Shown here: piece after piece, positions 1 to 64,000 of the stretch
Position numbering within the stretch: the first letter of the stretch is position 1
Layout: every line of letters starts with the position of its first letter
IMG/VR virus record: IMGVR_UViG_3300026549_000033
Coordinates: 131,222-195,221 of that record
Source: a virus
Taxonomy: Duplodnaviria; Heunggongvirae; Uroviricota; Caudoviricetes
Reading direction: 5' to 3' (one strand)
Length of the DNA stretch: 64,000 nucleotides
Notes under the pieces: generated by a model
What the model saw: only the letters and a program-made list of their open reading frames with translations
The model's database searches: none
Told to the model about the DNA's origin: nothing
Made by a program: the position numbers and the translations under genes

Positions 1-91
1 CTCTTGTCATGTTAATTTTCTCCATTTCGTAAACTTGTATCTTTACTAAATCAAAATTTAATCAGAGAAATAAAAATGACCAAAAAGCAAT

Positions 92-119
92 AAAAAAGAG
101 GGTTATAGCCTCTTTTTTT
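92..119. terminator. Intrinsic (bidirectional-type) terminator
   Basis: AAAAAAGAGG-GTTATAG-CCTCTTTTTT perfect hairpin with A/T tails, downstream of 157..939. Confidence 0.7.
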
Positions 120-156
120 AGCATCTATATAAGCGTGCTCATTATAAAATTATAAT

Positions 157-939
157 TTAATAATCTATTCCCTCTTCGGTTATAGTAATTATATCACGAG
201 GTGTTTTCCCTAAAACGTCTACTTCCAAAATAATTTTTTCTAAGAGCTTTAAAGAAGTTCCCGGTGTTTGCACAATCCAATAAACCAAATCAAACTGATA
301 AGCTTGTGTACACAGGCTTCCCTTATGCTCTGTATCAAGTTTATCTAAATCTACCTCTCTTATATTAGCTGCCCTGCCTACTACTTCTTCATAAAGCTCG
401 TAACCCCCATTATTTACGTCTCCGAATGTAATAACATGGTCGTAATGATAATTTATAAACCTATCAAAATACATAGCCATTTTTTCAGTAGTATTATAGA
501 GCTTGTCCATGTCATTAGAAATTACTACCATATTGACAGGAACTGAGACCATTCTTGTTAAAAACTGTGTAGGCATCCCATTTACATAACGGGTCTCTTT
601 ATAAACGTGCGAAAGAATATTTGTTAAAGTTCTAACCTGCTTAGTACTGAACATTATAGTAGCCCACGGTTTAGAAGTCTTCTCAAAAGGAGCTGCTGCT
701 AATCTCTGATGAAATCTAAAATCAAAAGAAAGTGCAGGGTCATACAAGTACTTGTAAATACCATGACTTTGGTTATTTGGTTTGTTGTCCATGTATTCTC
801 TTGTACCCGCAGCAATTTCTTTCTGCCCCTGTAAATCTGAAGCAGTAAAAGTAGCAAACTTTACATGACACTTATCTTCAATTTCGTCAAAAAGTTGCCC
901 TATAGCATTTTTTATATAAGCATTTAATGGCTTAGCCAT
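157..939 (-). CDS. Hypothetical protein, possibly virion structural (tail completion-like)
   Basis: 260-aa ORF in a late operon; no recognisable catalytic motif. Confidence 0.45.
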   Translation of the reverse strand: MAKPLNAYIKNAIGQLFDEIEDKCHVKFATFTASDLQGQKEIAAGTREYMDNKPNNQSHGIYKYLYDPALSFDFRFHQRLAAAPFEKTSKPWATIMFSTKQVRTLTNILSHVYKETRYVNGMPTQFLTRMVSVPVNMVVISNDMDKLYNTTEKMAMYFDRFINYHYDHVITFGDVNNGGYELYEEVVGRAANIREVDLDKLDTEHKGSLCTQAYQFDLVYWIVQTPGTSLKLLEKIILEVDVLGKTPRDIITITEEGIDY

Positions 940-1991
940 GTTTCTTACACTTCCTTATAACTTCTTCGTTCTCAGCTTGTATATCTTTAACTTTCTTAAT
1001 GGCAGCAGGGTCCCCCCATTAACTCCATATTTGGAAGAACTCTTACAGCATTAAGAGAACCGTCCTGCATCATTTCTGCCATTTTATGTGCATTCCTATC
1101 CAAAACTTTTTCTTTTCTTTTCTGCTGAAAATCTATCAACTCCCCTTCAATAAGAGAAATTAAACTTTCAAAACATTCATTAGAAAAAACTTTTTCTAAT
1201 TTACTTCTATAGTGTTGGTCTATCATAGCATTGGCATGGTCCGAGGCAGCTTTTTGAGTTTCTTTTGCAGTTTGAGGTTTTCTATTTAGCAGTCTTTCCT
1301 TAAAATCTGCCAAAGCTTTTTCATGTCTCTTATTACGAGCCCCTACAAGATTAGTACTCTTACTAAATTTAGCGTCCGCATCTAAAGCATTCTTTGTAAG
1401 AGAGTTTATTTTATCCTCAGAAGACTCAGGGTCTCTTAAGGCTGCTGTAAGCTTTCTATCCGCGTCCAAAGAATTTTGTCTTCTTTTGTCGTAAACTGCC
1501 TGAACTGTCTCTGTATCAAGCTCATTAATAAATTCTTCTACTAAACTTAATATTTCTTCAAAGCACTCATTAGAAACCGCAAAAGACTTTTCTAATTTAT
1601 TTCTCAAATGTTGGTCTATCATAGCATTACCATGTTCAGACTCTGCCCTTTGAGTTTCTTTTGCAGTCTGAGGCTTCCTATTTAATAATCTTTCTTTGAA
1701 ATCTGCTAATTTCTTTTCAAGTCTTTTATCACGCTTAGCCCTAAGGTCTTGATTCTTCTGATATTTTTCTCGAGCAACTCTTCCGTCTTCTCTCGCCTGT
1801 TGTACCTCTTCAGCGTCATAATTTCCATTATTTTTACGAACTGCTTCTAAATACTTATCAATAGCCTTTCCTTCATTCTCTCTTCTCTTCTCCGCAGAGT
1901 TATTTACAGTCTCGTCGTCAAGCTCATTGATAAATTCTTCTACTAAACTTAATATTTCTTCATACATTTTTTCCATATTAACCATCCTCAT
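932..1991 (-). CDS. Putative internal head protein with internal duplication; +1 homopolymer frameshift near 1012-1017
   Basis: Three copies of (SNECF)EEILSLVEEFINE-type motif and duplicated LADFKERLLNRKPQTAKETQ block; removing one C from the C6 run extends the frame (MGDPAAIKKVK...KHG*) to an 8-nt overlap with the next start; start may be ATG at 1976. Confidence 0.6.
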
Positions 1992-2628
1992 CAGGTATAT
2001 TCATTGTAAAACCACTTTCCAAATCTTCCATTGTTGCTGCATTATCGCTCTTCGCAGACCCTAAGGCAGACCCTAATCCCATAGAACTTCCTTCCTCGTT
2101 CTTAGGTGAATAATCTTCCCCTTCAACTTTTGTCTCCTCCTGCTGCTCTATTTCACTGTCTTCGTCCTTTGCTAAAGGTGATAAATACATGCGAAGCAGC
2201 ATCATTCCATCAGCTCCTGTAACTACAAGTTTCTTATCTACAAAAAACTTACTTATAGACTGACCTTGATGAACCACTACCTTAGTAGCTATTGGTAATT
2301 CTCTTTTTTTAGAAGTTTCTATAAAAGGTCTGTCTATAGTATCCTCTGTAAAAAAGCTATCAAATTCTGCTTCAGAAGAATTCATGGCTTGCTTTGGAAT
2401 TAAAAAAGGAATGTAAAACTTTGTTTTTAAATCAGGTTCTTTGGCATAAGTGGGACTTTGGTGAGGTGTGAATATCTTCATATCCCTGTATTTAACCCTA
2501 TCCGTATAAGGTGGAAATATGGGGTAATAGACCTCGCACGGTAAAGCAAAAACTTCTTCATAAGATCTAGTAATCTTATTCGAAATTTTTACGTATCTCT
2601 TATTTACAGCATTTACCAAATCTTTCAT
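1978..2628 (-). CDS. Hypothetical late protein (possible head-completion/neck protein)
   Basis: 216-aa ORF directly preceded by the ATTAAATTTT late motif. Confidence 0.45.
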   Translation of the reverse strand: MKDLVNAVNKRYVKISNKITRSYEEVFALPCEVYYPIFPPYTDRVKYRDMKIFTPHQSPTYAKEPDLKTKFYIPFLIPKQAMNSSEAEFDSFFTEDTIDRPFIETSKKRELPIATKVVVHQGQSISKFFVDKKLVVTGADGMMLLRMYLSPLAKDEDSEIEQQEETKVEGEDYSPKNEEGSSMGLGSALGSAKSDNAATMEDLESGFTMNIPDEDG

Positions 2629-2646
2629 GCTATTAAAATTTAATCA

Positions 2647-2883
2647 CTATGTATAGAAGTTAGGCTCAATCTCATTATACAATATTGTACCTCTCCCGTC
2701 TAAGAAGCAATCCATTTTTCTATATTCCCGAGACCAGTCAAGAGTAGGAGCACACCGTAGTTTACGACAATCTATGAAAAACATGGATTTCCTGTCTCCT
2801 TTTATGTCAACAGCAACTCTCAGGACATGCCCTCCATAATGTCCACAGTAAGCTATTATCTTTCCTTCTTTTAACTTAAGCAT
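2647..2883 (-). CDS. Mini-gene array member H
   Basis: MLKLKEG... to ...LYNEIEPNFYT; 8-nt overlap with upstream gene. Confidence 0.7.
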   Translation of the reverse strand: MLKLKEGKIIAYCGHYGGHVLRVAVDIKGDRKSMFFIDCRKLRCAPTLDWSREYRKMDCFLDGRGTILYNEIEPNFYT

Positions 2884-3127
2884 ACCAAACTGGTTCCTCG
2901 TCTATGTAGTACAATGTATCATATTCACAAATACAACTTAATATTCTATCTTCACATGGAAGAATCCCATAAGTCGTTTCTCCGAATTTCTGGTACTTCT
3001 TTTTACACGAATACCCTTGAAGGTAGAATATGAAGATTTCTGCTTCCTCTAAGACAGTAAGCTTTGCCATGGAAGGCTCACGCGTGGATTCTATTACCAT
3101 TACTTTTCCTTTTCCAAATTTAAGCAT
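2876..3127 (-). CDS. Mini-gene array member G
   Basis: MLKFGKG... to ...LYYIDEEPVWYA. Confidence 0.7.
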   Translation of the reverse strand: MLKFGKGKVMVIESTREPSMAKLTVLEEAEIFIFYLQGYSCKKKYQKFGETTYGILPCEDRILSCICEYDTLYYIDEEPVWYA

Positions 3128-3328
3128 AGTAGCTTGGCTCCCTTCTCATCAAATATACTGCACTCTTATCTATTACACAATAAAATCACACCAACAGTGA
3201 TTCACTCTTTTATAGCACCTCATATCTGTTATAACAACATTTTCTATACCTAATTTACTTTTTATCACCCACACATTGCTTCCTTTAGTAAAAGACGCAA
3301 CTATTCTTCCTTCTTCAAATTTAAGCAT
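3120..3328 (-). pseudogene. Mini-gene array member F, 1-nt frameshift (not in ORF track)
   Basis: Begins MLKFEEGRIV and ends in another frame VYLMRREPSYYA*; span 209 nt, one base short of in-frame. Confidence 0.65.
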
Positions 3329-3557
3329 AGTAATTCGGTAAGTCCTCCTCCAAGTAAAAAGTATCTCCTATTTCTGCAAAGTTACCAATACCATAAAGCA
3401 TCTTAAGTGCAGCGGTATGCTTCCTAAATATCATAGTACCCTTATCTAAAAAATAATAGCATACTTTATTAGAAGTTTCCCATTCCTGTATAACAAAATG
3501 TGTACTGCTAAAATAAAACACTACTTCTTCCTTATTAAAAGTTTTAAACTCAAACAT
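3321..3557 (-). CDS. Mini-gene array member E
   Basis: True start MFEFKTF at 3557 (ATGTTTGA overlap, GAGGAG RBS); ends FYLEEDLPNYYA. Confidence 0.7.
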   Translation of the reverse strand: MFEFKTFNKEEVVFYFSSTHFVIQEWETSNKVCYYFLDKGTMIFRKHTAALKMLYGIGNFAEIGDTFYLEEDLPNYYA

Positions 3558-3768
3558 AAAATAATGGCTCCTCCTCTTCAAGGAAATATCTACCTGCATA
3601 CTCAAAGAATGTTCCTCTTGGGTGTCTGCGCCCCCTATCACTTTCATAAGAGAAAGTACCTTCTTTCATATATAAAAATATGTAATCTATGTTAGGTAGT
3701 CTCACTATATAAAAAGAAGGTGAGTGCTTCAATATGTCTTTATCGTCATATTCTTTAAACTCAAACAT
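3550..3768 (-). CDS. Mini-gene array member D
   Basis: MFEFKEY... to ...YFLEEEEPLFYV. Confidence 0.7.
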   Translation of the reverse strand: MFEFKEYDDKDILKHSPSFYIVRLPNIDYIFLYMKEGTFSYESDRGRRHPRGTFFEYAGRYFLEEEEPLFYV

Positions 3769-3982
3769 AAAATAATGGCTCCTTCCTCATTAAATATAAA
3801 GTAGAACCTTCTTTCAAGAAATTCCAAGGAGTCGTAGGAACCCCGGGAACTGTTATTAGTGGCCAACAAAGACCTTTAGCGTAATCAATATGGACATAAC
3901 CTTCATTTGTATATATGTCTTCAATTCTTTCTGAGAGTGCCCCCAATCTGTATAAATATGTAACTTCTTTAAATTCAAGCAT
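3761..3982 (-). CDS. Mini-gene array member C
   Basis: True start MLEFKEV at 3982; ends LYLMRKEPLFYV. Confidence 0.7.
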   Translation of the reverse strand: MLEFKEVTYLYRLGALSERIEDIYTNEGYVHIDYAKGLCWPLITVPGVPTTPWNFLKEGSTLYLMRKEPLFYV

Positions 3983-4253
3983 AATAATTAGCAAGCTCCT
4001 CTTCTAAGAATAATATACTACGTGCTCTTACAAAAGTTCCACGACTCGTATAGCTCTCAAAATAAAGTTCTCCGTGCATTAAGGTTATTGGAGCAGCATG
4101 CGCAAATCCTATAAAGCAACCTTTCTCAAGCTTATATGACTCTGAAGCAAGTCGGTAGTAGTCATTTTTTCCTACTCTAATTACGTCATTAAAATAGGAG
4201 CAATTATCCTTTTCTAAGTCTAAAATTTCTATTCTGTAAGGTTCTAATATCAC
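3975..4253 (-). CDS. Mini-gene array member B
   Basis: GTG start; ends LFLEEELANYYA. Confidence 0.7.
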   Translation of the reverse strand: MILEPYRIEILDLEKDNCSYFNDVIRVGKNDYYRLASESYKLEKGCFIGFAHAAPITLMHGELYFESYTSRGTFVRARSILFLEEELANYYA

Positions 4254-4263
4254 TTCTTATCTC

Positions 4264-4491
4264 CTACTTATAGAAAGAATAAAAACCTTTATCTTGCACA
4301 ATAACTTCTCGACCTATTATTTTAAAATAAAGAATTTGAGATAGACTGTAATGTATAGGAGGACCATCTATCTTTTTTAAGAATACCATATTTCCGTACT
4401 TTAAATTATTAGACATAAAATTAATTCCGGCACAATCAGGTCTTCCATAGTACTTATCTTTAAATTCTTCTATTCCTACTATATCAAACAT
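4264..4491 (-). CDS. First small gene of the mini-gene operon (leaderless)
   Basis: 75-aa ORF starting 6 nt after a sigma70 -10 box. Confidence 0.6.
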   Translation of the reverse strand: MFDIVGIEEFKDKYYGRPDCAGINFMSNNLKYGNMVFLKKIDGPPIHYSLSQILYFKIIGREVIVQDKGFYSFYK

Positions 4492-4497
4492 GCCTTA

Positions 4498-4526
4498 ATA
4501 ATAGCACATTTTCTAAAACTTGACAA
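4498..4526 (-). promoter_or_regulatory. Sigma70-type early promoter of the mini-gene array
   Basis: TTGTCA-17nt-TATTAT with extended TG, then 6 nt to ATG. Confidence 0.7.
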
Positions 4527-4667
4527 GGTTACGCAAAATCTCACATTTTACAATTTTTAAAAGTCCAATATATAAAATTCCATGTTTTTACATAGTCGGG
4601 ATTTCCGCAAAGGCAAGGCTCTATCCCATGGCAATTTTTACAAAACTTAATTATATCTTCGTCTTCT

Positions 4668-5231
4668 TTAATATCTTCTTGGCACATGCTCTCTCCAAAA
4701 TTCCTCTTCATAAACTCTATTTAAGTCTAACTCAAAAACTTTATGTGTCAATATATCTATATGCCACCCTACATTAAAAACTACGCCGGCCCTAATTTTA
4801 ACCCGTGCCCATAAAGGAACGTCTGCAGCTTCCATACATTCATATAATATATTATTCGTTTCTATTTTCCCAACTTTTCTCTTAGACAAAAACTCAGAAG
4901 GAACGTCTTCACACACCCACATATTATTTTTCCCTAAAAACCTTAAATAACCTTTATCCCTTAATTCTTTTTCAGTTAAATTCACTATAAGAGCTTCGTG
5001 AGTATAGCACCAAAGATCATGAATCGACGAACACCTAACGTCATAGTCAACAGGAGAACCTGCAATAGGAGCTACAAACCCTGGAATAGTATAAAAGTCT
5101 GTATACATATTTCTTGGGGCTAAATAAAGTTTACCACTATCAGATTTAAAAAGCTCATTATCCAATAGCTTCCACATTCTTTTTAAATCCGTCTGTTCTA
5201 CCCGAGCTTTACCTGTAAGAAATCTGCACAT
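4668..5231 (-). CDS. DUF1353-like protein
   Basis: YTDFYTIP...HDLWC resembles the TDFASIP...HDxLY signature. Confidence 0.55.
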   Translation of the reverse strand: MCRFLTGKARVEQTDLKRMWKLLDNELFKSDSGKLYLAPRNMYTDFYTIPGFVAPIAGSPVDYDVRCSSIHDLWCYTHEALIVNLTEKELRDKGYLRFLGKNNMWVCEDVPSEFLSKRKVGKIETNNILYECMEAADVPLWARVKIRAGVVFNVGWHIDILTHKVFELDLNRVYEEEFWREHVPRRY

Positions 5232-5264
5232 AACTTCAACTCCTATCTATAGGAGAATTTAATT

Positions 5265-5699
5265 CTATTCATTATCATCATGCAAACTTATAGGAGGCTC
5301 TATGTCTAACCGTTTGTGCAAGCTTTTCACAGACTGAGCTAAGATAGCGTATTTCTCTCTTAAGTGGTTAGCTTGGTCTTGCCTCATTTCCAGCCTTTTT
5401 ATATCTTCTCTTGTCTCATTGGAAGTTATAGCTATCATATCTTTAATATGTGATATCTCTCGATTCAAAGCGTCCCTTTGGTTTTCTTTATTAGTATCTA
5501 AAAGTTCCTTCATATCAGACATATTTTTAGTTATCATATCCTTCATATCTTTTTGGAACTCATACATCATATTTTTTATAACTTCTATATCTGCAGCATT
5601 TCTTTCAGCGTTACTCTTCATTTGCCCAAAAATAAATATACCACCTATAATTGCTACAATGAGGGTTGCCCCACCCTCTACAATTCCACCTGAAATCAT
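5265..5699 (-). CDS. Holin-like membrane protein (N-terminal TM plus coiled coil)
   Basis: GATLIVAIIGGIFIFG hydrophobic helix; near the endolysin; ATGA overlap puts start at 5699. Confidence 0.45.
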   Translation of the reverse strand: MISGGIVEGGATLIVAIIGGIFIFGQMKSNAERNAADIEVIKNMMYEFQKDMKDMITKNMSDMKELLDTNKENQRDALNREISHIKDMIAITSNETREDIKRLEMRQDQANHLREKYAILAQSVKSLHKRLDIEPPISLHDDNE

Positions 5700-6106
5700 T
5701 TTATCTTCCTTCCTGCAAAAAACTTCCAAATACCTAACAAAACTAAGAAAGCTCTTTTAATGCAGTTGCAAGTAGAATGTTCTTTAATTAAAGCAAAATA
5801 CATTTCAAAAATTAGCTCTCTAAAATCTTCTTTAGAAAGTCCCCATTTCTTTCTTACATTGTCCCCTTGTTCCCCTAATAAGTAATCTGTAATAATAATA
5901 TAACTTTTATAACTTTCTATTTCAAAATCTTTTGATACTACCAAAGGATATTCAACTTCCCCTGAGAGCTTTAATGTTAGCTCTTTTACTTTCCCATTTA
6001 CATAGGATAAAATATAAAAAACAGGATCATGCAGCACAGGAGTAAAAGGATTCCTGCTACCTACGTCTTCTATCTTTCTATAAAAATCTAAAACACTTAT
6101 TGTCAA
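5696..6106 (-). CDS. Hypothetical protein in lysis region
   Basis: 136-aa ORF with late motif upstream (6132-6141). Confidence 0.45.
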   Translation of the reverse strand: MTISVLDFYRKIEDVGSRNPFTPVLHDPVFYILSYVNGKVKELTLKLSGEVEYPLVVSKDFEIESYKSYIIITDYLLGEQGDNVRKKWGLSKEDFRELIFEMYFALIKEHSTCNCIKRAFLVLLGIWKFFAGRKIK

Positions 6107-6194
6107 TTTCAGGTTCCTTTCTTTACAAGCTATAATTTAATAAAAAGAAAGGGCCTCCCTTAAGAAGCCCTAAAATATAACCCGAACACAATCA

Positions 6195-6824
6195 TTAAAT
6201 TTCTTCGCAATAATTTAAGGAAAAATACTCTTTCCCGTTTTTACCCCATTTAGTACTACCGTTCGTTTCAATAGCCCAAACAGTAAGTACCTCTCCCTTT
6301 TTAGCTACCCTTATCTTATTAAAGTTTACTCCTGCCCCACTCCTTATATTCAGGTCACATGTAGTCTTCACGTTATAAGGAAGTACTTTACCTTCTGAAA
6401 TATTTAAATCTACAGGTTTAAAGAAAAGTTCTCTTTCAGCCCTTCTTCTTTTTGTTAACCCTGCAAGTACTTTTCCTCCTGCTTTATTATATAAAAGTAA
6501 TGCTTCTCCTATTTGTTTATTTGTACGATTTCTACAGAGACTTTGTAGAGACCCTAATCCACAATTATAAACAAAAGATACAAGAGCCGAAAATTCATTC
6601 TCATTAAAATTCCTGTGAAGAGAATTAACATAATTCTCATACTTTACTAAGTCTTTAACAAGCTGTTCGTCTGCCTGCTTTTGGGTCCATATAGTCCCGG
6701 CCTTAACCCCATAGTGTCCCCAACCTATAGTCCACAAAGTTTCTGTAGGAACAGGTTTATAGGCTTTGAGCCTACATCCCTCAAAGTTCTTCAATAAATG
6801 AATTCCTTCTTTATTTATATGCAA
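6195..6824 (-). CDS. Endolysin: GH24 phage lysozyme with C-terminal SH3b domain
   Basis: FEGCRLKAY...WTIGWGH, ALVSFVYNCG, GLTKRRRAERELF; SH3b LNIRSGAG...WGK. Confidence 0.9.
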   Translation of the reverse strand: MHINKEGIHLLKNFEGCRLKAYKPVPTETLWTIGWGHYGVKAGTIWTQKQADEQLVKDLVKYENYVNSLHRNFNENEFSALVSFVYNCGLGSLQSLCRNRTNKQIGEALLLYNKAGGKVLAGLTKRRRAERELFFKPVDLNISEGKVLPYNVKTTCDLNIRSGAGVNFNKIRVAKKGEVLTVWAIETNGSTKWGKNGKEYFSLNYCEEI

Positions 6825-6826
6825 AC

Positions 6827-7432
6827 CTATACTCCTAATCTTTTGCTTAACTTATCTAAAGTATCTTCAGCTACAAGTAAATTCTGAGCTTCATATTTCT
6901 TCACAGTATTAGCAACTTCTTCTCTATTTATAGGAGTCCACTCTGCCTTTTCCCTATCTACAGGCCTCTCCGCTTGTCCCTCATTTTTCTCTTTTTTAAA
7001 TTCTTCATTGACAGAAGATACCTTTCTTACTTGTAAGAAGAGCAATCCCAAACACTTATCCAAATGCTCAGAGATACTGTCTAATAAGGAACCTGCCCCT
7101 CTTGAAGGTGCCTCCTTTATTTCTTCTAAAGCTTTATTAGTCTTTTCAATAAGACCTCTTATTCGTTCAAAACTTACTTTATCGTCTTCAGCTATCTCAG
7201 GAATTAACGGAATAGCCATTTCTAAGTATTTTCCGCTTGCTAAAGGTAACTCCTCGGCAGCTAAAAATACATTTTCTTTTATCTCATCAATAAAATCATA
7301 AACATCGTCTTGAAGTAAATCTGCAAAAAGGTGCTTAGAATACGCCGCCGAACCTGAAACATTATAATGTATATCTTTTGCAAAATTAGCAATAGCCATA
7401 AGTAAAGCTATAATCTTATTAAATTTTTCCAT
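6827..7432 (-). CDS. Ferritin/Dps-like helical protein
   Basis: HYNVSGSAAYSKHLFAD...DEIKE resembles the Dps HWNV.G..F...H ferroxidase helix. Confidence 0.5.
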   Translation of the reverse strand: MEKFNKIIALLMAIANFAKDIHYNVSGSAAYSKHLFADLLQDDVYDFIDEIKENVFLAAEELPLASGKYLEMAIPLIPEIAEDDKVSFERIRGLIEKTNKALEEIKEAPSRGAGSLLDSISEHLDKCLGLLFLQVRKVSSVNEEFKKEKNEGQAERPVDREKAEWTPINREEVANTVKKYEAQNLLVAEDTLDKLSKRLGV

Positions 7433-7511
7433 GCTCTATTCTTCCTTCCACTTTCTATTAATAAAGTATCTACTTGAAAATTTAATAAAAAAGTGAGAAT
7501 AACACTAAGTC

Positions 7512-7797
7512 CTATTCATGAGAAGGAAGTTCTTTATGTTCGAAAAGGTAGTCCATATCTGCAGTGGTCTATTGCCTCTTAAAGAGTTGAATTGTTTTGT
7601 CGCAAGTATCATATTGTCGTCTGTATTTTTCCCACCTAAAGAGCGAGGTATACCGTGGTCTCCAGACAGATTTTTTGTGTTAACTTATTCCCGCCCATAT
7701 CTACTAAGTCCTTAGGTAATTTCCCTTGTCGGTAAAGTTTTTTTAATTTAAAATTATATCCTTCAAAACTAATATTATTAATATTTTTAATTTCCAT
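7512..7797 (-). pseudogene. HNH endonuclease remnant fused to the 3-prime end of a tail-fibre chaperone-like gene
   Basis: MEIKNINNISFEGYNFKLKKLYRQGKLP...[frameshift in A6]NLSGDHGIPRSLGGKN...FNSLRGNRPL, paralogous to 21272..21742; ends with ADMDYLFEHKELP-coding DNA matching 34208-34248. Confidence 0.7.
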
Positions 7798-7823
7798 TAT
7801 ATATCCCTAAATATATACTATGT

Positions 7824-8180
7824 TTATGCAAACATTTCATCAACATCTGCAATAGTTAAACCAAATTGTCCGCATAATTCATCCAATAGTGGATTTGCTC
7901 TATTAATTTCAGTTGCGTAATTTAATTCAGCCCAAACTCTATCATTAGAATTAATTAAGTTCTCTAGTTGTTCTCGTGATATTCCTTTTTCCATTAGTTT
8001 AAGAATAAACTCTCTTGGGGTCATTTTAGCGATAAGTTTTTTATAATATTCTTCTGTTATTTCAGACCAATTATCAGGACTCTCACCCTCTCTTAATAAA
8101 ACAGAATGAGTAAATTCCTTACCGTTTGTTAAAACCATTCCATGATTTGCCGTAAGTTTTGTTAAAGTTGTAGTTATCAT
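7824..8180 (-). CDS. Tail-fibre assembly/chaperone-like small protein
   Basis: Follows LRR adhesin; C-terminus similar to 21811..22347 and 34193..34462. Confidence 0.45.
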   Translation of the reverse strand: MITTTLTKLTANHGMVLTNGKEFTHSVLLREGESPDNWSEITEEYYKKLIAKMTPREFILKLMEKGISREQLENLINSNDRVWAELNYATEINRANPLLDELCGQFGLTIADVDEMFA

Positions 8181-8192
8181 ATTAAAATCTCC

Positions 8193-9455
8193 TTATAAGT
8201 CAAAATAAATTGTTACATTACCTGCGCCTCTACCCCAAGCTGTTGAATAGCCTGGGCTTGCTTCTATCGCAGCTTGATTAGCTGCTGCAAAGTGTAATTC
8301 AGTTAGAGATGAACAACCATAGAATACGTTTTTACAAGCATTTTGATTGGATGTGCTTGCACCTGTACCGTAAGTAATAGTATCAAGTTTAGGGAAATAT
8401 ATTTTTTGGATATAACTATTGCTACTAAATGTACCATAATTGTTGTTACTACCACCTGTACAATATATCTTTTCAAGATTTGGGAAAGTTATTGTTGTTA
8501 ATTTTGTACAACCATTAAAGCAACTTGAAAAATGCCCATAATTGGTGGATGATGAATCTGCTCCTATCGTTTGAAGATTATTGAAGTTTGCGCTTGTTAA
8601 ATTTGTGCATCTTTGAAATGCATTATTCATTGCGCTATTACCGCTTACAGTAGTTAGATTGCTTAAATCTACACTTTCTAAATTAGAACAGCCAGAAAAA
8701 GCGAAACCCATAGCATTATATCCACTGACAGTAGTTAATCCTCCTAAATCTACACTTGTTAAGCTCATACAACTACCAAAAACATAGTTCATAGCATTAC
8801 TCCCATTTACAGTAGATAGATTGCTTAAATCTACACTTGTTAAACCTGTTCTCGAAAAAGTATAACTCATAGCATTATTCCCATTTACAGTAGTTAGATT
8901 GCTTAAATCCACGTTAGTTAAATGTAAGCAACCATTAAATGTGGAGTCCATAGCATACTGCCCACTAACAGTAGTTAAACTACCAAAATCTACACTTGTT
9001 AAATTTGAGCAGCTATTGAAAGCAGAACTCATAGCATACTGCCCACTAACAGTAGTTAAACTACCAAAATCTACACTTGTTAAATTTGAGCAGTTATAAA
9101 ATGCACTATTTAAGGCATAACTTTTATCGATGGTAGTTATACTACTCAAATCTACACTAGTTACTCCACTACAAGCATAAAATGCATAACACATAGAACG
9201 TTCACCAAGTTTAGTTGCATTACTTGGTACGCTAAAAGTAAAATTACTTGCAGGTATTTGATAGACACCTCCTGATGATACTTCTCTTGCTATACCAATA
9301 TCAGAACCCCCACCACCACTAGAAATTGAATTTATACAAGTAGCTAAATTAGCACTATTTTGTGTTGAGGGCATTGTAGCACCTTTGCTACTACATGCTG
9401 TATAAGCATTTGCTATATTATTATTTATTCTCGTAATTTCACTTGCTATTGTCAT
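8193..9455 (-). CDS. Leucine-rich-repeat (BspA/LRR_5-like) adhesin / receptor-binding protein
   Basis: Tandem ~27-aa repeats LTSVDLSNLTTVSGxxAMxxxFxxC; fibre-like N-terminus MTIASEITRI. Confidence 0.75.
   Translation of the reverse strand: MTIASEITRINNNIANAYTACSSKGATMPSTQNSANLATCINSISSGGGGSDIGIAREVSSGGVYQIPASNFTFSVPSNATKLGERSMCYAFYACSGVTSVDLSSITTIDKSYALNSAFYNCSNLTSVDFGSLTTVSGQYAMSSAFNSCSNLTSVDFGSLTTVSGQYAMDSTFNGCLHLTNVDLSNLTTVNGNNAMSYTFSRTGLTSVDLSNLSTVNGSNAMNYVFGSCMSLTSVDLGGLTTVSGYNAMGFAFSGCSNLESVDLSNLTTVSGNSAMNNAFQRCTNLTSANFNNLQTIGADSSSTNYGHFSSCFNGCTKLTTITFPNLEKIYCTGGSNNNYGTFSSNSYIQKIYFPKLDTITYGTGASTSNQNACKNVFYGCSSLTELHFAAANQAAIEASPGYSTAWGRGAGNVTIYFDL
8949..9093. repeat. 64-bp exact direct repeat with 81-bp period inside the LRR gene
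   Basis: 8949-9012 identical to 9030-9093. Confidence 0.85.
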
Positions 9456-9459
9456 AATA

Positions 9460-10947
9460 TTAAACCGCCTGTAATAATGTTTCTATATTGCCAATTAAAT
9501 CATACACACATTTAGCACTAGGATATTGAGAGTCTGTGCTTGAACTAGATATTGATGTTACAAGATTGTTTGTGGTTTGGTAATTTTGATTATTTACCCA
9601 AGTTTGGGTTGCAAGTTCATTGTTATTGACAACGAGATTACCTGAGTCTGCAAGTGATATAACTGCATGCTTATTTCCAATCCCTAAACTTAAACCATTA
9701 GCACTTAAGTCTAAATCTGAAGTATACTGATTGTTGGTATCATAAGTATAGAATGTTGTACCCAAACTACCTATATCACAAACTCGATTTCCGTTTTGGT
9801 CTGTAAAAACAAAATTAACATCAGAAAAATTATATTCGCCACCACCTGATAAAGAGGTTTGCTCTGTCATAATTAGTCCACTAGGTGTTGTGATAGTGTT
9901 AGCAATAAGGTCAATAGAGTTATTTGCACCCAAACTTATGTTGTTACCATTAATGATTATATTATTTGCCTCAGCTCCCTCGGAGTCTGTTTCGCCCGTT
10001 ATATAAGTTAGCTCATTACCCAACATTATCATTTGAGTATTTACACTATTGAACTCTACATCACCATAAAGATGAGCATAGTTTTCTTCTAATTCCCCTT
10101 GTATAGCTACACCAGATTGAGCATTTGCACTATTTGGACTATAAGTTTGGTCAACTGTAACACTGCTTGGTAAGATAGAACTCAAATCTACTAACCCACT
10201 CTTTGAAGTTAAAACAGTATTTGTGCCATCTGTAAATCCAAGAGGTAAATAGAAATTTGTATAAGTTGTAGTTAAACTGAATGGAGTTTTAGCATCCGAT
10301 ATAAGTGGAGTTAGTAAATTATATGCTCCACTTGCACCGCTTATACTTGAGTATTTTCTAAAACCTACATGAGTTATTCCATCTGCAGCTGAAGCATAGT
10401 TCCCTAATGTCATTAAAGGAGCACCGTCAATAGTGTTCGTTGGGTTAAATTCTAAGTAACCCTTTTCTACATTGTTATTATCATATAATGTAAACCCTAA
10501 TTTATTATTTGAAGCAGACTGCTTAAATCCAATTTTCTTCTGCCCTACAAAAGTTTTAGTACCTGTAATATTTTGATCTGTATTTGTTGTTACATAGTTA
10601 TTTAGAGAAGAAGCAGTTAGAAAGTTTGCTCCTGCTATAGCAACACCTGACTGAGCATTAGCAGAAGTAGGGTCATAAGTTTGGTCAATTGTTATAGAGC
10701 CACCACCTTGAATCTCTATATTACCATTTCCAAGGAGAGACGTATTATTAATTGTTTTAATATTAGTCCCTGAAACTAATTCTTCCTGCGGAGTATACCC
10801 GAGAGCTGCAATAATATCTGTATCAGTAATACCCACGTCATCAGTTATTAAATACAATTCTGATTCATTAGGAGTAACAATACTATCGTATTGTTGCTTT
10901 GTTAACTTATTTATAACTAACTGACTTATATTTGTATCTTGTGACAT
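9460..10947 (-). CDS. Tail fibre protein
   Basis: Fibre motifs INKLTKQQYD, LVSGTNIKTINN, DQTYxPxSANAQSGVAI twice, STDSQYPSAKCVYD. Confidence 0.75.
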   Translation of the reverse strand: MSQDTNISQLVINKLTKQQYDSIVTPNESELYLITDDVGITDTDIIAALGYTPQEELVSGTNIKTINNTSLLGNGNIEIQGGGSITIDQTYDPTSANAQSGVAIAGANFLTASSLNNYVTTNTDQNITGTKTFVGQKKIGFKQSASNNKLGFTLYDNNNVEKGYLEFNPTNTIDGAPLMTLGNYASAADGITHVGFRKYSSISGASGAYNLLTPLISDAKTPFSLTTTYTNFYLPLGFTDGTNTVLTSKSGLVDLSSILPSSVTVDQTYSPNSANAQSGVAIQGELEENYAHLYGDVEFNSVNTQMIMLGNELTYITGETDSEGAEANNIIINGNNISLGANNSIDLIANTITTPSGLIMTEQTSLSGGGEYNFSDVNFVFTDQNGNRVCDIGSLGTTFYTYDTNNQYTSDLDLSANGLSLGIGNKHAVISLADSGNLVVNNNELATQTWVNNQNYQTTNNLVTSISSSSTDSQYPSAKCVYDLIGNIETLLQAV

Positions 10948-10970
10948 TTTTAACCCTTTTATACTAAAAT

Positions 10971-11231
10971 TTAATTCTTAGGAGGTGTTTGCTCTTCGTT
11001 TTCTTCCTCAATTATTTCTTCAACTATTTCCTCATAATTTTCTGCAGTATCCCCGTCCTTCAACCAAACTACAGGAAACACCTCTTGTGTACTTATTCTT
11101 CGCAAAGTGTATCCTTCAGTAGGATAAAGTACTTGCCTTTCTTCTGTTACTTCAACTCCCTCAGGGCAAAACCCACACCATATACCTGAAACTCCGTTTA
11201 ATGTTCCTACATAAGATATCTTTATTTCCAT
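10971..11231 (-). CDS. Small tail-fibre-associated protein
   Basis: 86-aa ORF following the second LRR adhesin. Confidence 0.5.
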   Translation of the reverse strand: MEIKISYVGTLNGVSGIWCGFCPEGVEVTEERQVLYPTEGYTLRRISTQEVFPVVWLKDGDTAENYEEIVEEIIEEENEEQTPPKN

Positions 11232-11244
11232 ATTTTAATCCTTT

Positions 11245-12060
11245 CTATGTTGTTGCAGGTAAATCAAAAAGAACTGTTGTATTTGTTCCGCCAAAACCAC
11301 CTGTAACATCGGTCCAATTTCCTATTACAGACTGTAAGTTACTCGGGAAGTGCACTGTGCAACCTGAAACACTGTTCAGCATATTGCTAAATTGGTTAGT
11401 ATAGTACGACCCAAAGCTACCCGAAGTTAATGACGGAAATGAAAGAGCAGTTAATGAGGTGCACCCATGGAAAGCATAATTCAGCGCATTAGAAGCAGTA
11501 AGTGAAGCTAAACTTGATAAGTCCACTGACGCCAAATTAGAACAATCATAAAAAGCATAAGCTAAACCCATACTACCACTTATAGTAACTAAAGAACCTA
11601 AATTTATAGAAGTTAAAGAGGTGCATCCACGAAAAGCATAATAAACTGCAGAACTACCAGAGATTGTTGTCAAACTTGATAAATCTACTGACGTTAAAGA
11701 AGTAGCCCCATAAGCAATCTCGTACAAGCCGTTAACACCACTGATAACAGTTAAAGAACTTAAATCTATAGAAGTTAAATTTGCACATTCCCTAAAAATA
11801 AAATACAAAGAATAAGGCTTACTTACTGTTGTTAAACTTGACAGATCGGCTGAAGTTATATATGGGCAACTATAAAAGGCATAAGCTAACGCGTACCCTC
11901 CTAAATTTGTTGCGTTACTAGGTAAAGTGAAAGTAAAATCACTCTGAGGTGCCGCGTATACTCCGTTAGTATCAACCTCTCTTGGAATGCCATCGGAAGT
12001 TCCGCCTTTAGACGTTATTATAGTAGGACATACTCTCTGTGACCCAATGTAGAAACTCAT
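11245..12060 (-). CDS. Second LRR adhesin / receptor-binding protein
   Basis: LTSVDLSSLTTISG repeats; shares GIxREV...FTFxxPSNATxLG with 8193..9455; TAATG overlap gives start at 12060. Confidence 0.75.
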   Translation of the reverse strand: MSFYIGSQRVCPTIITSKGGTSDGIPREVDTNGVYAAPQSDFTFTLPSNATNLGGYALAYAFYSCPYITSADLSSLTTVSKPYSLYFIFRECANLTSIDLSSLTVISGVNGLYEIAYGATSLTSVDLSSLTTISGSSAVYYAFRGCTSLTSINLGSLVTISGSMGLAYAFYDCSNLASVDLSSLASLTASNALNYAFHGCTSLTALSFPSLTSGSFGSYYTNQFSNMLNSVSGCTVHFPSNLQSVIGNWTDVTGGFGGTNTTVLFDLPATT

Positions 12061-15000
12061 TATGCTACACTCCAATCTCTCATAACAATAGTAGTTAAAT
12101 CTGCAGACCTTGCTATATTACTACTTATTCTCGCGTCAGGAATTAAACCTGTTGTACCGTCTAAAAGTTGGTAATTATCACTGTTAAAGCCGACACATAA
12201 ACTGTTTGATGTGTTATTAGTGCCTTTGTTTAATTGTATAGCATAATCCGCTGTTGCTTTTGCATAATTACCTAATCCTAGTGCGTGGCTTGCATTCCCG
12301 AATGAATACGCACCCAAAGCCGTTCCATAGTTGCCTGTTGCTTGTGAACCTGTGCCGATATTAATAGATTGTGATTTAGTAGTAGCCGTACCATTGACGG
12401 TTATTGAACTGTTACCTGTTGCAGTATTCTTAAGAGCGTTTCCATTAACCCATTTCTGAGTATTTGAATTATAAGAAAGGACCTGTCCGTCAACCAAGCT
12501 TGACAAAGCAACGTCGGTTAGTCCGCTCAAGGATGTCGTAACTGACGCTGTGGTATTTACCCATTTTTGAGTTGCACTATCATAAGTTATGTACTGCCCG
12601 TCAGTTAAATTTGTCAAATTTACGTCCGTTAAATCGTCTAATGCTTTATCAGGAATTACAGCTGAAATAATAGCACTATCACTGTCATTATAAGTAGAGG
12701 TATAACCATCTTCTGATATAGCAACAAATTTTGTTCCGTTGTAAAACAAGACCTTCCAAGAAAGGTCACTTGGGTCCAAATTAGAATCTTGTACTGCTTG
12801 CGTCCAAGTTGTACCATCTGTAGAAGTTGAATAATATCCATTGTAGCCCAAAGCTACAAGTTTTGTTCCGTTACAACCTAACTTCTCCCATACATGATTT
12901 CCTAAATTAGAATCTTGTACTGCTTGCGTCCAAGTTGTACCATTTGTAGAAGTTGAAATATACCCATTATAGTCTAAAGCTACAAATTTTGTTCCGTCAT
13001 AGACTAAGCTCCTCCAACTCCGATTACCTAAGTTACTATTATAAGTTGCTGCTGTCCATGTACTACCGTCTGTAGAGGTTGAAATATACCCTGAAAGACT
13101 TAAAGCTACAAATTTTGTTCCGTCATAGACTAAGCTCCTCCAACTCTGATTACCTAAGTTGCTATTATAAGTTGCTACTTCCCATGTAACACCATCAACT
13201 GAAGACGAAACATAGCCACCCCACGATATAGTCACAAACTTATTATTTCCGTAACTTAAAGCGTCATATCCTATACTATGTTCATATACTAAATTAGGAA
13301 CATTCTGAGCTTGACTCCAAGTAACCCCGTCTGTAGAAGTCGAGATAATACCCGATCCTCCAATAGCCACCCATTTTGTTCCACTATAAGCTACTGAATT
13401 CCAATAGTTGTCCCCTAAGTTCGTATTTACTTCTGCTTCAGTCCATCCTTTTGAACTTTCAGTAATTACTATATTATCCCCTGCAGTTAATTCTTTTTGA
13501 GGGACATACCCAAGGGCTTCTTCTACGTCGGAGCTATCAATCTCAGTAATATAACCTTGCCTTATAGTCCATTCTTTCGAAGCTATTTCTTCACCATTAT
13601 AGTATGCTTTCGCGTTGTTAACCGTATCTGTCTCTATATAAATATTGGTAGGAGAAATAGCAATGGTGTTATTTTCATTGCCATCCGTAAAGCGCAACGA
13701 ATCTGCACTTGTAGTTGGGTCGCTAAAATTACTATCTATATAACCCACACCTGCGTCTACAATATATTGCTGAGCGTCAATTACATTTGTAGAAACTTTC
13801 GGAGCGTCTATAACAATATTATCATCTCCAGTTACAGCGTCTGTTTTATTAGTAATAGAATTCCCGCTACTAAAATTAATAGTACTATCAAAAGTAGGAT
13901 TAGAACCTTCAACAACAACCGCAGCACTATTAATAGTAACATTATTATTAGCTCCCCCGTCAGTATAGAAGTTAATACTGTCTGCTGAAATTGTTATATC
14001 TTCCCCTGAATTATCAAAAGGAACATAATCTTCTAAATCACTACTTTCAAGTTTATTGTTAAGTTGAACCTGAATATTTGAAGTAACATCTGTTAAATAC
14101 CCGAGTTTTGTAGAAGTAATAGAACTTACAGCTACCTTTCCATTTGAATCCGAAACTAAAACTCTCCCCGTAGTTAAATTACTACCAGTAATAGTTGTAG
14201 CCGCACCTGTAATAGTAGGTTGCTTTCCGTCCAAAGCATTCTTCAAGTCAGTTTGATCACTTAAATCACCTGTGATATTTCCCCATTCTAAAGAAGTAAC
14301 GTCTCCATTAACCCATTTTTGAGAAGTGCTGTCATATGTTAAAAATTGACCGTTGGTTAAATTGGATAAAGAAACGTCATTTAAACCTTCGATGGTTAAA
14401 TCCGCAACTCTTGCTATGTTTGTCGAAAGGCGAGCGTCAGGAATTAACCCCGTAACACCATTAATTAATTCGTACGTATGGTTATAATCTGAAAATTCTA
14501 AATTTAAATTTGAACCTTCTATATCAATAAAAGTTGTGTATAACCCTGAAGAAATAGACATATCCCCGTTTGCGGAAAGAGCAATAATCTTGCCATTACC
14601 ACCACTTTGTCTCCACCATCTTGACGAAGTGCTATCTACTATAGGAGTTCCTTTTACCCAAGTAACTCCATCTTTAGAAATAGCCACACTTCTACCATAG
14701 TGCTCAGTAGCAATAAATTCACCTTCACAATAAATTAAGTCGTCCCAATAGTAAGAACTTCCTGTACCTTCATTAAGGACACTATTAAGAGACGGATCAG
14801 ACCAATTTACTCCGTCTAATGAAGTAGATACATACCCACGTTCATTTAAAGCTATGAACTTATTATTTCCGTAACTTATAGCACTCCATTTATTAGTGCT
14901 ATCACTAATTTGATCTCCTGCAGTCCATGTACTTCCGTCGGTTGAATAAGCTGTGTACCCGTCAACATTTAAAGCTACAAACTTATTATTTCCATAAATT

Positions 15001-16802
15001 ATCTTATACCATCCTGACAAACTAATATCTCTTAAATCAGGGTTTGGTGCTGCAGCAGACCAATCTCCTGAACCTTTAGTAGAAATATATCCTCCCCATC
15101 CTATAGCAACTACTAAATCACTTCCATTATATGCTAAATCATACCATTCGCCATTACCTAAATTGGCATTTGGTGTGGCTGTAGTCCAAGCAAGGGTAGA
15201 CACAGGAGCTTCGGAATAATACCCCGTAAAATCAATAGCTATAAATTTATCGTCAACAAGTTCTATTGCTTCCCAAGATAAAGTCATCCCTGAAGGAGAC
15301 AAAGCAGCTACACTTGTAGGAGATCCCCAACCTAAGTCAACTTTAATTCCCTGTTTTAAATCCAAGGCACCTTGTAAGTCAACCTGATTACTCAGTGTCC
15401 CAATAATATTTCCCCATTCAGCAGAGACATTTGTATTAGAAATTTTTAGTACTCCACCAACTTCCCCTATAGCAATTCCTTCTCCAGCATTTTCAGAAGT
15501 TAAATTATTTTGTTTTAAATCTAATTGGTCCTTTACTAACTTTGCTGTAGGGTACTGAGTATTATTTGGATTCTGCGAAAAAGCACTTACTTTATTTGCC
15601 TGATTCTCAGGAGTAAATCCGAGAGCGTCAACAACCATTGTACTGTCAATGCTCTGAAGAGCTGTTTCAGCCAAAGCCCCTTGAGCTGCTGTAGCAAACT
15701 CATTTACATTATGAGTAACTATATTTCCAAAAGTACCTAAAGTACTATTTATGGTAGCTATGTCATTTTCATTTATAGAAATTTGGCCAATATTAATGTC
15801 ATTAGCCCCTGAATTTATAGCTGCCCATTGTTCTGCAGTAAAACTTGAATTATTCAATGTATATTCGTACATCCAAGTAACTACATTATCTTCTACAGTA
15901 GCTTTATATCTATTATAAGCTGTATTTAAGAGTTCACTATCCTTATCTATATCAGAAGCTCTTAAATCCCAAGTTTGATTTACTATATCAAATCTATATA
16001 AATCAAATTTGGTTCCGTCTATTACCCATGCATAATCAAAGTTTGTAAGCAGAGTCTTGTCATAAGCATTTAAATCTGCAAAAGAAGCCCAATCATTCCC
16101 ATTATTTGTAACAACACTATTTATTACAAAGGCATAGTCATTGTTTGTGACTTCCCCTGAATATGATTCTAAATCACTTACATTATTAAAAGTTCCTATA
16201 AAATTAGCTGTATTAGTAGCTATCGAGCTATTTACAAATTCTTTATCAGCCAATTGGTTAGAAGTTGAAGCTGCTGAAGGAATTTTCCCATTTATTGTGG
16301 CAATATCCCCTGCATTTGTTGCTATATTTGTAGTATTAGTCGCTATTTGAGTTAATTGTGCTGCTGTAGCAAACTTATGAATTGTGTCAGTATCATCCAC
16401 CAAGTCAGCACTTAGCATAGATGACGCAGTTATCAGAGGTTGCTTAGAATCTAAGGCCTCTTGCAAATCTGTTTGGTCACTCAAAGTCCCTATGATGTGA
16501 CCCCATCTACCTAAGTCAATTTCAATATATTCAGAACTTAAAGTTCTTCCATTTTGATCCTTCAAGGAAATAATATTATCTTCCCACCCAAGACTTTTAC
16601 CATAAATAATTTCAGTTGAAAGAGCCCCTACATCTTCTGCTGTAAGAGTTATATCCCCCGTTAAAGGATAATTATTAATCTTTGTTGTTTTATCAACTTT
16701 TAAAGCTAACTCAGCGTCGAGACCCTGCACTCGTTCAACGGCAGCGTCTACTTCAACACCTTCAAATTTAGATAAATAACCGTTTATACCATTTATATAC
16801 AT
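12060..16802 (-). CDS. Large tail fibre with BNR/beta-propeller repeats and YadA-head-like C-terminus
   Basis: Many YxSTSTDGTTW repeats; WGNIxGxLSDQTDL x3; LxDVxLxNLxxGQxLxYDSxxQKWVN x3; ATGNYGTALGAYS. Confidence 0.8.
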   Translation of the reverse strand: MYINGINGYLSKFEGVEVDAAVERVQGLDAELALKVDKTTKINNYPLTGDITLTAEDVGALSTEIIYGKSLGWEDNIISLKDQNGRTLSSEYIEIDLGRWGHIIGTLSDQTDLQEALDSKQPLITASSMLSADLVDDTDTIHKFATAAQLTQIATNTTNIATNAGDIATINGKIPSAASTSNQLADKEFVNSSIATNTANFIGTFNNVSDLESYSGEVTNNDYAFVINSVVTNNGNDWASFADLNAYDKTLLTNFDYAWVIDGTKFDLYRFDIVNQTWDLRASDIDKDSELLNTAYNRYKATVEDNVVTWMYEYTLNNSSFTAEQWAAINSGANDINIGQISINENDIATINSTLGTFGNIVTHNVNEFATAAQGALAETALQSIDSTMVVDALGFTPENQANKVSAFSQNPNNTQYPTAKLVKDQLDLKQNNLTSENAGEGIAIGEVGGVLKISNTNVSAEWGNIIGTLSNQVDLQGALDLKQGIKVDLGWGSPTSVAALSPSGMTLSWEAIELVDDKFIAIDFTGYYSEAPVSTLAWTTATPNANLGNGEWYDLAYNGSDLVVAIGWGGYISTKGSGDWSAAAPNPDLRDISLSGWYKIIYGNNKFVALNVDGYTAYSTDGSTWTAGDQISDSTNKWSAISYGNNKFIALNERGYVSTSLDGVNWSDPSLNSVLNEGTGSSYYWDDLIYCEGEFIATEHYGRSVAISKDGVTWVKGTPIVDSTSSRWWRQSGGNGKIIALSANGDMSISSGLYTTFIDIEGSNLNLEFSDYNHTYELINGVTGLIPDARLSTNIARVADLTIEGLNDVSLSNLTNGQFLTYDSTSQKWVNGDVTSLEWGNITGDLSDQTDLKNALDGKQPTITGAATTITGSNLTTGRVLVSDSNGKVAVSSITSTKLGYLTDVTSNIQVQLNNKLESSDLEDYVPFDNSGEDITISADSINFYTDGGANNNVTINSAAVVVEGSNPTFDSTINFSSGNSITNKTDAVTGDDNIVIDAPKVSTNVIDAQQYIVDAGVGYIDSNFSDPTTSADSLRFTDGNENNTIAISPTNIYIETDTVNNAKAYYNGEEIASKEWTIRQGYITEIDSSDVEEALGYVPQKELTAGDNIVITESSKGWTEAEVNTNLGDNYWNSVAYSGTKWVAIGGSGIISTSTDGVTWSQAQNVPNLVYEHSIGYDALSYGNNKFVTISWGGYVSSSVDGVTWEVATYNSNLGNQSWRSLVYDGTKFVALSLSGYISTSTDGSTWTAATYNSNLGNRSWRSLVYDGTKFVALDYNGYISTSTNGTTWTQAVQDSNLGNHVWEKLGCNGTKLVALGYNGYYSTSTDGTTWTQAVQDSNLDPSDLSWKVLFYNGTKFVAISEDGYTSTYNDSDSAIISAVIPDKALDDLTDVNLTNLTDGQYITYDSATQKWVNTTASVTTSLSGLTDVALSSLVDGQVLSYNSNTQKWVNGNALKNTATGNSSITVNGTATTKSQSINIGTGSQATGNYGTALGAYSFGNASHALGLGNYAKATADYAIQLNKGTNNTSNSLCVGFNSDNYQLLDGTTGLIPDARISSNIARSADLTTIVMRDWSVA

Positions 16803-16812
16803 ACCTTAGAAT

Positions 16813-18087
16813 TTAATCTCCCTCTTCCTCTGTGCTCTCCTGAACATAGAAATCCTCGTGGTTTTCCTGACCTCCTTCAACCTCATATGGAATATGATTT
16901 TCATTATTGTTTTCTTCTTCAACCATAAAGTTCTGCAGCATATTACCAACATTTGAAACTACATAAGTAACCCTTTGTCTTGTATAAGGTAAAAGAGTTA
17001 CCTTACCTTTCATAGTCAACTTAGCCCGAAAAGCCATTAATGTAGGATAAACATACTTTTCAACAAATTTAGCAAATTGTGTGAAAAATGAGGCGCTCAC
17101 CATACCTACGTCTAATTCAGATTCTAAAGAAAAAGTATTTTCTTCACCCATAGGTAAAGTTTCAAACCATTGAGTTAAGACTACGTTATCAGAAGAAATT
17201 GTAAAAGGAGCCAATGATATCTCCCCTTCAAAAGGGTATTGTGTTTCAGAAGTACTTCTATCTATACCTATACAAATATATCCTCCAATTATTTCCATGG
17301 AAACAGAAGAAGGTACTACTATATAATAACTATACTTTTCTCCGTCTGTAGAAACTCTTACTGAATATTCATTTCCGTCAAAACCGAGAGTTATATAATA
17401 GTTTGTTTCGGGTCTCAATACTCTTGCGCTCACAAAAGTATCTGTTCCATCAATTTCTTGCCATGCTCTTTGACCTGAAATTTGTTGCCCTACTTTAAGA
17501 ACTACACGGCCATAAGAATCAATACCTAAATAAAACCCATGATTAACTGAGGAAGCAATACACTGGTCTTGAGTAAAGGTTCCACCTGTTCTTATCTGAA
17601 AGTTAATACTAAATTTCCCTGAAGCTGTAAAATTTGAATAAACAACATAATCATTAACAGAAAAATCTGAAACTTCATTTATTGAAGAAACAGTCGGTTC
17701 ACCAACATATGATAAAGTTAAAGCGTCATCGGGACTTCTCAAGAGCTCAAGAACTGCCTCAATTCCTCTTTTACTCCCCTTTAAATGATGAATCATGACT
17801 AAAAGGTAAACTAAAACTCGTAGACTATCATTATCTTGCCCTAACAAATCTCTGATATAGCCATAGCCGCTCTCTTCTATAATAGCTTCAACACATTCTA
17901 TAGGAAGATCTTGCGTGTTTTTATACTTACTCTCTATATTATAAAAAGCAGAAGCTAAAAGCTCTGTTTTTTCGTAGTCAGTTGACAAAATATAATCAAT
18001 TAAGGGTATAATTTTTTCTCCATACAAAGGAGTATTAACCCAGTACTGAGGAAGAAAATAACTCGCTGAATATCCTAATATGCTCAC
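16813..18087 (-). CDS. Baseplate wedge / tail protein I-like with LamG-like insert
   Basis: HHLKGSKRGIEAVL motif; follows gp6/J-like gene. Confidence 0.6.
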   Translation of the reverse strand: MSILGYSASYFLPQYWVNTPLYGEKIIPLIDYILSTDYEKTELLASAFYNIESKYKNTQDLPIECVEAIIEESGYGYIRDLLGQDNDSLRVLVYLLVMIHHLKGSKRGIEAVLELLRSPDDALTLSYVGEPTVSSINEVSDFSVNDYVVYSNFTASGKFSINFQIRTGGTFTQDQCIASSVNHGFYLGIDSYGRVVLKVGQQISGQRAWQEIDGTDTFVSARVLRPETNYYITLGFDGNEYSVRVSTDGEKYSYYIVVPSSVSMEIIGGYICIGIDRSTSETQYPFEGEISLAPFTISSDNVVLTQWFETLPMGEENTFSLESELDVGMVSASFFTQFAKFVEKYVYPTLMAFRAKLTMKGKVTLLPYTRQRVTYVVSNVGNMLQNFMVEEENNNENHIPYEVEGGQENHEDFYVQESTEEEGD

Positions 18088-18090
18088 TTA

Positions 18091-20352
18091 TTACTCCTCC
18101 AAAATTTCTAAAGTATGGGTAAACGTTACATAAGAATTCCAATCATAAGTAATTTCGTCAACATTTTTTATTAATGTCCACTGAATACTTCCGTCTATAG
18201 TTCCACGTTGCGCAACTTCCAAAATAGTGTAGTCTTTAGATGGGTCAATAGCCATCTCAGTTTCTGCTCCGTCTTGGTATCTTGTAACTCTTATTTCTGT
18301 ACAATCTACCCCCTGACCTCCAATTTCTTTAACCACGGGGTACACAGCTGCTGTAACCGCAAAGGTTGTTACTCCTCCTGCATAGGTAGCCTCAATCGGG
18401 TCGCCATTACGGAAATAGTAAGTTACATCTCCTTCAACATAAAATCTACTGTTAAGACTATCTTGAACTGCTACAGGATAATCATATTGCTCAAAATTTA
18501 AATTCTCTTCGGTACCTGTAGAACCCGTATAACTTACACACTCTAAAGAATATGGCCCTTTAGCATTAACTGTTTGACCTAACTGAAATTGAGATAAAGA
18601 AGCCCATGCACTTGTATTATCGTCATTAATATAATCTTTCACAACCCATACTATGCCACCGTCTACAATAAAGTCACCAAGTTCATGACCTGTTGTATCA
18701 GGTTCCGTACCTCCACTTGTACGTACAATATCCACACATTTAAACATATAATCAGGGTACTGTTTTAAGTACATGTAGTCCCCTATGCCGTACTGAGTGC
18801 TTGGAGACCTCAAAGAAATTGATAAAGAAGGCATTCCCGGAAGTTTTTTAAAGCACTTCCAATAAATTGAACCGTCTTGTATAACAATATCCGTATCAAT
18901 TTCAGAAGGAGGGATAACGGGAATTCCCCACCCATCCGCAGGTTCCGTAACTCCAGTATAACCTAAAATCTTTGAAGCTTTATATAAATTATCCCCAACT
19001 TTTATAATATGCCCTAATTGATAATCAGTATTAACTGCTCTTTCGTTAATAGTCAATGAGACACGAGCATATTTTACGTATGGAAGATCTTCGATGAGCC
19101 TTTCTAAGGTATATACATTAAATGTAACCCCCAACTCCTGATTATAATAATTTTTTAAAATATTATCTATATCTAAATTTATATCAGCTATACTTTTATA
19201 TTTATTTCTAAGAACCATTTGTATAGTTATATCTGCAACTTCTCTTCTTGGAACAGTAATATCAGGAAGGGGAGTACCAAAATAATTTTCTTCTTTTAAA
19301 ACTTCTTTTACCTCAGCTACTTCAGTATTTGCAAATCTTTCCTTATTTTCCGAAGCAGTTCCTGGATAAACTCTTGTTCCTGTCAACAAAGTAGAATTAT
19401 CCTTCAAATAGGTTATTAAAGTATAAGTCGGAGTTAATGCCTTCCAATTAGCCTGAGTAACTGAAGGAATTATTTCCTGTAACCTATTTGCGTAATCCAC
19501 TTTTGACCTTATTAAGTTCTGAGTTTCATGATCTAAAGGAGCAGTAATCTTAAGAGATTCCACAGATTCAAAAGGAATATAAGGGGATATTGTAATAACA
19601 TCTCCTAAAACCCCATACGGAAACATACTTGAAGTATATGGAATTGAAGGAGCATCAGCTAACTCAACATATCTTATTGTAATCTCGGTGCCTGTCCCGT
19701 ACTTATATTTAGCGGTACTAAAAGAGTTAAGGTATGCAATATCAACTGAACCATAAGGATTAGTTCTCACCAAGTACTTATCATAAATCATATCTTTTAT
19801 TACTTTAGTAGTAGGGACTTCATTATTATCCTTGAAAAGCACAAAGTCTTCTGAAATTCCTGAAGTAAACAATGAAAATATTTTAATGTCAGAAGTTCCT
19901 GTTACGAAAGAGCTCTCTCTAACATTTCCTACTACTGTTCTAATTGTAGTAGTTACCCCTTCTTCTAAATCCACATCGTCTAAAGTTAAAATGTTATAAT
20001 CAGAATTATAAGTTCCGATTACAGAAAATTTAGGTAGAGTATAATTACTGTTAGGAGTAATTTGAATAAGTCTCTTTAAATTAGAGCCTCTAAAAGCGGA
20101 GTACCCTAAATTGACTGCTATACCTATATTGGAAGAAGTAAGAGCAGCTGTAGATAAATAGTTCTCTCTACTTTGAGCAACAATACGGTAACTTAACGTT
20201 GACATAATATTAGCCAACATACGAATTAAAAAGCTACCTTCAGCATTATTACTGAGGTCTCTCCATTTACTATTGTTCTCTTGACTCCTAAAGAAATTTA
20301 CAATTGAATTAAAAGCCGACGTTATACTTAAACTTTGAAGATCTAAAGCCAT
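18091..20352 (-). CDS. Baseplate wedge subunit (T4 gp6 / baseplate J-like)
   Basis: SRENYLSTAA...IAVNLGY, ESVESLKITAP...LIRSKVDY. Confidence 0.8.
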   Translation of the reverse strand: MALDLQSLSITSAFNSIVNFFRSQENNSKWRDLSNNAEGSFLIRMLANIMSTLSYRIVAQSRENYLSTAALTSSNIGIAVNLGYSAFRGSNLKRLIQITPNSNYTLPKFSVIGTYNSDYNILTLDDVDLEEGVTTTIRTVVGNVRESSFVTGTSDIKIFSLFTSGISEDFVLFKDNNEVPTTKVIKDMIYDKYLVRTNPYGSVDIAYLNSFSTAKYKYGTGTEITIRYVELADAPSIPYTSSMFPYGVLGDVITISPYIPFESVESLKITAPLDHETQNLIRSKVDYANRLQEIIPSVTQANWKALTPTYTLITYLKDNSTLLTGTRVYPGTASENKERFANTEVAEVKEVLKEENYFGTPLPDITVPRREVADITIQMVLRNKYKSIADINLDIDNILKNYYNQELGVTFNVYTLERLIEDLPYVKYARVSLTINERAVNTDYQLGHIIKVGDNLYKASKILGYTGVTEPADGWGIPVIPPSEIDTDIVIQDGSIYWKCFKKLPGMPSLSISLRSPSTQYGIGDYMYLKQYPDYMFKCVDIVRTSGGTEPDTTGHELGDFIVDGGIVWVVKDYINDDNTSAWASLSQFQLGQTVNAKGPYSLECVSYTGSTGTEENLNFEQYDYPVAVQDSLNSRFYVEGDVTYYFRNGDPIEATYAGGVTTFAVTAAVYPVVKEIGGQGVDCTEIRVTRYQDGAETEMAIDPSKDYTILEVAQRGTIDGSIQWTLIKNVDEITYDWNSYVTFTHTLEILEE

Positions 20353-20426
20353 TATATAAAATTTCCTAAATTTAAACTAATTCTAAGTTAAAATTTAATA
20401 AAACTATGCAAATTAAATTTTAGGAT

Positions 20427-20672
20427 ATGGAAGTTAACTTAACTCAAAGCTTATATTTACAATTCTTAACAATACAGAAGTATAATTTACAGTATCGTCT
20501 AATGCAAAATAATATGGCTATGATGTCCGCAATAAGAAATCCAATGTCTTATAGCCAAGCTTATGCTCTCGACAAGGCTCTTTCATTAGATAATGCAAAT
20601 ATACAAACTCAACTTCTTATGATAGAAGCTCAAGAAGAAGCCACAAAGAAAAAGTTAAACTTAATAGGTTGA
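20427..20672 (+). CDS. Small helical hypothetical protein (host-like)
   Basis: 81-aa Met/Gln-rich ORF; late motif 5 nt before ATG. Confidence 0.55.
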   Translation: MEVNLTQSLYLQFLTIQKYNLQYRLMQNNMAMMSAIRNPMSYSQAYALDKALSLDNANIQTQLLMIEAQEEATKKKLNLIG

Positions 20673-21125
20673 AACCTGCACACTCCAAGTAGGTAACTTT
20701 ACTACTTCTCCTGAAGCCTTCATTCTTAAGAAAAATGTCATGTAAATTACCCCTTGCTCAAAATCCACGTCAACGTCAGCCTTTACTATTTCAGCCCTTG
20801 TTTCAAAAACTTCAACTCTTTCTTTAACGTAATTATATATTCCGTCAACAGTTTGTGAGTTTAACGGGTACTGAGAAAACCTTTTTATATTTAATCCGTA
20901 CTGTCTAAAGTTAGGAATTTCCCCCTCTTCAGTAGTTATCATTCGCCAAACACCCTGAACAATTGTTTTAGTATCATAAAGCATGACTGCTGTAGAAGAA
21001 GAAACAAAAGGGTCCCGCACATTCAAATCTGAAAATACGTAAACCATTTGAGTATTGTTCTTATTTGTTGCAATCTCTTGAACTTTGGAGTGCTGCTTTA
21101 TAATTTGGTCTGTTATTGAACTCAT
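20661..21125 (-). CDS. Baseplate protein, T4 gp25/GPW-like
   Basis: MITTEEGEIPNFRQYG...FETRAEI matches the T.xGE...P.YG...EPR pattern. Confidence 0.8.
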   Translation of the reverse strand: MSSITDQIIKQHSKVQEIATNKNNTQMVYVFSDLNVRDPFVSSSTAVMLYDTKTIVQGVWRMITTEEGEIPNFRQYGLNIKRFSQYPLNSQTVDGIYNYVKERVEVFETRAEIVKADVDVDFEQGVIYMTFFLRMKASGEVVKLPTWSVQVSTY

Positions 21126-21129
21126 GTAA

Positions 21130-21288
21130 TTAAAATTTAATCTTTATATTAAATTCCCATCTACCTGCTAATCCTTTTACGATAAACTCCCCTACACCTA
21201 TCCAAAATTTTTGCCACTTAGAAATTTTATCGTCCACTGTGTAAATTCCGTCTACCTTCTTATACTTTGCCTTATACTCCAAGTTCAT
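21130..21288 (-). CDS. 52-aa hypothetical protein (below ORF-track cutoff)
   Basis: MNLEYKAKYK...WEFNIKIKF fills the gap and overlaps the HNH gene end. Confidence 0.4.
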   Translation of the reverse strand: MNLEYKAKYKKVDGIYTVDDKISKWQKFWIGVGEFIVKGLAGRWEFNIKIKF

Positions 21289-21742
21289 TTGCTCTCTCCA
21301 AAGTCTTCAAAACTTGCGCAATATAGCTATTTCCTATAAATTTACCGACCCTTACATCAACAAATTGAGCAAGATACTTAATTATGCCCTCTGTTGTAAC
21401 CCAAGAAAATATAGAGTCACTCCCACGAGCGTTATTAAAATCTCTATCTGCTAACATGAAGTTTTCCGTTACACTTTTTCCACCTTTACTCGCAGGAATT
21501 ATATGATCTAAAGATACATTCTTTTTATTTAATTTATTCCCTGCAGCGTCAAATTTCACTGTTGGGAGCTTCCCCTTTCGAAATAAAGTTTTAAGCTCAT
21601 TTGAATATGTAAATGTGGGATTTTCTTTTTGTAAGGACGTATGGGCAGGAACCTGCATTCCAAAAGAAATAGGTTTTGTCTGTGTCACAAAGCTCCTTGG
21701 AGGTTCTACTCCAAAGGAAATTGGGTGTATACTTGAACTCAT
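21272..21742 (-). CDS. HNH endonuclease
   Basis: SLDHIIPASKGG...NFMLADRDFNNARG; N-terminal PISFG repeats. Confidence 0.8.
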   Translation of the reverse strand: MSSSIHPISFGVEPPRSFVTQTKPISFGMQVPAHTSLQKENPTFTYSNELKTLFRKGKLPTVKFDAAGNKLNKKNVSLDHIIPASKGGKSVTENFMLADRDFNNARGSDSIFSWVTTEGIIKYLAQFVDVRVGKFIGNSYIAQVLKTLERANELGV

Positions 21743-21780
21743 CTTTAACTCCTTATTTATTCAGTTTTACTATATAAAAG

Positions 21781-21806
21781 AAATGCAAGAGGGGTCTCTT
21801 GCATTT
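21781..21806 (-). terminator. Intrinsic terminator
   Basis: AAATGCAAGAG-4nt-CTCTTGCATTT hairpin, then T-rich on the minus strand. Confidence 0.6.
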
Positions 21807-21810
21807 CCAT

Positions 21811-22347
21811 TTAACTTTCTAAGTCAGGCAATAACTCCTTGTACGCGTCTGGGTCTCTTTTATTAGTTTTGTCAAAGAATCTATCCCATTGCGCTGCAGT
21901 GATAGTAACAGTATGACCTCCTATGGTAATAGGAACCCCGCTTAGCAAAGTAAATAATGCGTGTCTTCTATAAAAGTTCAAAGCATTCTTATAATTATTT
22001 ATTGCTATCTTCTTTTCAACGTCCGGAATTGGAAGGTTCTCTAAAATTCCATTAATTACTGGAAGGAGGTCGTCGCTGTTAGCTCCCCACGCTTTAATTG
22101 TGCTATCAAAAAAGTCAGAACGAGTCATTGACAAGAACTGAATTCTCTGTTGTTCTGCTGCTTCTTTCATAGCAATGTAAGCCTCATCGTCTTCGAAATA
22201 AAAATTTCCTTGAAATTCCACAATATTTCTTGTGGTCCGCTGAATAGGCAAATTAGCATACTGTGGCATGTATTTTAAAGTCCGCGTAACTTGAGCTTTC
22301 TTTACATTATAAGTAATTATTTTATTGTCTGATTCTACATAATACAT
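21811..22347 (-). CDS. Tail-fibre assembly chaperone-like protein
   Basis: Ends a fibre operon; LSMTRSDF...QWDRFF similar to 7824..8180. Confidence 0.45.
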   Translation of the reverse strand: MYYVESDNKIITYNVKKAQVTRTLKYMPQYANLPIQRTTRNIVEFQGNFYFEDDEAYIAMKEAAEQQRIQFLSMTRSDFFDSTIKAWGANSDDLLPVINGILENLPIPDVEKKIAINNYKNALNFYRRHALFTLLSGVPITIGGHTVTITAAQWDRFFDKTNKRDPDAYKELLPDLES

Positions 22348-22358
22348 TTTAATTTCCT

Positions 22359-23354
22359 TTATGAACCATAAGTTACTCTATTAGCTGCTGCATTTATAAA
22401 TATAAAGCTATTTGTAATTCCCGTAGCAGTATAAGATACCTCTACCACTTCACCCCTTAAGGCGGGACAAGCTATATACCCTGTACTTGTTGTTTCAGGT
22501 AAATATAAAGTTGTGGCGTAGTTAGAAGTTGTATTTACCATTTCTAATTTTGCATTTGCTATACCTGCAGTCTTATTAAATAAGAACCACCCATTAGTAG
22601 GAGCTGTATAAGTATCCCCTGAAGTAGGCGCGTCTAACACCTCATAGGTATTTGAAGGGAAACCATTACAACAAACTTCTGTATCCCCTACCAAAAGCTG
22701 CCCTACGTCTTTTAACAAATATATGGTATCATCTTGCATATCCCCTTCAAGGTATAATGTTTCATATTCAGTCTCCTCGCCAACCCATAAATTCCTAACA
22801 ACAGGGTTAGCCTCATTTGAATCTGCAATCCCAAAAACCCTAATCTGAGAATCTGCATTATTTTTAATTGTTTCGTCGTCAATCTTAATTACTCCATAAT
22901 CGTCACTTGTTGCTGCGTCGTTCTTAGTAACATACTCATGAGTATTCAAATAAGTATTTAATGACGAAACCGTAACATAACCTCGAGCCTCTAAATACGT
23001 CCTAATAAAAGTTTCCATTAAGCTCTGTGAAAGAACTGCATTCCAACCATAAGGGTCGTCAGATTCTCCACTAACCTTATAATACACAGTAGAAGTCAAA
23101 GTATCAACATAGGTAGAACCTATTGGAGCTGCTACAACACCTTCAGGAGAACCACTCCCCATATAAGGAGTAATTCTATCTTTAGCTCTGTTAGGGATAG
23201 TAACCGTAATTAATTGGTTATTATCGTCGTACATTTTTAAGTCCACATCCATAGGATTCGGATTTAAAAATATATCGTAAAATACCGCTGCCATATCTAC
23301 GGTGTTCGTTAATAACTCTGCTAAATTTTCTGCTACTATTTGTATATCTGCCAT
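22359..23354 (-). CDS. Tail fibre, paralogue 1 of a three-member family
   Basis: Shared N-terminal FYDIFLNPNPMDV...IPNRAK...GSGSPEGVV; C-terminal YTAPTNGW. Confidence 0.7.
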   Translation of the reverse strand: MADIQIVAENLAELLTNTVDMAAVFYDIFLNPNPMDVDLKMYDDNNQLITVTIPNRAKDRITPYMGSGSPEGVVAAPIGSTYVDTLTSTVYYKVSGESDDPYGWNAVLSQSLMETFIRTYLEARGYVTVSSLNTYLNTHEYVTKNDAATSDDYGVIKIDDETIKNNADSQIRVFGIADSNEANPVVRNLWVGEETEYETLYLEGDMQDDTIYLLKDVGQLLVGDTEVCCNGFPSNTYEVLDAPTSGDTYTAPTNGWFLFNKTAGIANAKLEMVNTTSNYATTLYLPETTSTGYIACPALRGEVVEVSYTATGITNSFIFINAAANRVTYGS

Positions 23355-23364
23355 TTTCTGTTTC

Positions 23365-24489
23365 CTAATATTTTATAATTGGTATCATTATTCCATGATC
23401 TACTTCGTTTTTACCTGCTCCGCCATTAGATATAGTTATATCAATACTATGCTGGTGAGGTGTTGAACTTGTAGAACCTGTCCAAGACCTAGAAGCTGCA
23501 AAAGAGATATTATGCTTCTGCCCATTATTGTTTCTGTTACCATGCCATTCAGAACCACCTGAAACCCAAAAGGCACCCCCAGCTTTATCGTGACCGCTAA
23601 ACCAACCTGTAATTTCCATCGTACCTCTTGTGTGAGTGTGAGCCCCGTCTTTCGCTGTAGCACCTGTAATATGATGACTGTGCTCTCCAACGTGCCCGTC
23701 TATGAACTGCCCCACGTCTGCAGGTAAACCACCCTTTATATATCTATCTATTAAATTTGGAACACCGAAAGTTGTAACACCATCCCCACCGTAACGATTC
23801 CCTAATTTATTACAAAGGCGAGTTAACTCGGGTCTAATAGAAATATCATAAATAGTGTCGTCGCAAACTAACCACCCGTCAGGGATTATCGGAGTAGGGC
23901 AAAACATTATTAAGCCTGTAAAAGAACTTGGAGCCAAATAATCTTCGTCTACAACTGCTGCTGTAAATGGAGCCATGCCATTGCCCTTAACCATGCCACT
24001 TATAGCAGAAGTGCCTGTACCCCCTCTTGCTACAGCTAATACACCTGAAGTTATATTATTTGCACTTAAATTTTGAACCTGAGAACCATCACCTGAAGGA
24101 GAAATATAGTCTACTCCTTCAATCAAATTTGCTGTAGACCAAATAAGTTGCCACCCGTAGCTGTCACTCCCTGTTGCTTTATAATAAATACTTCTGTTCG
24201 TAACATCAATATATAGAGCCCCTATTGAAGCAACTTGTACGCCATTAGGATTTCCAGCTCCTGAATATGCAGTAACCCTCATTTTCGCAACGTTTGGAAG
24301 AACTACAGTTACTAAATTACCGTTTTCGTCATATCTTTCTAAATTCATGTCCATTGGGACAGGATTTAGAAACATATCGTAATACATTTCATTCTGGTTA
24401 TTTAAATTTGTAAATAATATAGATAGCAAATTAACTATGTCTTCCATAGTTCTTGCACTCTGTAACTTCTTATTTATATCATCTGCCAT
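23365..24489 (-). CDS. Tail fibre with tail-collar domain, paralogue 2
   Basis: PDGWLVCD...YGGDGVTTFGVPNL collar motif; HSH/HTH metal-binding repeats. Confidence 0.8.
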   Translation of the reverse strand: MADDINKKLQSARTMEDIVNLLSILFTNLNNQNEMYYDMFLNPVPMDMNLERYDENGNLVTVVLPNVAKMRVTAYSGAGNPNGVQVASIGALYIDVTNRSIYYKATGSDSYGWQLIWSTANLIEGVDYISPSGDGSQVQNLSANNITSGVLAVARGGTGTSAISGMVKGNGMAPFTAAVVDEDYLAPSSFTGLIMFCPTPIIPDGWLVCDDTIYDISIRPELTRLCNKLGNRYGGDGVTTFGVPNLIDRYIKGGLPADVGQFIDGHVGEHSHHITGATAKDGAHTHTRGTMEITGWFSGHDKAGGAFWVSGGSEWHGNRNNNGQKHNISFAASRSWTGSTSSTPHQHSIDITISNGGAGKNEVDHGIMIPIIKY

Positions 24490-24522
24490 CTGCTCTATTT
24501 TCCTCTGTATTAAAATTTAAAC

Positions 24523-24678
24523 TTATTCAACTTCCAACTTCATATTTTTTGTTATTATAAATTTCACAGGCTCTCTTTTCTCTGCTTTAAATTCCATTTT
24601 TAATGGAACTCTTTTCTTCGCTGTGAAATACATTCTTTCTGGTTCTTTTTTTCTATATTCAAAATGAGCTATATACAT
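24523..24678 (-). CDS. 51-aa basic hypothetical protein
   Basis: Intact small ORF MYIAHFEYRKKEP... between fibre genes. Confidence 0.4.
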   Translation of the reverse strand: MYIAHFEYRKKEPERMYFTAKKRVPLKMEFKAEKREPVKFIITKNMKLEVE

Positions 24679-24679
24679 C

Positions 24680-24973
24680 CTATACAACCTCGTTTTCTGC
24701 TATAAATGTCCAAGAACCCTCAAGGGTTAACTTCCTATTTTCTTCGTCGTATATTGCCAAATGACATTTATTTATATCCTTCAAATTAGAAGTCTGATAT
24801 GACTCCAAATTTACAGGAAATGGAAATATAGGATTATAGAAAGTCATTTTTGGTAAATTACCTATTCTTAATTCTGCCTTTGTTACAATCCAATCTTCAG
24901 GAATATCCGCTTCTACTAAAACCCATTCCTGTCCAAAAGCATTAAAATCATCACCTTTATAATATTTTCCCAT
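24680..24973 (-). CDS. Hypothetical tail-associated protein
   Basis: TAATG-coupled to the upstream fibre; beta-rich. Confidence 0.5.
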   Translation of the reverse strand: MGKYYKGDDFNAFGQEWVLVEADIPEDWIVTKAELRIGNLPKMTFYNPIFPFPVNLESYQTSNLKDINKCHLAIYDEENRKLTLEGSWTFIAENEVV

Positions 24974-26478
24974 TATGCACTCCATCCATAAGCTACCCAG
25001 TCTGTTTCGACTGCATTATTCGCTGCAACTATTGAAAAAGAACCAGTGGATTTCGTAAAAGAAGTTGCATTAGCAGAAGGAACTAAAGTGTAATGCTCTG
25101 TTTTAAATTCTTTCAACAAAGGAACTACTCCACCACCAATTAAATAACCTCCTGCTTCCATCCATCCGTCTTTATATAGTCTGTACCAATTTTCTTCGTC
25201 TCCCCCGACTTCTACAACTACATGATAAATCTCTTCACTCTCCGTGGAAACTACTTTTACAGGATAATATGGCTCAAATGTTGCAACAAGCCCATTTGAG
25301 TCTGTGCTCCATCTACCTATTTCAGCCATAGGAATTTGAACCCAAACGTCCTCATTGTTAATGGTCGCTACAACATGATACGTATATTCTATAGGGTTAA
25401 ACCATACACCACCTGCAGTTACCTCAGGTTCTGCTACTTGACGAAAATAAGTATCTTCGGTAGGAGTTTTTACAATTCCGTTTGTATCATCGTAAAGAAT
25501 ATATCCCTCTTTATTAGCCAAAGTAGGAATTACCCCTGCTAAATTTTGATCTATAGTAATAATAGTATTATTTAAAGTATTATTAGCTGCTAAACCATTA
25601 GCACATAAAATTATAGTTCCATAAGGAAGAGTAAAGGAATTATCAGCTCCGCGATACATTATAGTAGTAGCTTCAAGTACACAGTCTCTTAATTTATTAA
25701 TTCCAAGAAATTTCGCCGAAGCTATACTCGTTATATTACTAAAATCCCTATCTGCAAAGTTAGAAGTGCTTGCTCCTACGAAAGTATATACAGCCTTTGC
25801 TGACGGATATTGTGTATCTGTACTCCCTGAAGTAATTGCTGTAATTTTATTTGTAACATTCTCTTTAGCCGTAAATCTTGCTTGTCCTTCAGCATTTAAA
25901 TTATTCAAGCTCGGATTAGCAAAGTGCGCCTCACCTATTGCTGTCAAATTATTTAAATCTTTATTAGCAAGGTTCTCTGTATTAGCTGATATTAAAACCC
26001 AACCTGTGTTACCCTCATCTTGAGCTTTAATATACAGAGCAGCGTTCACTTTATCAATATATAAAGTACCCTTATTAGCTATTACAACTGCTTCCGGGGA
26101 ACCTATACCCTCAATTAGCATATTACTTAATTCAGTATCAGTTACAAACTTTGTCCATCCAACACTTCCGTCTGAAAGAGCTTTAATATATAAATCCCCA
26201 TTTGCTAAATCTTGATAAATTACCCCTCTTCCAGCTTCTACTACCCCCTGAGGAGAACCACTCCCATTTAAAATATTAGACATGTCCTTTGCCCTATTAG
26301 GAATTGTATAAGTCTGCAAAATCCCTGCTTCGTCATACATTTGCAATGTTACGTCCATAGGAGTTGTATTATAAAATATATCATAAAACAATATTGCTAT
26401 ATTACTATAGTTAGTTGCTAACTTAGATAATATAGTTTCTATTTGTTCAAATGTAGGAACTGTTATTGCGTCTGCCAT
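24973..26478 (-). CDS. Tail fibre, paralogue 3
   Basis: Same N-terminal module; C-terminal WYRLYKDGWMEAGG fibre-tip motif. Confidence 0.75.
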   Translation of the reverse strand: MADAITVPTFEQIETILSKLATNYSNIAILFYDIFYNTTPMDVTLQMYDEAGILQTYTIPNRAKDMSNILNGSGSPQGVVEAGRGVIYQDLANGDLYIKALSDGSVGWTKFVTDTELSNMLIEGIGSPEAVVIANKGTLYIDKVNAALYIKAQDEGNTGWVLISANTENLANKDLNNLTAIGEAHFANPSLNNLNAEGQARFTAKENVTNKITAITSGSTDTQYPSAKAVYTFVGASTSNFADRDFSNITSIASAKFLGINKLRDCVLEATTIMYRGADNSFTLPYGTIILCANGLAANNTLNNTIITIDQNLAGVIPTLANKEGYILYDDTNGIVKTPTEDTYFRQVAEPEVTAGGVWFNPIEYTYHVVATINNEDVWVQIPMAEIGRWSTDSNGLVATFEPYYPVKVVSTESEEIYHVVVEVGGDEENWYRLYKDGWMEAGGYLIGGGVVPLLKEFKTEHYTLVPSANATSFTKSTGSFSIVAANNAVETDWVAYGWSA

Positions 26479-26518
26479 GCTATTTTCACTTTCTTTATTT
26501 ACAATTTAATTATTACCT

Positions 26519-27202
26519 TTACCTTTGAATTTGTTTCAATTCTCTGCTATTTTGCTTGCGTCTACGCCGAGCGTCAGCTAATTCGTCCTCAAGGCTTCGC
26601 TTTGCCGAAGCTCCCCCACGTACATTTGCTGCCATTAAGTCTGCTACTTGCTTTAATTTAGCAGGGGATACAATTTTATCCCTCATTTGCATATATTCTT
26701 GGCTATCATGAAGAATTTCACGAATGTCAGAGAAGTTTGTTCTTAACTCATTTGCAATATCACGAATACTCTGAGTTTCAATGTACATATCATATATTTT
26801 TCTTACTTCTGCTGCTGCCTTCAGATCTACCCTTAACTCCCCATTTTCGTCAGTATAATATCCATAAGGAAGGTTCCTTGTATCTTTCTTTTGCAATTCA
26901 TTATCCAAAATATCCATTAAAGTTACAAAATACCTATCTGCTAAATTTTCCAAGAACTCTTCAAGAGAAGCAGTGTTGAAAACTATAAATACATAATCCC
27001 TTATTTTTATCATACTTGTGGGGTACTTTTCCTCACTTGTATTCACAATTAAGCAAAATTTTGGTTTAGTTATTCTCTTAAATATATAATAGTAACCTTC
27101 CATATTTGGTTTATTAACAAAATATCCCTTCCCAAATTCTTTATATGAGGAAGGATTAAATAAGTTTAATAAATTTTCTGCTAAATCATTCTGCTTTTGC
27201 AT
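26519..27202 (-). CDS. Protein with a serine-recombinase-type DNA-binding (recombinase) domain, no catalytic domain visible
   Basis: PYGY...VRKIYDMY...SIRDIANEL...IREIL; no YxRVS motif. Confidence 0.55.
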   Translation of the reverse strand: MQKQNDLAENLLNLFNPSSYKEFGKGYFVNKPNMEGYYYIFKRITKPKFCLIVNTSEEKYPTSMIKIRDYVFIVFNTASLEEFLENLADRYFVTLMDILDNELQKKDTRNLPYGYYTDENGELRVDLKAAAEVRKIYDMYIETQSIRDIANELRTNFSDIREILHDSQEYMQMRDKIVSPAKLKQVADLMAANVRGGASAKRSLEDELADARRRRKQNSRELKQIQR

Positions 27203-27225
27203 TTAACTTTTTCCGCTCTTTCTTC

Positions 27226-27257
27226 AAAATTTAATTGCAAACTTATAATTAAATTTT
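27226..27257. promoter_or_regulatory. Divergent pair of late-promoter motifs
   Basis: AAAATTTAAT (minus, 27226-27235) and ATTAAATTTT (plus, 27248-27257) between divergent genes. Confidence 0.6.
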
Positions 27258-27293
27258 GAACTTAGGAAAAGAATTTTAAGAAAGAATTTAAAT

Positions 27294-29309
27294 ATGGCAG
27301 AAATTGTAAATAACGACAAATTGATTTTGATACTCACACAATATGGATTAGACAGAGTAGCAGAAGCAATGACTGACCCTTCTCTAAATCTAAATCTTAC
27401 CAAAATTAAATTTGGCAGTGGTAATAACTATGAATACTATACTCCCTCTGAATCTCAGACTTCCTTAAAAGGACCTTTAGGAGTTGAATTCTACATATAT
27501 AAAAAAGAATTATTAGAAGATAATCTTACAGTAAGCTTCTATACAATGCTTCCTGAAAATACAGGAGGTTTTGACATCAGAGAAGTGGGGCTATACGAAA
27601 CAGTTAATGACGAAGATAAATTATTCGCTATAGGAACTTGTCAACCCTTCGTAAAACCTACTACATCTGATAATTATTTCATAGCCATAGATTATTATAT
27701 CTTCCTAAAAGCAGCTAACTTTGCTTCAGTATATGATCAGATTGTTTTAGACTCAGAACATTCCTTAGTTACGGAACCTGACATGGAAGAAATGATGAGA
27801 ACATTCCTGTTCTCAAATGCCAACCTAATAAACCAAATAGGAAATAACTCCCGAATTATTGGTTATAATAGAGCAACTCAACTCTACGAAAGAATTGAAG
27901 AAGACAAAACCTCTTTTAGTTACATAACATTATATAAAAACTATGCGTCACTTTTAGGAATGTCCTCATTAAATAGCATATTTTCTTTTTGGGTATTCGA
28001 CTTTTCAAGAAGGTTACAATCTCAAAATGCTATAGTGGATTTGAGTCAGAATGCTAACTATTTATCCACTACAATTCCTGTATCTTCTTTAAATAGAGTG
28101 TACAATGGTTTCATGTCAATGTTTGATATGAAAGAAGCTAATTTTCTCTTAAGTTCAAATACACCGGTCCAATTATTTAATGATAGTAATAATTCTGATA
28201 TTCCATTTGTAATGGCTTTCGCTATTAATCCTTCTTCTACCAATACTGATAGAACTTTAATAGCAAAATCAGATTATTCTACAGGTTCTCATACATTTGA
28301 ATTTAGTGAATTAGCAAACGGAAGTCTCAGAGTTAAATTATTTACAGACGCTTCAAATTATTTAACTTTCACTTCGGATAGTAATGTTATTCCACAAGGG
28401 CCTCACGCAGCTGTGTTCTCTTACAACCCTGTTAAACAAGAATTTACTACATATATAAATTCAACAAAAGTTCCTTTTAATAAAGTTGAAACAGGAAATT
28501 ACGTTCACATGAAAGAGCTCCCGGGAACTTTATTTTACTTCTACTGTATTCCAACATATATAGGTTATGCTGACGCAAGCACCAACCCGTCAGTTATTTA
28601 TAATACCGATGGAACTCCATATGAAGGAGAAGAGTGGACTATTGCAAATTCTGTTCTTAATTATGAAGGAAATGCAGCGTCGTACTCCGCTTATGATGAC
28701 ATTCTCTTAGACCAACTATATGCTTGGGAGTATGACGACGGCGAAAACACTCATTATATTTATACTAAAGTTCCTCCTTCTACAGATGGTCAAACTCTTT
28801 CAGAACCGTGGGCTCCTCTATTCAATGACGACTATACTCCATATGTAGGTGACGACTTTATGGTAGTAGACGACCTTGTTATATACCGTAACGAGCACAA
28901 TATGACTTATAATGATACTCAAAATCCTCCAAGACTTACTTTATACGCATGGAAATATGAAGCTCCAAAAGCTGAAATTTTCGCAAATAAACCTTCCGCC
29001 CCAACTTCATTCTATGAATATACTGCGGAAAGAAATCTTTACACAGGATTTGATTGGACTACAAATAATGGAAAAGTATATTACTTGGGACAAGAAGCAA
29101 CCTATGACAGCGCCTTTGACGCAAATACTTTTTATCCAAATTTAACTTCTTACATAACAGACGCAAATGGAAATATTGCTCAACCAATAAATGCTGAAGT
29201 TGGTATAGTTTCCATTATTAAAGACGAATTGGAAGAAGAACGAGTACGAGCACTCTCTTTATTACTTTGTGCTACAACAGGGACAAACCCATACATTAGT
29301 GGCAGCTAG
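27294..29309 (+). CDS. Tail fibre with N-terminal baseplate-attachment (DUF3751-like) domain and LamG-like domain
   Basis: LTQYG...KFGSGN...GGFDIREVGLY...LFAIG. Confidence 0.75.
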   Translation: MAEIVNNDKLILILTQYGLDRVAEAMTDPSLNLNLTKIKFGSGNNYEYYTPSESQTSLKGPLGVEFYIYKKELLEDNLTVSFYTMLPENTGGFDIREVGLYETVNDEDKLFAIGTCQPFVKPTTSDNYFIAIDYYIFLKAANFASVYDQIVLDSEHSLVTEPDMEEMMRTFLFSNANLINQIGNNSRIIGYNRATQLYERIEEDKTSFSYITLYKNYASLLGMSSLNSIFSFWVFDFSRRLQSQNAIVDLSQNANYLSTTIPVSSLNRVYNGFMSMFDMKEANFLLSSNTPVQLFNDSNNSDIPFVMAFAINPSSTNTDRTLIAKSDYSTGSHTFEFSELANGSLRVKLFTDASNYLTFTSDSNVIPQGPHAAVFSYNPVKQEFTTYINSTKVPFNKVETGNYVHMKELPGTLFYFYCIPTYIGYADASTNPSVIYNTDGTPYEGEEWTIANSVLNYEGNAASYSAYDDILLDQLYAWEYDDGENTHYIYTKVPPSTDGQTLSEPWAPLFNDDYTPYVGDDFMVVDDLVIYRNEHNMTYNDTQNPPRLTLYAWKYEAPKAEIFANKPSAPTSFYEYTAERNLYTGFDWTTNNGKVYYLGQEATYDSAFDANTFYPNLTSYITDANGNIAQPINAEVGIVSIIKDELEEERVRALSLLLCATTGTNPYISGS

Positions 29310-29317
29310 GAGATTAC

Positions 29318-38179: not shown

Positions 38180-39157
38180 ATGGAAACAGCTACACCAACA
38201 ATAAGTTTAAAAAGACTACCAATAGGGAATTATTTAATTGAATTAGTAAAAGTTGAAGATTTCAAAAAGTACTACTATGAAAATTTAGAGTATTTTTCAA
38301 ATACAGCTTTCAACTCTTACTTAAAAGCTGTAGACATTCCTCCAAAGTTCTTTAAAGAAAATCCTGTTGAAACACAAAAAGAACTCTTAGATAATAGAGA
38401 AGTTTTTGTAAAAGAACACAAGAAGTACTTTGATAAAGTAATTGTGGTCGCAAGAGTTAAATTAGACAATCGTATTATCAACGCCTGCCGTATGGTAGAG
38501 AAAGAAGCTCTTGATAGCTATGAGAGACTTAAAACAATTGATCAGGTTACAGATAAATTTGAGCACCGCTCTTTTGAAAAAGACGGATACATTTCTTATA
38601 TTGTTTCAAGAGGGGATATAAAGAATAACAAGGATAATCAAGTTTTGGCAATAGACTTTCCTATTCTCTTAAATAAAAAAGCAGTTATTCATAAAGCACT
38701 TTATACTTTACCTAATGAAACTTTTGCTACTCCTATTGAGCACATTCATTACTTAACAGGAGAAGAAGTGGACTTTGAGTGCGAATACTCAGATATTAAG
38801 TGCGCTATAGATAATAAAAGAGATTTCTTGGTAGAAGAAAGAACAGAAGCTGAACCTCAAAATATTTTAAGAGAACCTGAAGTTGTTTCCTTAGCTTTAT
38901 GCCAAGCAGGTGTTATCCCTAATAGTTATATCAGTAAAATAGGGGACTACATTAAAAATAATACTAAAGGTATCTTAACAACAGATAGACTTGAAAGTCT
39001 TGTTTTAGACTACGACGAAACAGTTAGAAGCTACAAGCAGGTTACAGCTTTACGCGGAGTTTGTGGCTTCACAATTCTTAAAGTTTTAGAGAGTCCTGAT
39101 TTCAAAGAGATGGTTGAAGAAATGGAATCAGCTTTAGACCAAATAGACGAACTATAG
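38180..39157 (+). CDS. Hypothetical protein
   Basis: 325-aa ORF with RBS, co-oriented with primase. Confidence 0.55.
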   Translation: METATPTISLKRLPIGNYLIELVKVEDFKKYYYENLEYFSNTAFNSYLKAVDIPPKFFKENPVETQKELLDNREVFVKEHKKYFDKVIVVARVKLDNRIINACRMVEKEALDSYERLKTIDQVTDKFEHRSFEKDGYISYIVSRGDIKNNKDNQVLAIDFPILLNKKAVIHKALYTLPNETFATPIEHIHYLTGEEVDFECEYSDIKCAIDNKRDFLVEERTEAEPQNILREPEVVSLALCQAGVIPNSYISKIGDYIKNNTKGILTTDRLESLVLDYDETVRSYKQVTALRGVCGFTILKVLESPDFKEMVEEMESALDQIDEL

Positions 39158-39221
39158 AAATAAATATTAAATTTTATTAAACGACGAATATTACGAATTA
39201 TAAAATGGGAGAAAATCGAAT

Positions 39222-39371
39222 ATGTCAAAAGAAGTTACTGTAGATTTCATAAGATGTCCTGAATGCTCTTATGTGTACGAAGCGGTTTTAGACAAATGTC
39301 CTCAATGCCAAAAACCTACTGTCATTAATGAGGAAGAACTTTCACAGGAAGTTTTCAATTTAAATGATTAG
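39222..39371 (+). CDS. 49-aa zinc-ribbon protein (below ORF-track cutoff)
   Basis: MSKEVTVDFIRCPECSYVYEAVLDKCPQC...; late motif at 39166 and terminator after. Confidence 0.6.
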   Translation: MSKEVTVDFIRCPECSYVYEAVLDKCPQCQKPTVINEEELSQEVFNLND

Positions 39372-39391
39372 TTTTGTTGGTTGTATGTCAT

Positions 39392-39429
39392 AGTAGGAGT
39401 TTTCCGGTTTTTAACTCCTACTTTTCTTT
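39392..39429 (+). terminator. Intrinsic terminator
   Basis: AGTAGGAGTT...AACTCCTACT followed by TTTCTTT. Confidence 0.6.
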
Positions 39430-39466
39430 AATAACTGCAGTTAAAATAAGAACGTTGGGAATCTAA

Positions 39467-40087
39467 ATGGTAAAAAAGAAAGAAGAAGAGAAAAAAGAGA
39501 GTTTCTACAGCAGTAGTATGACTCTCAAACCTACTCAAAAAATTCGTAGGAAAAATAAAAAGACAAGATTACAAGAGCTTTATAATGAAGGGAAGATAAC
39601 TTCCGAAGAATTTTATCAAGAGCTAACAAAATTTATTAAATGGAGGTTAATGACGGACCTCATTCGTAGAGGTTACTACATTAATGGGGTTCGTCAAAAT
39701 AACTTTACAAGAGACGAATGTGACGCTTGTTACACTCATGTTTTGCATAAAATAGTGCACGAGTATAGTCCTTCTAAAGGTACTTTAGCAACTTATGTTA
39801 GATGGCAAATTCGTGGTTGGGGTCAGCTCGTAATTCAAAAACAGGTAAGAAATCATAAGTACAATCCAAAAGGCATGGTTTCTTTGGATTGTACAAATAT
39901 GTATAATGTGAAATTAGAGGAATATAGAAGTAGCTGTAAAGCTCCTGAGGATATGGAAGCAATTCTTGATCATGATCTTTTTGGGAATTCTATCCTTGAT
40001 AATATTTCGCAATCAGAAGTAGAAGATATAAGAGTAAAAGTAAAGCAATTAAAGAAAGAAAGAGAGTATTTCGAGTGGTTGGGATAA
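39467..40087 (+). CDS. Phage sigma factor (region 2 only; T4 gp55-like late sigma candidate)
   Basis: EYSPSKGTLATYVRWQIRG resembles sigma70 region 2.3-2.4, followed by VSLD; no evident region-4 HTH. Confidence 0.65.
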   Translation: MVKKKEEEKKESFYSSSMTLKPTQKIRRKNKKTRLQELYNEGKITSEEFYQELTKFIKWRLMTDLIRRGYYINGVRQNNFTRDECDACYTHVLHKIVHEYSPSKGTLATYVRWQIRGWGQLVIQKQVRNHKYNPKGMVSLDCTNMYNVKLEEYRSSCKAPEDMEAILDHDLFGNSILDNISQSEVEDIRVKVKQLKKEREYFEWLG

Positions 40088-40695
40088 AGATGAAAGACAT
40101 AGATAGAGACTTGCTCATGATATTTGCTTTGAGTTATGAGTACTCTATGAGTTTCACAAATTTATTGAAATTATTTAAAATTTCAAAGCAGTATTTTTGG
40201 ACATTCATGGAAATTTGCAGTCCTATGATAAAAATGGGTGTTCGTAAGGCCTCTATGCTGAGAAGGTCTGTGAGTAAAATTCTCCCTTATTTAACAGGAG
40301 AGGGAGAAAAGGAAACTCTTACAGCAAAAGAGGATAATATGTTGGATTTATTCAGATGGTTTGTAGAAGAGAGCTTTTCTGATGGGGACGGTTGTTTAAC
40401 AATTGACCAATTAGAGGCTCTCCCTTTTGCAAAAGGTTATACGAAGCAAGATGTTTGCGTGGCTCCTACTCATAAAAGTTTAGTAAATAATCTTGATAGA
40501 GTTGAATACATAACAATCGGAGAAGATAGATTTTATAAAACTTCTAAAATGGGTTATTATATGGAAAAATTCTGCGGAGACATGGATATGAATCAAATAA
40601 ATAACCTTACAATAAAGGATATGTTAAGAAAGGTAAATGAAGGTCAAGATGAGTTGGAGCAAAGAGAAAAGGAGTGCTGCAAACAAAGGGTTTGA
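40075..40695 (+). CDS. Hypothetical protein
   Basis: Coupled ORF; likely start ATG 40090. Confidence 0.5.
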   Translation: MVGIKMKDIDRDLLMIFALSYEYSMSFTNLLKLFKISKQYFWTFMEICSPMIKMGVRKASMLRRSVSKILPYLTGEGEKETLTAKEDNMLDLFRWFVEESFSDGDGCLTIDQLEALPFAKGYTKQDVCVAPTHKSLVNNLDRVEYITIGEDRFYKTSKMGYYMEKFCGDMDMNQINNLTIKDMLRKVNEGQDELEQREKECCKQRV

Positions 40696-40912
40696 GCAAC
40701 TTCTTGGAGTTCATATGAACGCTTTAGAGGAAAACTCTCATTCTGTGGTTGAAATTTTGGAGATACTATCAAGTAGAGAGCTTTCTGCAAAAGATAAAAA
40801 TTCTTTGAAAAAGATAAGCAGAGAATTAAAGGCAGTAGATAAGAAAATAGATAGTTTAGGAAAAACTCCTAAGGTACAAGAAGAGAAAGAGGAAGATTGG
40901 TTTGAGTTTTGA
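40637..40912 (+). CDS. Small protein with acidic-aromatic C-terminal tail
   Basis: Ends EEKEEDWFEF. Confidence 0.5.
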   Translation: MKVKMSWSKEKRSAANKGFEQLLGVHMNALEENSHSVVEILEILSSRELSAKDKNSLKKISRELKAVDKKIDSLGKTPKVQEEKEEDWFEF

Positions 40913-41354
40913 TTTCAGTCCTGATTTAACTCCTGAACCTAAAAAAGAAAAACCCGCAGTAAAAGCAGAGGTTGTAGATACAGGAACAGAAAATTCTTTA
41001 GTAACAGGAAACGTAGCAACTTCAGATGTTGTAACAATGAACAATTTGCTAGGTCTTACACAAAGTCATATTAATGATGATAATGAGTGTAGGGCTTGTG
41101 TTAATATGCTTACCCAAGAGTTAAATGACAGTATTCATTTAATGAGCATAAAAGACCTTATTGATTACTTAAAGGTTAAAATAAGGGAAAGAGAATTTCA
41201 TGTAGATTGTATATTTAAAGCTTATGCGTTTATTCAGAAGTCGGAATTTGCAAGAGAAATGCTCGTAGGCTCTACAAGAAAAGAAAGAATTATCGAAGTT
41301 TCTGATAGGAAGAGAATTACAGGCTTGCTGAATATGTTGAATAACACGGATTAG
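40902..41354 (+). CDS. Possible terminase small subunit
   Basis: 150-aa helical ORF immediately upstream of the large terminase (position only). Confidence 0.35.
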   Translation: MSFDFSPDLTPEPKKEKPAVKAEVVDTGTENSLVTGNVATSDVVTMNNLLGLTQSHINDDNECRACVNMLTQELNDSIHLMSIKDLIDYLKVKIREREFHVDCIFKAYAFIQKSEFAREMLVGSTRKERIIEVSDRKRITGLLNMLNNTD

Positions 41355-41362
41355 GTTAAGGA

Positions 41363-43312
41363 ATGTTAAGAGAAGCAGAAGAACAGCTATTAAGAAGCTA
41401 CTTAAAAGAAAAGAAGATGATGTCAGACGATAACATCACCTACTTTATGAATGAGTTTGAGAAGCTCACAGAACAAGAAAAGTCTGAAGTTATCTATGAG
41501 GCTGTAGGGAAAGAGATTTATAAAACAAACCCTGTAGACGTAATAACTTTTATTGAAGATCCATACTTCTTAGGTTCTGTATATGACACCGTTTTTAAGA
41601 TATGGAAGGATATGATACAAGAAATATACCCTGCTCCTTTCTGTAAGAAGTATGACGAAGTTATTCTTTCGTGTGCTACAAGATCGGGCAAAACGTACAT
41701 GGACACTTTCGTTGCTTGCTATGAGCTGTACTTATTAACGTGCCTTATTGACCCTTTAAAAACATATTCAGTTTCAAATATAGTATTTGCACTTTTGAGT
41801 AAAGATGCGGCCACTGCGGTTTCTCAGATTGGCGGGGAAGTCTACCGCTGTTTAACGCAGTCACCGTACTTTAAAGATGTAACCAGAGACAAACTCTCAT
41901 TCTCTAAATTAGATAAAGATGGCGTAAGGGTAACAGACGATATTATTTTTAAAGCAGGTTCTTCAATAAGTACAGTTATTGGTACAAACCTATTCTATGG
42001 GGTAGTGGACGAAATAAATGCAAAACCTACTAACGTCGCGGCTGAGCACCTCATTGAAAACAGAATGAAGTTATACCAAGAAATGCGAGACAGACGTGAG
42101 TCCTCATTCTCCAAAGCTCCAAAAAGAACAGGTATGCTAATGTTTACTTCCTCTCCTACAGACGAAGGAGACGTTCTTTCAGAAATTATAGCTGATACAC
42201 AGAAAAATGGGATTCCTGGAGTTCTTATAAGAGATAATATTCCTCGTTGGGAAGCCCGTGAAGAAGATATGGACGAAACTTTTGAGTTCTTTTTAGGTTC
42301 TGACACAAAAGACCCATGTATTGTAGATGAAACTGTAGAATTAAAACCTGAAGAACTTGATAGGGTTATACAGATTCCTGCAAAAGCTGATTATTATGCG
42401 CAATTCAGTTCTGACCCTTATTTAGCAATTCAAAATATTGCAGGAAGAAGAACAATGCCTTCAATGGCCTTATTTAATACAGTAGCAGCTTTTGAAAAGG
42501 TTTTCTGTAAAGAACAAGATATATTTATGACAGATACACCTCAAATTTCTATAGATAGCTTTAGGACTTTAGAGGACTTCTTATATGACGATAAGAAGAA
42601 CTATTTCTCCCACCCTAATAGACCTGACTGCTATAGATATATTCATTTAGATATTGCGGAAAAGAAGGATAGGTTTGGTTTGGCGTCTGCATATTCTGAT
42701 AGAGTGAAATTTACAAGTGAGGATGGGCACGAGATTTATAGAAGAATGTATTTTGTGGACTTCTGTTTAGGGGTTACTGCAAAGAATAAAGAATCAGTGG
42801 ATATTCTGAAGGTATTGGAGTTTGTTTATTCATTGAAAGAGAAGGGCTATCCATTAAAGATTGTGAGTACGGACAGCCATCAGGGGGAACTAGCAAGACA
42901 AATCATAGCTAAAAAAGGTAAAGTAAAGACAGAATATCTATCCATGGAAAAAACAAAAGAACCTTACCTCAATTTAAAGAATATAATCCTCACAGGTTGT
43001 TTAGAAGGCTACAAGAATCCACCTCTTATGAGAGAACTTCGTGGTTTGAGAGAATCCCAAAAGAAAATTGAAAAAGGCAAAGGCTACACAGATGATATGT
43101 CAGACGCTTTGGCAGGTGCCTTATGGATGTGCTCTCAAGATAAGTTTTATAAGAAGAACAATGAAGCTATATCTGATATTATTCAGCAAGCAGGTAAAAT
43201 GACACTCTCAGGACCCACAGCCACAACAAGAAATATGAGAGGTCTTGCAAGAGAAATAAATAATAGGAGTCCTTTTAGAAGAAGTGACCTTGGATTTAGA
43301 TATGGTAGGTAA
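41363..43312 (+). CDS. terL: Terminase large subunit
   Basis: Walker A CATRSGKT, Walker B GVVDE, motif III TSS, nuclease HLDIA and DDMSDAL. Confidence 0.9.
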   Translation: MLREAEEQLLRSYLKEKKMMSDDNITYFMNEFEKLTEQEKSEVIYEAVGKEIYKTNPVDVITFIEDPYFLGSVYDTVFKIWKDMIQEIYPAPFCKKYDEVILSCATRSGKTYMDTFVACYELYLLTCLIDPLKTYSVSNIVFALLSKDAATAVSQIGGEVYRCLTQSPYFKDVTRDKLSFSKLDKDGVRVTDDIIFKAGSSISTVIGTNLFYGVVDEINAKPTNVAAEHLIENRMKLYQEMRDRRESSFSKAPKRTGMLMFTSSPTDEGDVLSEIIADTQKNGIPGVLIRDNIPRWEAREEDMDETFEFFLGSDTKDPCIVDETVELKPEELDRVIQIPAKADYYAQFSSDPYLAIQNIAGRRTMPSMALFNTVAAFEKVFCKEQDIFMTDTPQISIDSFRTLEDFLYDDKKNYFSHPNRPDCYRYIHLDIAEKKDRFGLASAYSDRVKFTSEDGHEIYRRMYFVDFCLGVTAKNKESVDILKVLEFVYSLKEKGYPLKIVSTDSHQGELARQIIAKKGKVKTEYLSMEKTKEPYLNLKNIILTGCLEGYKNPPLMRELRGLRESQKKIEKGKGYTDDMSDALAGALWMCSQDKFYKKNNEAISDIIQQAGKMTLSGPTATTRNMRGLAREINNRSPFRRSDLGFRYGR

Positions 43313-43349
43313 ATATTAAATTAAATTATAGAACAGGAAAAAATTTAAA

Positions 43350-45122
43350 ATGAGCGATTTTTTAGATAACTTAGGAAAATTTATAAACGAAAGCTGTTGT
43401 GGATATTATAGCCAATCTACTTCTCAAGGTGGGGCTTCGGCAGCAGCTATAAAGGCCTTAAAAGGAATGTATGCAGTGGATACTCCTATAGGAGATTATA
43501 CTTCCTATGGTATGAATAACTCTATAAGAGGACAGGTTGCTAAACAAGCTGAATATACTCTACAGCAAAGAAACTACCTCCTTTCTCAGATTGACCGTAT
43601 CTCAGGATTTTGGATATCCCACGCAATTAAATCTTGTATAGCTTCTGATGGATTTAATGATTTATGCTCAAAGTATGATATTTTTATTCAATACACAGAT
43701 TCTGAAGACAAAGAAAAAACACAGAAATTTACAGAAGACATTAAGAAACTCTTAAAGAGAACTTCCTTTATAGATATCCTTAAAGATTGTGTAATGAATG
43801 AAGGTTTAGATTACTGCGAACTTTTTCTTTCAACTCCTGCAAGAAATGGCTACGGTATAGAATATGTTTCTGATAACCTTTCTACAAGAGAACATATAGG
43901 TATTTATAAAAATACAAATTTAATAGGGGCTATAAGATTTGAAATAACCCCAAAAGGAGCTATAAGAGGGAAAGAATTTATAAAAGCTAATGACATCTCC
44001 CATTTTCTCCTTGGCTATAAGAAAATCCCTCTTTCCATAAGTCAAAATTTCAATAAGAAATACCACATTCCTGAAAAAATTAGGTGTGCCTATCCTATTT
44101 TAACTCCTGTAATTGACATGATAATTCAATACGACCAACTTCAAAAATTACAGGCAGCTCTTGAGATGATTAAAGCAACACAACCTATTGTAATGGGTGT
44201 TGGCGTTTCTGCTGAAAATAATATATCTGATATTATAGGTCAACTTCAAGAGTGGGGTTTAACTCTTAACGAGAATAAAAATAATATTATTGGTAACTTA
44301 GATACATGTGATACAGCAAGTATCATGCAGTCTATGTTTAATATTTTAATGATACCTTATTCAGTTGAGGAAGGTGTTAACTCCTTAAGACAAGTAGCAA
44401 TAGATTTCCCTAATAGTAATCTTCCTCAAGTTTTGGATGATTTAAGAAGAAGTATAGCATTAGCTATAGGTATTCCTGAGGATTATATAGCTCTAGCAAA
44501 TGGATCAAAAGAAAATAAGGACGACCACATATCCACAAATCCAAGATATTCAAAAATGTTAAGTATGATACAACAATCTCTTGCTAAGGGTGTAGTGGAT
44601 TTTATCTATAAACATTTAACTACAAGATATACAAATTCAGAAGGAATACTTACTCAAACTGTAGATAAAGATAAGATTGAAGTACTATTTAAGTCTTCAA
44701 CAAATATTAACAATAAACTTGAAGAAGAACGGTTAATGCTTAAAGCTGAAAATATGAGTAATATGGTGAACGTCATAGATAGTATAGCGTCTTCACCAAA
44801 TATACCTGCAAAAGTTAAAGGTGATAATTTCTTACAATATTGGTATACAGAAATGGAGAAAAATCCATTCTTGCGTGATATTTTTGAGAAGATGACACCT
44901 GAGGAAATGCAAGCTCAGTATGGCCCTGATATGGAACCAAATACAGGAGATGAGGCTCAAGGAGCAGAAAAAGGTGGAGAACAACCTGCTGAAAAACCAC
45001 AAAAAGGTGAAAAGCAAGAAGTTGAACCTCAGCAAAAGCAAGAAGTTGAACAAGTTGTAAAAGAACCTCAAGAAACTGCGGATACTAAAGAGGAAGAAGT
45101 AATTAGAAATACGTTTCAATAA
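43350..45122 (+). CDS. Portal protein (T4 gp20-like)
   Basis: Follows terminase; LRRSIALAIGIPEDY...RYSKMLSMIQ portal-type motif. Confidence 0.75.
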   Translation: MSDFLDNLGKFINESCCGYYSQSTSQGGASAAAIKALKGMYAVDTPIGDYTSYGMNNSIRGQVAKQAEYTLQQRNYLLSQIDRISGFWISHAIKSCIASDGFNDLCSKYDIFIQYTDSEDKEKTQKFTEDIKKLLKRTSFIDILKDCVMNEGLDYCELFLSTPARNGYGIEYVSDNLSTREHIGIYKNTNLIGAIRFEITPKGAIRGKEFIKANDISHFLLGYKKIPLSISQNFNKKYHIPEKIRCAYPILTPVIDMIIQYDQLQKLQAALEMIKATQPIVMGVGVSAENNISDIIGQLQEWGLTLNENKNNIIGNLDTCDTASIMQSMFNILMIPYSVEEGVNSLRQVAIDFPNSNLPQVLDDLRRSIALAIGIPEDYIALANGSKENKDDHISTNPRYSKMLSMIQQSLAKGVVDFIYKHLTTRYTNSEGILTQTVDKDKIEVLFKSSTNINNKLEEERLMLKAENMSNMVNVIDSIASSPNIPAKVKGDNFLQYWYTEMEKNPFLRDIFEKMTPEEMQAQYGPDMEPNTGDEAQGAEKGGEQPAEKPQKGEKQEVEPQQKQEVEQVVKEPQETADTKEEEVIRNTFQ

Positions 45123-45139
45123 TTAAGGAGTTTATAATA

Positions 45140-45475
45140 ATGGATATTTTTGAAAGTTTGGAAAATTTGAATGTCTCTGAAGAATGTTTTAACGAGATAA
45201 TGGGATTAGTGGAAGAATATATAAGTGAAACTTCTGACGAAAGAGCCCATGCAGCTTCAGAAGAATCCCACAAGAGATATAATAACGCTCGTAATGCGTA
45301 TGACACGACTAAAACAATGATTGATAGAAATAAGAAGAATAAGTTCTTTTCTGCTGAAGAAATAAAAGAACTTAAAGATAAGTTAAAACAGCAAAAACAA
45401 GAACTTAAAAATGCTGAAAGAATTTCTGTAAGGGATAATAAAAATCAATTTAATAGAGATAAGAGATTAAAATAA
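45140..45475 (+). CDS. Putative internal head protein
   Basis: N-terminal VSEECFNEIMGLVEEYISE tag followed by a basic domain. Confidence 0.6.
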   Translation: MDIFESLENLNVSEECFNEIMGLVEEYISETSDERAHAASEESHKRYNNARNAYDTTKTMIDRNKKNKFFSAEEIKELKDKLKQQKQELKNAERISVRDNKNQFNRDKRLK

Positions 45476-45481
45476 GTAAAG

Positions 45482-45515
45482 AAAGCACCTCCCCACAGGT
45501 GCTTTTTCTTTTCTT
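45482..45515 (+). terminator. Intrinsic terminator
   Basis: AAAGCACCT-6nt-AGGTGCTTT plus T tract. Confidence 0.75.
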
Positions 45516-45575
45516 TTTCTTCCTGATTAAATTATAACCTTAGATAATATTATTTAATAAGGAAAGGCTTTTATA

Positions 45576-48398
45576 ATGTCAGACATATTAGAAGAAATAC
45601 AGGAATTAAGTAACAAATTCAGTAATTTATTTGAAGTAGACGGAGACGGTTTGGGAAATCCTGCAGTAGACGTTCCTCCTTCTCAAAATAAAATTAAAAG
45701 GGATAGAAGAACAAAAGACGGTAAAGTAGAGGTTGTTTCTGTAGAGGATGAATTATTCCCTTATGATGGAAACAAAAGAGAACAATATAGACAAAAAATT
45801 CTTGATACAATAAATAATATGATACAAGGTACCGCTACTTTGGAAGATTTGTTGCAGATTGTAAGACAGAAAAAAGCTCCTTTAAAAGAAGCTATGGAAT
45901 TGATGGAAGATACTATTTCTTACATTCAAAAACAAGAACAGCCTATCCTTAAAAAAGGAAGAGCAAATGCTTTAAGAAAACTTTCTAACAACTCAGAGCT
46001 CAAGAATAAGTTCAAAAAACTTGGTAAAGAAGACGCAGAAATGGTTTCAGCAGCTTTTAATTCAAAAAAAGACCAAGAAAAATTAGAAAAATTAGGCAGT
46101 TTAAGACGAAAAGCTCAAGACGTAAAGATGAAGGATTGGCAACAAATGGGAAATCCTCGTAGAAAGACCAAGAATGAGATAGGAGCTGAAAAAACAGAAG
46201 CTAGAAGATATGGGGAAACTTATCGTGAAGATAAGGGGTATGATAGAGTTGATACAGACGAGCCTATTCCATATCATATAGGAGACTCAAAAGGGTATCC
46301 CCATTATGAAGAACCTAAATCTGATAAGCAAAGAATAAAGGATTCAATAGCTCGTCATGAAAAAAAGAATTCTTTGAAAGAAGCTATGGAATTGATGGAA
46401 GATATAAGGTCTGCTATAGAGAAGAAACATGGAAAACCTGAGTATTATAGCGGGAGAAGCCCCTGGCAAGTAGGGCGTGAACCTGCTAATAAATCTGCTG
46501 AATTGACACAAAAAGCAAATGAAATTAAAGAAAAAGAAGCTCTTCAAGCAGCAGAAAGAGAATTAGATAAAGATAGACCTGATTTGAAAGACGCTCATCC
46601 CGCAAAAAAGAACTATAAAGTAGCAGACTATTATGGTCAAATAATGGCAAGAAGAAATGGAAAAGCTCCTTTAAAAGAAGCTATGGAAGTTCTTGAAGAT
46701 ATCTATACTATGATAGATAAGAAATATCCTGAAGGCTCAAGAAAGAAGTCATTATTAAAAATAAAAGCTCAAAATAATAGGTTAAGGTCTTATCATGATA
46801 TGGATTCAAGAAAACCCATTAATGGGGAAAATAGCATTGATAAAGCTATAGGGGCGTACACTAAAAATGCTAAGGGTAATGCTAAAACTGATAGTAGAAG
46901 AGATGTTGTAGACCAAGAGTACGCTAATTTAGATAGGAAAAACGATCCTGAAGGTAAAAAAGCAACTCAGAAGTCCATTGATCGTCATTTTGATAAGGTA
47001 CTGTATAAACCTTTAAAGAGTCAAGCAAATATAACAAGAAAAGCTGTAGCAACGGAAAAGTTTAAAAGAATGAATTCTGAAGCTTTAGAAGAAGCTATAG
47101 AACTAATGGAAGAACTCCTTTTAGAAAGAAACAAAGAAAATAGAGATAAAAAAGAAAAGTGGGAATTAAAAACTAATAATATCACTAAGAAATATAAGAA
47201 AGCTATTCAGGATTATGCGAAGCAGGAAGGAGACGAAGCTAAATTTCATAGAGCAGCGGCAGCAGACTACGACCATATTTACTCACAGCAACCTGCTAAG
47301 GCTCCTGATGGTTCTCCTAATTCTGTAGCAGCGTATTTCAATGACAAATATCAAGAAATGCTTAGAAATAAAGGTAGAAATGAGCAAAACATAGCTGACG
47401 AGGTAGAACCTTTAACTAAGAAACTAAAGAACAGAAAGCACTCTTTCCATGATAGAGTTAGAGGATGGACAGAATCAGAAGTTTTAGAGGAAGCTATGAA
47501 AGTTCTTGAAGAATTAATTGGTGAAGGTAGAAATTTAGAAGACGTTGTTGTAAGAGGATATAATAAAGGTAAAGTTCCTTTAGACGACTTACAGAAGTTA
47601 ATGGATAAGGCTCACGAAGTTCCTTCTGACTCTTCATACTTTCACAAATCTAAAGGTGAAAAAGGTGAGCTGAGAACTAAACATCGTCATATGGATTATG
47701 AACGTAATGTTCTTTCAGACGGTTGGGGAAAAGACGATAACAAAAAAATTGAAGCTTCTATAAAAAGAAAAGCAAAAAATGATAAATCTTTCCCTGTCTT
47801 TCAAGCATTAAAAGCTTATAAAGAGGGTAAAGCTGATCTTAAAGAAGCTCTTTCCCTTACAGAAGAAATAATAAATGAAGTTTCTGTAAAAAAGTGGAAA
47901 GAAGCTGCTAAGAATTCTATCGAAGGAAGAAAAGAAGCAGCAAGTGACGCTTCTGATAGATTTGGAGAAGTAGTTTATCCCTTCAGAGGTGAAGTTAATG
48001 ACCCCGGCCATAAATTAGGTAATGCTTGGGATAAAGCTGAGCAGAGAGCTGATAGAGCTGAACAGTTAGCTAAAAATTTACCTGACAGTAATAAATCTGC
48101 TACAAAGCTAAAGCAAGCTGCTAAAAAAGTGGTAGATAAAAGAGATAAGGATAATGAAGAAGCTGTAGATAAATTGCAAGGTGTTATAGACAAGTTCAAA
48201 GAAAAACCTTATGATGAACGTACAGATAAAGATTATTCTGATTTGGCTAAAGTTCAGAATGAATGGGTTGATAAACAGAAAAAAGAAAACCAAGCTCGTA
48301 ATTTAGTGGGTAAACCTGAAAGAAGACCTGAGAAGAACTCTGAAGGCAAGCACAAGCTTAAGGAACAGGGTTTTATTGATAGAAGTAAAGAAGCATAG
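45576..48398 (+). CDS. Putative internal head polyprotein (7 modules, 6 LxEAxExxE(D/E) linkers)
   Basis: Linkers LKEAMELMED x2, LKEAMEVLED, LEEAIELMEE, LEEAMKVLEE, LKEALSLTEE separating unrelated charged modules. Confidence 0.6.
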   Translation: MSDILEEIQELSNKFSNLFEVDGDGLGNPAVDVPPSQNKIKRDRRTKDGKVEVVSVEDELFPYDGNKREQYRQKILDTINNMIQGTATLEDLLQIVRQKKAPLKEAMELMEDTISYIQKQEQPILKKGRANALRKLSNNSELKNKFKKLGKEDAEMVSAAFNSKKDQEKLEKLGSLRRKAQDVKMKDWQQMGNPRRKTKNEIGAEKTEARRYGETYREDKGYDRVDTDEPIPYHIGDSKGYPHYEEPKSDKQRIKDSIARHEKKNSLKEAMELMEDIRSAIEKKHGKPEYYSGRSPWQVGREPANKSAELTQKANEIKEKEALQAAERELDKDRPDLKDAHPAKKNYKVADYYGQIMARRNGKAPLKEAMEVLEDIYTMIDKKYPEGSRKKSLLKIKAQNNRLRSYHDMDSRKPINGENSIDKAIGAYTKNAKGNAKTDSRRDVVDQEYANLDRKNDPEGKKATQKSIDRHFDKVLYKPLKSQANITRKAVATEKFKRMNSEALEEAIELMEELLLERNKENRDKKEKWELKTNNITKKYKKAIQDYAKQEGDEAKFHRAAAADYDHIYSQQPAKAPDGSPNSVAAYFNDKYQEMLRNKGRNEQNIADEVEPLTKKLKNRKHSFHDRVRGWTESEVLEEAMKVLEELIGEGRNLEDVVVRGYNKGKVPLDDLQKLMDKAHEVPSDSSYFHKSKGEKGELRTKHRHMDYERNVLSDGWGKDDNKKIEASIKRKAKNDKSFPVFQALKAYKEGKADLKEALSLTEEIINEVSVKKWKEAAKNSIEGRKEAASDASDRFGEVVYPFRGEVNDPGHKLGNAWDKAEQRADRAEQLAKNLPDSNKSATKLKQAAKKVVDKRDKDNEEAVDKLQGVIDKFKEKPYDERTDKDYSDLAKVQNEWVDKQKKENQARNLVGKPERRPEKNSEGKHKLKEQGFIDRSKEA

Positions 48399-48410
48399 AG
48401 GTTAAGAATA

Positions 48411-49979
48411 ATGAGTATTTCAGAAAAATGTTTTAATGAAGTAATAGAATTAGTAGAAGAATATATAAATGAGCTTAATGCAGCTACGGTTAATAATGCT
48501 TTAAATAAAAGAATTGACCAAGACATAGAAGCTGACGAAAAAGATAGAGTTAATTTTAATAATATTCTTAAAATAAAAGACAGAGACGAGAGAGCTAAAG
48601 CTTATAAGGACTTCAAGAAAAAGTATGACGAAAGAAATGCTATAATAGATAAAAGAATGGATAGGTATGAAGCTTATGCAAAAAGACATCCTGAAATCCT
48701 TGAAGCTGTAGAAAAGTACGTAGATAATGACGGAAATACTCATGAACTTGAGTTCAGTGCTAATAAGAATAAGTATAAATTTGACCATAAAATAAATGGA
48801 AAATCTGTAGTTTCAGCAGTAGATTCCGAACCTAATGCAAATTATGAAAGAAAGCATGCTATTAAAAACTATGGCCTTAAAAAGGTAGAAGAAGCTCTTT
48901 CTCTTATGGAGGAAATTATAAATGAAGTTTCTATAGGTAAATGGAAAGAAGCTGCTAAGAGTTCTTTACCTAAGAGGAAAGAAGAAGCTGAGAAAGCTGA
49001 GGCTACTTCAAAACAAATATGGAAAGATTATGAAGAAGGAGTAAAAAAGTCTCCTGAAGATGAAGAGACTCTTTACAAAAGAGCTTCTTATGACGACGCT
49101 GCAAATTATGACGATAAAATTAAAAAAGGAAGTAGGGCAGACCACGCAGAGGCGGTGGCTGACCTTAATGTTTCTAATGAAAAGTCATCTGCGAATAAGC
49201 TACTGAAGGCAGCTTCTAAAGTTTCAAACAATAGGGAAGACGAATTTGGAAGAAACCCAAGTGCAAGAACTTTAAAGAGAGCAGTTAAAGCAGGGAATTT
49301 AGCTTATAACGACCCTATAACTTCGAGGTCTGAATTTAATTTTAAATCAGAGGCTCTCATAGAAGAAGCTGACCACCATGCTAATTCAAAGAACCCTGTA
49401 GTTAAGATAACGGATAAAAATTACAGAGTAGCTTCAGGGAAATCTCTTCCCGGCCCTTTTAATAAAAATCATGTAGGACAATACATTGTTTATAATAAAG
49501 ATACAGACGCTTCTTATTTAGTAACTCCCGATAATTGGAAGAAATCTAAAATAAAAAGAGACTTAGAAAGACAAGGCAAATTTTATGAAGCCTTAGAAGA
49601 AGCTATAAGTGCTCTTTTGGAATATACTGAAGCAGATAAAAAGAAAGCAGCTAAGAAAGTTCTTGACGATAGAAAAAGAGAATACCTTTCTAAATATGCT
49701 AATGTTTTGGACGCTGCAGATATAGACGGTTCTGAGAATGTTCCTGACGGAGACATGAAAGATTTGGAAAGAGCAGAAAAAAGATACGAGCATGCTAAAA
49801 AGGTAGCAAATGAAGCTTTGGAAGAAACTCTTAAGATTTTAGAGCTTTTTGATAGACCTGATTTATTGAATGATATAGATACAGCTTTAGGGTCTCCTAT
49901 AAAGAAAACTTTTCAGAAAGCTATAAGTAGCATAACAGCTCCTAAGAAAGAGAAAAAAGTTAAAGAGTGTAAGAAGTAA
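48411..49979 (+). CDS. Putative internal head polyprotein
   Basis: ISEKCFNEVIELVEEYINE, EEALSLMEEIINE, EALEEAISALLE, EALEETLKILE. Confidence 0.6.
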   Translation: MSISEKCFNEVIELVEEYINELNAATVNNALNKRIDQDIEADEKDRVNFNNILKIKDRDERAKAYKDFKKKYDERNAIIDKRMDRYEAYAKRHPEILEAVEKYVDNDGNTHELEFSANKNKYKFDHKINGKSVVSAVDSEPNANYERKHAIKNYGLKKVEEALSLMEEIINEVSIGKWKEAAKSSLPKRKEEAEKAEATSKQIWKDYEEGVKKSPEDEETLYKRASYDDAANYDDKIKKGSRADHAEAVADLNVSNEKSSANKLLKAASKVSNNREDEFGRNPSARTLKRAVKAGNLAYNDPITSRSEFNFKSEALIEEADHHANSKNPVVKITDKNYRVASGKSLPGPFNKNHVGQYIVYNKDTDASYLVTPDNWKKSKIKRDLERQGKFYEALEEAISALLEYTEADKKKAAKKVLDDRKREYLSKYANVLDAADIDGSENVPDGDMKDLERAEKRYEHAKKVANEALEETLKILELFDRPDLLNDIDTALGSPIKKTFQKAISSITAPKKEKKVKECKK

Positions 49980-50264
49980 ATGCAAGACAACATACAAGGA
50001 GCAATCTCCAAAGCAGAGTTTAAAATAAAGAATGGAAAGCTTAAGATAAAAAAGGTTAAGCTTAAATCTGACGTTGCTGATAAAATAGACGAACTTTCAG
50101 CAAAAGTAATGAATGATACTGTTCCTGTGCAAGTTCGTAAAAAGATAAATAAAGAAGTAAGAGACGATATAAACCCCGCTAAAGGAGCTCATAATATTGT
50201 TGCAGACACTAAAGCTAAAATCTCTAAGGAAATAGGTAGAGATTTAGGTATGGATATGTCTTAA
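49980..50264 (+). CDS. Small basic hypothetical protein
   Basis: 94-aa ORF abutting the previous stop. Confidence 0.55.
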   Translation: MQDNIQGAISKAEFKIKNGKLKIKKVKLKSDVADKIDELSAKVMNDTVPVQVRKKINKEVRDDINPAKGAHNIVADTKAKISKEIGRDLGMDMS

Positions 50265-50267
50265 GTT

Positions 50268-50444
50268 TTATTTCTTTTCCAATTCTTCTCTTGTTAAGAA
50301 CCCGCCCGCAATTAAGGACCCCTCTATCCTTAGGAGCTCAACTACTGCTTTATTAGGGTTTTCTTCAGACATAGTTTTATATTTTGCTATAAGAGCATTC
50401 GTTAATCTGCACCATAGTTCTGTTGCTGTAAGTTGTTCTGTCAT
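50268..50444 (-). CDS. 58-aa hypothetical protein
   Basis: MTEQLTATELW...; ATGA-coupled to 50441..50557. Confidence 0.5.
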   Translation of the reverse strand: MTEQLTATELWCRLTNALIAKYKTMSEENPNKAVVELLRIEGSLIAGGFLTREELEKK

Positions 50445-50557
50445 TTTATTATCCTTTCCATAAGATTATTCCAAAGAATTTCTATTTCTTTTAGAAATTC
50501 TTTTTGTTCTTCTTCATTTTCAAAATAGAACTTATTATTTTTTATAAACATGCTCAT
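50441..50557 (-). CDS. 38-aa hypothetical protein
   Basis: Fills the gap in an early minus-strand operon. Confidence 0.4.
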   Translation of the reverse strand: MSMFIKNNKFYFENEEEQKEFLKEIEILWNNLMERIIK

Positions 50558-50560
50558 ACC

Positions 50561-50890
50561 TTAAAATTCATAATCATAGTACTTTTCTCTAACACCTAAG
50601 ATAAATCTTGTAGAACCTTTAAGTACTTTCCAACCTTTTTTAGTATTTATAAGAGTTTTTATGGTACCCTCAGGGTCCCTTGTAATTTCCCACTCCTGAT
50701 CATAAAAGTGATTTCCTATATTCTTAGCTTGATCTGCTCGCACTTTAATTTTATTTTTAGAAATAATTTCTACTACAGTATAAGGGTCTCTATCAGACCA
50801 ACTTAATTGAGTGCAACCCATTCCTACAGTAGGTATAATGTCTTGAGGTCCTTCCATAAGTCTGTTATTTAAGTTTCCGTACCATTCCAT
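50561..50890 (-). CDS. Phage hypothetical protein (early)
   Basis: PTVGMGCT...WSDRDPYTV; TTGTAC-17-TATACT promoter and AAGGAG RBS upstream. Confidence 0.65.
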   Translation of the reverse strand: MEWYGNLNNRLMEGPQDIIPTVGMGCTQLSWSDRDPYTVVEIISKNKIKVRADQAKNIGNHFYDQEWEITRDPEGTIKTLINTKKGWKVLKGSTRFILGVREKYYDYEF

Positions 50891-50968
50891 TTTGTTAGCT
50901 CCTTTTTATTATACTTATAGTATAGCAAATATTATGAGCAAGTACAAGGTTATTTTAAAATTGTAATA

Positions 50969-52648
50969 CTATTCTTCAGAGTACTTTTGAGAGTAAACAG
51001 AAATAAATTGCATTTTACCTGAAGGGTCGCCTTCTTCTTTACCTATGTTACAAGTTATATAGTCAGACGTATTAGCAGTAGTTAGGTCAGGTATTCTATC
51101 AAAATACATGTACTTAGGTAATTTTTTGTACAAGTTTTCTTTAGTGGTTTCAGTAGGTTTAACAAGTCCTGCTAATATTCCTATGTAATCTTTACATTGA
51201 TTAAAGTTGTCAACCATAAATTCTCCCATAGGGAATATATCTTTAGCATTATCCGACACTGTAGTTACGTCTATGAGAACTTCTGCATTAGCAGAAGAAT
51301 CAGGAATTGGAAGATATAACTTAGGACAAGTGTTAGTGTAATTATAATCAGAAATTTCTCCTGTTACAGTTATAGTATTGGTAGATTGTGCTGCAACAGG
51401 GAAGTTAGTTATAATTGTTTCTCCGTTTTCTATAGTATGAATAGTAATTGTGGCTCCTGTTAGAGTTAAATCTGTGTCTTCGGTAAGAGTAATAACATTA
51501 CTTGCGATGTCTTCTATATTTCCTAAAAATACTTCTTTTATTAAAGTGGCAGTACCTGTGAAGTTTGTAGGAATTTCTTCTTCCACGGTTATAACACTTC
51601 CTGATATGGCTTCTACTGTATAAGTTCCATTACAAGATATAGTTTCGTATGTATCTGTTACTGTAGCTCCTGATACTAAAATAAGGTCTCCAACTAATAT
51701 ATCTGTAGGAGAGCTTGTCAAAGTTATTTGACGAGTATCTCTTTCCATTTTAGATATAGAATATTGAGCTGCCAAAACATAGCATTCCTTATATGGGAAG
51801 GAATAAGCATAAGGCATGGTCTCATTCACTTTAAGAATATTATCACCTATAGCAGTTACTGTGTACTCTCCGTCTGCAGAGTACTCTGTGTCAGTGTCTT
51901 CCATGTATGTGTTGGCTCCTGAAAGTATAACTTTATTGTAACCTTGTAAGTCGTCTGGAGTTATATTTTCAGAAAGAGTAATAGTGTTATCTGTAGTACT
52001 TGTTGAAGTTACATATCCTATTTGTGCTAAATTTGCTGTATTTTTAGGGTCATACGTGCATATATATGTAGCATTTGAAGTATTACTATAATTAGATAAA
52101 ATAAATTTATTATTGTAGAAGTACTCTTCTGTATCTGCATTCAAAATTACTTGATTATAGCATGTCGGATAATAGTAAGACAATAATAACGAATAAAAAT
52201 ATCTCATATCCATAGTGGAAATTAAAAGTCCTAAGGTGTTTTTATAAAAGGAAAGGATACGAGGTATACGAACGTTTCGAGGGGATTCATTCAAAGTAAG
52301 GTCATATATTATAGTGGAATTCATAATATATAACTTTTTCTTTTCACAGTCTATTGTTAGAGGGTACTCGTCGAAGTCATTGAATTGAAGAGTATGAATG
52401 TACGCTCCTGTATCTTGAATAGTAAAATAGACTTTATATAAATCTTCCGTATAGTCTTTTAGTTCTTGAAGTTCTTCGTCTGTAATGGTAGTTATTTCCA
52501 AAGCAGCTAAAACTTCTTGAATGTCTGCTACCGTATTCCTGTAGGTGGTGTATTCTTTATTAGTTACATAGAATTGTTGCTTTATATAATTAAAGCCCAC
52601 TCTCGTATCTGTGTCTATATCTATATATCTTTTATTAGTGTTTGTCAT
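50969..52648 (-). CDS. Virion structural protein with repeated beta-barrel modules
   Basis: Repeated GxYTVxAIxxxxITV-type segments; late motif upstream. Confidence 0.5.
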   Translation of the reverse strand: MTNTNKRYIDIDTDTRVGFNYIKQQFYVTNKEYTTYRNTVADIQEVLAALEITTITDEELQELKDYTEDLYKVYFTIQDTGAYIHTLQFNDFDEYPLTIDCEKKKLYIMNSTIIYDLTLNESPRNVRIPRILSFYKNTLGLLISTMDMRYFYSLLLSYYYPTCYNQVILNADTEEYFYNNKFILSNYSNTSNATYICTYDPKNTANLAQIGYVTSTSTTDNTITLSENITPDDLQGYNKVILSGANTYMEDTDTEYSADGEYTVTAIGDNILKVNETMPYAYSFPYKECYVLAAQYSISKMERDTRQITLTSSPTDILVGDLILVSGATVTDTYETISCNGTYTVEAISGSVITVEEEIPTNFTGTATLIKEVFLGNIEDIASNVITLTEDTDLTLTGATITIHTIENGETIITNFPVAAQSTNTITVTGEISDYNYTNTCPKLYLPIPDSSANAEVLIDVTTVSDNAKDIFPMGEFMVDNFNQCKDYIGILAGLVKPTETTKENLYKKLPKYMYFDRIPDLTTANTSDYITCNIGKEEGDPSGKMQFISVYSQKYSEE

Positions 52649-52802
52649 GTCTTATCCTTACTATGAAATAAAATTTAATGTAGAAAGTTGATATGTATAG
52701 TTTAATAAAATGAGCAATATTACGTTAAATTAACTTCAGTAAATTATTACTATTAAATTATATTTTCAGATTAAATAGTTTAAATTAAGAAAGGCTTTTA
52801 TA

Positions 52803-53831
52803 ATGGAGAATCAAGTAAAAAGTTTTTTAGAAGAAGGTTATGATTTTATTGAAGAGAGTTTTTCTGCAGAACCATTAACATACACAGAAGTTGAAGATTA
52901 TGAAATATCTGAAGCTGAAGCAGAAAAAAGTCCTTATAAAATATTAGGTAAATGCTGTGGTAACTTCCAACCTATTGGTGTACAATCACGAAATTCAAGA
53001 ATTTATGAGAATGACCACTGGAATGTTCAACTATTAAAACCTGAAGTTCAGGAAAGATTAAAGTCTCGTTCTATGATGGGTACTTTGGGGCACTTTGATA
53101 GAAAAGTAACAGACGAAGATATTAGAGAAGGTAGAGTTTCTCACTTAGTTACGAAATTAGAAGTTCATGAAGATAAAAATGGAAAACCTTTCTTATATGG
53201 AGAACTTGAAATATTAGATACTCCTGCGGGTAGAATTCTTGAAGCTATGTACAAAGGTGGGGCAAACCTTTATGTTTCAAGTAGAGGTGCAGGTAAATTA
53301 ATTTCAGTTCCTGGGGATATGCTGAAACACGTTGATAAAGATTCTTTCTATTTTGAGGGATTTGACGTAGTTAAGTCTCCTGGGTTTTTACAAGCACGCC
53401 CTGTTTATGAGGGAGTTTCGGAAGACAAGAAGGAAGTTGTTCATGAATCAAAAGAGGAGGGTGTTTCAGTTTCTAAATTTGAACCTATTTCAGTTTCTGA
53501 ATTTGAACCTGTAACCGTAGTTACTGAAAAACAAGTTGAAGAACTTAAAGGTCAGATAGATAAACTTGCTAAGATAGTTGAAAAAGTAGTAGACGACGTT
53601 TATGAAGAACCTGTAGAGGAGTCAAAAGAAAAACCTGAAGAAAAGGTTATGGCAGAAAAACCTGCTGAACCTGAACATATGCAAGAGCAACCTATAGTTC
53701 CTCCGAAGAAAGAAAAAGCAAATGAAGCTCTTGCAGAATTTGTTTCTCTGATGGCTTCAACAAATATTTCAGAAGAAGCTTTCGAACAGATTATAGATAC
53801 TATAGCTAAGGCAAGAGGAGTACAGGAATAA
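52803..53831 (+). CDS. Prohead core protease (T4 gp21-like)
   Basis: NSRIY, MGTLGH, VSH, ILDTPAGRIL, VSSRGAG, FDVV.SP. Confidence 0.9.
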   Translation: MENQVKSFLEEGYDFIEESFSAEPLTYTEVEDYEISEAEAEKSPYKILGKCCGNFQPIGVQSRNSRIYENDHWNVQLLKPEVQERLKSRSMMGTLGHFDRKVTDEDIREGRVSHLVTKLEVHEDKNGKPFLYGELEILDTPAGRILEAMYKGGANLYVSSRGAGKLISVPGDMLKHVDKDSFYFEGFDVVKSPGFLQARPVYEGVSEDKKEVVHESKEEGVSVSKFEPISVSEFEPVTVVTEKQVEELKGQIDKLAKIVEKVVDDVYEEPVEESKEKPEEKVMAEKPAEPEHMQEQPIVPPKKEKANEALAEFVSLMASTNISEEAFEQIIDTIAKARGVQE

Positions 53832-55435
53832 TGAATTACGCTTCCCTTTTTAATATACTTTATTCAGTAGAAATTTCTGAGGATACAAAAACCGATATTA
53901 TAAATAAAATAGATTACCCTGTTCAGGAAGCTTATGAAGTAGAACCTTTGGTAGAAACTTATTTAGAACTTATAGATACTTTAGTATTTTCTACAGCTTC
54001 AGAAGCTCTTATATATAATATTATAGATGAAACTTTTGCTTCTTTAAGTGAAGAATTTATAAATGAAGTTTCTAATGAATGGATTAAAAGAAAAACCGAA
54101 GCAGGGTTAAAATCAAGAGAGCAAGCTGTTAAAAGAGCTAACGATAGTGTAAAGAGTGGAGTTATTGGTTTATCACAATTAAATAGACAAGATAAAGCAC
54201 AGCAAAGATTAGATAAAGGAAGAGCTCAAGTAGCTGCAAGAACTCCGAATACCGTTGAGCCGAAAGCAGAAACTCCTAAAGCTGAGGGTGCTATGGGTAA
54301 GTTAAAATCTGCTGTAGGTAAAGTTAAAAAATGGGCAAGCGGAGCAGATGATAGTTCTAATTATGTTGGATTATCTCGTTTAATTGGAGCTAAAGCAAAT
54401 AAAGATAACATAGGAGCAGAAACATTAAGAAAGCAAACTACAGAAAAAACAGAAGCTCCAAAAGCTGAAACTACACAACCTGAAGTTAAAACTGAAGCTC
54501 CTAAGAAAACGAAAGCTACTAAGACTGCTAAAGTTGAAGCTCCAAAAGCTGAAACTACACAACCTGAAGTCAAAGCTGAAGCTCCTAAGAAAACAAAAGC
54601 TACTAAGACTACTAAGACTGCTAAAGTTGAAGCTCCAAAAGCTGAAACTAAACAACCTGAAGTTAAAGCTGAAACTAAACAACCTGAAGTTAAAGCTGAA
54701 GTTAAGGGTGAAGACGCAACAAAGGCAGTTAAAAAAGGAGCTGTTAAAGCTACGGATAACACTGCTAAAGATATAGTAAAAAATGCTAAAAAGAAAGTTA
54801 TGAAAGCAGTAGATACTAAGGCTAAAGCGGAAACTTCAAAAGTAGAGGATAAGAAAGAAGAAGTTAAACAACCTGAAGTAAAAGCAGAAGCTAAGAAAGA
54901 GGAAGTTAAAGCTGAAGCTAAACAACCTGAAGTAAAAGCAGAAGCAAAACCTAAAAAAACTGAAGCTGAAAGATACGAAGCAAAAATGAGAAGGGAAGCT
55001 GAAGCAAGACGTAAAGACCAAGAGAGAGTTCTTCAGATTTTAAAGGATCAAAAGACATCAATGGTATCAAAACCGGGGTATGACGCAAAAGAAGCTCAAG
55101 ATTTAGATAAAAGAATATCTGATTTAGAGAAAAGATTAGGTGACGCTAAAGTACATGAAGCTTTGTCTGATTTAGTTCTTCTTTTACTTAACACAAATAT
55201 CTCGGAATCTTGTTTTGTGGAGGTAATGGAAATGGCAGGAGCAAATAAAGCTAATGCTTTAAAAGTAAAAGATAGATATGACCATGATATGAATACTTCT
55301 TTAGATGATATAAATAAAGATTTAGAGGATGGCAAACCTATGGATATGGAAAAGGTTAAAAAAGCCGAAGAAATAATGAAAAAGAAGGAACACTTTGAAG
55401 AGTTGTTTAAGAAAAAATTCAATGATAATAAGTAA
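53831..55435 (+). CDS. Prohead core/internal protein with Lys-Ala-Glu-Pro repeats
   Basis: EAPKAETTQPEVK repeats; EEFINE and ISESCFVEVME tags. Confidence 0.6.
   Translation: MNYASLFNILYSVEISEDTKTDIINKIDYPVQEAYEVEPLVETYLELIDTLVFSTASEALIYNIIDETFASLSEEFINEVSNEWIKRKTEAGLKSREQAVKRANDSVKSGVIGLSQLNRQDKAQQRLDKGRAQVAARTPNTVEPKAETPKAEGAMGKLKSAVGKVKKWASGADDSSNYVGLSRLIGAKANKDNIGAETLRKQTTEKTEAPKAETTQPEVKTEAPKKTKATKTAKVEAPKAETTQPEVKAEAPKKTKATKTTKTAKVEAPKAETKQPEVKAETKQPEVKAEVKGEDATKAVKKGAVKATDNTAKDIVKNAKKKVMKAVDTKAKAETSKVEDKKEEVKQPEVKAEAKKEEVKAEAKQPEVKAEAKPKKTEAERYEAKMRREAEARRKDQERVLQILKDQKTSMVSKPGYDAKEAQDLDKRISDLEKRLGDAKVHEALSDLVLLLLNTNISESCFVEVMEMAGANKANALKVKDRYDHDMNTSLDDINKDLEDGKPMDMEKVKKAEEIMKKKEHFEELFKKKFNDNK
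54450..54960 (+). repeat. Coding tandem repeats (KAETxQPEV / EAPKKTKATKT)
   Basis: Near-identical DNA units such as gaagctccaaaagctgaaactacacaacctgaagt. Confidence 0.8.
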
Positions 55436-55532
55436 TTTACATTAATTAATATAACTTATTAAATTATTAGATATGTAAATACACATAAATATTCGCTTTA
55501 AATTATACAAATAATAAGAAGAGGAAATTCAC

Positions 55533-56504
55533 ATGAAAAACGATTTAATGAAAAAAGTTGGCGAACTACTTGATTTAGCTGGTTTAGATAAGGAAGTTAT
55601 CAAATCAGTTACTGAAAAGTTAGCTGACGAAGATGTAGTACTAGAAGGAGAAGAAGAAATGCAAGAAGAAGAAAGAGTCGAAGAAGCAGCTTGCCCTATC
55701 AAACACGAAGAGCCTGAAGCTGAAGCTGAAGACGAAAAGAAAGCTCCTACTGATCCTAAAGCTAACGAAGGTGGTTACAACGCAGTTGCTGAAGAATGCA
55801 CTTGTGAAGAAGGCAAATGCACTTGTAAAGACGAAGCTGAAGACACTGAAGTAGAAGCTAAAGCCAATGAATCTGAAGAATCTTCTGAAGAAGAAGAGGA
55901 ACCAAGCATTCAAGAAGCTCTTATTACTTTACTTTCTTTAGTTCAAGAAGCTTATGAGCAAACTGCAACTATGAAAGCTGATTTTGACACTTTGAAAGAA
56001 GAATACGCAAAATTAGTTGCTGAAAAAATCATAGCTGAAGACAAAAAAGAAGACGAAGAAGACGAAGCAGAAGAAGACAATGCTAAAGAAAAAGCAGAGG
56101 CTGCTGAAGCTTCTAAGGACGACGCAAAAGCTAAAGAAGACGAAGAAAAAGGCGAAAAGAAAGACGCCAAAGAAGAAGAGAAAAAAGGCAACGAAGCTAT
56201 GGGCGACGTTAAAGACTTAATGCATGACGAAAAGAAAGATTATGACAAAGCTCATGCAGGCGATGACGAAGTGGAAGTTTGTAAAAAAGAAGACGAAGCT
56301 AAAAAAGCTCACGAATCTTTAGAAGAAACAGCTGAAAAAATCGCTGAAGAAGTAACAGAAATTACTGAAGAAGCTGTTGAAGCTCCTTCAAGAGTTAAAA
56401 TAGCTAAAGCTTATTCTGCTTTCACAAAAATTTCTGAATCAGCAGAAGAAGTTAAGGAAGAAAAGAAAGTACGTAAAGCTTTCACATTATTCCCTAATCT
56501 ATAA
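55533..56504 (+). CDS. Prohead scaffolding protein (T4 gp22-like)
   Basis: Very acidic coiled coil between protease and capsid gene. Confidence 0.7.
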   Translation: MKNDLMKKVGELLDLAGLDKEVIKSVTEKLADEDVVLEGEEEMQEEERVEEAACPIKHEEPEAEAEDEKKAPTDPKANEGGYNAVAEECTCEEGKCTCKDEAEDTEVEAKANESEESSEEEEEPSIQEALITLLSLVQEAYEQTATMKADFDTLKEEYAKLVAEKIIAEDKKEDEEDEAEEDNAKEKAEAAEASKDDAKAKEDEEKGEKKDAKEEEKKGNEAMGDVKDLMHDEKKDYDKAHAGDDEVEVCKKEDEAKKAHESLEETAEKIAEEVTEITEEAVEAPSRVKIAKAYSAFTKISESAEEVKEEKKVRKAFTLFPNL

Positions 56505-56608
56505 TTTTAGGCGGGGAGGCGAAAATCCTCTCCCTGTCTTCAATTAAAGGAATTTAATAGAACTTATTAAATTATACAAATAGTTAACAGTGAAATACAA
56601 GACAAATA

Positions 56609-58234
56609 ATGGAGTTTACACAAATGGCAAAATTCAACAACTTAGAACAAGTAAAAAAAGAATTTTTACTTAGATCAAACGGTGGAGAAAAATTAGGTCT
56701 TCATCAAACTCGTTACAGCGACTTGGACAAATATGCTCCAATCGTTGAAAGACTTTTAGACACAGATTACAACAAAGCGTCTGGTTTCTCATTCTCAGAA
56801 TTGATGGAAGCAGTTTCATTAGTTGCTGACAACTATAGCTCAGCTGACTATGCTAACGCTATCAAAAGAGACCCGCAAGCTGTAAAATTGGACGAATCTT
56901 TGGGTAGAACAGTTGAAGGTGAAAACAACTTCTGGGCTATCTCTGAAGCATTGAACCCTGCAACTACAGCTCAGGCTCCTTACCCTGTTCCGTCAATTGC
57001 GTTGACAACTTATCAGTATGAAAAATCAGTTCTTCCGTATTTGTGTCACCAATTCGACCTTAAAGGTAATCGTGGTTTAGTTTATTACCAAAAAATTAAT
57101 GCTGAAAATGCTAAAGGTAATATTAAAGAAAACGATTTGTTAGGTTCTCCTAAAGAAATGAGCAAACAGCCTTTAGACTTCGTTGGTACTAAAACTGTTG
57201 AAAAAGAAGAATTAGGAACATTGGCTACAGGTGAAACTGATGTAACTGCTACATTAGAATACTTCCCAATCCAACCTGGTTCTTTGGTTATCAACGTTGA
57301 AGGTATGACAGGTTACTTCAAAGACTTTGCTCAAGAAGGAAATCCTGAAGTTGCTGCTCTTTACGCAATCGGTGGTGATTTGGGTAAAGCTACAGTTAAC
57401 TACAAAACTGGTGAAGTTACTATTGAATTGGCTACAGCAGCTGTTCAATCAGGTGGAAAAGTTTATGCTACTTACGCTAGAGACGTTGAAACTGTTGAAG
57501 GCGGAAAAGCTAACATGGCTAGAGTTCAAGTTTCTCTTGAATCTAAACAGTTAGAAGCAGAAGACTTCTCTGTATTCACAGAAACTTCTATCTACCAAGA
57601 AGCACTTTCTAAAGCAATCTTTGGTTTAGATTGGAACTCTCAAGTAGATGAAGCTTTGGCTGCATTGTACAACAAAGAAGTTGCTAACAAAATCGTTGCT
57701 GAAATTAAAGCAGCTATCCCTGCTGAATCAGTAAAAACTCACTCTTTGAACAAAATTGGTGGTGGAAACAACGATTTATTCAACGTACAATTCATTTCTG
57801 TAGTACTTGGTAAATTGGGTGCTTTAATCACTGCAGCTTCTGGTCTTGGTAACAACCAATTGTCAGCTATTGTTATCAATATTGACGTATTACCTATCTT
57901 CAAAGCTCTTCCGAAATTCACAGCTGCTAATGCTGATTTCGAAGAAACTATGGGTGGTATGTTCTTGGCTGGTCTGTATGACGGTATGCCTGTTATCGTT
58001 GGTTTCGATCCAATTGTAACTACTGGCGAAGTCATCGGTATCTACAAAGGTAAGAAAGATTTCTTAACTCCTTATTGTTGGGGTACTTTCATTCTTCCTA
58101 TCATCAGAGATATCTTCGACCAAGACAACTTGGCTGTAAATCGTAAACAGTTAATCGCTTCTGCTGCAGGTGCTGTAGTTGCTGAAAGATTGGCTGCTAA
58201 GATTACTATAACAGATATTGACGATGTTATCTAA
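56609..58234 (+). CDS. Major capsid protein (T4 gp23-like)
   Basis: Gene order, optimised codons, AISE/A cleavage-like site, HK97-type C-terminal motifs, strong terminator. Confidence 0.85.
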   Translation: MEFTQMAKFNNLEQVKKEFLLRSNGGEKLGLHQTRYSDLDKYAPIVERLLDTDYNKASGFSFSELMEAVSLVADNYSSADYANAIKRDPQAVKLDESLGRTVEGENNFWAISEALNPATTAQAPYPVPSIALTTYQYEKSVLPYLCHQFDLKGNRGLVYYQKINAENAKGNIKENDLLGSPKEMSKQPLDFVGTKTVEKEELGTLATGETDVTATLEYFPIQPGSLVINVEGMTGYFKDFAQEGNPEVAALYAIGGDLGKATVNYKTGEVTIELATAAVQSGGKVYATYARDVETVEGGKANMARVQVSLESKQLEAEDFSVFTETSIYQEALSKAIFGLDWNSQVDEALAALYNKEVANKIVAEIKAAIPAESVKTHSLNKIGGGNNDLFNVQFISVVLGKLGALITAASGLGNNQLSAIVINIDVLPIFKALPKFTAANADFEETMGGMFLAGLYDGMPVIVGFDPIVTTGEVIGIYKGKKDFLTPYCWGTFILPIIRDIFDQDNLAVNRKQLIASAAGAVVAERLAAKITITDIDDVI

Positions 58235-58260
58235 TCACGGTTAGACAGTTAAATGAATTA

Positions 58261-58298
58261 AATAAATCCCTCGAATTCGAGGGATTTATTTTTTTTTT
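58261..58298 (+). terminator. Strong intrinsic terminator after the capsid gene
   Basis: AATAAATCCCTCG-AATT-CGAGGGATTTATT plus T tract. Confidence 0.9.
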
Positions 58299-58325
58299 GA
58301 CAATATTTAAATATTGTCCTATAAT
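58297..58325 (+). promoter_or_regulatory. Consensus sigma70 promoter (leaderless)
   Basis: TTGACA-17-TATAAT-6nt-ATG (58332). Confidence 0.8.
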
Positions 58326-58331
58326 AAAAGT

Positions 58332-59326
58332 ATGGTAGCAATTTCAATAGCAGTTCCCGTTTATAATGTAGAGAAATATCTTATAAAGTGCCTAAACTCT
58401 ATCTTTAAGCAGAGCTTTAAAGATATAGAGGTTATTTGTGTGGATGATGGGTCCACTGATAAGTCTCCGTTAATTCTTAAGGAATTTTCTAAAATTTATG
58501 AGAACATGAAAATCATAACTCAAGAAAATCAAGGTTTATCAGTTGCAAGGAATGCTGCAGTTGCTGAAGCTAAGGGTAAGTACATTATGTTCATAGACGC
58601 AGACGATTTACTTACTATGGGGACTGCTTTAGAACGATTATACAACTACGCGGAAAGTCATAACTCAGACGTTGTAATTTTTGATTTCTTAAGCGGCGGG
58701 GTAGATTTGAAAAATCCTCAGCGTCATCATTTCCCAAATGTAGCAGAAAGGTACGGAGAAACTTCTTTTAATGCGTTCTTAGCAGAACCTTTTGTTTATA
58801 GGTTTATCCCTGTAGCAACATGGACAAAATTATATAAAACGGAAGTAATTAGAGATATACAGTTTGTACCAAATCTGAATAATCAAGATGTTGTTCATTG
58901 GGCGCAAGTATATACTAAGGCAACAAATATAAATTATTTCCCTATCCCTGTTTATTATTATACTATTCAAAGGGAAGGGGCTATTACGGGAATAAAGGGT
59001 AGAAAAGCCTTCGATGTTTTTAAGGCTTTCGGGAAACCTTAAAGGTTTTGAAAGAGTCAGGGTATTACGAAAAATTTAAAAATATACATTATACGCACTT
59101 TTGTAGTAACTTAATTCATAAGTTAAAAATTGTAGAACCGTCAATTCGGAAGGAGCTTATAGAAAAAATACAAGAGGTAGAAATAGATATAAATTGGGAA
59201 ACTTTTAAAAATGAAAATTTTTATCCATTTGAAAAAGAAGATATAAAAGTTATCCTGTTCATAAAGGAACATAAATTTAAAGATATAAGGAAATTTTTAG
59301 TTAGCAGGGGAATTTGGAAAAAATAA
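58332..59326 (+). CDS. GT2-family glycosyltransferase, split by a 1-nt frameshift at about 59031
   Basis: VPVYNVEKYL, VDDGSTD, ARNAA, FIDADD; one extra G in GGG fuses 58314..59042 with 59048..59326. Confidence 0.85.
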
Positions 59327-60246
59327 TGAAAATTTTAGTTACAGGGGGAGCAGGTTTTATAGGGTTACACCTTGTGGAGAGGCTTCTTAAAGAGTGGTGT
59401 CAGGTTGTAGTCGTTGATAAATTATATAAAGGAGACGCTAAATTATTATGTAACACATATAACTGCAATTGTTATATAGGAGACATTTGTAATAAAGACT
59501 TTTTAGAAAATGTAATAGGTTTAGAAACACCTGATGTTATAGTACATTTAGCTGCTGCAGCGGGGGTTAGAGATTCCTTTGAGTTTCCAAACAGATATGT
59601 AAGAACGAATATAGAGGGGACTCTTAATGTATTAGAGTGCATGCGGAAGTACAACATAAATAAGATTGTTTTTGCTTCATCGTCTTCGGTATACGGAGAT
59701 TATCCTGCTGAAAAATTCTCGGAGGACGCATGTGATATAAAGCCTATATCTCCGTACGCTTGCTCCAAGTTATGTGGGGAGCAATTAGTTTATACATATT
59801 CAAAAGCGTATGATATAAATGCGGTGTGCTTAAGATTTTTTACAGTGTACGGGCCACGGCAGAGGAAAGATTTAGCAATAAGGAAATTTACAGAATCTAT
59901 AGTTAACGGAATTCCTATTCAAGTTTATGGAGACGGAACTTCTTCAAGAGACTACACATATATAGACGACGTAATAGAAGGTATTATAACTGCTATAAGG
60001 TATAATAACTCCCATTATGAAATTTTCAATATAGGTAGCGGAAGTCCTATCAGTTTAAATGAAATGATAAGTACCATAGCTGAAGAAGTAGGAAAGAAAG
60101 CTGTAGGGCACAAAGTCGGTATGCAAAAAGGAGATGTTTACAGGACAGCAGCTGACCTATCTAAAGCTAAAAAGCTTTTAGGGTACAGTCCTAAAGTCTC
60201 TTTTAAGAAAGGGATTAAGCAATTTGTAGAGTGGTTGAATTTTTGA
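59326..60246 (+). CDS. NAD-dependent nucleotide-sugar epimerase/dehydratase (UDP-glucuronate 4-epimerase-like)
   Basis: TGGAGFIG, HLAA.AGVR.S, SSSSVYG, YACSK, LRFFTVYGP. Confidence 0.9.
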   Translation: MKILVTGGAGFIGLHLVERLLKEWCQVVVVDKLYKGDAKLLCNTYNCNCYIGDICNKDFLENVIGLETPDVIVHLAAAAGVRDSFEFPNRYVRTNIEGTLNVLECMRKYNINKIVFASSSSVYGDYPAEKFSEDACDIKPISPYACSKLCGEQLVYTYSKAYDINAVCLRFFTVYGPRQRKDLAIRKFTESIVNGIPIQVYGDGTSSRDYTYIDDVIEGIITAIRYNNSHYEIFNIGSGSPISLNEMISTIAEEVGKKAVGHKVGMQKGDVYRTAADLSKAKKLLGYSPKVSFKKGIKQFVEWLNF

Positions 60247-60271
60247 CAATTTTCTTATTATATTATATAAT
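60243..60271 (+). promoter_or_regulatory. Consensus sigma70 promoter
   Basis: TTGACA-17-TATAAT. Confidence 0.75.
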
Positions 60272-60295
60272 AAGAAATAAGAGAGGGTAAATAAA

Positions 60296-62032
60296 TTGAG
60301 ACCACTTATAAGTTTAGACGTTTTTGACACAGCAATCTTTAGGAAAGTTCTTAATCCTACTGATATCTTTAATATAGTTGAAGAACAAGTAGGGCATAAC
60401 TTTAAAACGATACGTATGGCGGCTCAAGATAGAATGCGCAGGAAGGACATTTATTATAATCTTATAGATATTTATAAAGAGAGTGCTTTCCCTTTTAATC
60501 CTAAAGAAGAAATAAAAGCAGAGTATAATAACTGTAAGGCGAATCCTTATGTGTTAAATATGTATAATAACACAGACGCTGACTTCATATTTATATCAGA
60601 TATGTACCTTCCGGCCACAGTTATAAAGAGCATGCTTGAAAAGTGCGGTTATAAAAATCCGCAAGTATACGTTTCTTGTGAGTACAGAGCTCTTAAGGGA
60701 GACGGTAAGTTATTTATTAAAGTGGAAAAAGCTCTTAATAGAAGAATTTCTAAGCATGTTGGTGATAATTATTACGCAGATATAGTGGGAGCTAAGAAAG
60801 CAGGAATTCCTGAGGTGGAGTTTATTGGGCCTCCCGTTTATAACAAAGAGATTGTTACTCCACCTTTGCAAAATGTTAAGCTCAGAAAGATTTTAGTAGA
60901 TAATGAATTAAGAGAAGCTTCTACAGAAGAAAAAATTGGGTATATGTTTGCTCCGCTTATCCTTGCCTTTACGCAATCAGTTTTAGACGAAGCCACTGAT
61001 AAGCAAACAGTCTATTTTAATGCAAGAGATAGCTTTCTTATGTATATAGTAGCGAGGTGGATACTTAAAACTAAGAAAAAAATTAAATACTGTAGATTTA
61101 GCAGAAAATCGTGCTTATTATCAGATGTAATTACACACCTTAGTATAACTCATCAATTAAATAGTCCTTCGTTGCATTTCTTTAAAATCCAAAGAGCTAA
61201 GAGCTTACGGGATTTCTTAAAATTATATAATATAAGTGAAGACCGTGATTTTTCAGATATTTACAGAGAATTTGGAATAGGTTTAGATACGGATATAGAA
61301 TTTCACAATAGGCGTCCTTTAATCATAGAGAGGCTTTTAATGAAATGTCAGGAAGAATTCTATAGTAAAGTTAGAGTTGAAAGAAAGAACTTTTTAGCTT
61401 ATTTAAAAAGAATAGGTATAAAGAATAATGATATTTTTGTGGATTTAGGGTATGCAGGTACTATCCAAGGAATTATTAAACGAATATCAGGAATAGACTT
61501 AAAGGGAAGATATATAAATACTTATGATAGTACAGGGAAATATATGGGGCACGTTTTTGAGAAGAAGTCCTTCCTTCCTGTTGGCCTTATGCGTTCTTAC
61601 GGTGGGGCGGTAATAGAAGTCATATTTACTGAAGAAATAGGAACAGTAGTAGGATACGAAGCTGACGGAAAACCTATACTATTACAAGATTTTAAATTTA
61701 GAAAGGATATATCTCGTAGGATTTTTAAAGGAGCCCTTAAAGGAGTTAAAGATTTGATATCAGAAGGGATTAATAAAATAAGTGCTCATGATTGTACTAT
61801 AATTCTTAAGAGATATTTAGATAAGCCAACCATCGAAGAAGCCCTTTTCGGAAGTAAAAAAATATTTGAAAATGGAACGAACGGAACGGAAAGTATTACA
61901 TGGTACGATCACGAATTTATAAAGGAAGGTAAGTTAAGAGAATGCTATAATAAAAGCTATTGGAAGGCTGCATTTAAACTTCTCTTAAGTAATGACCCAC
62001 AGTATAAATTTTTAACAAAGGTAATTGGATAA
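60296..62032 (+). CDS. HAD-superfamily protein of the polysaccharide-locus type
   Basis: SLDVFDT, ISDMYL, HVGDN...D, ARD, VDLGYAGTIQ. Confidence 0.8.
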   Translation: MRPLISLDVFDTAIFRKVLNPTDIFNIVEEQVGHNFKTIRMAAQDRMRRKDIYYNLIDIYKESAFPFNPKEEIKAEYNNCKANPYVLNMYNNTDADFIFISDMYLPATVIKSMLEKCGYKNPQVYVSCEYRALKGDGKLFIKVEKALNRRISKHVGDNYYADIVGAKKAGIPEVEFIGPPVYNKEIVTPPLQNVKLRKILVDNELREASTEEKIGYMFAPLILAFTQSVLDEATDKQTVYFNARDSFLMYIVARWILKTKKKIKYCRFSRKSCLLSDVITHLSITHQLNSPSLHFFKIQRAKSLRDFLKLYNISEDRDFSDIYREFGIGLDTDIEFHNRRPLIIERLLMKCQEEFYSKVRVERKNFLAYLKRIGIKNNDIFVDLGYAGTIQGIIKRISGIDLKGRYINTYDSTGKYMGHVFEKKSFLPVGLMRSYGGAVIEVIFTEEIGTVVGYEADGKPILLQDFKFRKDISRRIFKGALKGVKDLISEGINKISAHDCTIILKRYLDKPTIEEALFGSKKIFENGTNGTESITWYDHEFIKEGKLRECYNKSYWKAAFKLLLSNDPQYKFLTKVIG

Positions 62033-63174
62033 TGTATTTAACCTATTTAAATCACTATAATATAAGACAGTGTGAGGCTCAATATTTGGATATGTTCTAT
62101 CAGAACTTAGAAAGTCTTCCTGAAACGCACTATGTAATAAGTAAAGAGTACTTAAAGAAATTTACTCCTGCACAAAGATGGGAAGTTCGTAAAGTTGAGC
62201 AAGAGTGGGGTAAGTATTCTGATTTATGGGCAAAGCTCAAACCCTCTGATTATACAATAATGAAGAAGCCTGAAGAATTATTAAACATACAAGAGCCTTC
62301 AAAAATATTATATGCAACTACAAGTACAATAATTCCTTCACAAGTGGAAGTACTTAAGGGAATTTTACAAAAGAAGGGGGCTCAGATTAAAGCAGGTATT
62401 ACGTGGGTTAATAATAAATGTTTTAAGGATACTCTTCAGGAGTTTGGTATTCCCACTATACACCACGAGTTAGGTCCGTTTCGTCCTGCCACCTATATTC
62501 CCACTATTTATATGGATTTCAGTGGAGTAAATGGGGGTACAGAATTTGACGAGAGATTTAAAGAATTTTTAAAGGTAGCAGATCAAGTCCCTATTTTAAG
62601 TAGAAAAGAGTTAATAAGAGTTCTTTCTCCTTCTCATTATAGGGAACTGTGTGAAATTTTAGATAATAAAAGCAGAAAGTACGAAATAGGAGTAGGTCTT
62701 CAAGTTGAGGTAGATACTAACCTTCTCTTATTTAATAATAATTGTAATTGGGTGGACCCGATATTAGCTGCCAAAATGAATTCTTCTAAGAAAGTTCTTG
62801 TTAGACCTCATCCTTGTGCGGGTTATATAATGAAGCCTGACGGAAGAATGGAAATTGACGATATAACTAAAGGGAATGCCGTGCAATTTATAAATAAGTG
62901 CGAAGAAATTTATTGCTTAAACTCTTCTATTGGTATTGAAGCTATACTATTAGGAAGAAAAGCTAAGATATTTGGGGACAGTCCTTTTAAAAATGTATGT
63001 AGTATGAACGAAGACCTTCAAATAAAAGCTTTAAATTTTATTGTTTTTGGATATTTAATTCATAAAGAGCTTCTTTTTAATGACAGCTATTACAAGTATC
63101 GTTTAGCAAACAGAGGCAATGAAAAAGCAATATACTTAGACAATGTGAAGAGACTTCTTGAGAAGGCTAAATAG
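62032..63174 (+). CDS. Capsule-type GT-B glycosyltransferase (KpsC/KpsS/GT99 beta-Kdo-transferase-like)
   Basis: HELGPFR, GLQVEVD, RPHP, NSSIGIEAILLG. Confidence 0.7.
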   Translation: MYLTYLNHYNIRQCEAQYLDMFYQNLESLPETHYVISKEYLKKFTPAQRWEVRKVEQEWGKYSDLWAKLKPSDYTIMKKPEELLNIQEPSKILYATTSTIIPSQVEVLKGILQKKGAQIKAGITWVNNKCFKDTLQEFGIPTIHHELGPFRPATYIPTIYMDFSGVNGGTEFDERFKEFLKVADQVPILSRKELIRVLSPSHYRELCEILDNKSRKYEIGVGLQVEVDTNLLLFNNNCNWVDPILAAKMNSSKKVLVRPHPCAGYIMKPDGRMEIDDITKGNAVQFINKCEEIYCLNSSIGIEAILLGRKAKIFGDSPFKNVCSMNEDLQIKALNFIVFGYLIHKELLFNDSYYKYRLANRGNEKAIYLDNVKRLLEKAK

Positions 63175-63204
63175 AATTAAATTTTAAATAATGGAGATTT
63201 TCAA

Positions 63205-63486
63205 ATGACAGAAAAAGAAATTTTGTACAAACCTGAAGGTGTATGCAGCAAATACATAAAAGTAATTATAAGTGAAGAAGATGGAAATAATAAAGAAGAT
63301 AATATTATTAAAAAAGCGATATTTATGGGTGGATGTCCTGGGAATGCCCTTGGACTATCTCTTGCCATAGAAGGAAGAAGTGCTAAAAGTGTAATGAACC
63401 TGTTAAAAGATGTAAAATGCGGAGCAAAGAGCACAAGCTGCCCTGCTGAATTAAGTAAAGCTTTAGAAGAATACATTAACAGTTAA
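63205..63486 (+). CDS. TSCPD-domain protein (TIGR03905-like)
   Basis: GVCS...FMGGCPGN...CGAKSTSCPAEL. Confidence 0.8.
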   Translation: MTEKEILYKPEGVCSKYIKVIISEEDGNNKEDNIIKKAIFMGGCPGNALGLSLAIEGRSAKSVMNLLKDVKCGAKSTSCPAELSKALEEYINS

Positions 63487-63506
63487 AAGTAAGAAAGGAA
63501 ATTATT

Positions 63507-64000
63507 ATGTTTGTAAAGAACAAAGAAAAAATTGATTTTAAGTATAGGAAAGGAAATTACTTAGCAATATTAAAGGCTCTTTCAGTTTCTTACATAGACG
63601 AAACAAAAGTAACAGCCCAAGAATTAATTAACTGCTACGGACAGAGAATTGATATCATTTCAAGAGACGTGGCTGCTGAAGTAACTCCTGAGGTCAAAGA
63701 AGAAAAGAAAGCAGAAAAAGTACAAGCTACAGTTTCAAAAGAAGAAGTGACTGTGAAAAAATCTGACTTGGATGATTCTTTTTTAGAAAAAGTTTTAGGT
63801 GAAATAAAGGAAGAAGAAAATAACTGTGGTAATCCTGAAGGTACAGAAACAACTACTGAAGGTACAGAAGAAGGTACAGAAACAACTACCGAAGGTACAG
63901 AAACTAATCCTGAAGGTACAGAAACAACTACCGAAGGTACAGAAACTAATCCTGAAGGTACAGAAACAACTACCGAAGGTACAGAAACTAATCCTGAAGG
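63507..64000 (+). CDS. Partial ORF with Thr/Glu-rich tandem repeats (runs off window)
   Basis: MFVKNKEKIDF... open to the window end. Confidence 0.7.
   Translation, partial: MFVKNKEKIDFKYRKGNYLAILKALSVSYIDETKVTAQELINCYGQRIDIISRDVAAEVTPEVKEEKKAEKVQATVSKEEVTVKKSDLDDSFLEKVLGEIKEEENNCGNPEGTETTTEGTEEGTETTTEGTETNPEGTETTTEGTETNPEGTETTTEGTETNPE
63831..64000 (+). repeat. 42-bp coding tandem repeat (NPEGTETTTEGTET)
   Basis: aatcctgaaggtacagaaacaactaccgaaggtacagaaact repeated to the end of the window. Confidence 0.9.

Follow-up and report, generated by a model that had tools for sequence, protein, structure and literature searches.

Eight small open reading frames (o1 to o8) lie in a row on the minus strand of an uncultured phage genome, in the 5' to 3' order promoter-like site, o1, o2, o3, o4, o5, o6, o7, o8 and a conserved gene of 216 aa, which served as the anchor for comparing the locus among relatives (Table 1). 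The window, i.e., the whole stretch of DNA that was analysed, is the 64-kb end portion of an IMG/VR virus record, which is 195,221 bp long and carries direct terminal repeats. The gap between o1 and o2 amounts to 10 nt and contains GGAG, and o8 is separated from the anchor gene by 18 nt. The genes neighbouring the array are lysis and tail genes. An earlier sequence-only reading had described the locus as an array of eight ORFs; seven of them, o2 to o8, were recovered as members of one family, whereas o1 lies outside it and o6 is frameshifted. The tail of o6 (..YLMRREPSYYA) is out of frame in the window because one T of a T-run at about position 3186 is missing; the 99% relative L004 has this extra T, and o6 is intact there with 69 aa. 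Window o6 thus carries a frameshift by a 1-nt deletion, which is either real or an assembly error.

Table 1. Features of the array locus, in window coordinates and in 5' to 3' order.
Feature	Position	Strand	Description
Promoter	4498..4526	-	TTGTCA-17-TG-n-TATTAT; sigma-70/sigma-A-like; consensus scan 10/12 plus extended -10
o1	4264..4491	-	75-aa leader gene; not a family member
o2	3975..4253	-	GTG start, 92 aa; first family member; family tail, own head
o3	3761..3982	-	73 aa; head MLEFKE; tail ..LYLMRKEPLFYV; 8-nt overlap with o2 (ATGCTTGA)
Junction o3/o4	3754..3783	-	Second exact copy of the 30-nt repeat
o4	3550..3768	-	72 aa; 8-nt overlap with o3 (ATGTTTGA)
Junction o4/o5	3543..3572	-	Exact copy of the 30-nt repeat (tail codons, overlap, head codons)
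o5	3321..3557	-	78 aa; 8-nt overlap with o4 (ATGTTTGA)
o6	3120..3328	-	Broken: N-terminal part 3173-3328 (51 aa), tail 3120-3185 in a different frame
o7	2876..3127	-	83 aa; head MLKFGKGK; tail ..YYIDEEPVWYA
o8	2647..2883	-	78 aa; last member; tail ..NEIEPNFYT
Anchor gene	1978..2628	-	Conserved, 216 aa; directly downstream of the array

Ends, middles and junctions of the array genes

The seven tails of o2 to o8, with that of o6 in another frame, match (L/F/Y)xxxE(E/L)(P/A)xxY(A/V/T), and the six heads of o3 to o8 read M(L/F)(E/K)(F/L). According to phmmer, Smith-Waterman alignment with shuffles and profile-profile comparison, similarity among o2 to o8 is limited to the first 5-11 and the last 12-20 residues. 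The earlier description of the middles as unrelated holds at sequence and profile level except for o2 and o5 (z 4-5) and, weakly, o6 and o7 (z 2.3). A divergence of the middles via paired frameshifts was ruled out, with neither cross-frame nor nucleotide similarity between them. A family HMM matched the seven array genes with E-values of 1e-15 to 1e-30 and nothing else in the 195-kb genome, and no further copy of the tail motif was found in it. Since both motif and HMM matches are confined to the array, and since 5 of the 13 candidate -8 overlaps between long frames genome-wide fall within this 1% of the sequence, the array is more than chance. Comparison of o7 with o3 by hhalign gave a probability of 92% over 20 residues; full-length homology is unproven because profile-profile comparison between orthologue groups aligns only the last 12-20 residues. 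The leader gene o1 has neither head nor tail motif, reached an hhalign probability of 0.2% against the family and is unrelated to it at profile level; its dN/dS of 0.18 in comparison to L004 indicates purifying selection. Searches of Pfam, PHROGs, PADLOC and PDB sequences with the array proteins returned nothing significant, neither among anti-phage defence families nor among phage protein families. We regard o2 to o8 as a new protein family that is without relatives in Pfam, PHROGs and PDB.

The six junctions from o2/o3 to o7/o8 are 8-nt stop/start overlaps, as had been claimed: ATGCTTGA at o2/o3, ATGTTTGA at o3/o4 and o4/o5, and ATGCTTAA at o5/o6, o6/o7 and o7/o8, the o6/o7 junction having this standard form though the o6 tail is out of frame in the window. 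All six spell ATG(C/T)TT(A/G)A (ATGYTTRA), which fits NTGNNTRA, the co-directional -8 class, and a genome-wide search found this motif at a -8 junction in the array only. The overlap has this form because the family heads and tails are conserved: TATGCTTAA is translated as Y-A-stop in the upstream frame and as M-L-K in the downstream one. The two frames covary, as an upstream GCT or GTT (A/V) is at the same time a downstream CTT or TTT (L/F), and a TAA or TGA stop an AAx or GAx codon (K/E). Moreover, a GAGGAG, AGGAG or GAGG site made of the Glu codons of the upstream tail lies 9-12 nt ahead of each ATG. GAG accounts for 12 of these 15 codons, as compared to 23% of Glu codons genome-wide; the bias is direct evidence of selection on the nucleotide sequence and points to a selected Shine-Dalgarno site within the tails. 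The tail is also constrained as protein, since it is retained in o8 and in the lone member of the relative L003, neither of which is overlapped by a family gene. A -8 start/stop spacing (NTGNNTGA) is a recognised and enriched class of coupled gene pairs (PMC12548453), namely the class of Huber et al. (2023) as described in the review by Brown and Wade (2025; PMC12548453). The proposal that the junction serves as a translational coupler is backed by the overlap class, the Shine-Dalgarno site and the GAG bias, and each gene would accordingly be coupled in translation to the preceding one.

The statement that two junctions share an identical 30-mer was accurate as well, the exact copies being those of o3/o4 and o4/o5. 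Given the identical peptides, such identity by chance was estimated from codon usage at roughly 1-2% and is thus mildly unexpected; it may be due to a short gene-conversion tract or to recent common origin. Synonymous codon identity across the tails (32 of 70 observed, 36 expected) does not exceed expectation, and therefore no general homogenisation of junction DNA is indicated. The members are grouped differently by their parts: by head, o4 goes with o5, and o6 with o7 and o8; by tail, o2 goes with o5, and o3 with o6; by middle, o2 goes with o5, and o6 with o7. Hence o6 has a head like those of o7 and o8 and a tail like that of o3, and o5 combines a head like that of o4 with a middle and tail like those of o2. 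The similarity of neighbours in the array favours tandem duplication and the discordance of heads and tails favours some recombination among members, both tentatively, as the grouped stretches are short.

AlphaFold models were obtained for two members, o7 and o3, each from one orthologue group only. The o7 protein is predicted to be a seven-strand all-beta structure (pLDDT 81, pTM 0.69) with low confidence for the last six residues (EPVWYA), and the o3 model, which is less confident (pLDDT 62), is all-beta too. When the two are compared through the family alignment, 28 of the 31 residues in o3 strands coincide with columns that are strands in o7, a value that 8% of circular shifts reach as well. 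The models are consistent with a shared small beta fold. No informative match to o7 came from fold searches with Foldseek (PDB and BFVD), VIA-align wide and the ESM Atlas, the best score of Z 5.5 lying below background.

Promoter, orthologues and variation among relatives

The presence of a sigma70-type promoter ahead of the array was confirmed, and this promoter is conserved as DNA in two relatives: the block AACCTTGTCAAGTTT...TGTGCTATTAT is invariant in the window, L004 and L002, while its flanks diverge. In L003, the promoter before the single family member has the same spacer, TTTTAGAAAA. The ATG of o1 starts 6 nt past the -10 hexamer in a leaderless-like layout. About ten further strong promoters of the genome that have an extended -10 are similar to the array promoter, and no internal site of comparable strength was found within the array. 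The host-type promoter suggests transcription by the host polymerase and, because of this, early or constitutive expression, the lysis and tail genes next to the array notwithstanding.

In a profile search, 64 of 5.8 billion proteins matched, and HMMER, run exhaustively on 1.84 billion cluster representatives, gave only 18 clusters. All matches retain head and tail, and every one can be assigned to a particular member as its orthologue or else to one of a few additional subfamilies; a match of 1850 aa (P0065) was rejected as a low-complexity artefact. Identity inside the orthologue groups is 56-92%. For o3, 27 to about 30 orthologues were found (56-88% identity), for o7 18 to about 20 (58-77%), for o4 eight (76-92%) and for o2 seven, the latter with at least three deep allelic types. 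The o5 cluster (P0067) has 14 members and the o6 cluster (P0013) 33, and o8 has several orthologues including P0050, P0073 and P0075. Because each member has its own orthologues at this level of identity, the middles are stable, selected sequences, and the earlier term 'hypervariable' is wrong for most members. The exception is o2, the middle of which differs from that of L004 with indels and saturated synonymous sites (pS 0.84). An origin by a diversity-generating retroelement (DGR) was rejected, as the reverse transcriptase PF00078 is absent from the genome and o2 varies by allelic divergence that has reached saturation and includes indels. Beyond these matches, GenBank phages searched by blastn and tblastn contained no relative, a search of IMG/VR for further arrays by means of the o7 and o3 profiles led to no contig other than that of L004, a scan of JGI metagenomes with the o7 profile gave no match, and a degenerate junction DNA pattern yielded single chance matches only across IMG/VR. 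So far, the family seems confined to one clade of uncultured phages.

The relative L004 carries the eight genes in an order identical to that of the window. Apart from the o6 T-run, the two sequences differ only in a patch (about 4500 to about 3840) that comprises o1, o2 and half of o3, namely its first half. The only recombination breakpoint that could be mapped, by this comparison, is the right-hand one of the patch; it lies inside o3 at about 3840-3880 and not at a junction. In L002 (75%), promoter and o1 are followed by two genes on the opposite strand, and no family member was found anywhere in its 89 kb; in L003 (62%), the homologous promoter drives one family member of a different subfamily; in L127, L128, L129 and L130 (57-68%), other genes and no member lie upstream of the anchor. 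The spot just upstream of the anchor gene is variable in all relatives. Since the content differs in this way from relative to relative, the position is an accessory hot spot; the seven-gene array is recent and peculiar to one sub-lineage. The array genes are dispensable in relatives. The idea of variable cargo behind one promoter is backed in that promoter and spacer are conserved and the content after them differs; as to cassette order and number, content varies as anticipated, but order is the same in the window and L004.

Additional variants were found among the orthologues. The o7-type protein P0078, from an ORF called too long, has an N-terminal extension of 30 residues that corresponds to the 3' end of an o4-type gene read in an alternative frame (66% identity to window positions 3647-3543, E 1e-11), and therefore o7 directly follows o4 there through a standard junction, with o5 and o6 missing. 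In some o7-type orthologues, the reading frame continues past the junction stop (..YAWI, ..YAWVYAISY..), which implies a differing downstream neighbour, and two o7-type genes appear to share one contig of 7.7 kb, as judged from its length alone. Array content thus varies, with junction-precise changes.

Origin of the array and alternative readings

We consider it probable that o2 to o8 are a lineage-specific tandem array of paralogues with dual-coded coupling junctions, which lies in an accessory hot spot downstream of a conserved promoter of host type. The sequence-only reading had offered diverged paralogues of one small fold as an alternative to its cassette proposal, and this alternative fits best. 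In this explanation, a single new family, consisting of small, soluble proteins with an all-beta structure, would have been tandemly expanded, with two parts kept, namely the N-terminal strand (M-L/F-E/K-F-K..) and the C-terminal strand with its flexible acidic-aromatic tail (..LYLxEEPxxYA), while the remainder of each protein would have diverged past recognition. The ends would be doubly constrained, as protein and as nucleic acid, in that the last two codons and the stop of one gene form the first three codons of the next and the tail Glu codons its Shine-Dalgarno site, so that the array would be read as one message. We propose that gains and losses then necessarily fall at junctions, probably by unequal homologous recombination within the junction DNA, as the members have no other DNA in common. 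Junction recombination is likely a by-product of this layout rather than its purpose, with no dedicated cassette system behind it. As a best guess from the sequences, the members might be accessory, host-directed small binders that share the C-terminal acidic-aromatic tail.

The original proposal, in which the junction is a selected, integron-like recombination handle that allows in-frame cassettes, each an unrelated mini-gene, to be captured, lost and reshuffled with no integrase involved, is unlikely in our judgement. It would account for the restriction of common DNA to the junctions, the differing content of relatives, the passage from o4-type to o7-type in P0078 with o5 and o6 skipped, the discordant heads and tails, the 30-mer and the middles without detectable homology. 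However, the members are stable orthologous lineages within the phage clade only, none was found standing alone elsewhere in the genome or outside the clade, and the only two full arrays compared (window and L004) have the same order. Moreover, the mapped breakpoint lies inside o3, synonymous identity of the tails is not raised, and neither recombinase nor attC-like structure was detected: the integrase PF00589 had no match in the whole 195-kb genome, although 14 of 14 control genomes matched, and the repeat search found no inverted repeats or attC-type palindromes at the junctions, only direct repeats. Any tandem paralogue array would give junction-precise copy changes, and dual coding together with a structural strand would be a plain cause for the conserved ends. 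A narrower form, in which 30-40 nt of in-phase junction DNA is kept because homologous recombination there would allow members to be added, dropped and swapped in frame, so that every lineage would have its own set, i.e., integrase-free, family-restricted cassettes of host-directed proteins with a common C-terminal docking tail, likewise has a small chance of being correct.

The seven paralogues could also be subunits of one hetero-oligomer, with coupling to equalise their amounts and the terminal strands as contacts, which would be compatible with paralogue origin and in line with the conservation of the terminal strands alone and with a tail that the monomer model predicts to be flexible. 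Since L003 carries a single member, another relative is without o5 and o6 between o4 and o7, and o6 is frameshifted in the window, a complex of seven fixed parts is unlikely, and we hold the subunit explanation to be quite improbable. That the ORFs are chance frames in repetitive DNA and not real genes, as their lack of a match in any family, defence or structure library might be taken to mean, is effectively refuted: orthologues are conserved as proteins in many independent assemblies, o1 is under purifying selection, the all-beta model predicted for o7 is confident, and a Shine-Dalgarno site at correct spacing precedes every start.

Under the paralogue-array reading, the locus defines the family for the one clade in which it occurs and is an unusually clean case of overlapping frames and an embedded ribosome-binding site that freeze gene ends while the remainder drifts. 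It also cautions that conserved ends with unrelated middles need not mean cassette exchange. If the tail were a docking motif, the family would consist of adaptors with one handle and many bodies, and if junction recombination were frequent, the array could serve as a simple model of phage gene-family turnover.

Comparison with known systems

The array shares with -8 coupled gene pairs the spacing class, the Shine-Dalgarno site inside the upstream coding sequence, the co-directional orientation and the location in one operon. It differs from them in that one junction is repeated six times in succession between paralogues and in that the overlap is locked to conserved protein termini (A/V with L/F; TAA/TGA with K/E). 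Like integron gene-cassette arrays, it has a single promoter upstream of short, dissimilar, promoter-less genes, and its content varies among relatives. In contrast to integrons, the phage genome is without an IntI-type integrase and without attC-type imperfect palindromes, the genes overlap whereas integron cassettes are separated by recombination sites, and the 'cassettes' all belong to one family of one phage clade. Large phages and other large DNA viruses carry multigene families that are lineage-specific and arranged in tandem, as well as clusters of small genes that are early or accessory ('morons', host-takeover modules). The array agrees with these in its small genes, its own host-type promoter, its variable spot and a copy number that changes via repeat recombination; it differs in that the family is new and that the conserved ends, as opposed to the diverged middles, and the dual-coded junction go beyond the usual description of such modules.

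Variation within the array

Alignment of the array of eight minus-strand small ORFs with that of the 99% relative L004 revealed a mosaic patch at window 3840-4500 (L004 6120-6780), which covers o1, the ORF outside the family, o2 and the first half of o3, while the remainder of the 7.5-kb alignment is identical. In the middle of o2, the nucleotide difference between the window and L004 amounts to about 50%, and at least three deep allelic types of this gene were found in metagenomes. In o6, the T-run at window ~3186 (3173-3190) is 1 nt shorter than in L004, and this deletion breaks o6 into a 51-aa ORF and a tail that is out of frame; o6 may truly be a pseudogene here, or the missing nucleotide may be an assembly error in a homopolymer.

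Junction stop and promoter spacing

Several metagenomic orthologues of family members (P0018, P0040, P0046, P0049, P0053, P0056, P0060, P0112) end in ..YAWI, ..YAWT or ..YAWH. From these protein ends and the window DNA, we infer that the TGA stop of the 8-nt stop/start junction was changed to TGG and that the conserved TTTAA of the F-K codons of the next gene provides a back-up stop two codons on, which would result in a -14 overlap. At three strong extended -10 promoters the ATG lies just 6 nt past the -10 hexamer (TATAAT-nnnnGC-ATG), and this spacing suggests that early mRNAs of the phage are leaderless or near-leaderless.

Surroundings of the variable site

In the 75% relative L002, the place of the array is held by two opposite-strand genes of 218 aa and 102 aa, neither of which matched the family. 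In L002 and in L127, one of four relatives at 57-68%, the conserved 216-aa anchor gene comes immediately after a module of 537-aa, 308-aa, 317-aa and zinc-ribbon genes, whereas the homologues in this genome are on the other strand, across the record ends and ~130 kb from the anchor. Judging from these module positions, a large rearrangement evidently adjoins the hot spot just upstream of the anchor. Downstream of the anchor, a 331-aa ORF carries two internal repeats of ~130 aa each (..ECFEEILSLVEEFINELD..) with self-matches at 77-81% DNA identity; its version in L004 is longer (352 aa).

Positions of the features discussed
Feature	Position	Strand	Basis
Extended -10 promoter, close ATG	window 4489-4526		
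Extended -10 promoter, close ATG	genome 14789	+	
Extended -10 promoter, close ATG	genome 117667	-	
Module homologues	genome 437-2670; window 56609-58234	both +	comparison with L127 and L002
Genes replacing array	L002 6880-7855	-	
331-aa ORF	window 996-1991	-

Follow-up and report, generated by a model that had tools for sequence, protein, structure and literature searches.

Repeated acidic helices join exchangeable basic modules in predicted head-cargo polyproteins of an uncultured phage

The internal proteins of bacteriophage T4 are the textbook example of proteins that are injected together with the phage DNA. A short N-terminal propeptide, the capsid-targeting sequence, is common to these otherwise unrelated proteins, and the protease gp21 cleaves after L/I-x-E, which was first observed at a Glu-Ala bond (PMC9026906, PMC12373910). 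All three internal proteins block GmrSD-type restriction enzymes (PMC12373910). In the giant phages phiKZ, 201phi2-1 and SPN3US, which have propeptide-bearing ejection and inner-body proteins, a diverged homologue of gp21 cleaves many proteins of the head interior after Glu and is itself auto-processed at its C-terminus, and paralogues share conserved N-terminal propeptides with several cut sites (PMC5694885, PMC7411985, PMC10052503).

Here, we describe a locus in the 195-kb genome of an uncultured phage, in which two long ORFs join unrelated small basic modules via a repeated acidic helix. Coordinates refer to the window, i.e. the whole 64,000-nt stretch of DNA that was analyzed, and 219 metagenomic relatives were used as the comparison set. 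Both ORFs are present on the plus strand at the positions where an earlier note on this DNA had placed them, and they encode polyproteins of 940 aa (45576..48398) and 522 aa (48411..49979). The longer one starts with the N-terminal anchor module A (aa 1-102), which was found in about 196 relatives and contains the invariant motif SV.DELFPY.G, and continues with six joints and six variable modules, B to G. The shorter one begins with the N-terminal leader MSISEKCFNEVIELVEEYINE and ends with a conserved C-terminal tail K (aa 482-522). The putative cargo modules comprise ~60-170 residues and are mostly basic, and helical or disordered; the pI values of modules B to G are 9.1-10.0, and those of the joints are about 4.1. 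The earlier note had described the separated modules as dissimilar, and BLASTP indeed revealed no mutual likeness, with the exception of module G (aa 767-940 of the long ORF) and module I (aa 171-394 of the short ORF; E 7.5e-7). Neither polyprotein matched Pfam or PHROG, nor, using tblastn, any of 50,697 phage records, and the same searches did not find sequence homology to the T4 internal proteins or their leader. AlphaFold models of polyprotein material were helical and disordered with low confidence (pLDDT about 60), and no known fold was matched by them. A published description of such head-cargo polyproteins of phages was not found in the literature.

The joints share the motif L-[KE]-E-A-h-E-h-h-E-[DE]-h-h, with six copies in the 940-aa ORF and four clear and two degenerate copies in the 522-aa ORF. 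For the long ORF, the six linkers reported previously were all recovered. Four are literal matches to LxEAxExxE[DE], namely joint 1 (LKEAMELMED, 45882..45911, aa 103-112), joint 2 (LKEAMELMED, 46374..46403, aa 267-276), joint 3 (LKEAMEVLED, 46671..46700, aa 366-375) and joint 4 (LEEAIELMEE, 47085..47114, aa 504-513). Joint 5 (LEEAMKVLEE, 47484..47513, aa 637-646) and joint 6 (LKEALSLTEE, 47838..47867, aa 755-764), which is extended by IINEVS, are one position off the literal pattern. For the short ORF, the previous estimate of "about five" compares with four joints detected by the HMM described below, at aa 8, 159, 395 and 470 (48432-48461, 48885-48914, 49593-49622 and 49818-49847), and two degenerate ones, ILEAVEKYV at aa 96 (48696-48722) and SEALIEEADHH at aa 313 (49347-49379), which were recognized because relatives show breakpoints or a leader there. 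All of these joints lie on the plus strand. The stretch EIINEVSxxKWKEAAKxS, which had been taken for a module shared by both genes, is truly common to the two polyproteins (77 nt, 86% identity), but relatives place other modules after EIINEVS, and this part is therefore to be counted with an extended type of joint and not with a module.

The HMM was built from 147 joints of relatives without any segment at least 90% identical to the window proteins, and it was searched against all 577 ORFs of the 195-kb genome. The ten window joints were the top ten matches (E 6e-6 to 0.04), and the next match was another leader-bearing ORF. The joint motif is far above chance. Among the 219 relatives, 0-8 copies per protein occur with a median spacing of 119 aa. 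In 123 distinct joints, Glu is present at +2 in all 123, Ala at +3 in 119 and Glu at +8 in 119, and positions 0 and +6 are occupied by L/I/V, i.e. the hydrophobic-x-Glu motif is present in joint and leader. As judged from its sequence, the joint is an amphipathic acidic helix of ~17 residues with a heptad-like hydrophobic pattern.

The same helix is found at the N-termini of stand-alone genes. Upstream of the polyproteins, a 111-aa gene (45140..45475, plus strand) consists of a bipartite leader (aa 1-32, MDIFESLENLNVSEECFNEIMGLVEEYISE, 45140-45235; E 3.5e-12 with a leader HMM derived solely from relatives) and one small module, and this gene is closed at about 45476-45515 by a hairpin with a T-run behind it. 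Relatives hold single-module genes in which the leader precedes module B, D or G; in L002 and L011, several such genes adjoin the portal gene, and in L002 five of them surround the polyprotein. Sub-modules of the 522-aa polyprotein are likewise found in L002, either within the long polyprotein or in a separate leader gene of 152 aa. The consensus of the stand-alone leaders is ..N[IV]SEECFN[ED]I..LVEE.INE.., and its second half is the joint helix (..L[KE]EA.E..E[DE]..). In an alignment of leaders and internal joints that precede the same module, the two are in register, as exemplified by joint 6 and the leaders of stand-alone G-module genes (alignment A2). By this alignment, joint and N-terminal leader are equivalent. 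A third leader-bearing multi-module protein of 331 aa (P0222) is encoded on the minus strand at 996..1991 (E 9e-7 with the leader HMM for the whole protein); its three leader copies (1920-1961, 1518-1559 and 1137-1169) surround a tandemly duplicated module.

A related tag is present at the C-termini of two assembly proteins encoded on the plus strand downstream of the polyproteins. The first is a head-maturation protease of 342 aa (52803..53831). Its gp21-like nature, as proposed in the earlier note, was supported by PHROG 207 (E 4e-28) and by tblastn, which led to proteins annotated as prohead proteases in T4-like and other phages; the score with Pfam S77 (PF03420) was 18.9 bits at a curated cut-off of 27, and phmmer yielded no match to PDB sequences. 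H97 (GH motif) and S159 (VSSRG motif), which we take to be the catalytic residues of the family, are invariant in six proteases that include those of Prochlorococcus phage P-TIM68 and a Rhizobium phage (alignment A4). Its tag (..EALAEFVSLMASTNISEEAFEQII.., aa 307-337, 53721-53813) is retained in L002 and L014 despite protease identities of 43-58%. The second is a repeat-rich, scaffold-like protein of 534 aa (53831..55435), which contains an EEFINEVS stretch near aa 75 and the same C-terminal tag (..EALSDLVLLLLNTNISESCFVEVM.., aa 442-472, 55154-55246), which L002 and L012 have conserved as well. When four such C-termini, of proteases and scaffold-like proteins, were made into an HMM, it matched the cargo leaders in register, with E values of 4.5e-6 to 1e-3 in relatives and of 7e-4 (the 111-aa gene) and 6.5e-3 in the own genome; in the forward search, from leader to tag, the leader HMM matched the protease C-terminus only weakly (E 0.06-2). 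For the major capsid protein (541 aa, 56609..58234, plus strand), tblastn alignments with capsid proteins of other phages begin only at aa 97-127, and the first ~118 residues of the protein resemble a propeptide in which hydrophobic-x-Glu sites are conserved at E47, E67, E96 and E113. In an alignment with L012 and L004 (A5), four of the five invariant Glu residues in this region have L/I/V/A at P3.

The cargo locus sits between the portal gene and the genes for the protease, the scaffold-like protein and the capsid protein, and its position between portal and protease is kept in all close relatives examined. A late-promoter-like motif, ATTAAATT, is located on the plus strand at 45526..45533, 43 nt upstream of the 940-aa ORF, and also upstream of the genes for portal (43320), protease (52752), a 323-aa protein (55458) and capsid protein (56566); the window contains 38 matches, compared with 17 expected. 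Directly after the 522-aa ORF, a conserved basic protein of 94 aa (pI 9.7, 49980..50264, plus strand) is encoded, which has 85% DNA identity in L002 and is also present in L010 and L014; no leader was found in it. One might suppose that the polyproteins stay outside the virion, as late-expressed DNA-binding or regulatory proteins with a repeated oligomerization helix and an only incidental position among head genes, and the basic modules could indeed bind DNA in the cell. We regard this as very improbable, since the tag is shared with the C-termini of protease and scaffold-like protein, the location of the locus is conserved, and the promoter-like motif is the same as that of the head genes.

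The motif [LIVMF]-x-E is depleted in the module bodies (ratio 0.81, z -5.2), and the same bodies have an excess of [LI]-x-D (1.57) and [LI]-x-K (1.22); in the other proteins of the genome, the hydrophobic-x-Glu ratio is 1.14-1.18. This avoidance is consistent with an exposure of the modules to a Glu-specific head protease. The full joint motif was not found in the capsid, portal or protease proteins, and its length is therefore beyond what protease specificity alone explains. In relative L014, a hydrophobic residue is not always present three positions ahead of the first conserved Glu. Beyond the short "protease-type linker" of the earlier note, the joint is a ~17-residue helix equivalent to the N-terminal leader and also related to the tag of the protease and the scaffold-like protein. 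These features would be better accounted for by a combined role as capsid address and cut site than by cutting alone. The excess length, together with the heptad-like pattern, could also be read in favor of an uncut, multivalent core or inner-body protein that remains whole in the head, with helices that dock or self-associate and thereby hold a long, flexible basic chain to the scaffold or to itself, modules that are spacers or DNA-binding segments, and module A as a conserved anchor; the helical and disordered models would suit such a protein. We consider this unlikely, because single-module genes with the same helix as N-terminal leader show that modules work alone, and because neither the invariant Glu-Ala and the second Glu of the helix nor the avoidance of hydrophobic-x-Glu in the modules is explained without a Glu-specific protease.

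Comparison of the 219 relatives revealed that modules were acquired, lost, swapped and moved between genes. Homology breakpoints fell within the joint core in 45% of cases, compared with 9.5% at random, and these events are non-independent because the counted proteins are related. The DNA of joint 1 has 28 bases identical to joint 2 and also 28 identical to joint 3, and both of these identities proved to be exact at the coordinates reported earlier (45885-45912 with 46377-46404, and 45872-45899 with 46661-46688). In P0005 and P0007, the sequence left of joint 1 is joined to that right of joint 2, which equals an exact loss of module B, and the junction is that expected from recombination between the 28 identical base pairs of the two joints. 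Codon identity in joints was 183/256, compared with 137 expected from codon bias. Modules with 95-100% identity occur in otherwise different proteins. Together, the breakpoints in joints, the junction in P0005 and P0007 and the shuffling among relatives strongly support the previous suggestion of module swapping at linkers, with the qualification that module order is mostly collinear, with presence/absence and replacement, and that true rearrangement was seen only in some relatives. The comparison shows that the near-identical joint DNA provides the short stretches of homology through which modules enter, leave, replace one another and change genes.

The smaller relative L004 lacks the cargo locus and has protease, scaffold and capsid genes, and thus the locus is accessory. 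This also bears on the possibility that the polyproteins are sacrificial scaffold or core proteins like gp22, gp67 and gp68 of T4, loaded by the helix, cut, and expelled before DNA packaging, such that module diversity would reflect weak constraint and not cargo function. The head-gene context, the charged, helical and low-complexity-like modules and the related motifs in the 534-aa scaffold-like protein are in line with this possibility, and yet it appears quite improbable to us: the module bodies are poor, not rich, in candidate cut sites, which suggests that modules survive proteolysis; nearly identical modules in otherwise different proteins point to a swapping of useful units; L004 keeps its scaffold gene without the locus; and one tagged protein of L014 bears a nucleotidyltransferase domain.

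Our preferred explanation is a variable head-cargo locus, T4 internal-protein-like and partly fused into polyproteins, in which the acidic helix probably loads proteins into the capsid and marks the points at which the head protease cuts. During assembly, the helix would dock the proteins to the prohead core. The protease would then cut after the conserved Glu residues of the helix, with L-K-E|A and L-M-E|[DE] as candidate sites; the exact position within the joint is a guess. The basic modules would be freed, remain with the DNA, and probably be ejected with it. That the locus represents a polyprotein version of the T4 system of internal proteins and capsid-targeting sequence, with packaging, cleavage and injection as predicted steps, seems to us rather probable. 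Indirect support for these steps, and for the DNA condensation proposed in the earlier note, comes from the location among head genes with a shared late-promoter-like motif, the scarcity of hydrophobic-x-Glu in the modules, and the conserved sites of this type in the propeptide-like region of the capsid protein. More tentatively, and with a chance that we would place below even, the helix could be a position-independent capsid address (N-terminal, internal or C-terminal) common to all cargo and to both tagged assembly proteins, by which equimolar chains of exchangeable small proteins, occasionally enzymes, would be brought into the head, cut there by the protease and injected with the DNA against host defenses.

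If the preferred explanation is true, a distant lineage of uncultured phages has turned the T4 internal-protein principle into a cassette system, in which one helix is both leader and joint, modules are swappable, and polyproteins would supply the modules in fixed ratios. Tag, joint and cut-site avoidance would then be a sequence rule for packaged cargo in metagenomic phages. The explanation would also direct attention to a pool of small proteins that possibly act against host defenses or on DNA packing, and it would offer a natural design for the simultaneous loading of several proteins into phage capsids. The comparative data illustrate how a conserved stretch of ~28 bp in the joints can drive the modular evolution of proteins.

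The polyproteins of RNA viruses and retroviruses are cut by a viral protease at repeated sites. They resemble the proteins described here in the presumed recognition sequence that is repeated between functionally separate units of one translation product and in the equimolar production of units that would follow. However, they comprise essential replication and structural proteins in a fixed order, whereas the units of the phage locus are accessory, variable and also found as genes of their own, and the joint presumably serves as capsid address as well. The polyvalent proteins (Iyer et al. 2017, PMC5512222) are also long mosaic proteins encoded near virion genes, with extensive domain shuffling and predicted packaging and delivery with the DNA. 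They are defined by recognizable enzyme domains, sometimes including an own peptidase domain, and have no repeated address or cleavage joint; in neither window polyprotein was a Pfam domain of the conflict-related enzymes detected. The head proteins of phiKZ, 201phi2-1 and SPN3US differ in that each has one long N-terminal propeptide (~100 residues or more) with an S/A-x-E motif, and they are not chains of unrelated modules with a repeated joint. The likeness to the T4 proteins IPI, IPII, IPIII and Alt is functional, without sequence homology, and is predicted from the genes of the present phage. As in T4, otherwise unrelated small basic proteins have only a short acidic leader in common (PMC9026906, PMC3012670, PMC12373910), hydrophobic-x-Glu sites lie within the leader, a protease of the gp21 family is encoded in the vicinity, and the locus is variable and non-essential-looking, with the leader DNA as the conserved element between variable genes. 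Unlike in T4, the helix is ~17 residues long (~30 with the N-terminal half) instead of 10, the protease and the scaffold-like protein carry a related C-terminal tag, and the leader is also used internally, with up to eight modules fused in one polypeptide.

The window forms the final 64 kb of a virus record of 195,221 bp with direct terminal repeats. In this region, the genes for the large terminase (41363-43312) and a portal-like protein (43350-45122) are followed by a 111-aa ORF (45140-45475), the 940-aa ORF P0001 (45576-48398), the 522-aa ORF P0002 (48411-49979), which starts 12 nt after the end of P0001, and a 94-aa ORF. Beyond two genes on the other strand lie the genes for a 342-aa protease (52803-53831), a repeat-rich, scaffold-like protein of 534 aa, a very acidic protein of 323 aa, and the 541-aa major capsid protein (56609-58234). 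The sequence ATTAAATT is present 30-75 nt upstream of the portal, P0001, protease, 323-aa protein, and capsid genes (43320, 45526, 52752, 55458, and 56566, respectively). It matches 38 times in the window, compared with 17 expected matches, and looks like a late-promoter element. Between the 111-aa leader gene and the polyprotein operon, a GC-rich hairpin followed by a T-run (45476-45515) resembles an intrinsic terminator. The terminase differs in length among relatives, with 649 aa in the window, 796 aa in the close IMG/VR relative L002 (1565-3955), which carries a 444-nt insertion compared with the window, and 1029 aa in the smaller relative L004 (4647-7736), where the additional segment appears, by eye, intein-like.

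The earlier note had described linkers between dissimilar modules, six in the 940-aa ORF and about five in the 522-aa ORF. All six were recovered in P0001 as repeated acidic joints (aa 103, 267, 366, 504, 637, and 755), and P0002 contains four clear joints (aa 8, 159, 395, and 470) and two degenerate ones (aa 96 and 313). Both pairs of 28-bp identities between joints turned out to be exact, and the modules are indeed mutually dissimilar, with the exception of modules G and I. From 123 distinct joints of relatives, the consensus ..KK-A-P followed by L-[KE]-E-A-[MLI]-E-[LVI]-[ML]-E-[ED]-[LI]-[IL]-x-E-[IV].. was derived, in which position +2 is Glu in all 123 joints and positions +3 and +8 are Ala and Glu, respectively, in 119 joints each. 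Hydrophobic residues occupy positions 0, 3, 4, 7, 10, 11, and 14, a spacing typical of an amphipathic helix in which one face is acidic. The isoelectric points are about 4.1 for the joints versus 9.1-10.0 for modules B to G. An HMM was built from 147 joints, using exclusively relatives that lack a segment nearly identical to the window's proteins; when it was run over the 577 ORFs of the genome, the ten best matches were the ten joints of the window (E 6e-6 to 0.04). Internal translation starts at the Met codons of the joints were ruled out, because Met is not conserved (58/123 at +4 and 71/123 at +7).

Some relatives are short proteins in which one module follows an N-terminal leader, M..IFESLENLN[VI]SEECF[ND][DE]I..[LI]VEE.INE. 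Examples are three relative proteins that combine the leader with module B (P0163), module D (P0208), or module G (P0129). In L002, the sole close relative in IMG/VR, a polyprotein of 762 aa is flanked by five small leader genes. When the N-terminal leaders and the internal joints were aligned (alignment A2), they were in register ahead of the same module. The joint is equivalent to the leader. A leader HMM built from relatives only was run on the window's own genome and matched the 111-aa ORF (E 3.5e-12), the start of P0002 (E 4e-10), and P0222 (E 9e-7). The latter protein of 331 aa is encoded on the minus strand (996-1991) and contains three leader copies around a tandemly duplicated module of about 130 residues. 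P0222 is distant from the head genes and is the third multi-module tagged protein of the genome. A leaderless, conserved gene of about 200 aa, starting with MDKFRAL.IYAKSLLR, occurs among the cargo genes of L002 (12490-13092) and of the 195-kb relative L014 (10863-11492 and 16271-16867), and is missing from the list of ORFs at the window's locus.

Next, relatives were painted with the window's own modules; grouping of modules by single-linkage clustering was dropped, as it merged them into one giant cluster. Module A was found to be a conserved anchor of nearly all P0001-type proteins (about 196 matches), and P0002-type proteins end in a conserved tail K. The presence of modules B to J varies, and modules that are 95-100% identical adjoin unrelated ones, as in the arrays A-C-D-E-F-G, A-x-C-E-F-G, and A-C-x-E-F-x-x-G. 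In some relatives the two genes are fused (..G-H-I or A..H-I-J-K), and in a few the module order is altered (A-I-F or G-I-J-A-K). Breakpoints were defined as internal ends of segments with at least 85% identity in 219 relatives. They fell within the 16-residue joint core in 45% of cases versus 9.5% of random positions, and their median distance to a joint was 1 residue versus 38 residues for random positions; owing to the relatedness of the proteins, the breakpoints are not independent events. In the relative proteins P0005 and P0007, the left flank of joint 1 is fused to the right flank of joint 2, which is the product expected of recombination between the two 28-bp identical stretches. At the DNA level, the window and L002 form a mosaic: one sub-module of P0002 (48702-48932) resides within the long polyprotein of L002 with 92% identity, and another (49349-49604) is a stand-alone leader gene of 152 aa in L002. 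Some breakpoints are off the joints: of module D, for instance, L002 retains just the final third. Where two paired joints have the same residue, the codons were identical at 183/256 positions, compared with 137 expected from the codon use of the same genes, so that the DNA identity of the joints is only partly a by-product of codon bias. Modules are exchanged at joints, and the proposal that linker DNA allows swapping is borne out by the painting, the breakpoints, and the P0005/P0007 junction. In T-even phages, exchange of internal-protein genes reportedly takes place at the conserved leader of these genes.

Similarity to the bipartite leader is also seen at the C-termini of the protease (..EALAEFVSLMASTNISEEAFEQII..) and the 534-aa protein (..EALSDLVLLLLNTNISESCFVEVM..). 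A forward search of these C-termini with the leader HMM gave weak matches (E 0.1 and 0.6-2), the one for the protease (E 0.6-2) being not significant. For the reverse search, an HMM was built from four C-termini, those of the protease and the 534-aa protein from the window and L002. It matched the cargo leaders of relatives in register (E 4.5e-6 to 1e-3), and its best non-self matches in the own genome were the 111-aa ORF (7e-4) and P0002 (6.5e-3). The joint/leader motif is related to this tag on the protease and the scaffold-like protein. The tag is retained in L014 despite a protease that is only 43% identical, and also in the scaffold-like protein of a further relative, L012. A less likely alternative is that the polyproteins, whose motif is related to that of the scaffold-like protein, are themselves sacrificial scaffold. 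In the middle of the 534-aa protein lie tandem Lys/Thr/Pro/Glu-rich repeats (54350-54780; PKAETTQPEVK.EAPKKTKATKT-like), and its L002 counterpart has another repeat at the same place.

The assignment of the 52803-53831 product as a gp21-like protease was upheld by a match to PHROG 207 (E 4e-28). Annotated prohead proteases from T4-like cyanophages, from a Pelagibacter phage, and from Rhizobium phages also match the protein, and alignment A4 shows no variation in its GH and VSSRG motifs. The Pfam S77 match was below threshold, and a phmmer search of PDB sequences yielded no gp21 match. T4 gp21 cleaves behind L/I-x-E, a cut first observed at a Glu-Ala bond; the capsid targeting sequence of T4 is a propeptide of 10 residues, and its processing is blocked when Asp replaces the Glu (PMC9026906). 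The joint offers two candidate cut sites, L-K-E/A and L-M-E/[DE]; in L014 the second is uniformly L-A-E/A, and the residue three before the first Glu is variable. Motifs were counted in 187 non-redundant module bodies relative to their own shuffled versions, and the other 130 proteins of the genome served as comparison. The observed/expected ratio of [LIVMF]-x-E was 0.81 in module bodies (z -5.2) versus 1.14 in the other proteins, whereas it was 1.57 (z +8.9) versus 1.21 for [LI]-x-D and 1.22 (z +5.3) versus 1.13 for [LI]-x-K. Module bodies avoid hydrophobic-x-Glu. The N-terminal 118 residues of the capsid protein contain five invariant Glu residues, of which four have L/I/V/A three residues ahead, in a comparison of three sequences only. 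Conserved hydrophobic-x-Glu positions are E47, E67, E96, and E113, the last two directly ahead of the conserved core. These first ~118 residues are likely to be a propeptide with several cut sites. The corresponding region (56609-56960) is outside the homology to capsid proteins of other phages. The avoidance in module bodies and the capsid Glu sites would fit a cleavage rule similar to that of T4 gp21. Less probably, the polyproteins might act as uncut, multivalent core proteins, a reading that has to be weighed against this depletion of hydrophobic-x-Glu between the candidate cut sites.

When both polyproteins, P0222, and the neighbours were scanned against Pfam and PHROG, no family was matched, and megablast and tblastn searches of 50,697 phage records gave no match either. 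Large protein collections yielded 77 relatives of one and 60 of the other ORF, as well as 175 clusters at 50% identity, metagenomic throughout and none with a name or Pfam domain. Most ENA and Logan relatives were compared as proteins only, and scans of IMG/VR and JGI added one close locus and five further loci. AlphaFold2 models of modules G and A, each with a joint, were helical, partly disordered, and of low confidence (pLDDT 61.5 and 59.8, respectively); a Foldseek comparison with viral models found nothing below E 0.3 and no known fold. For the whole protein, the ESM Atlas model (pLDDT 0.43) had no useful structural neighbour.

In L004, the portal gene is followed almost directly by a protease-scaffold fusion and then the capsid gene. 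L004 has no cargo locus, so that the locus is accessory. L014 encodes a tagged protein of 421 aa (13531-14796) in which a nucleotidyltransferase domain was recognised (PF01909, 24.9 bits with a cut-off of 21). Behind this domain come a joint, a complete internal leader, and one small basic module. The tag can therefore also accompany an enzyme; no other tagged protein was found to contain a known enzyme domain. It is unlikely that the polyproteins are non-virion proteins, given the tag that they share with the head protease. Taken as a whole, the data fit a T4-type internal-protein system in polyprotein form. In this reading, the cargo has an address helix in common with the protease and the scaffold-like protein, and the helix serves a second time as the joint that separates modules; it would dock to the prohead core, and the head protease would cleave within it. 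The modules would stay with the DNA and then be ejected, and might act against host defences or in DNA packing. In a full-text search of the literature on capsid targeting and polyproteins in phages, such joints were not described. Among known systems, the capsid targeting sequence of T4 with the internal proteins comes closest (PMC9026906, PMC12373910), followed by the ejection proteins with propeptides in phiKZ-like phages (PMC5694885) and the polyvalent proteins (PMC5512222).
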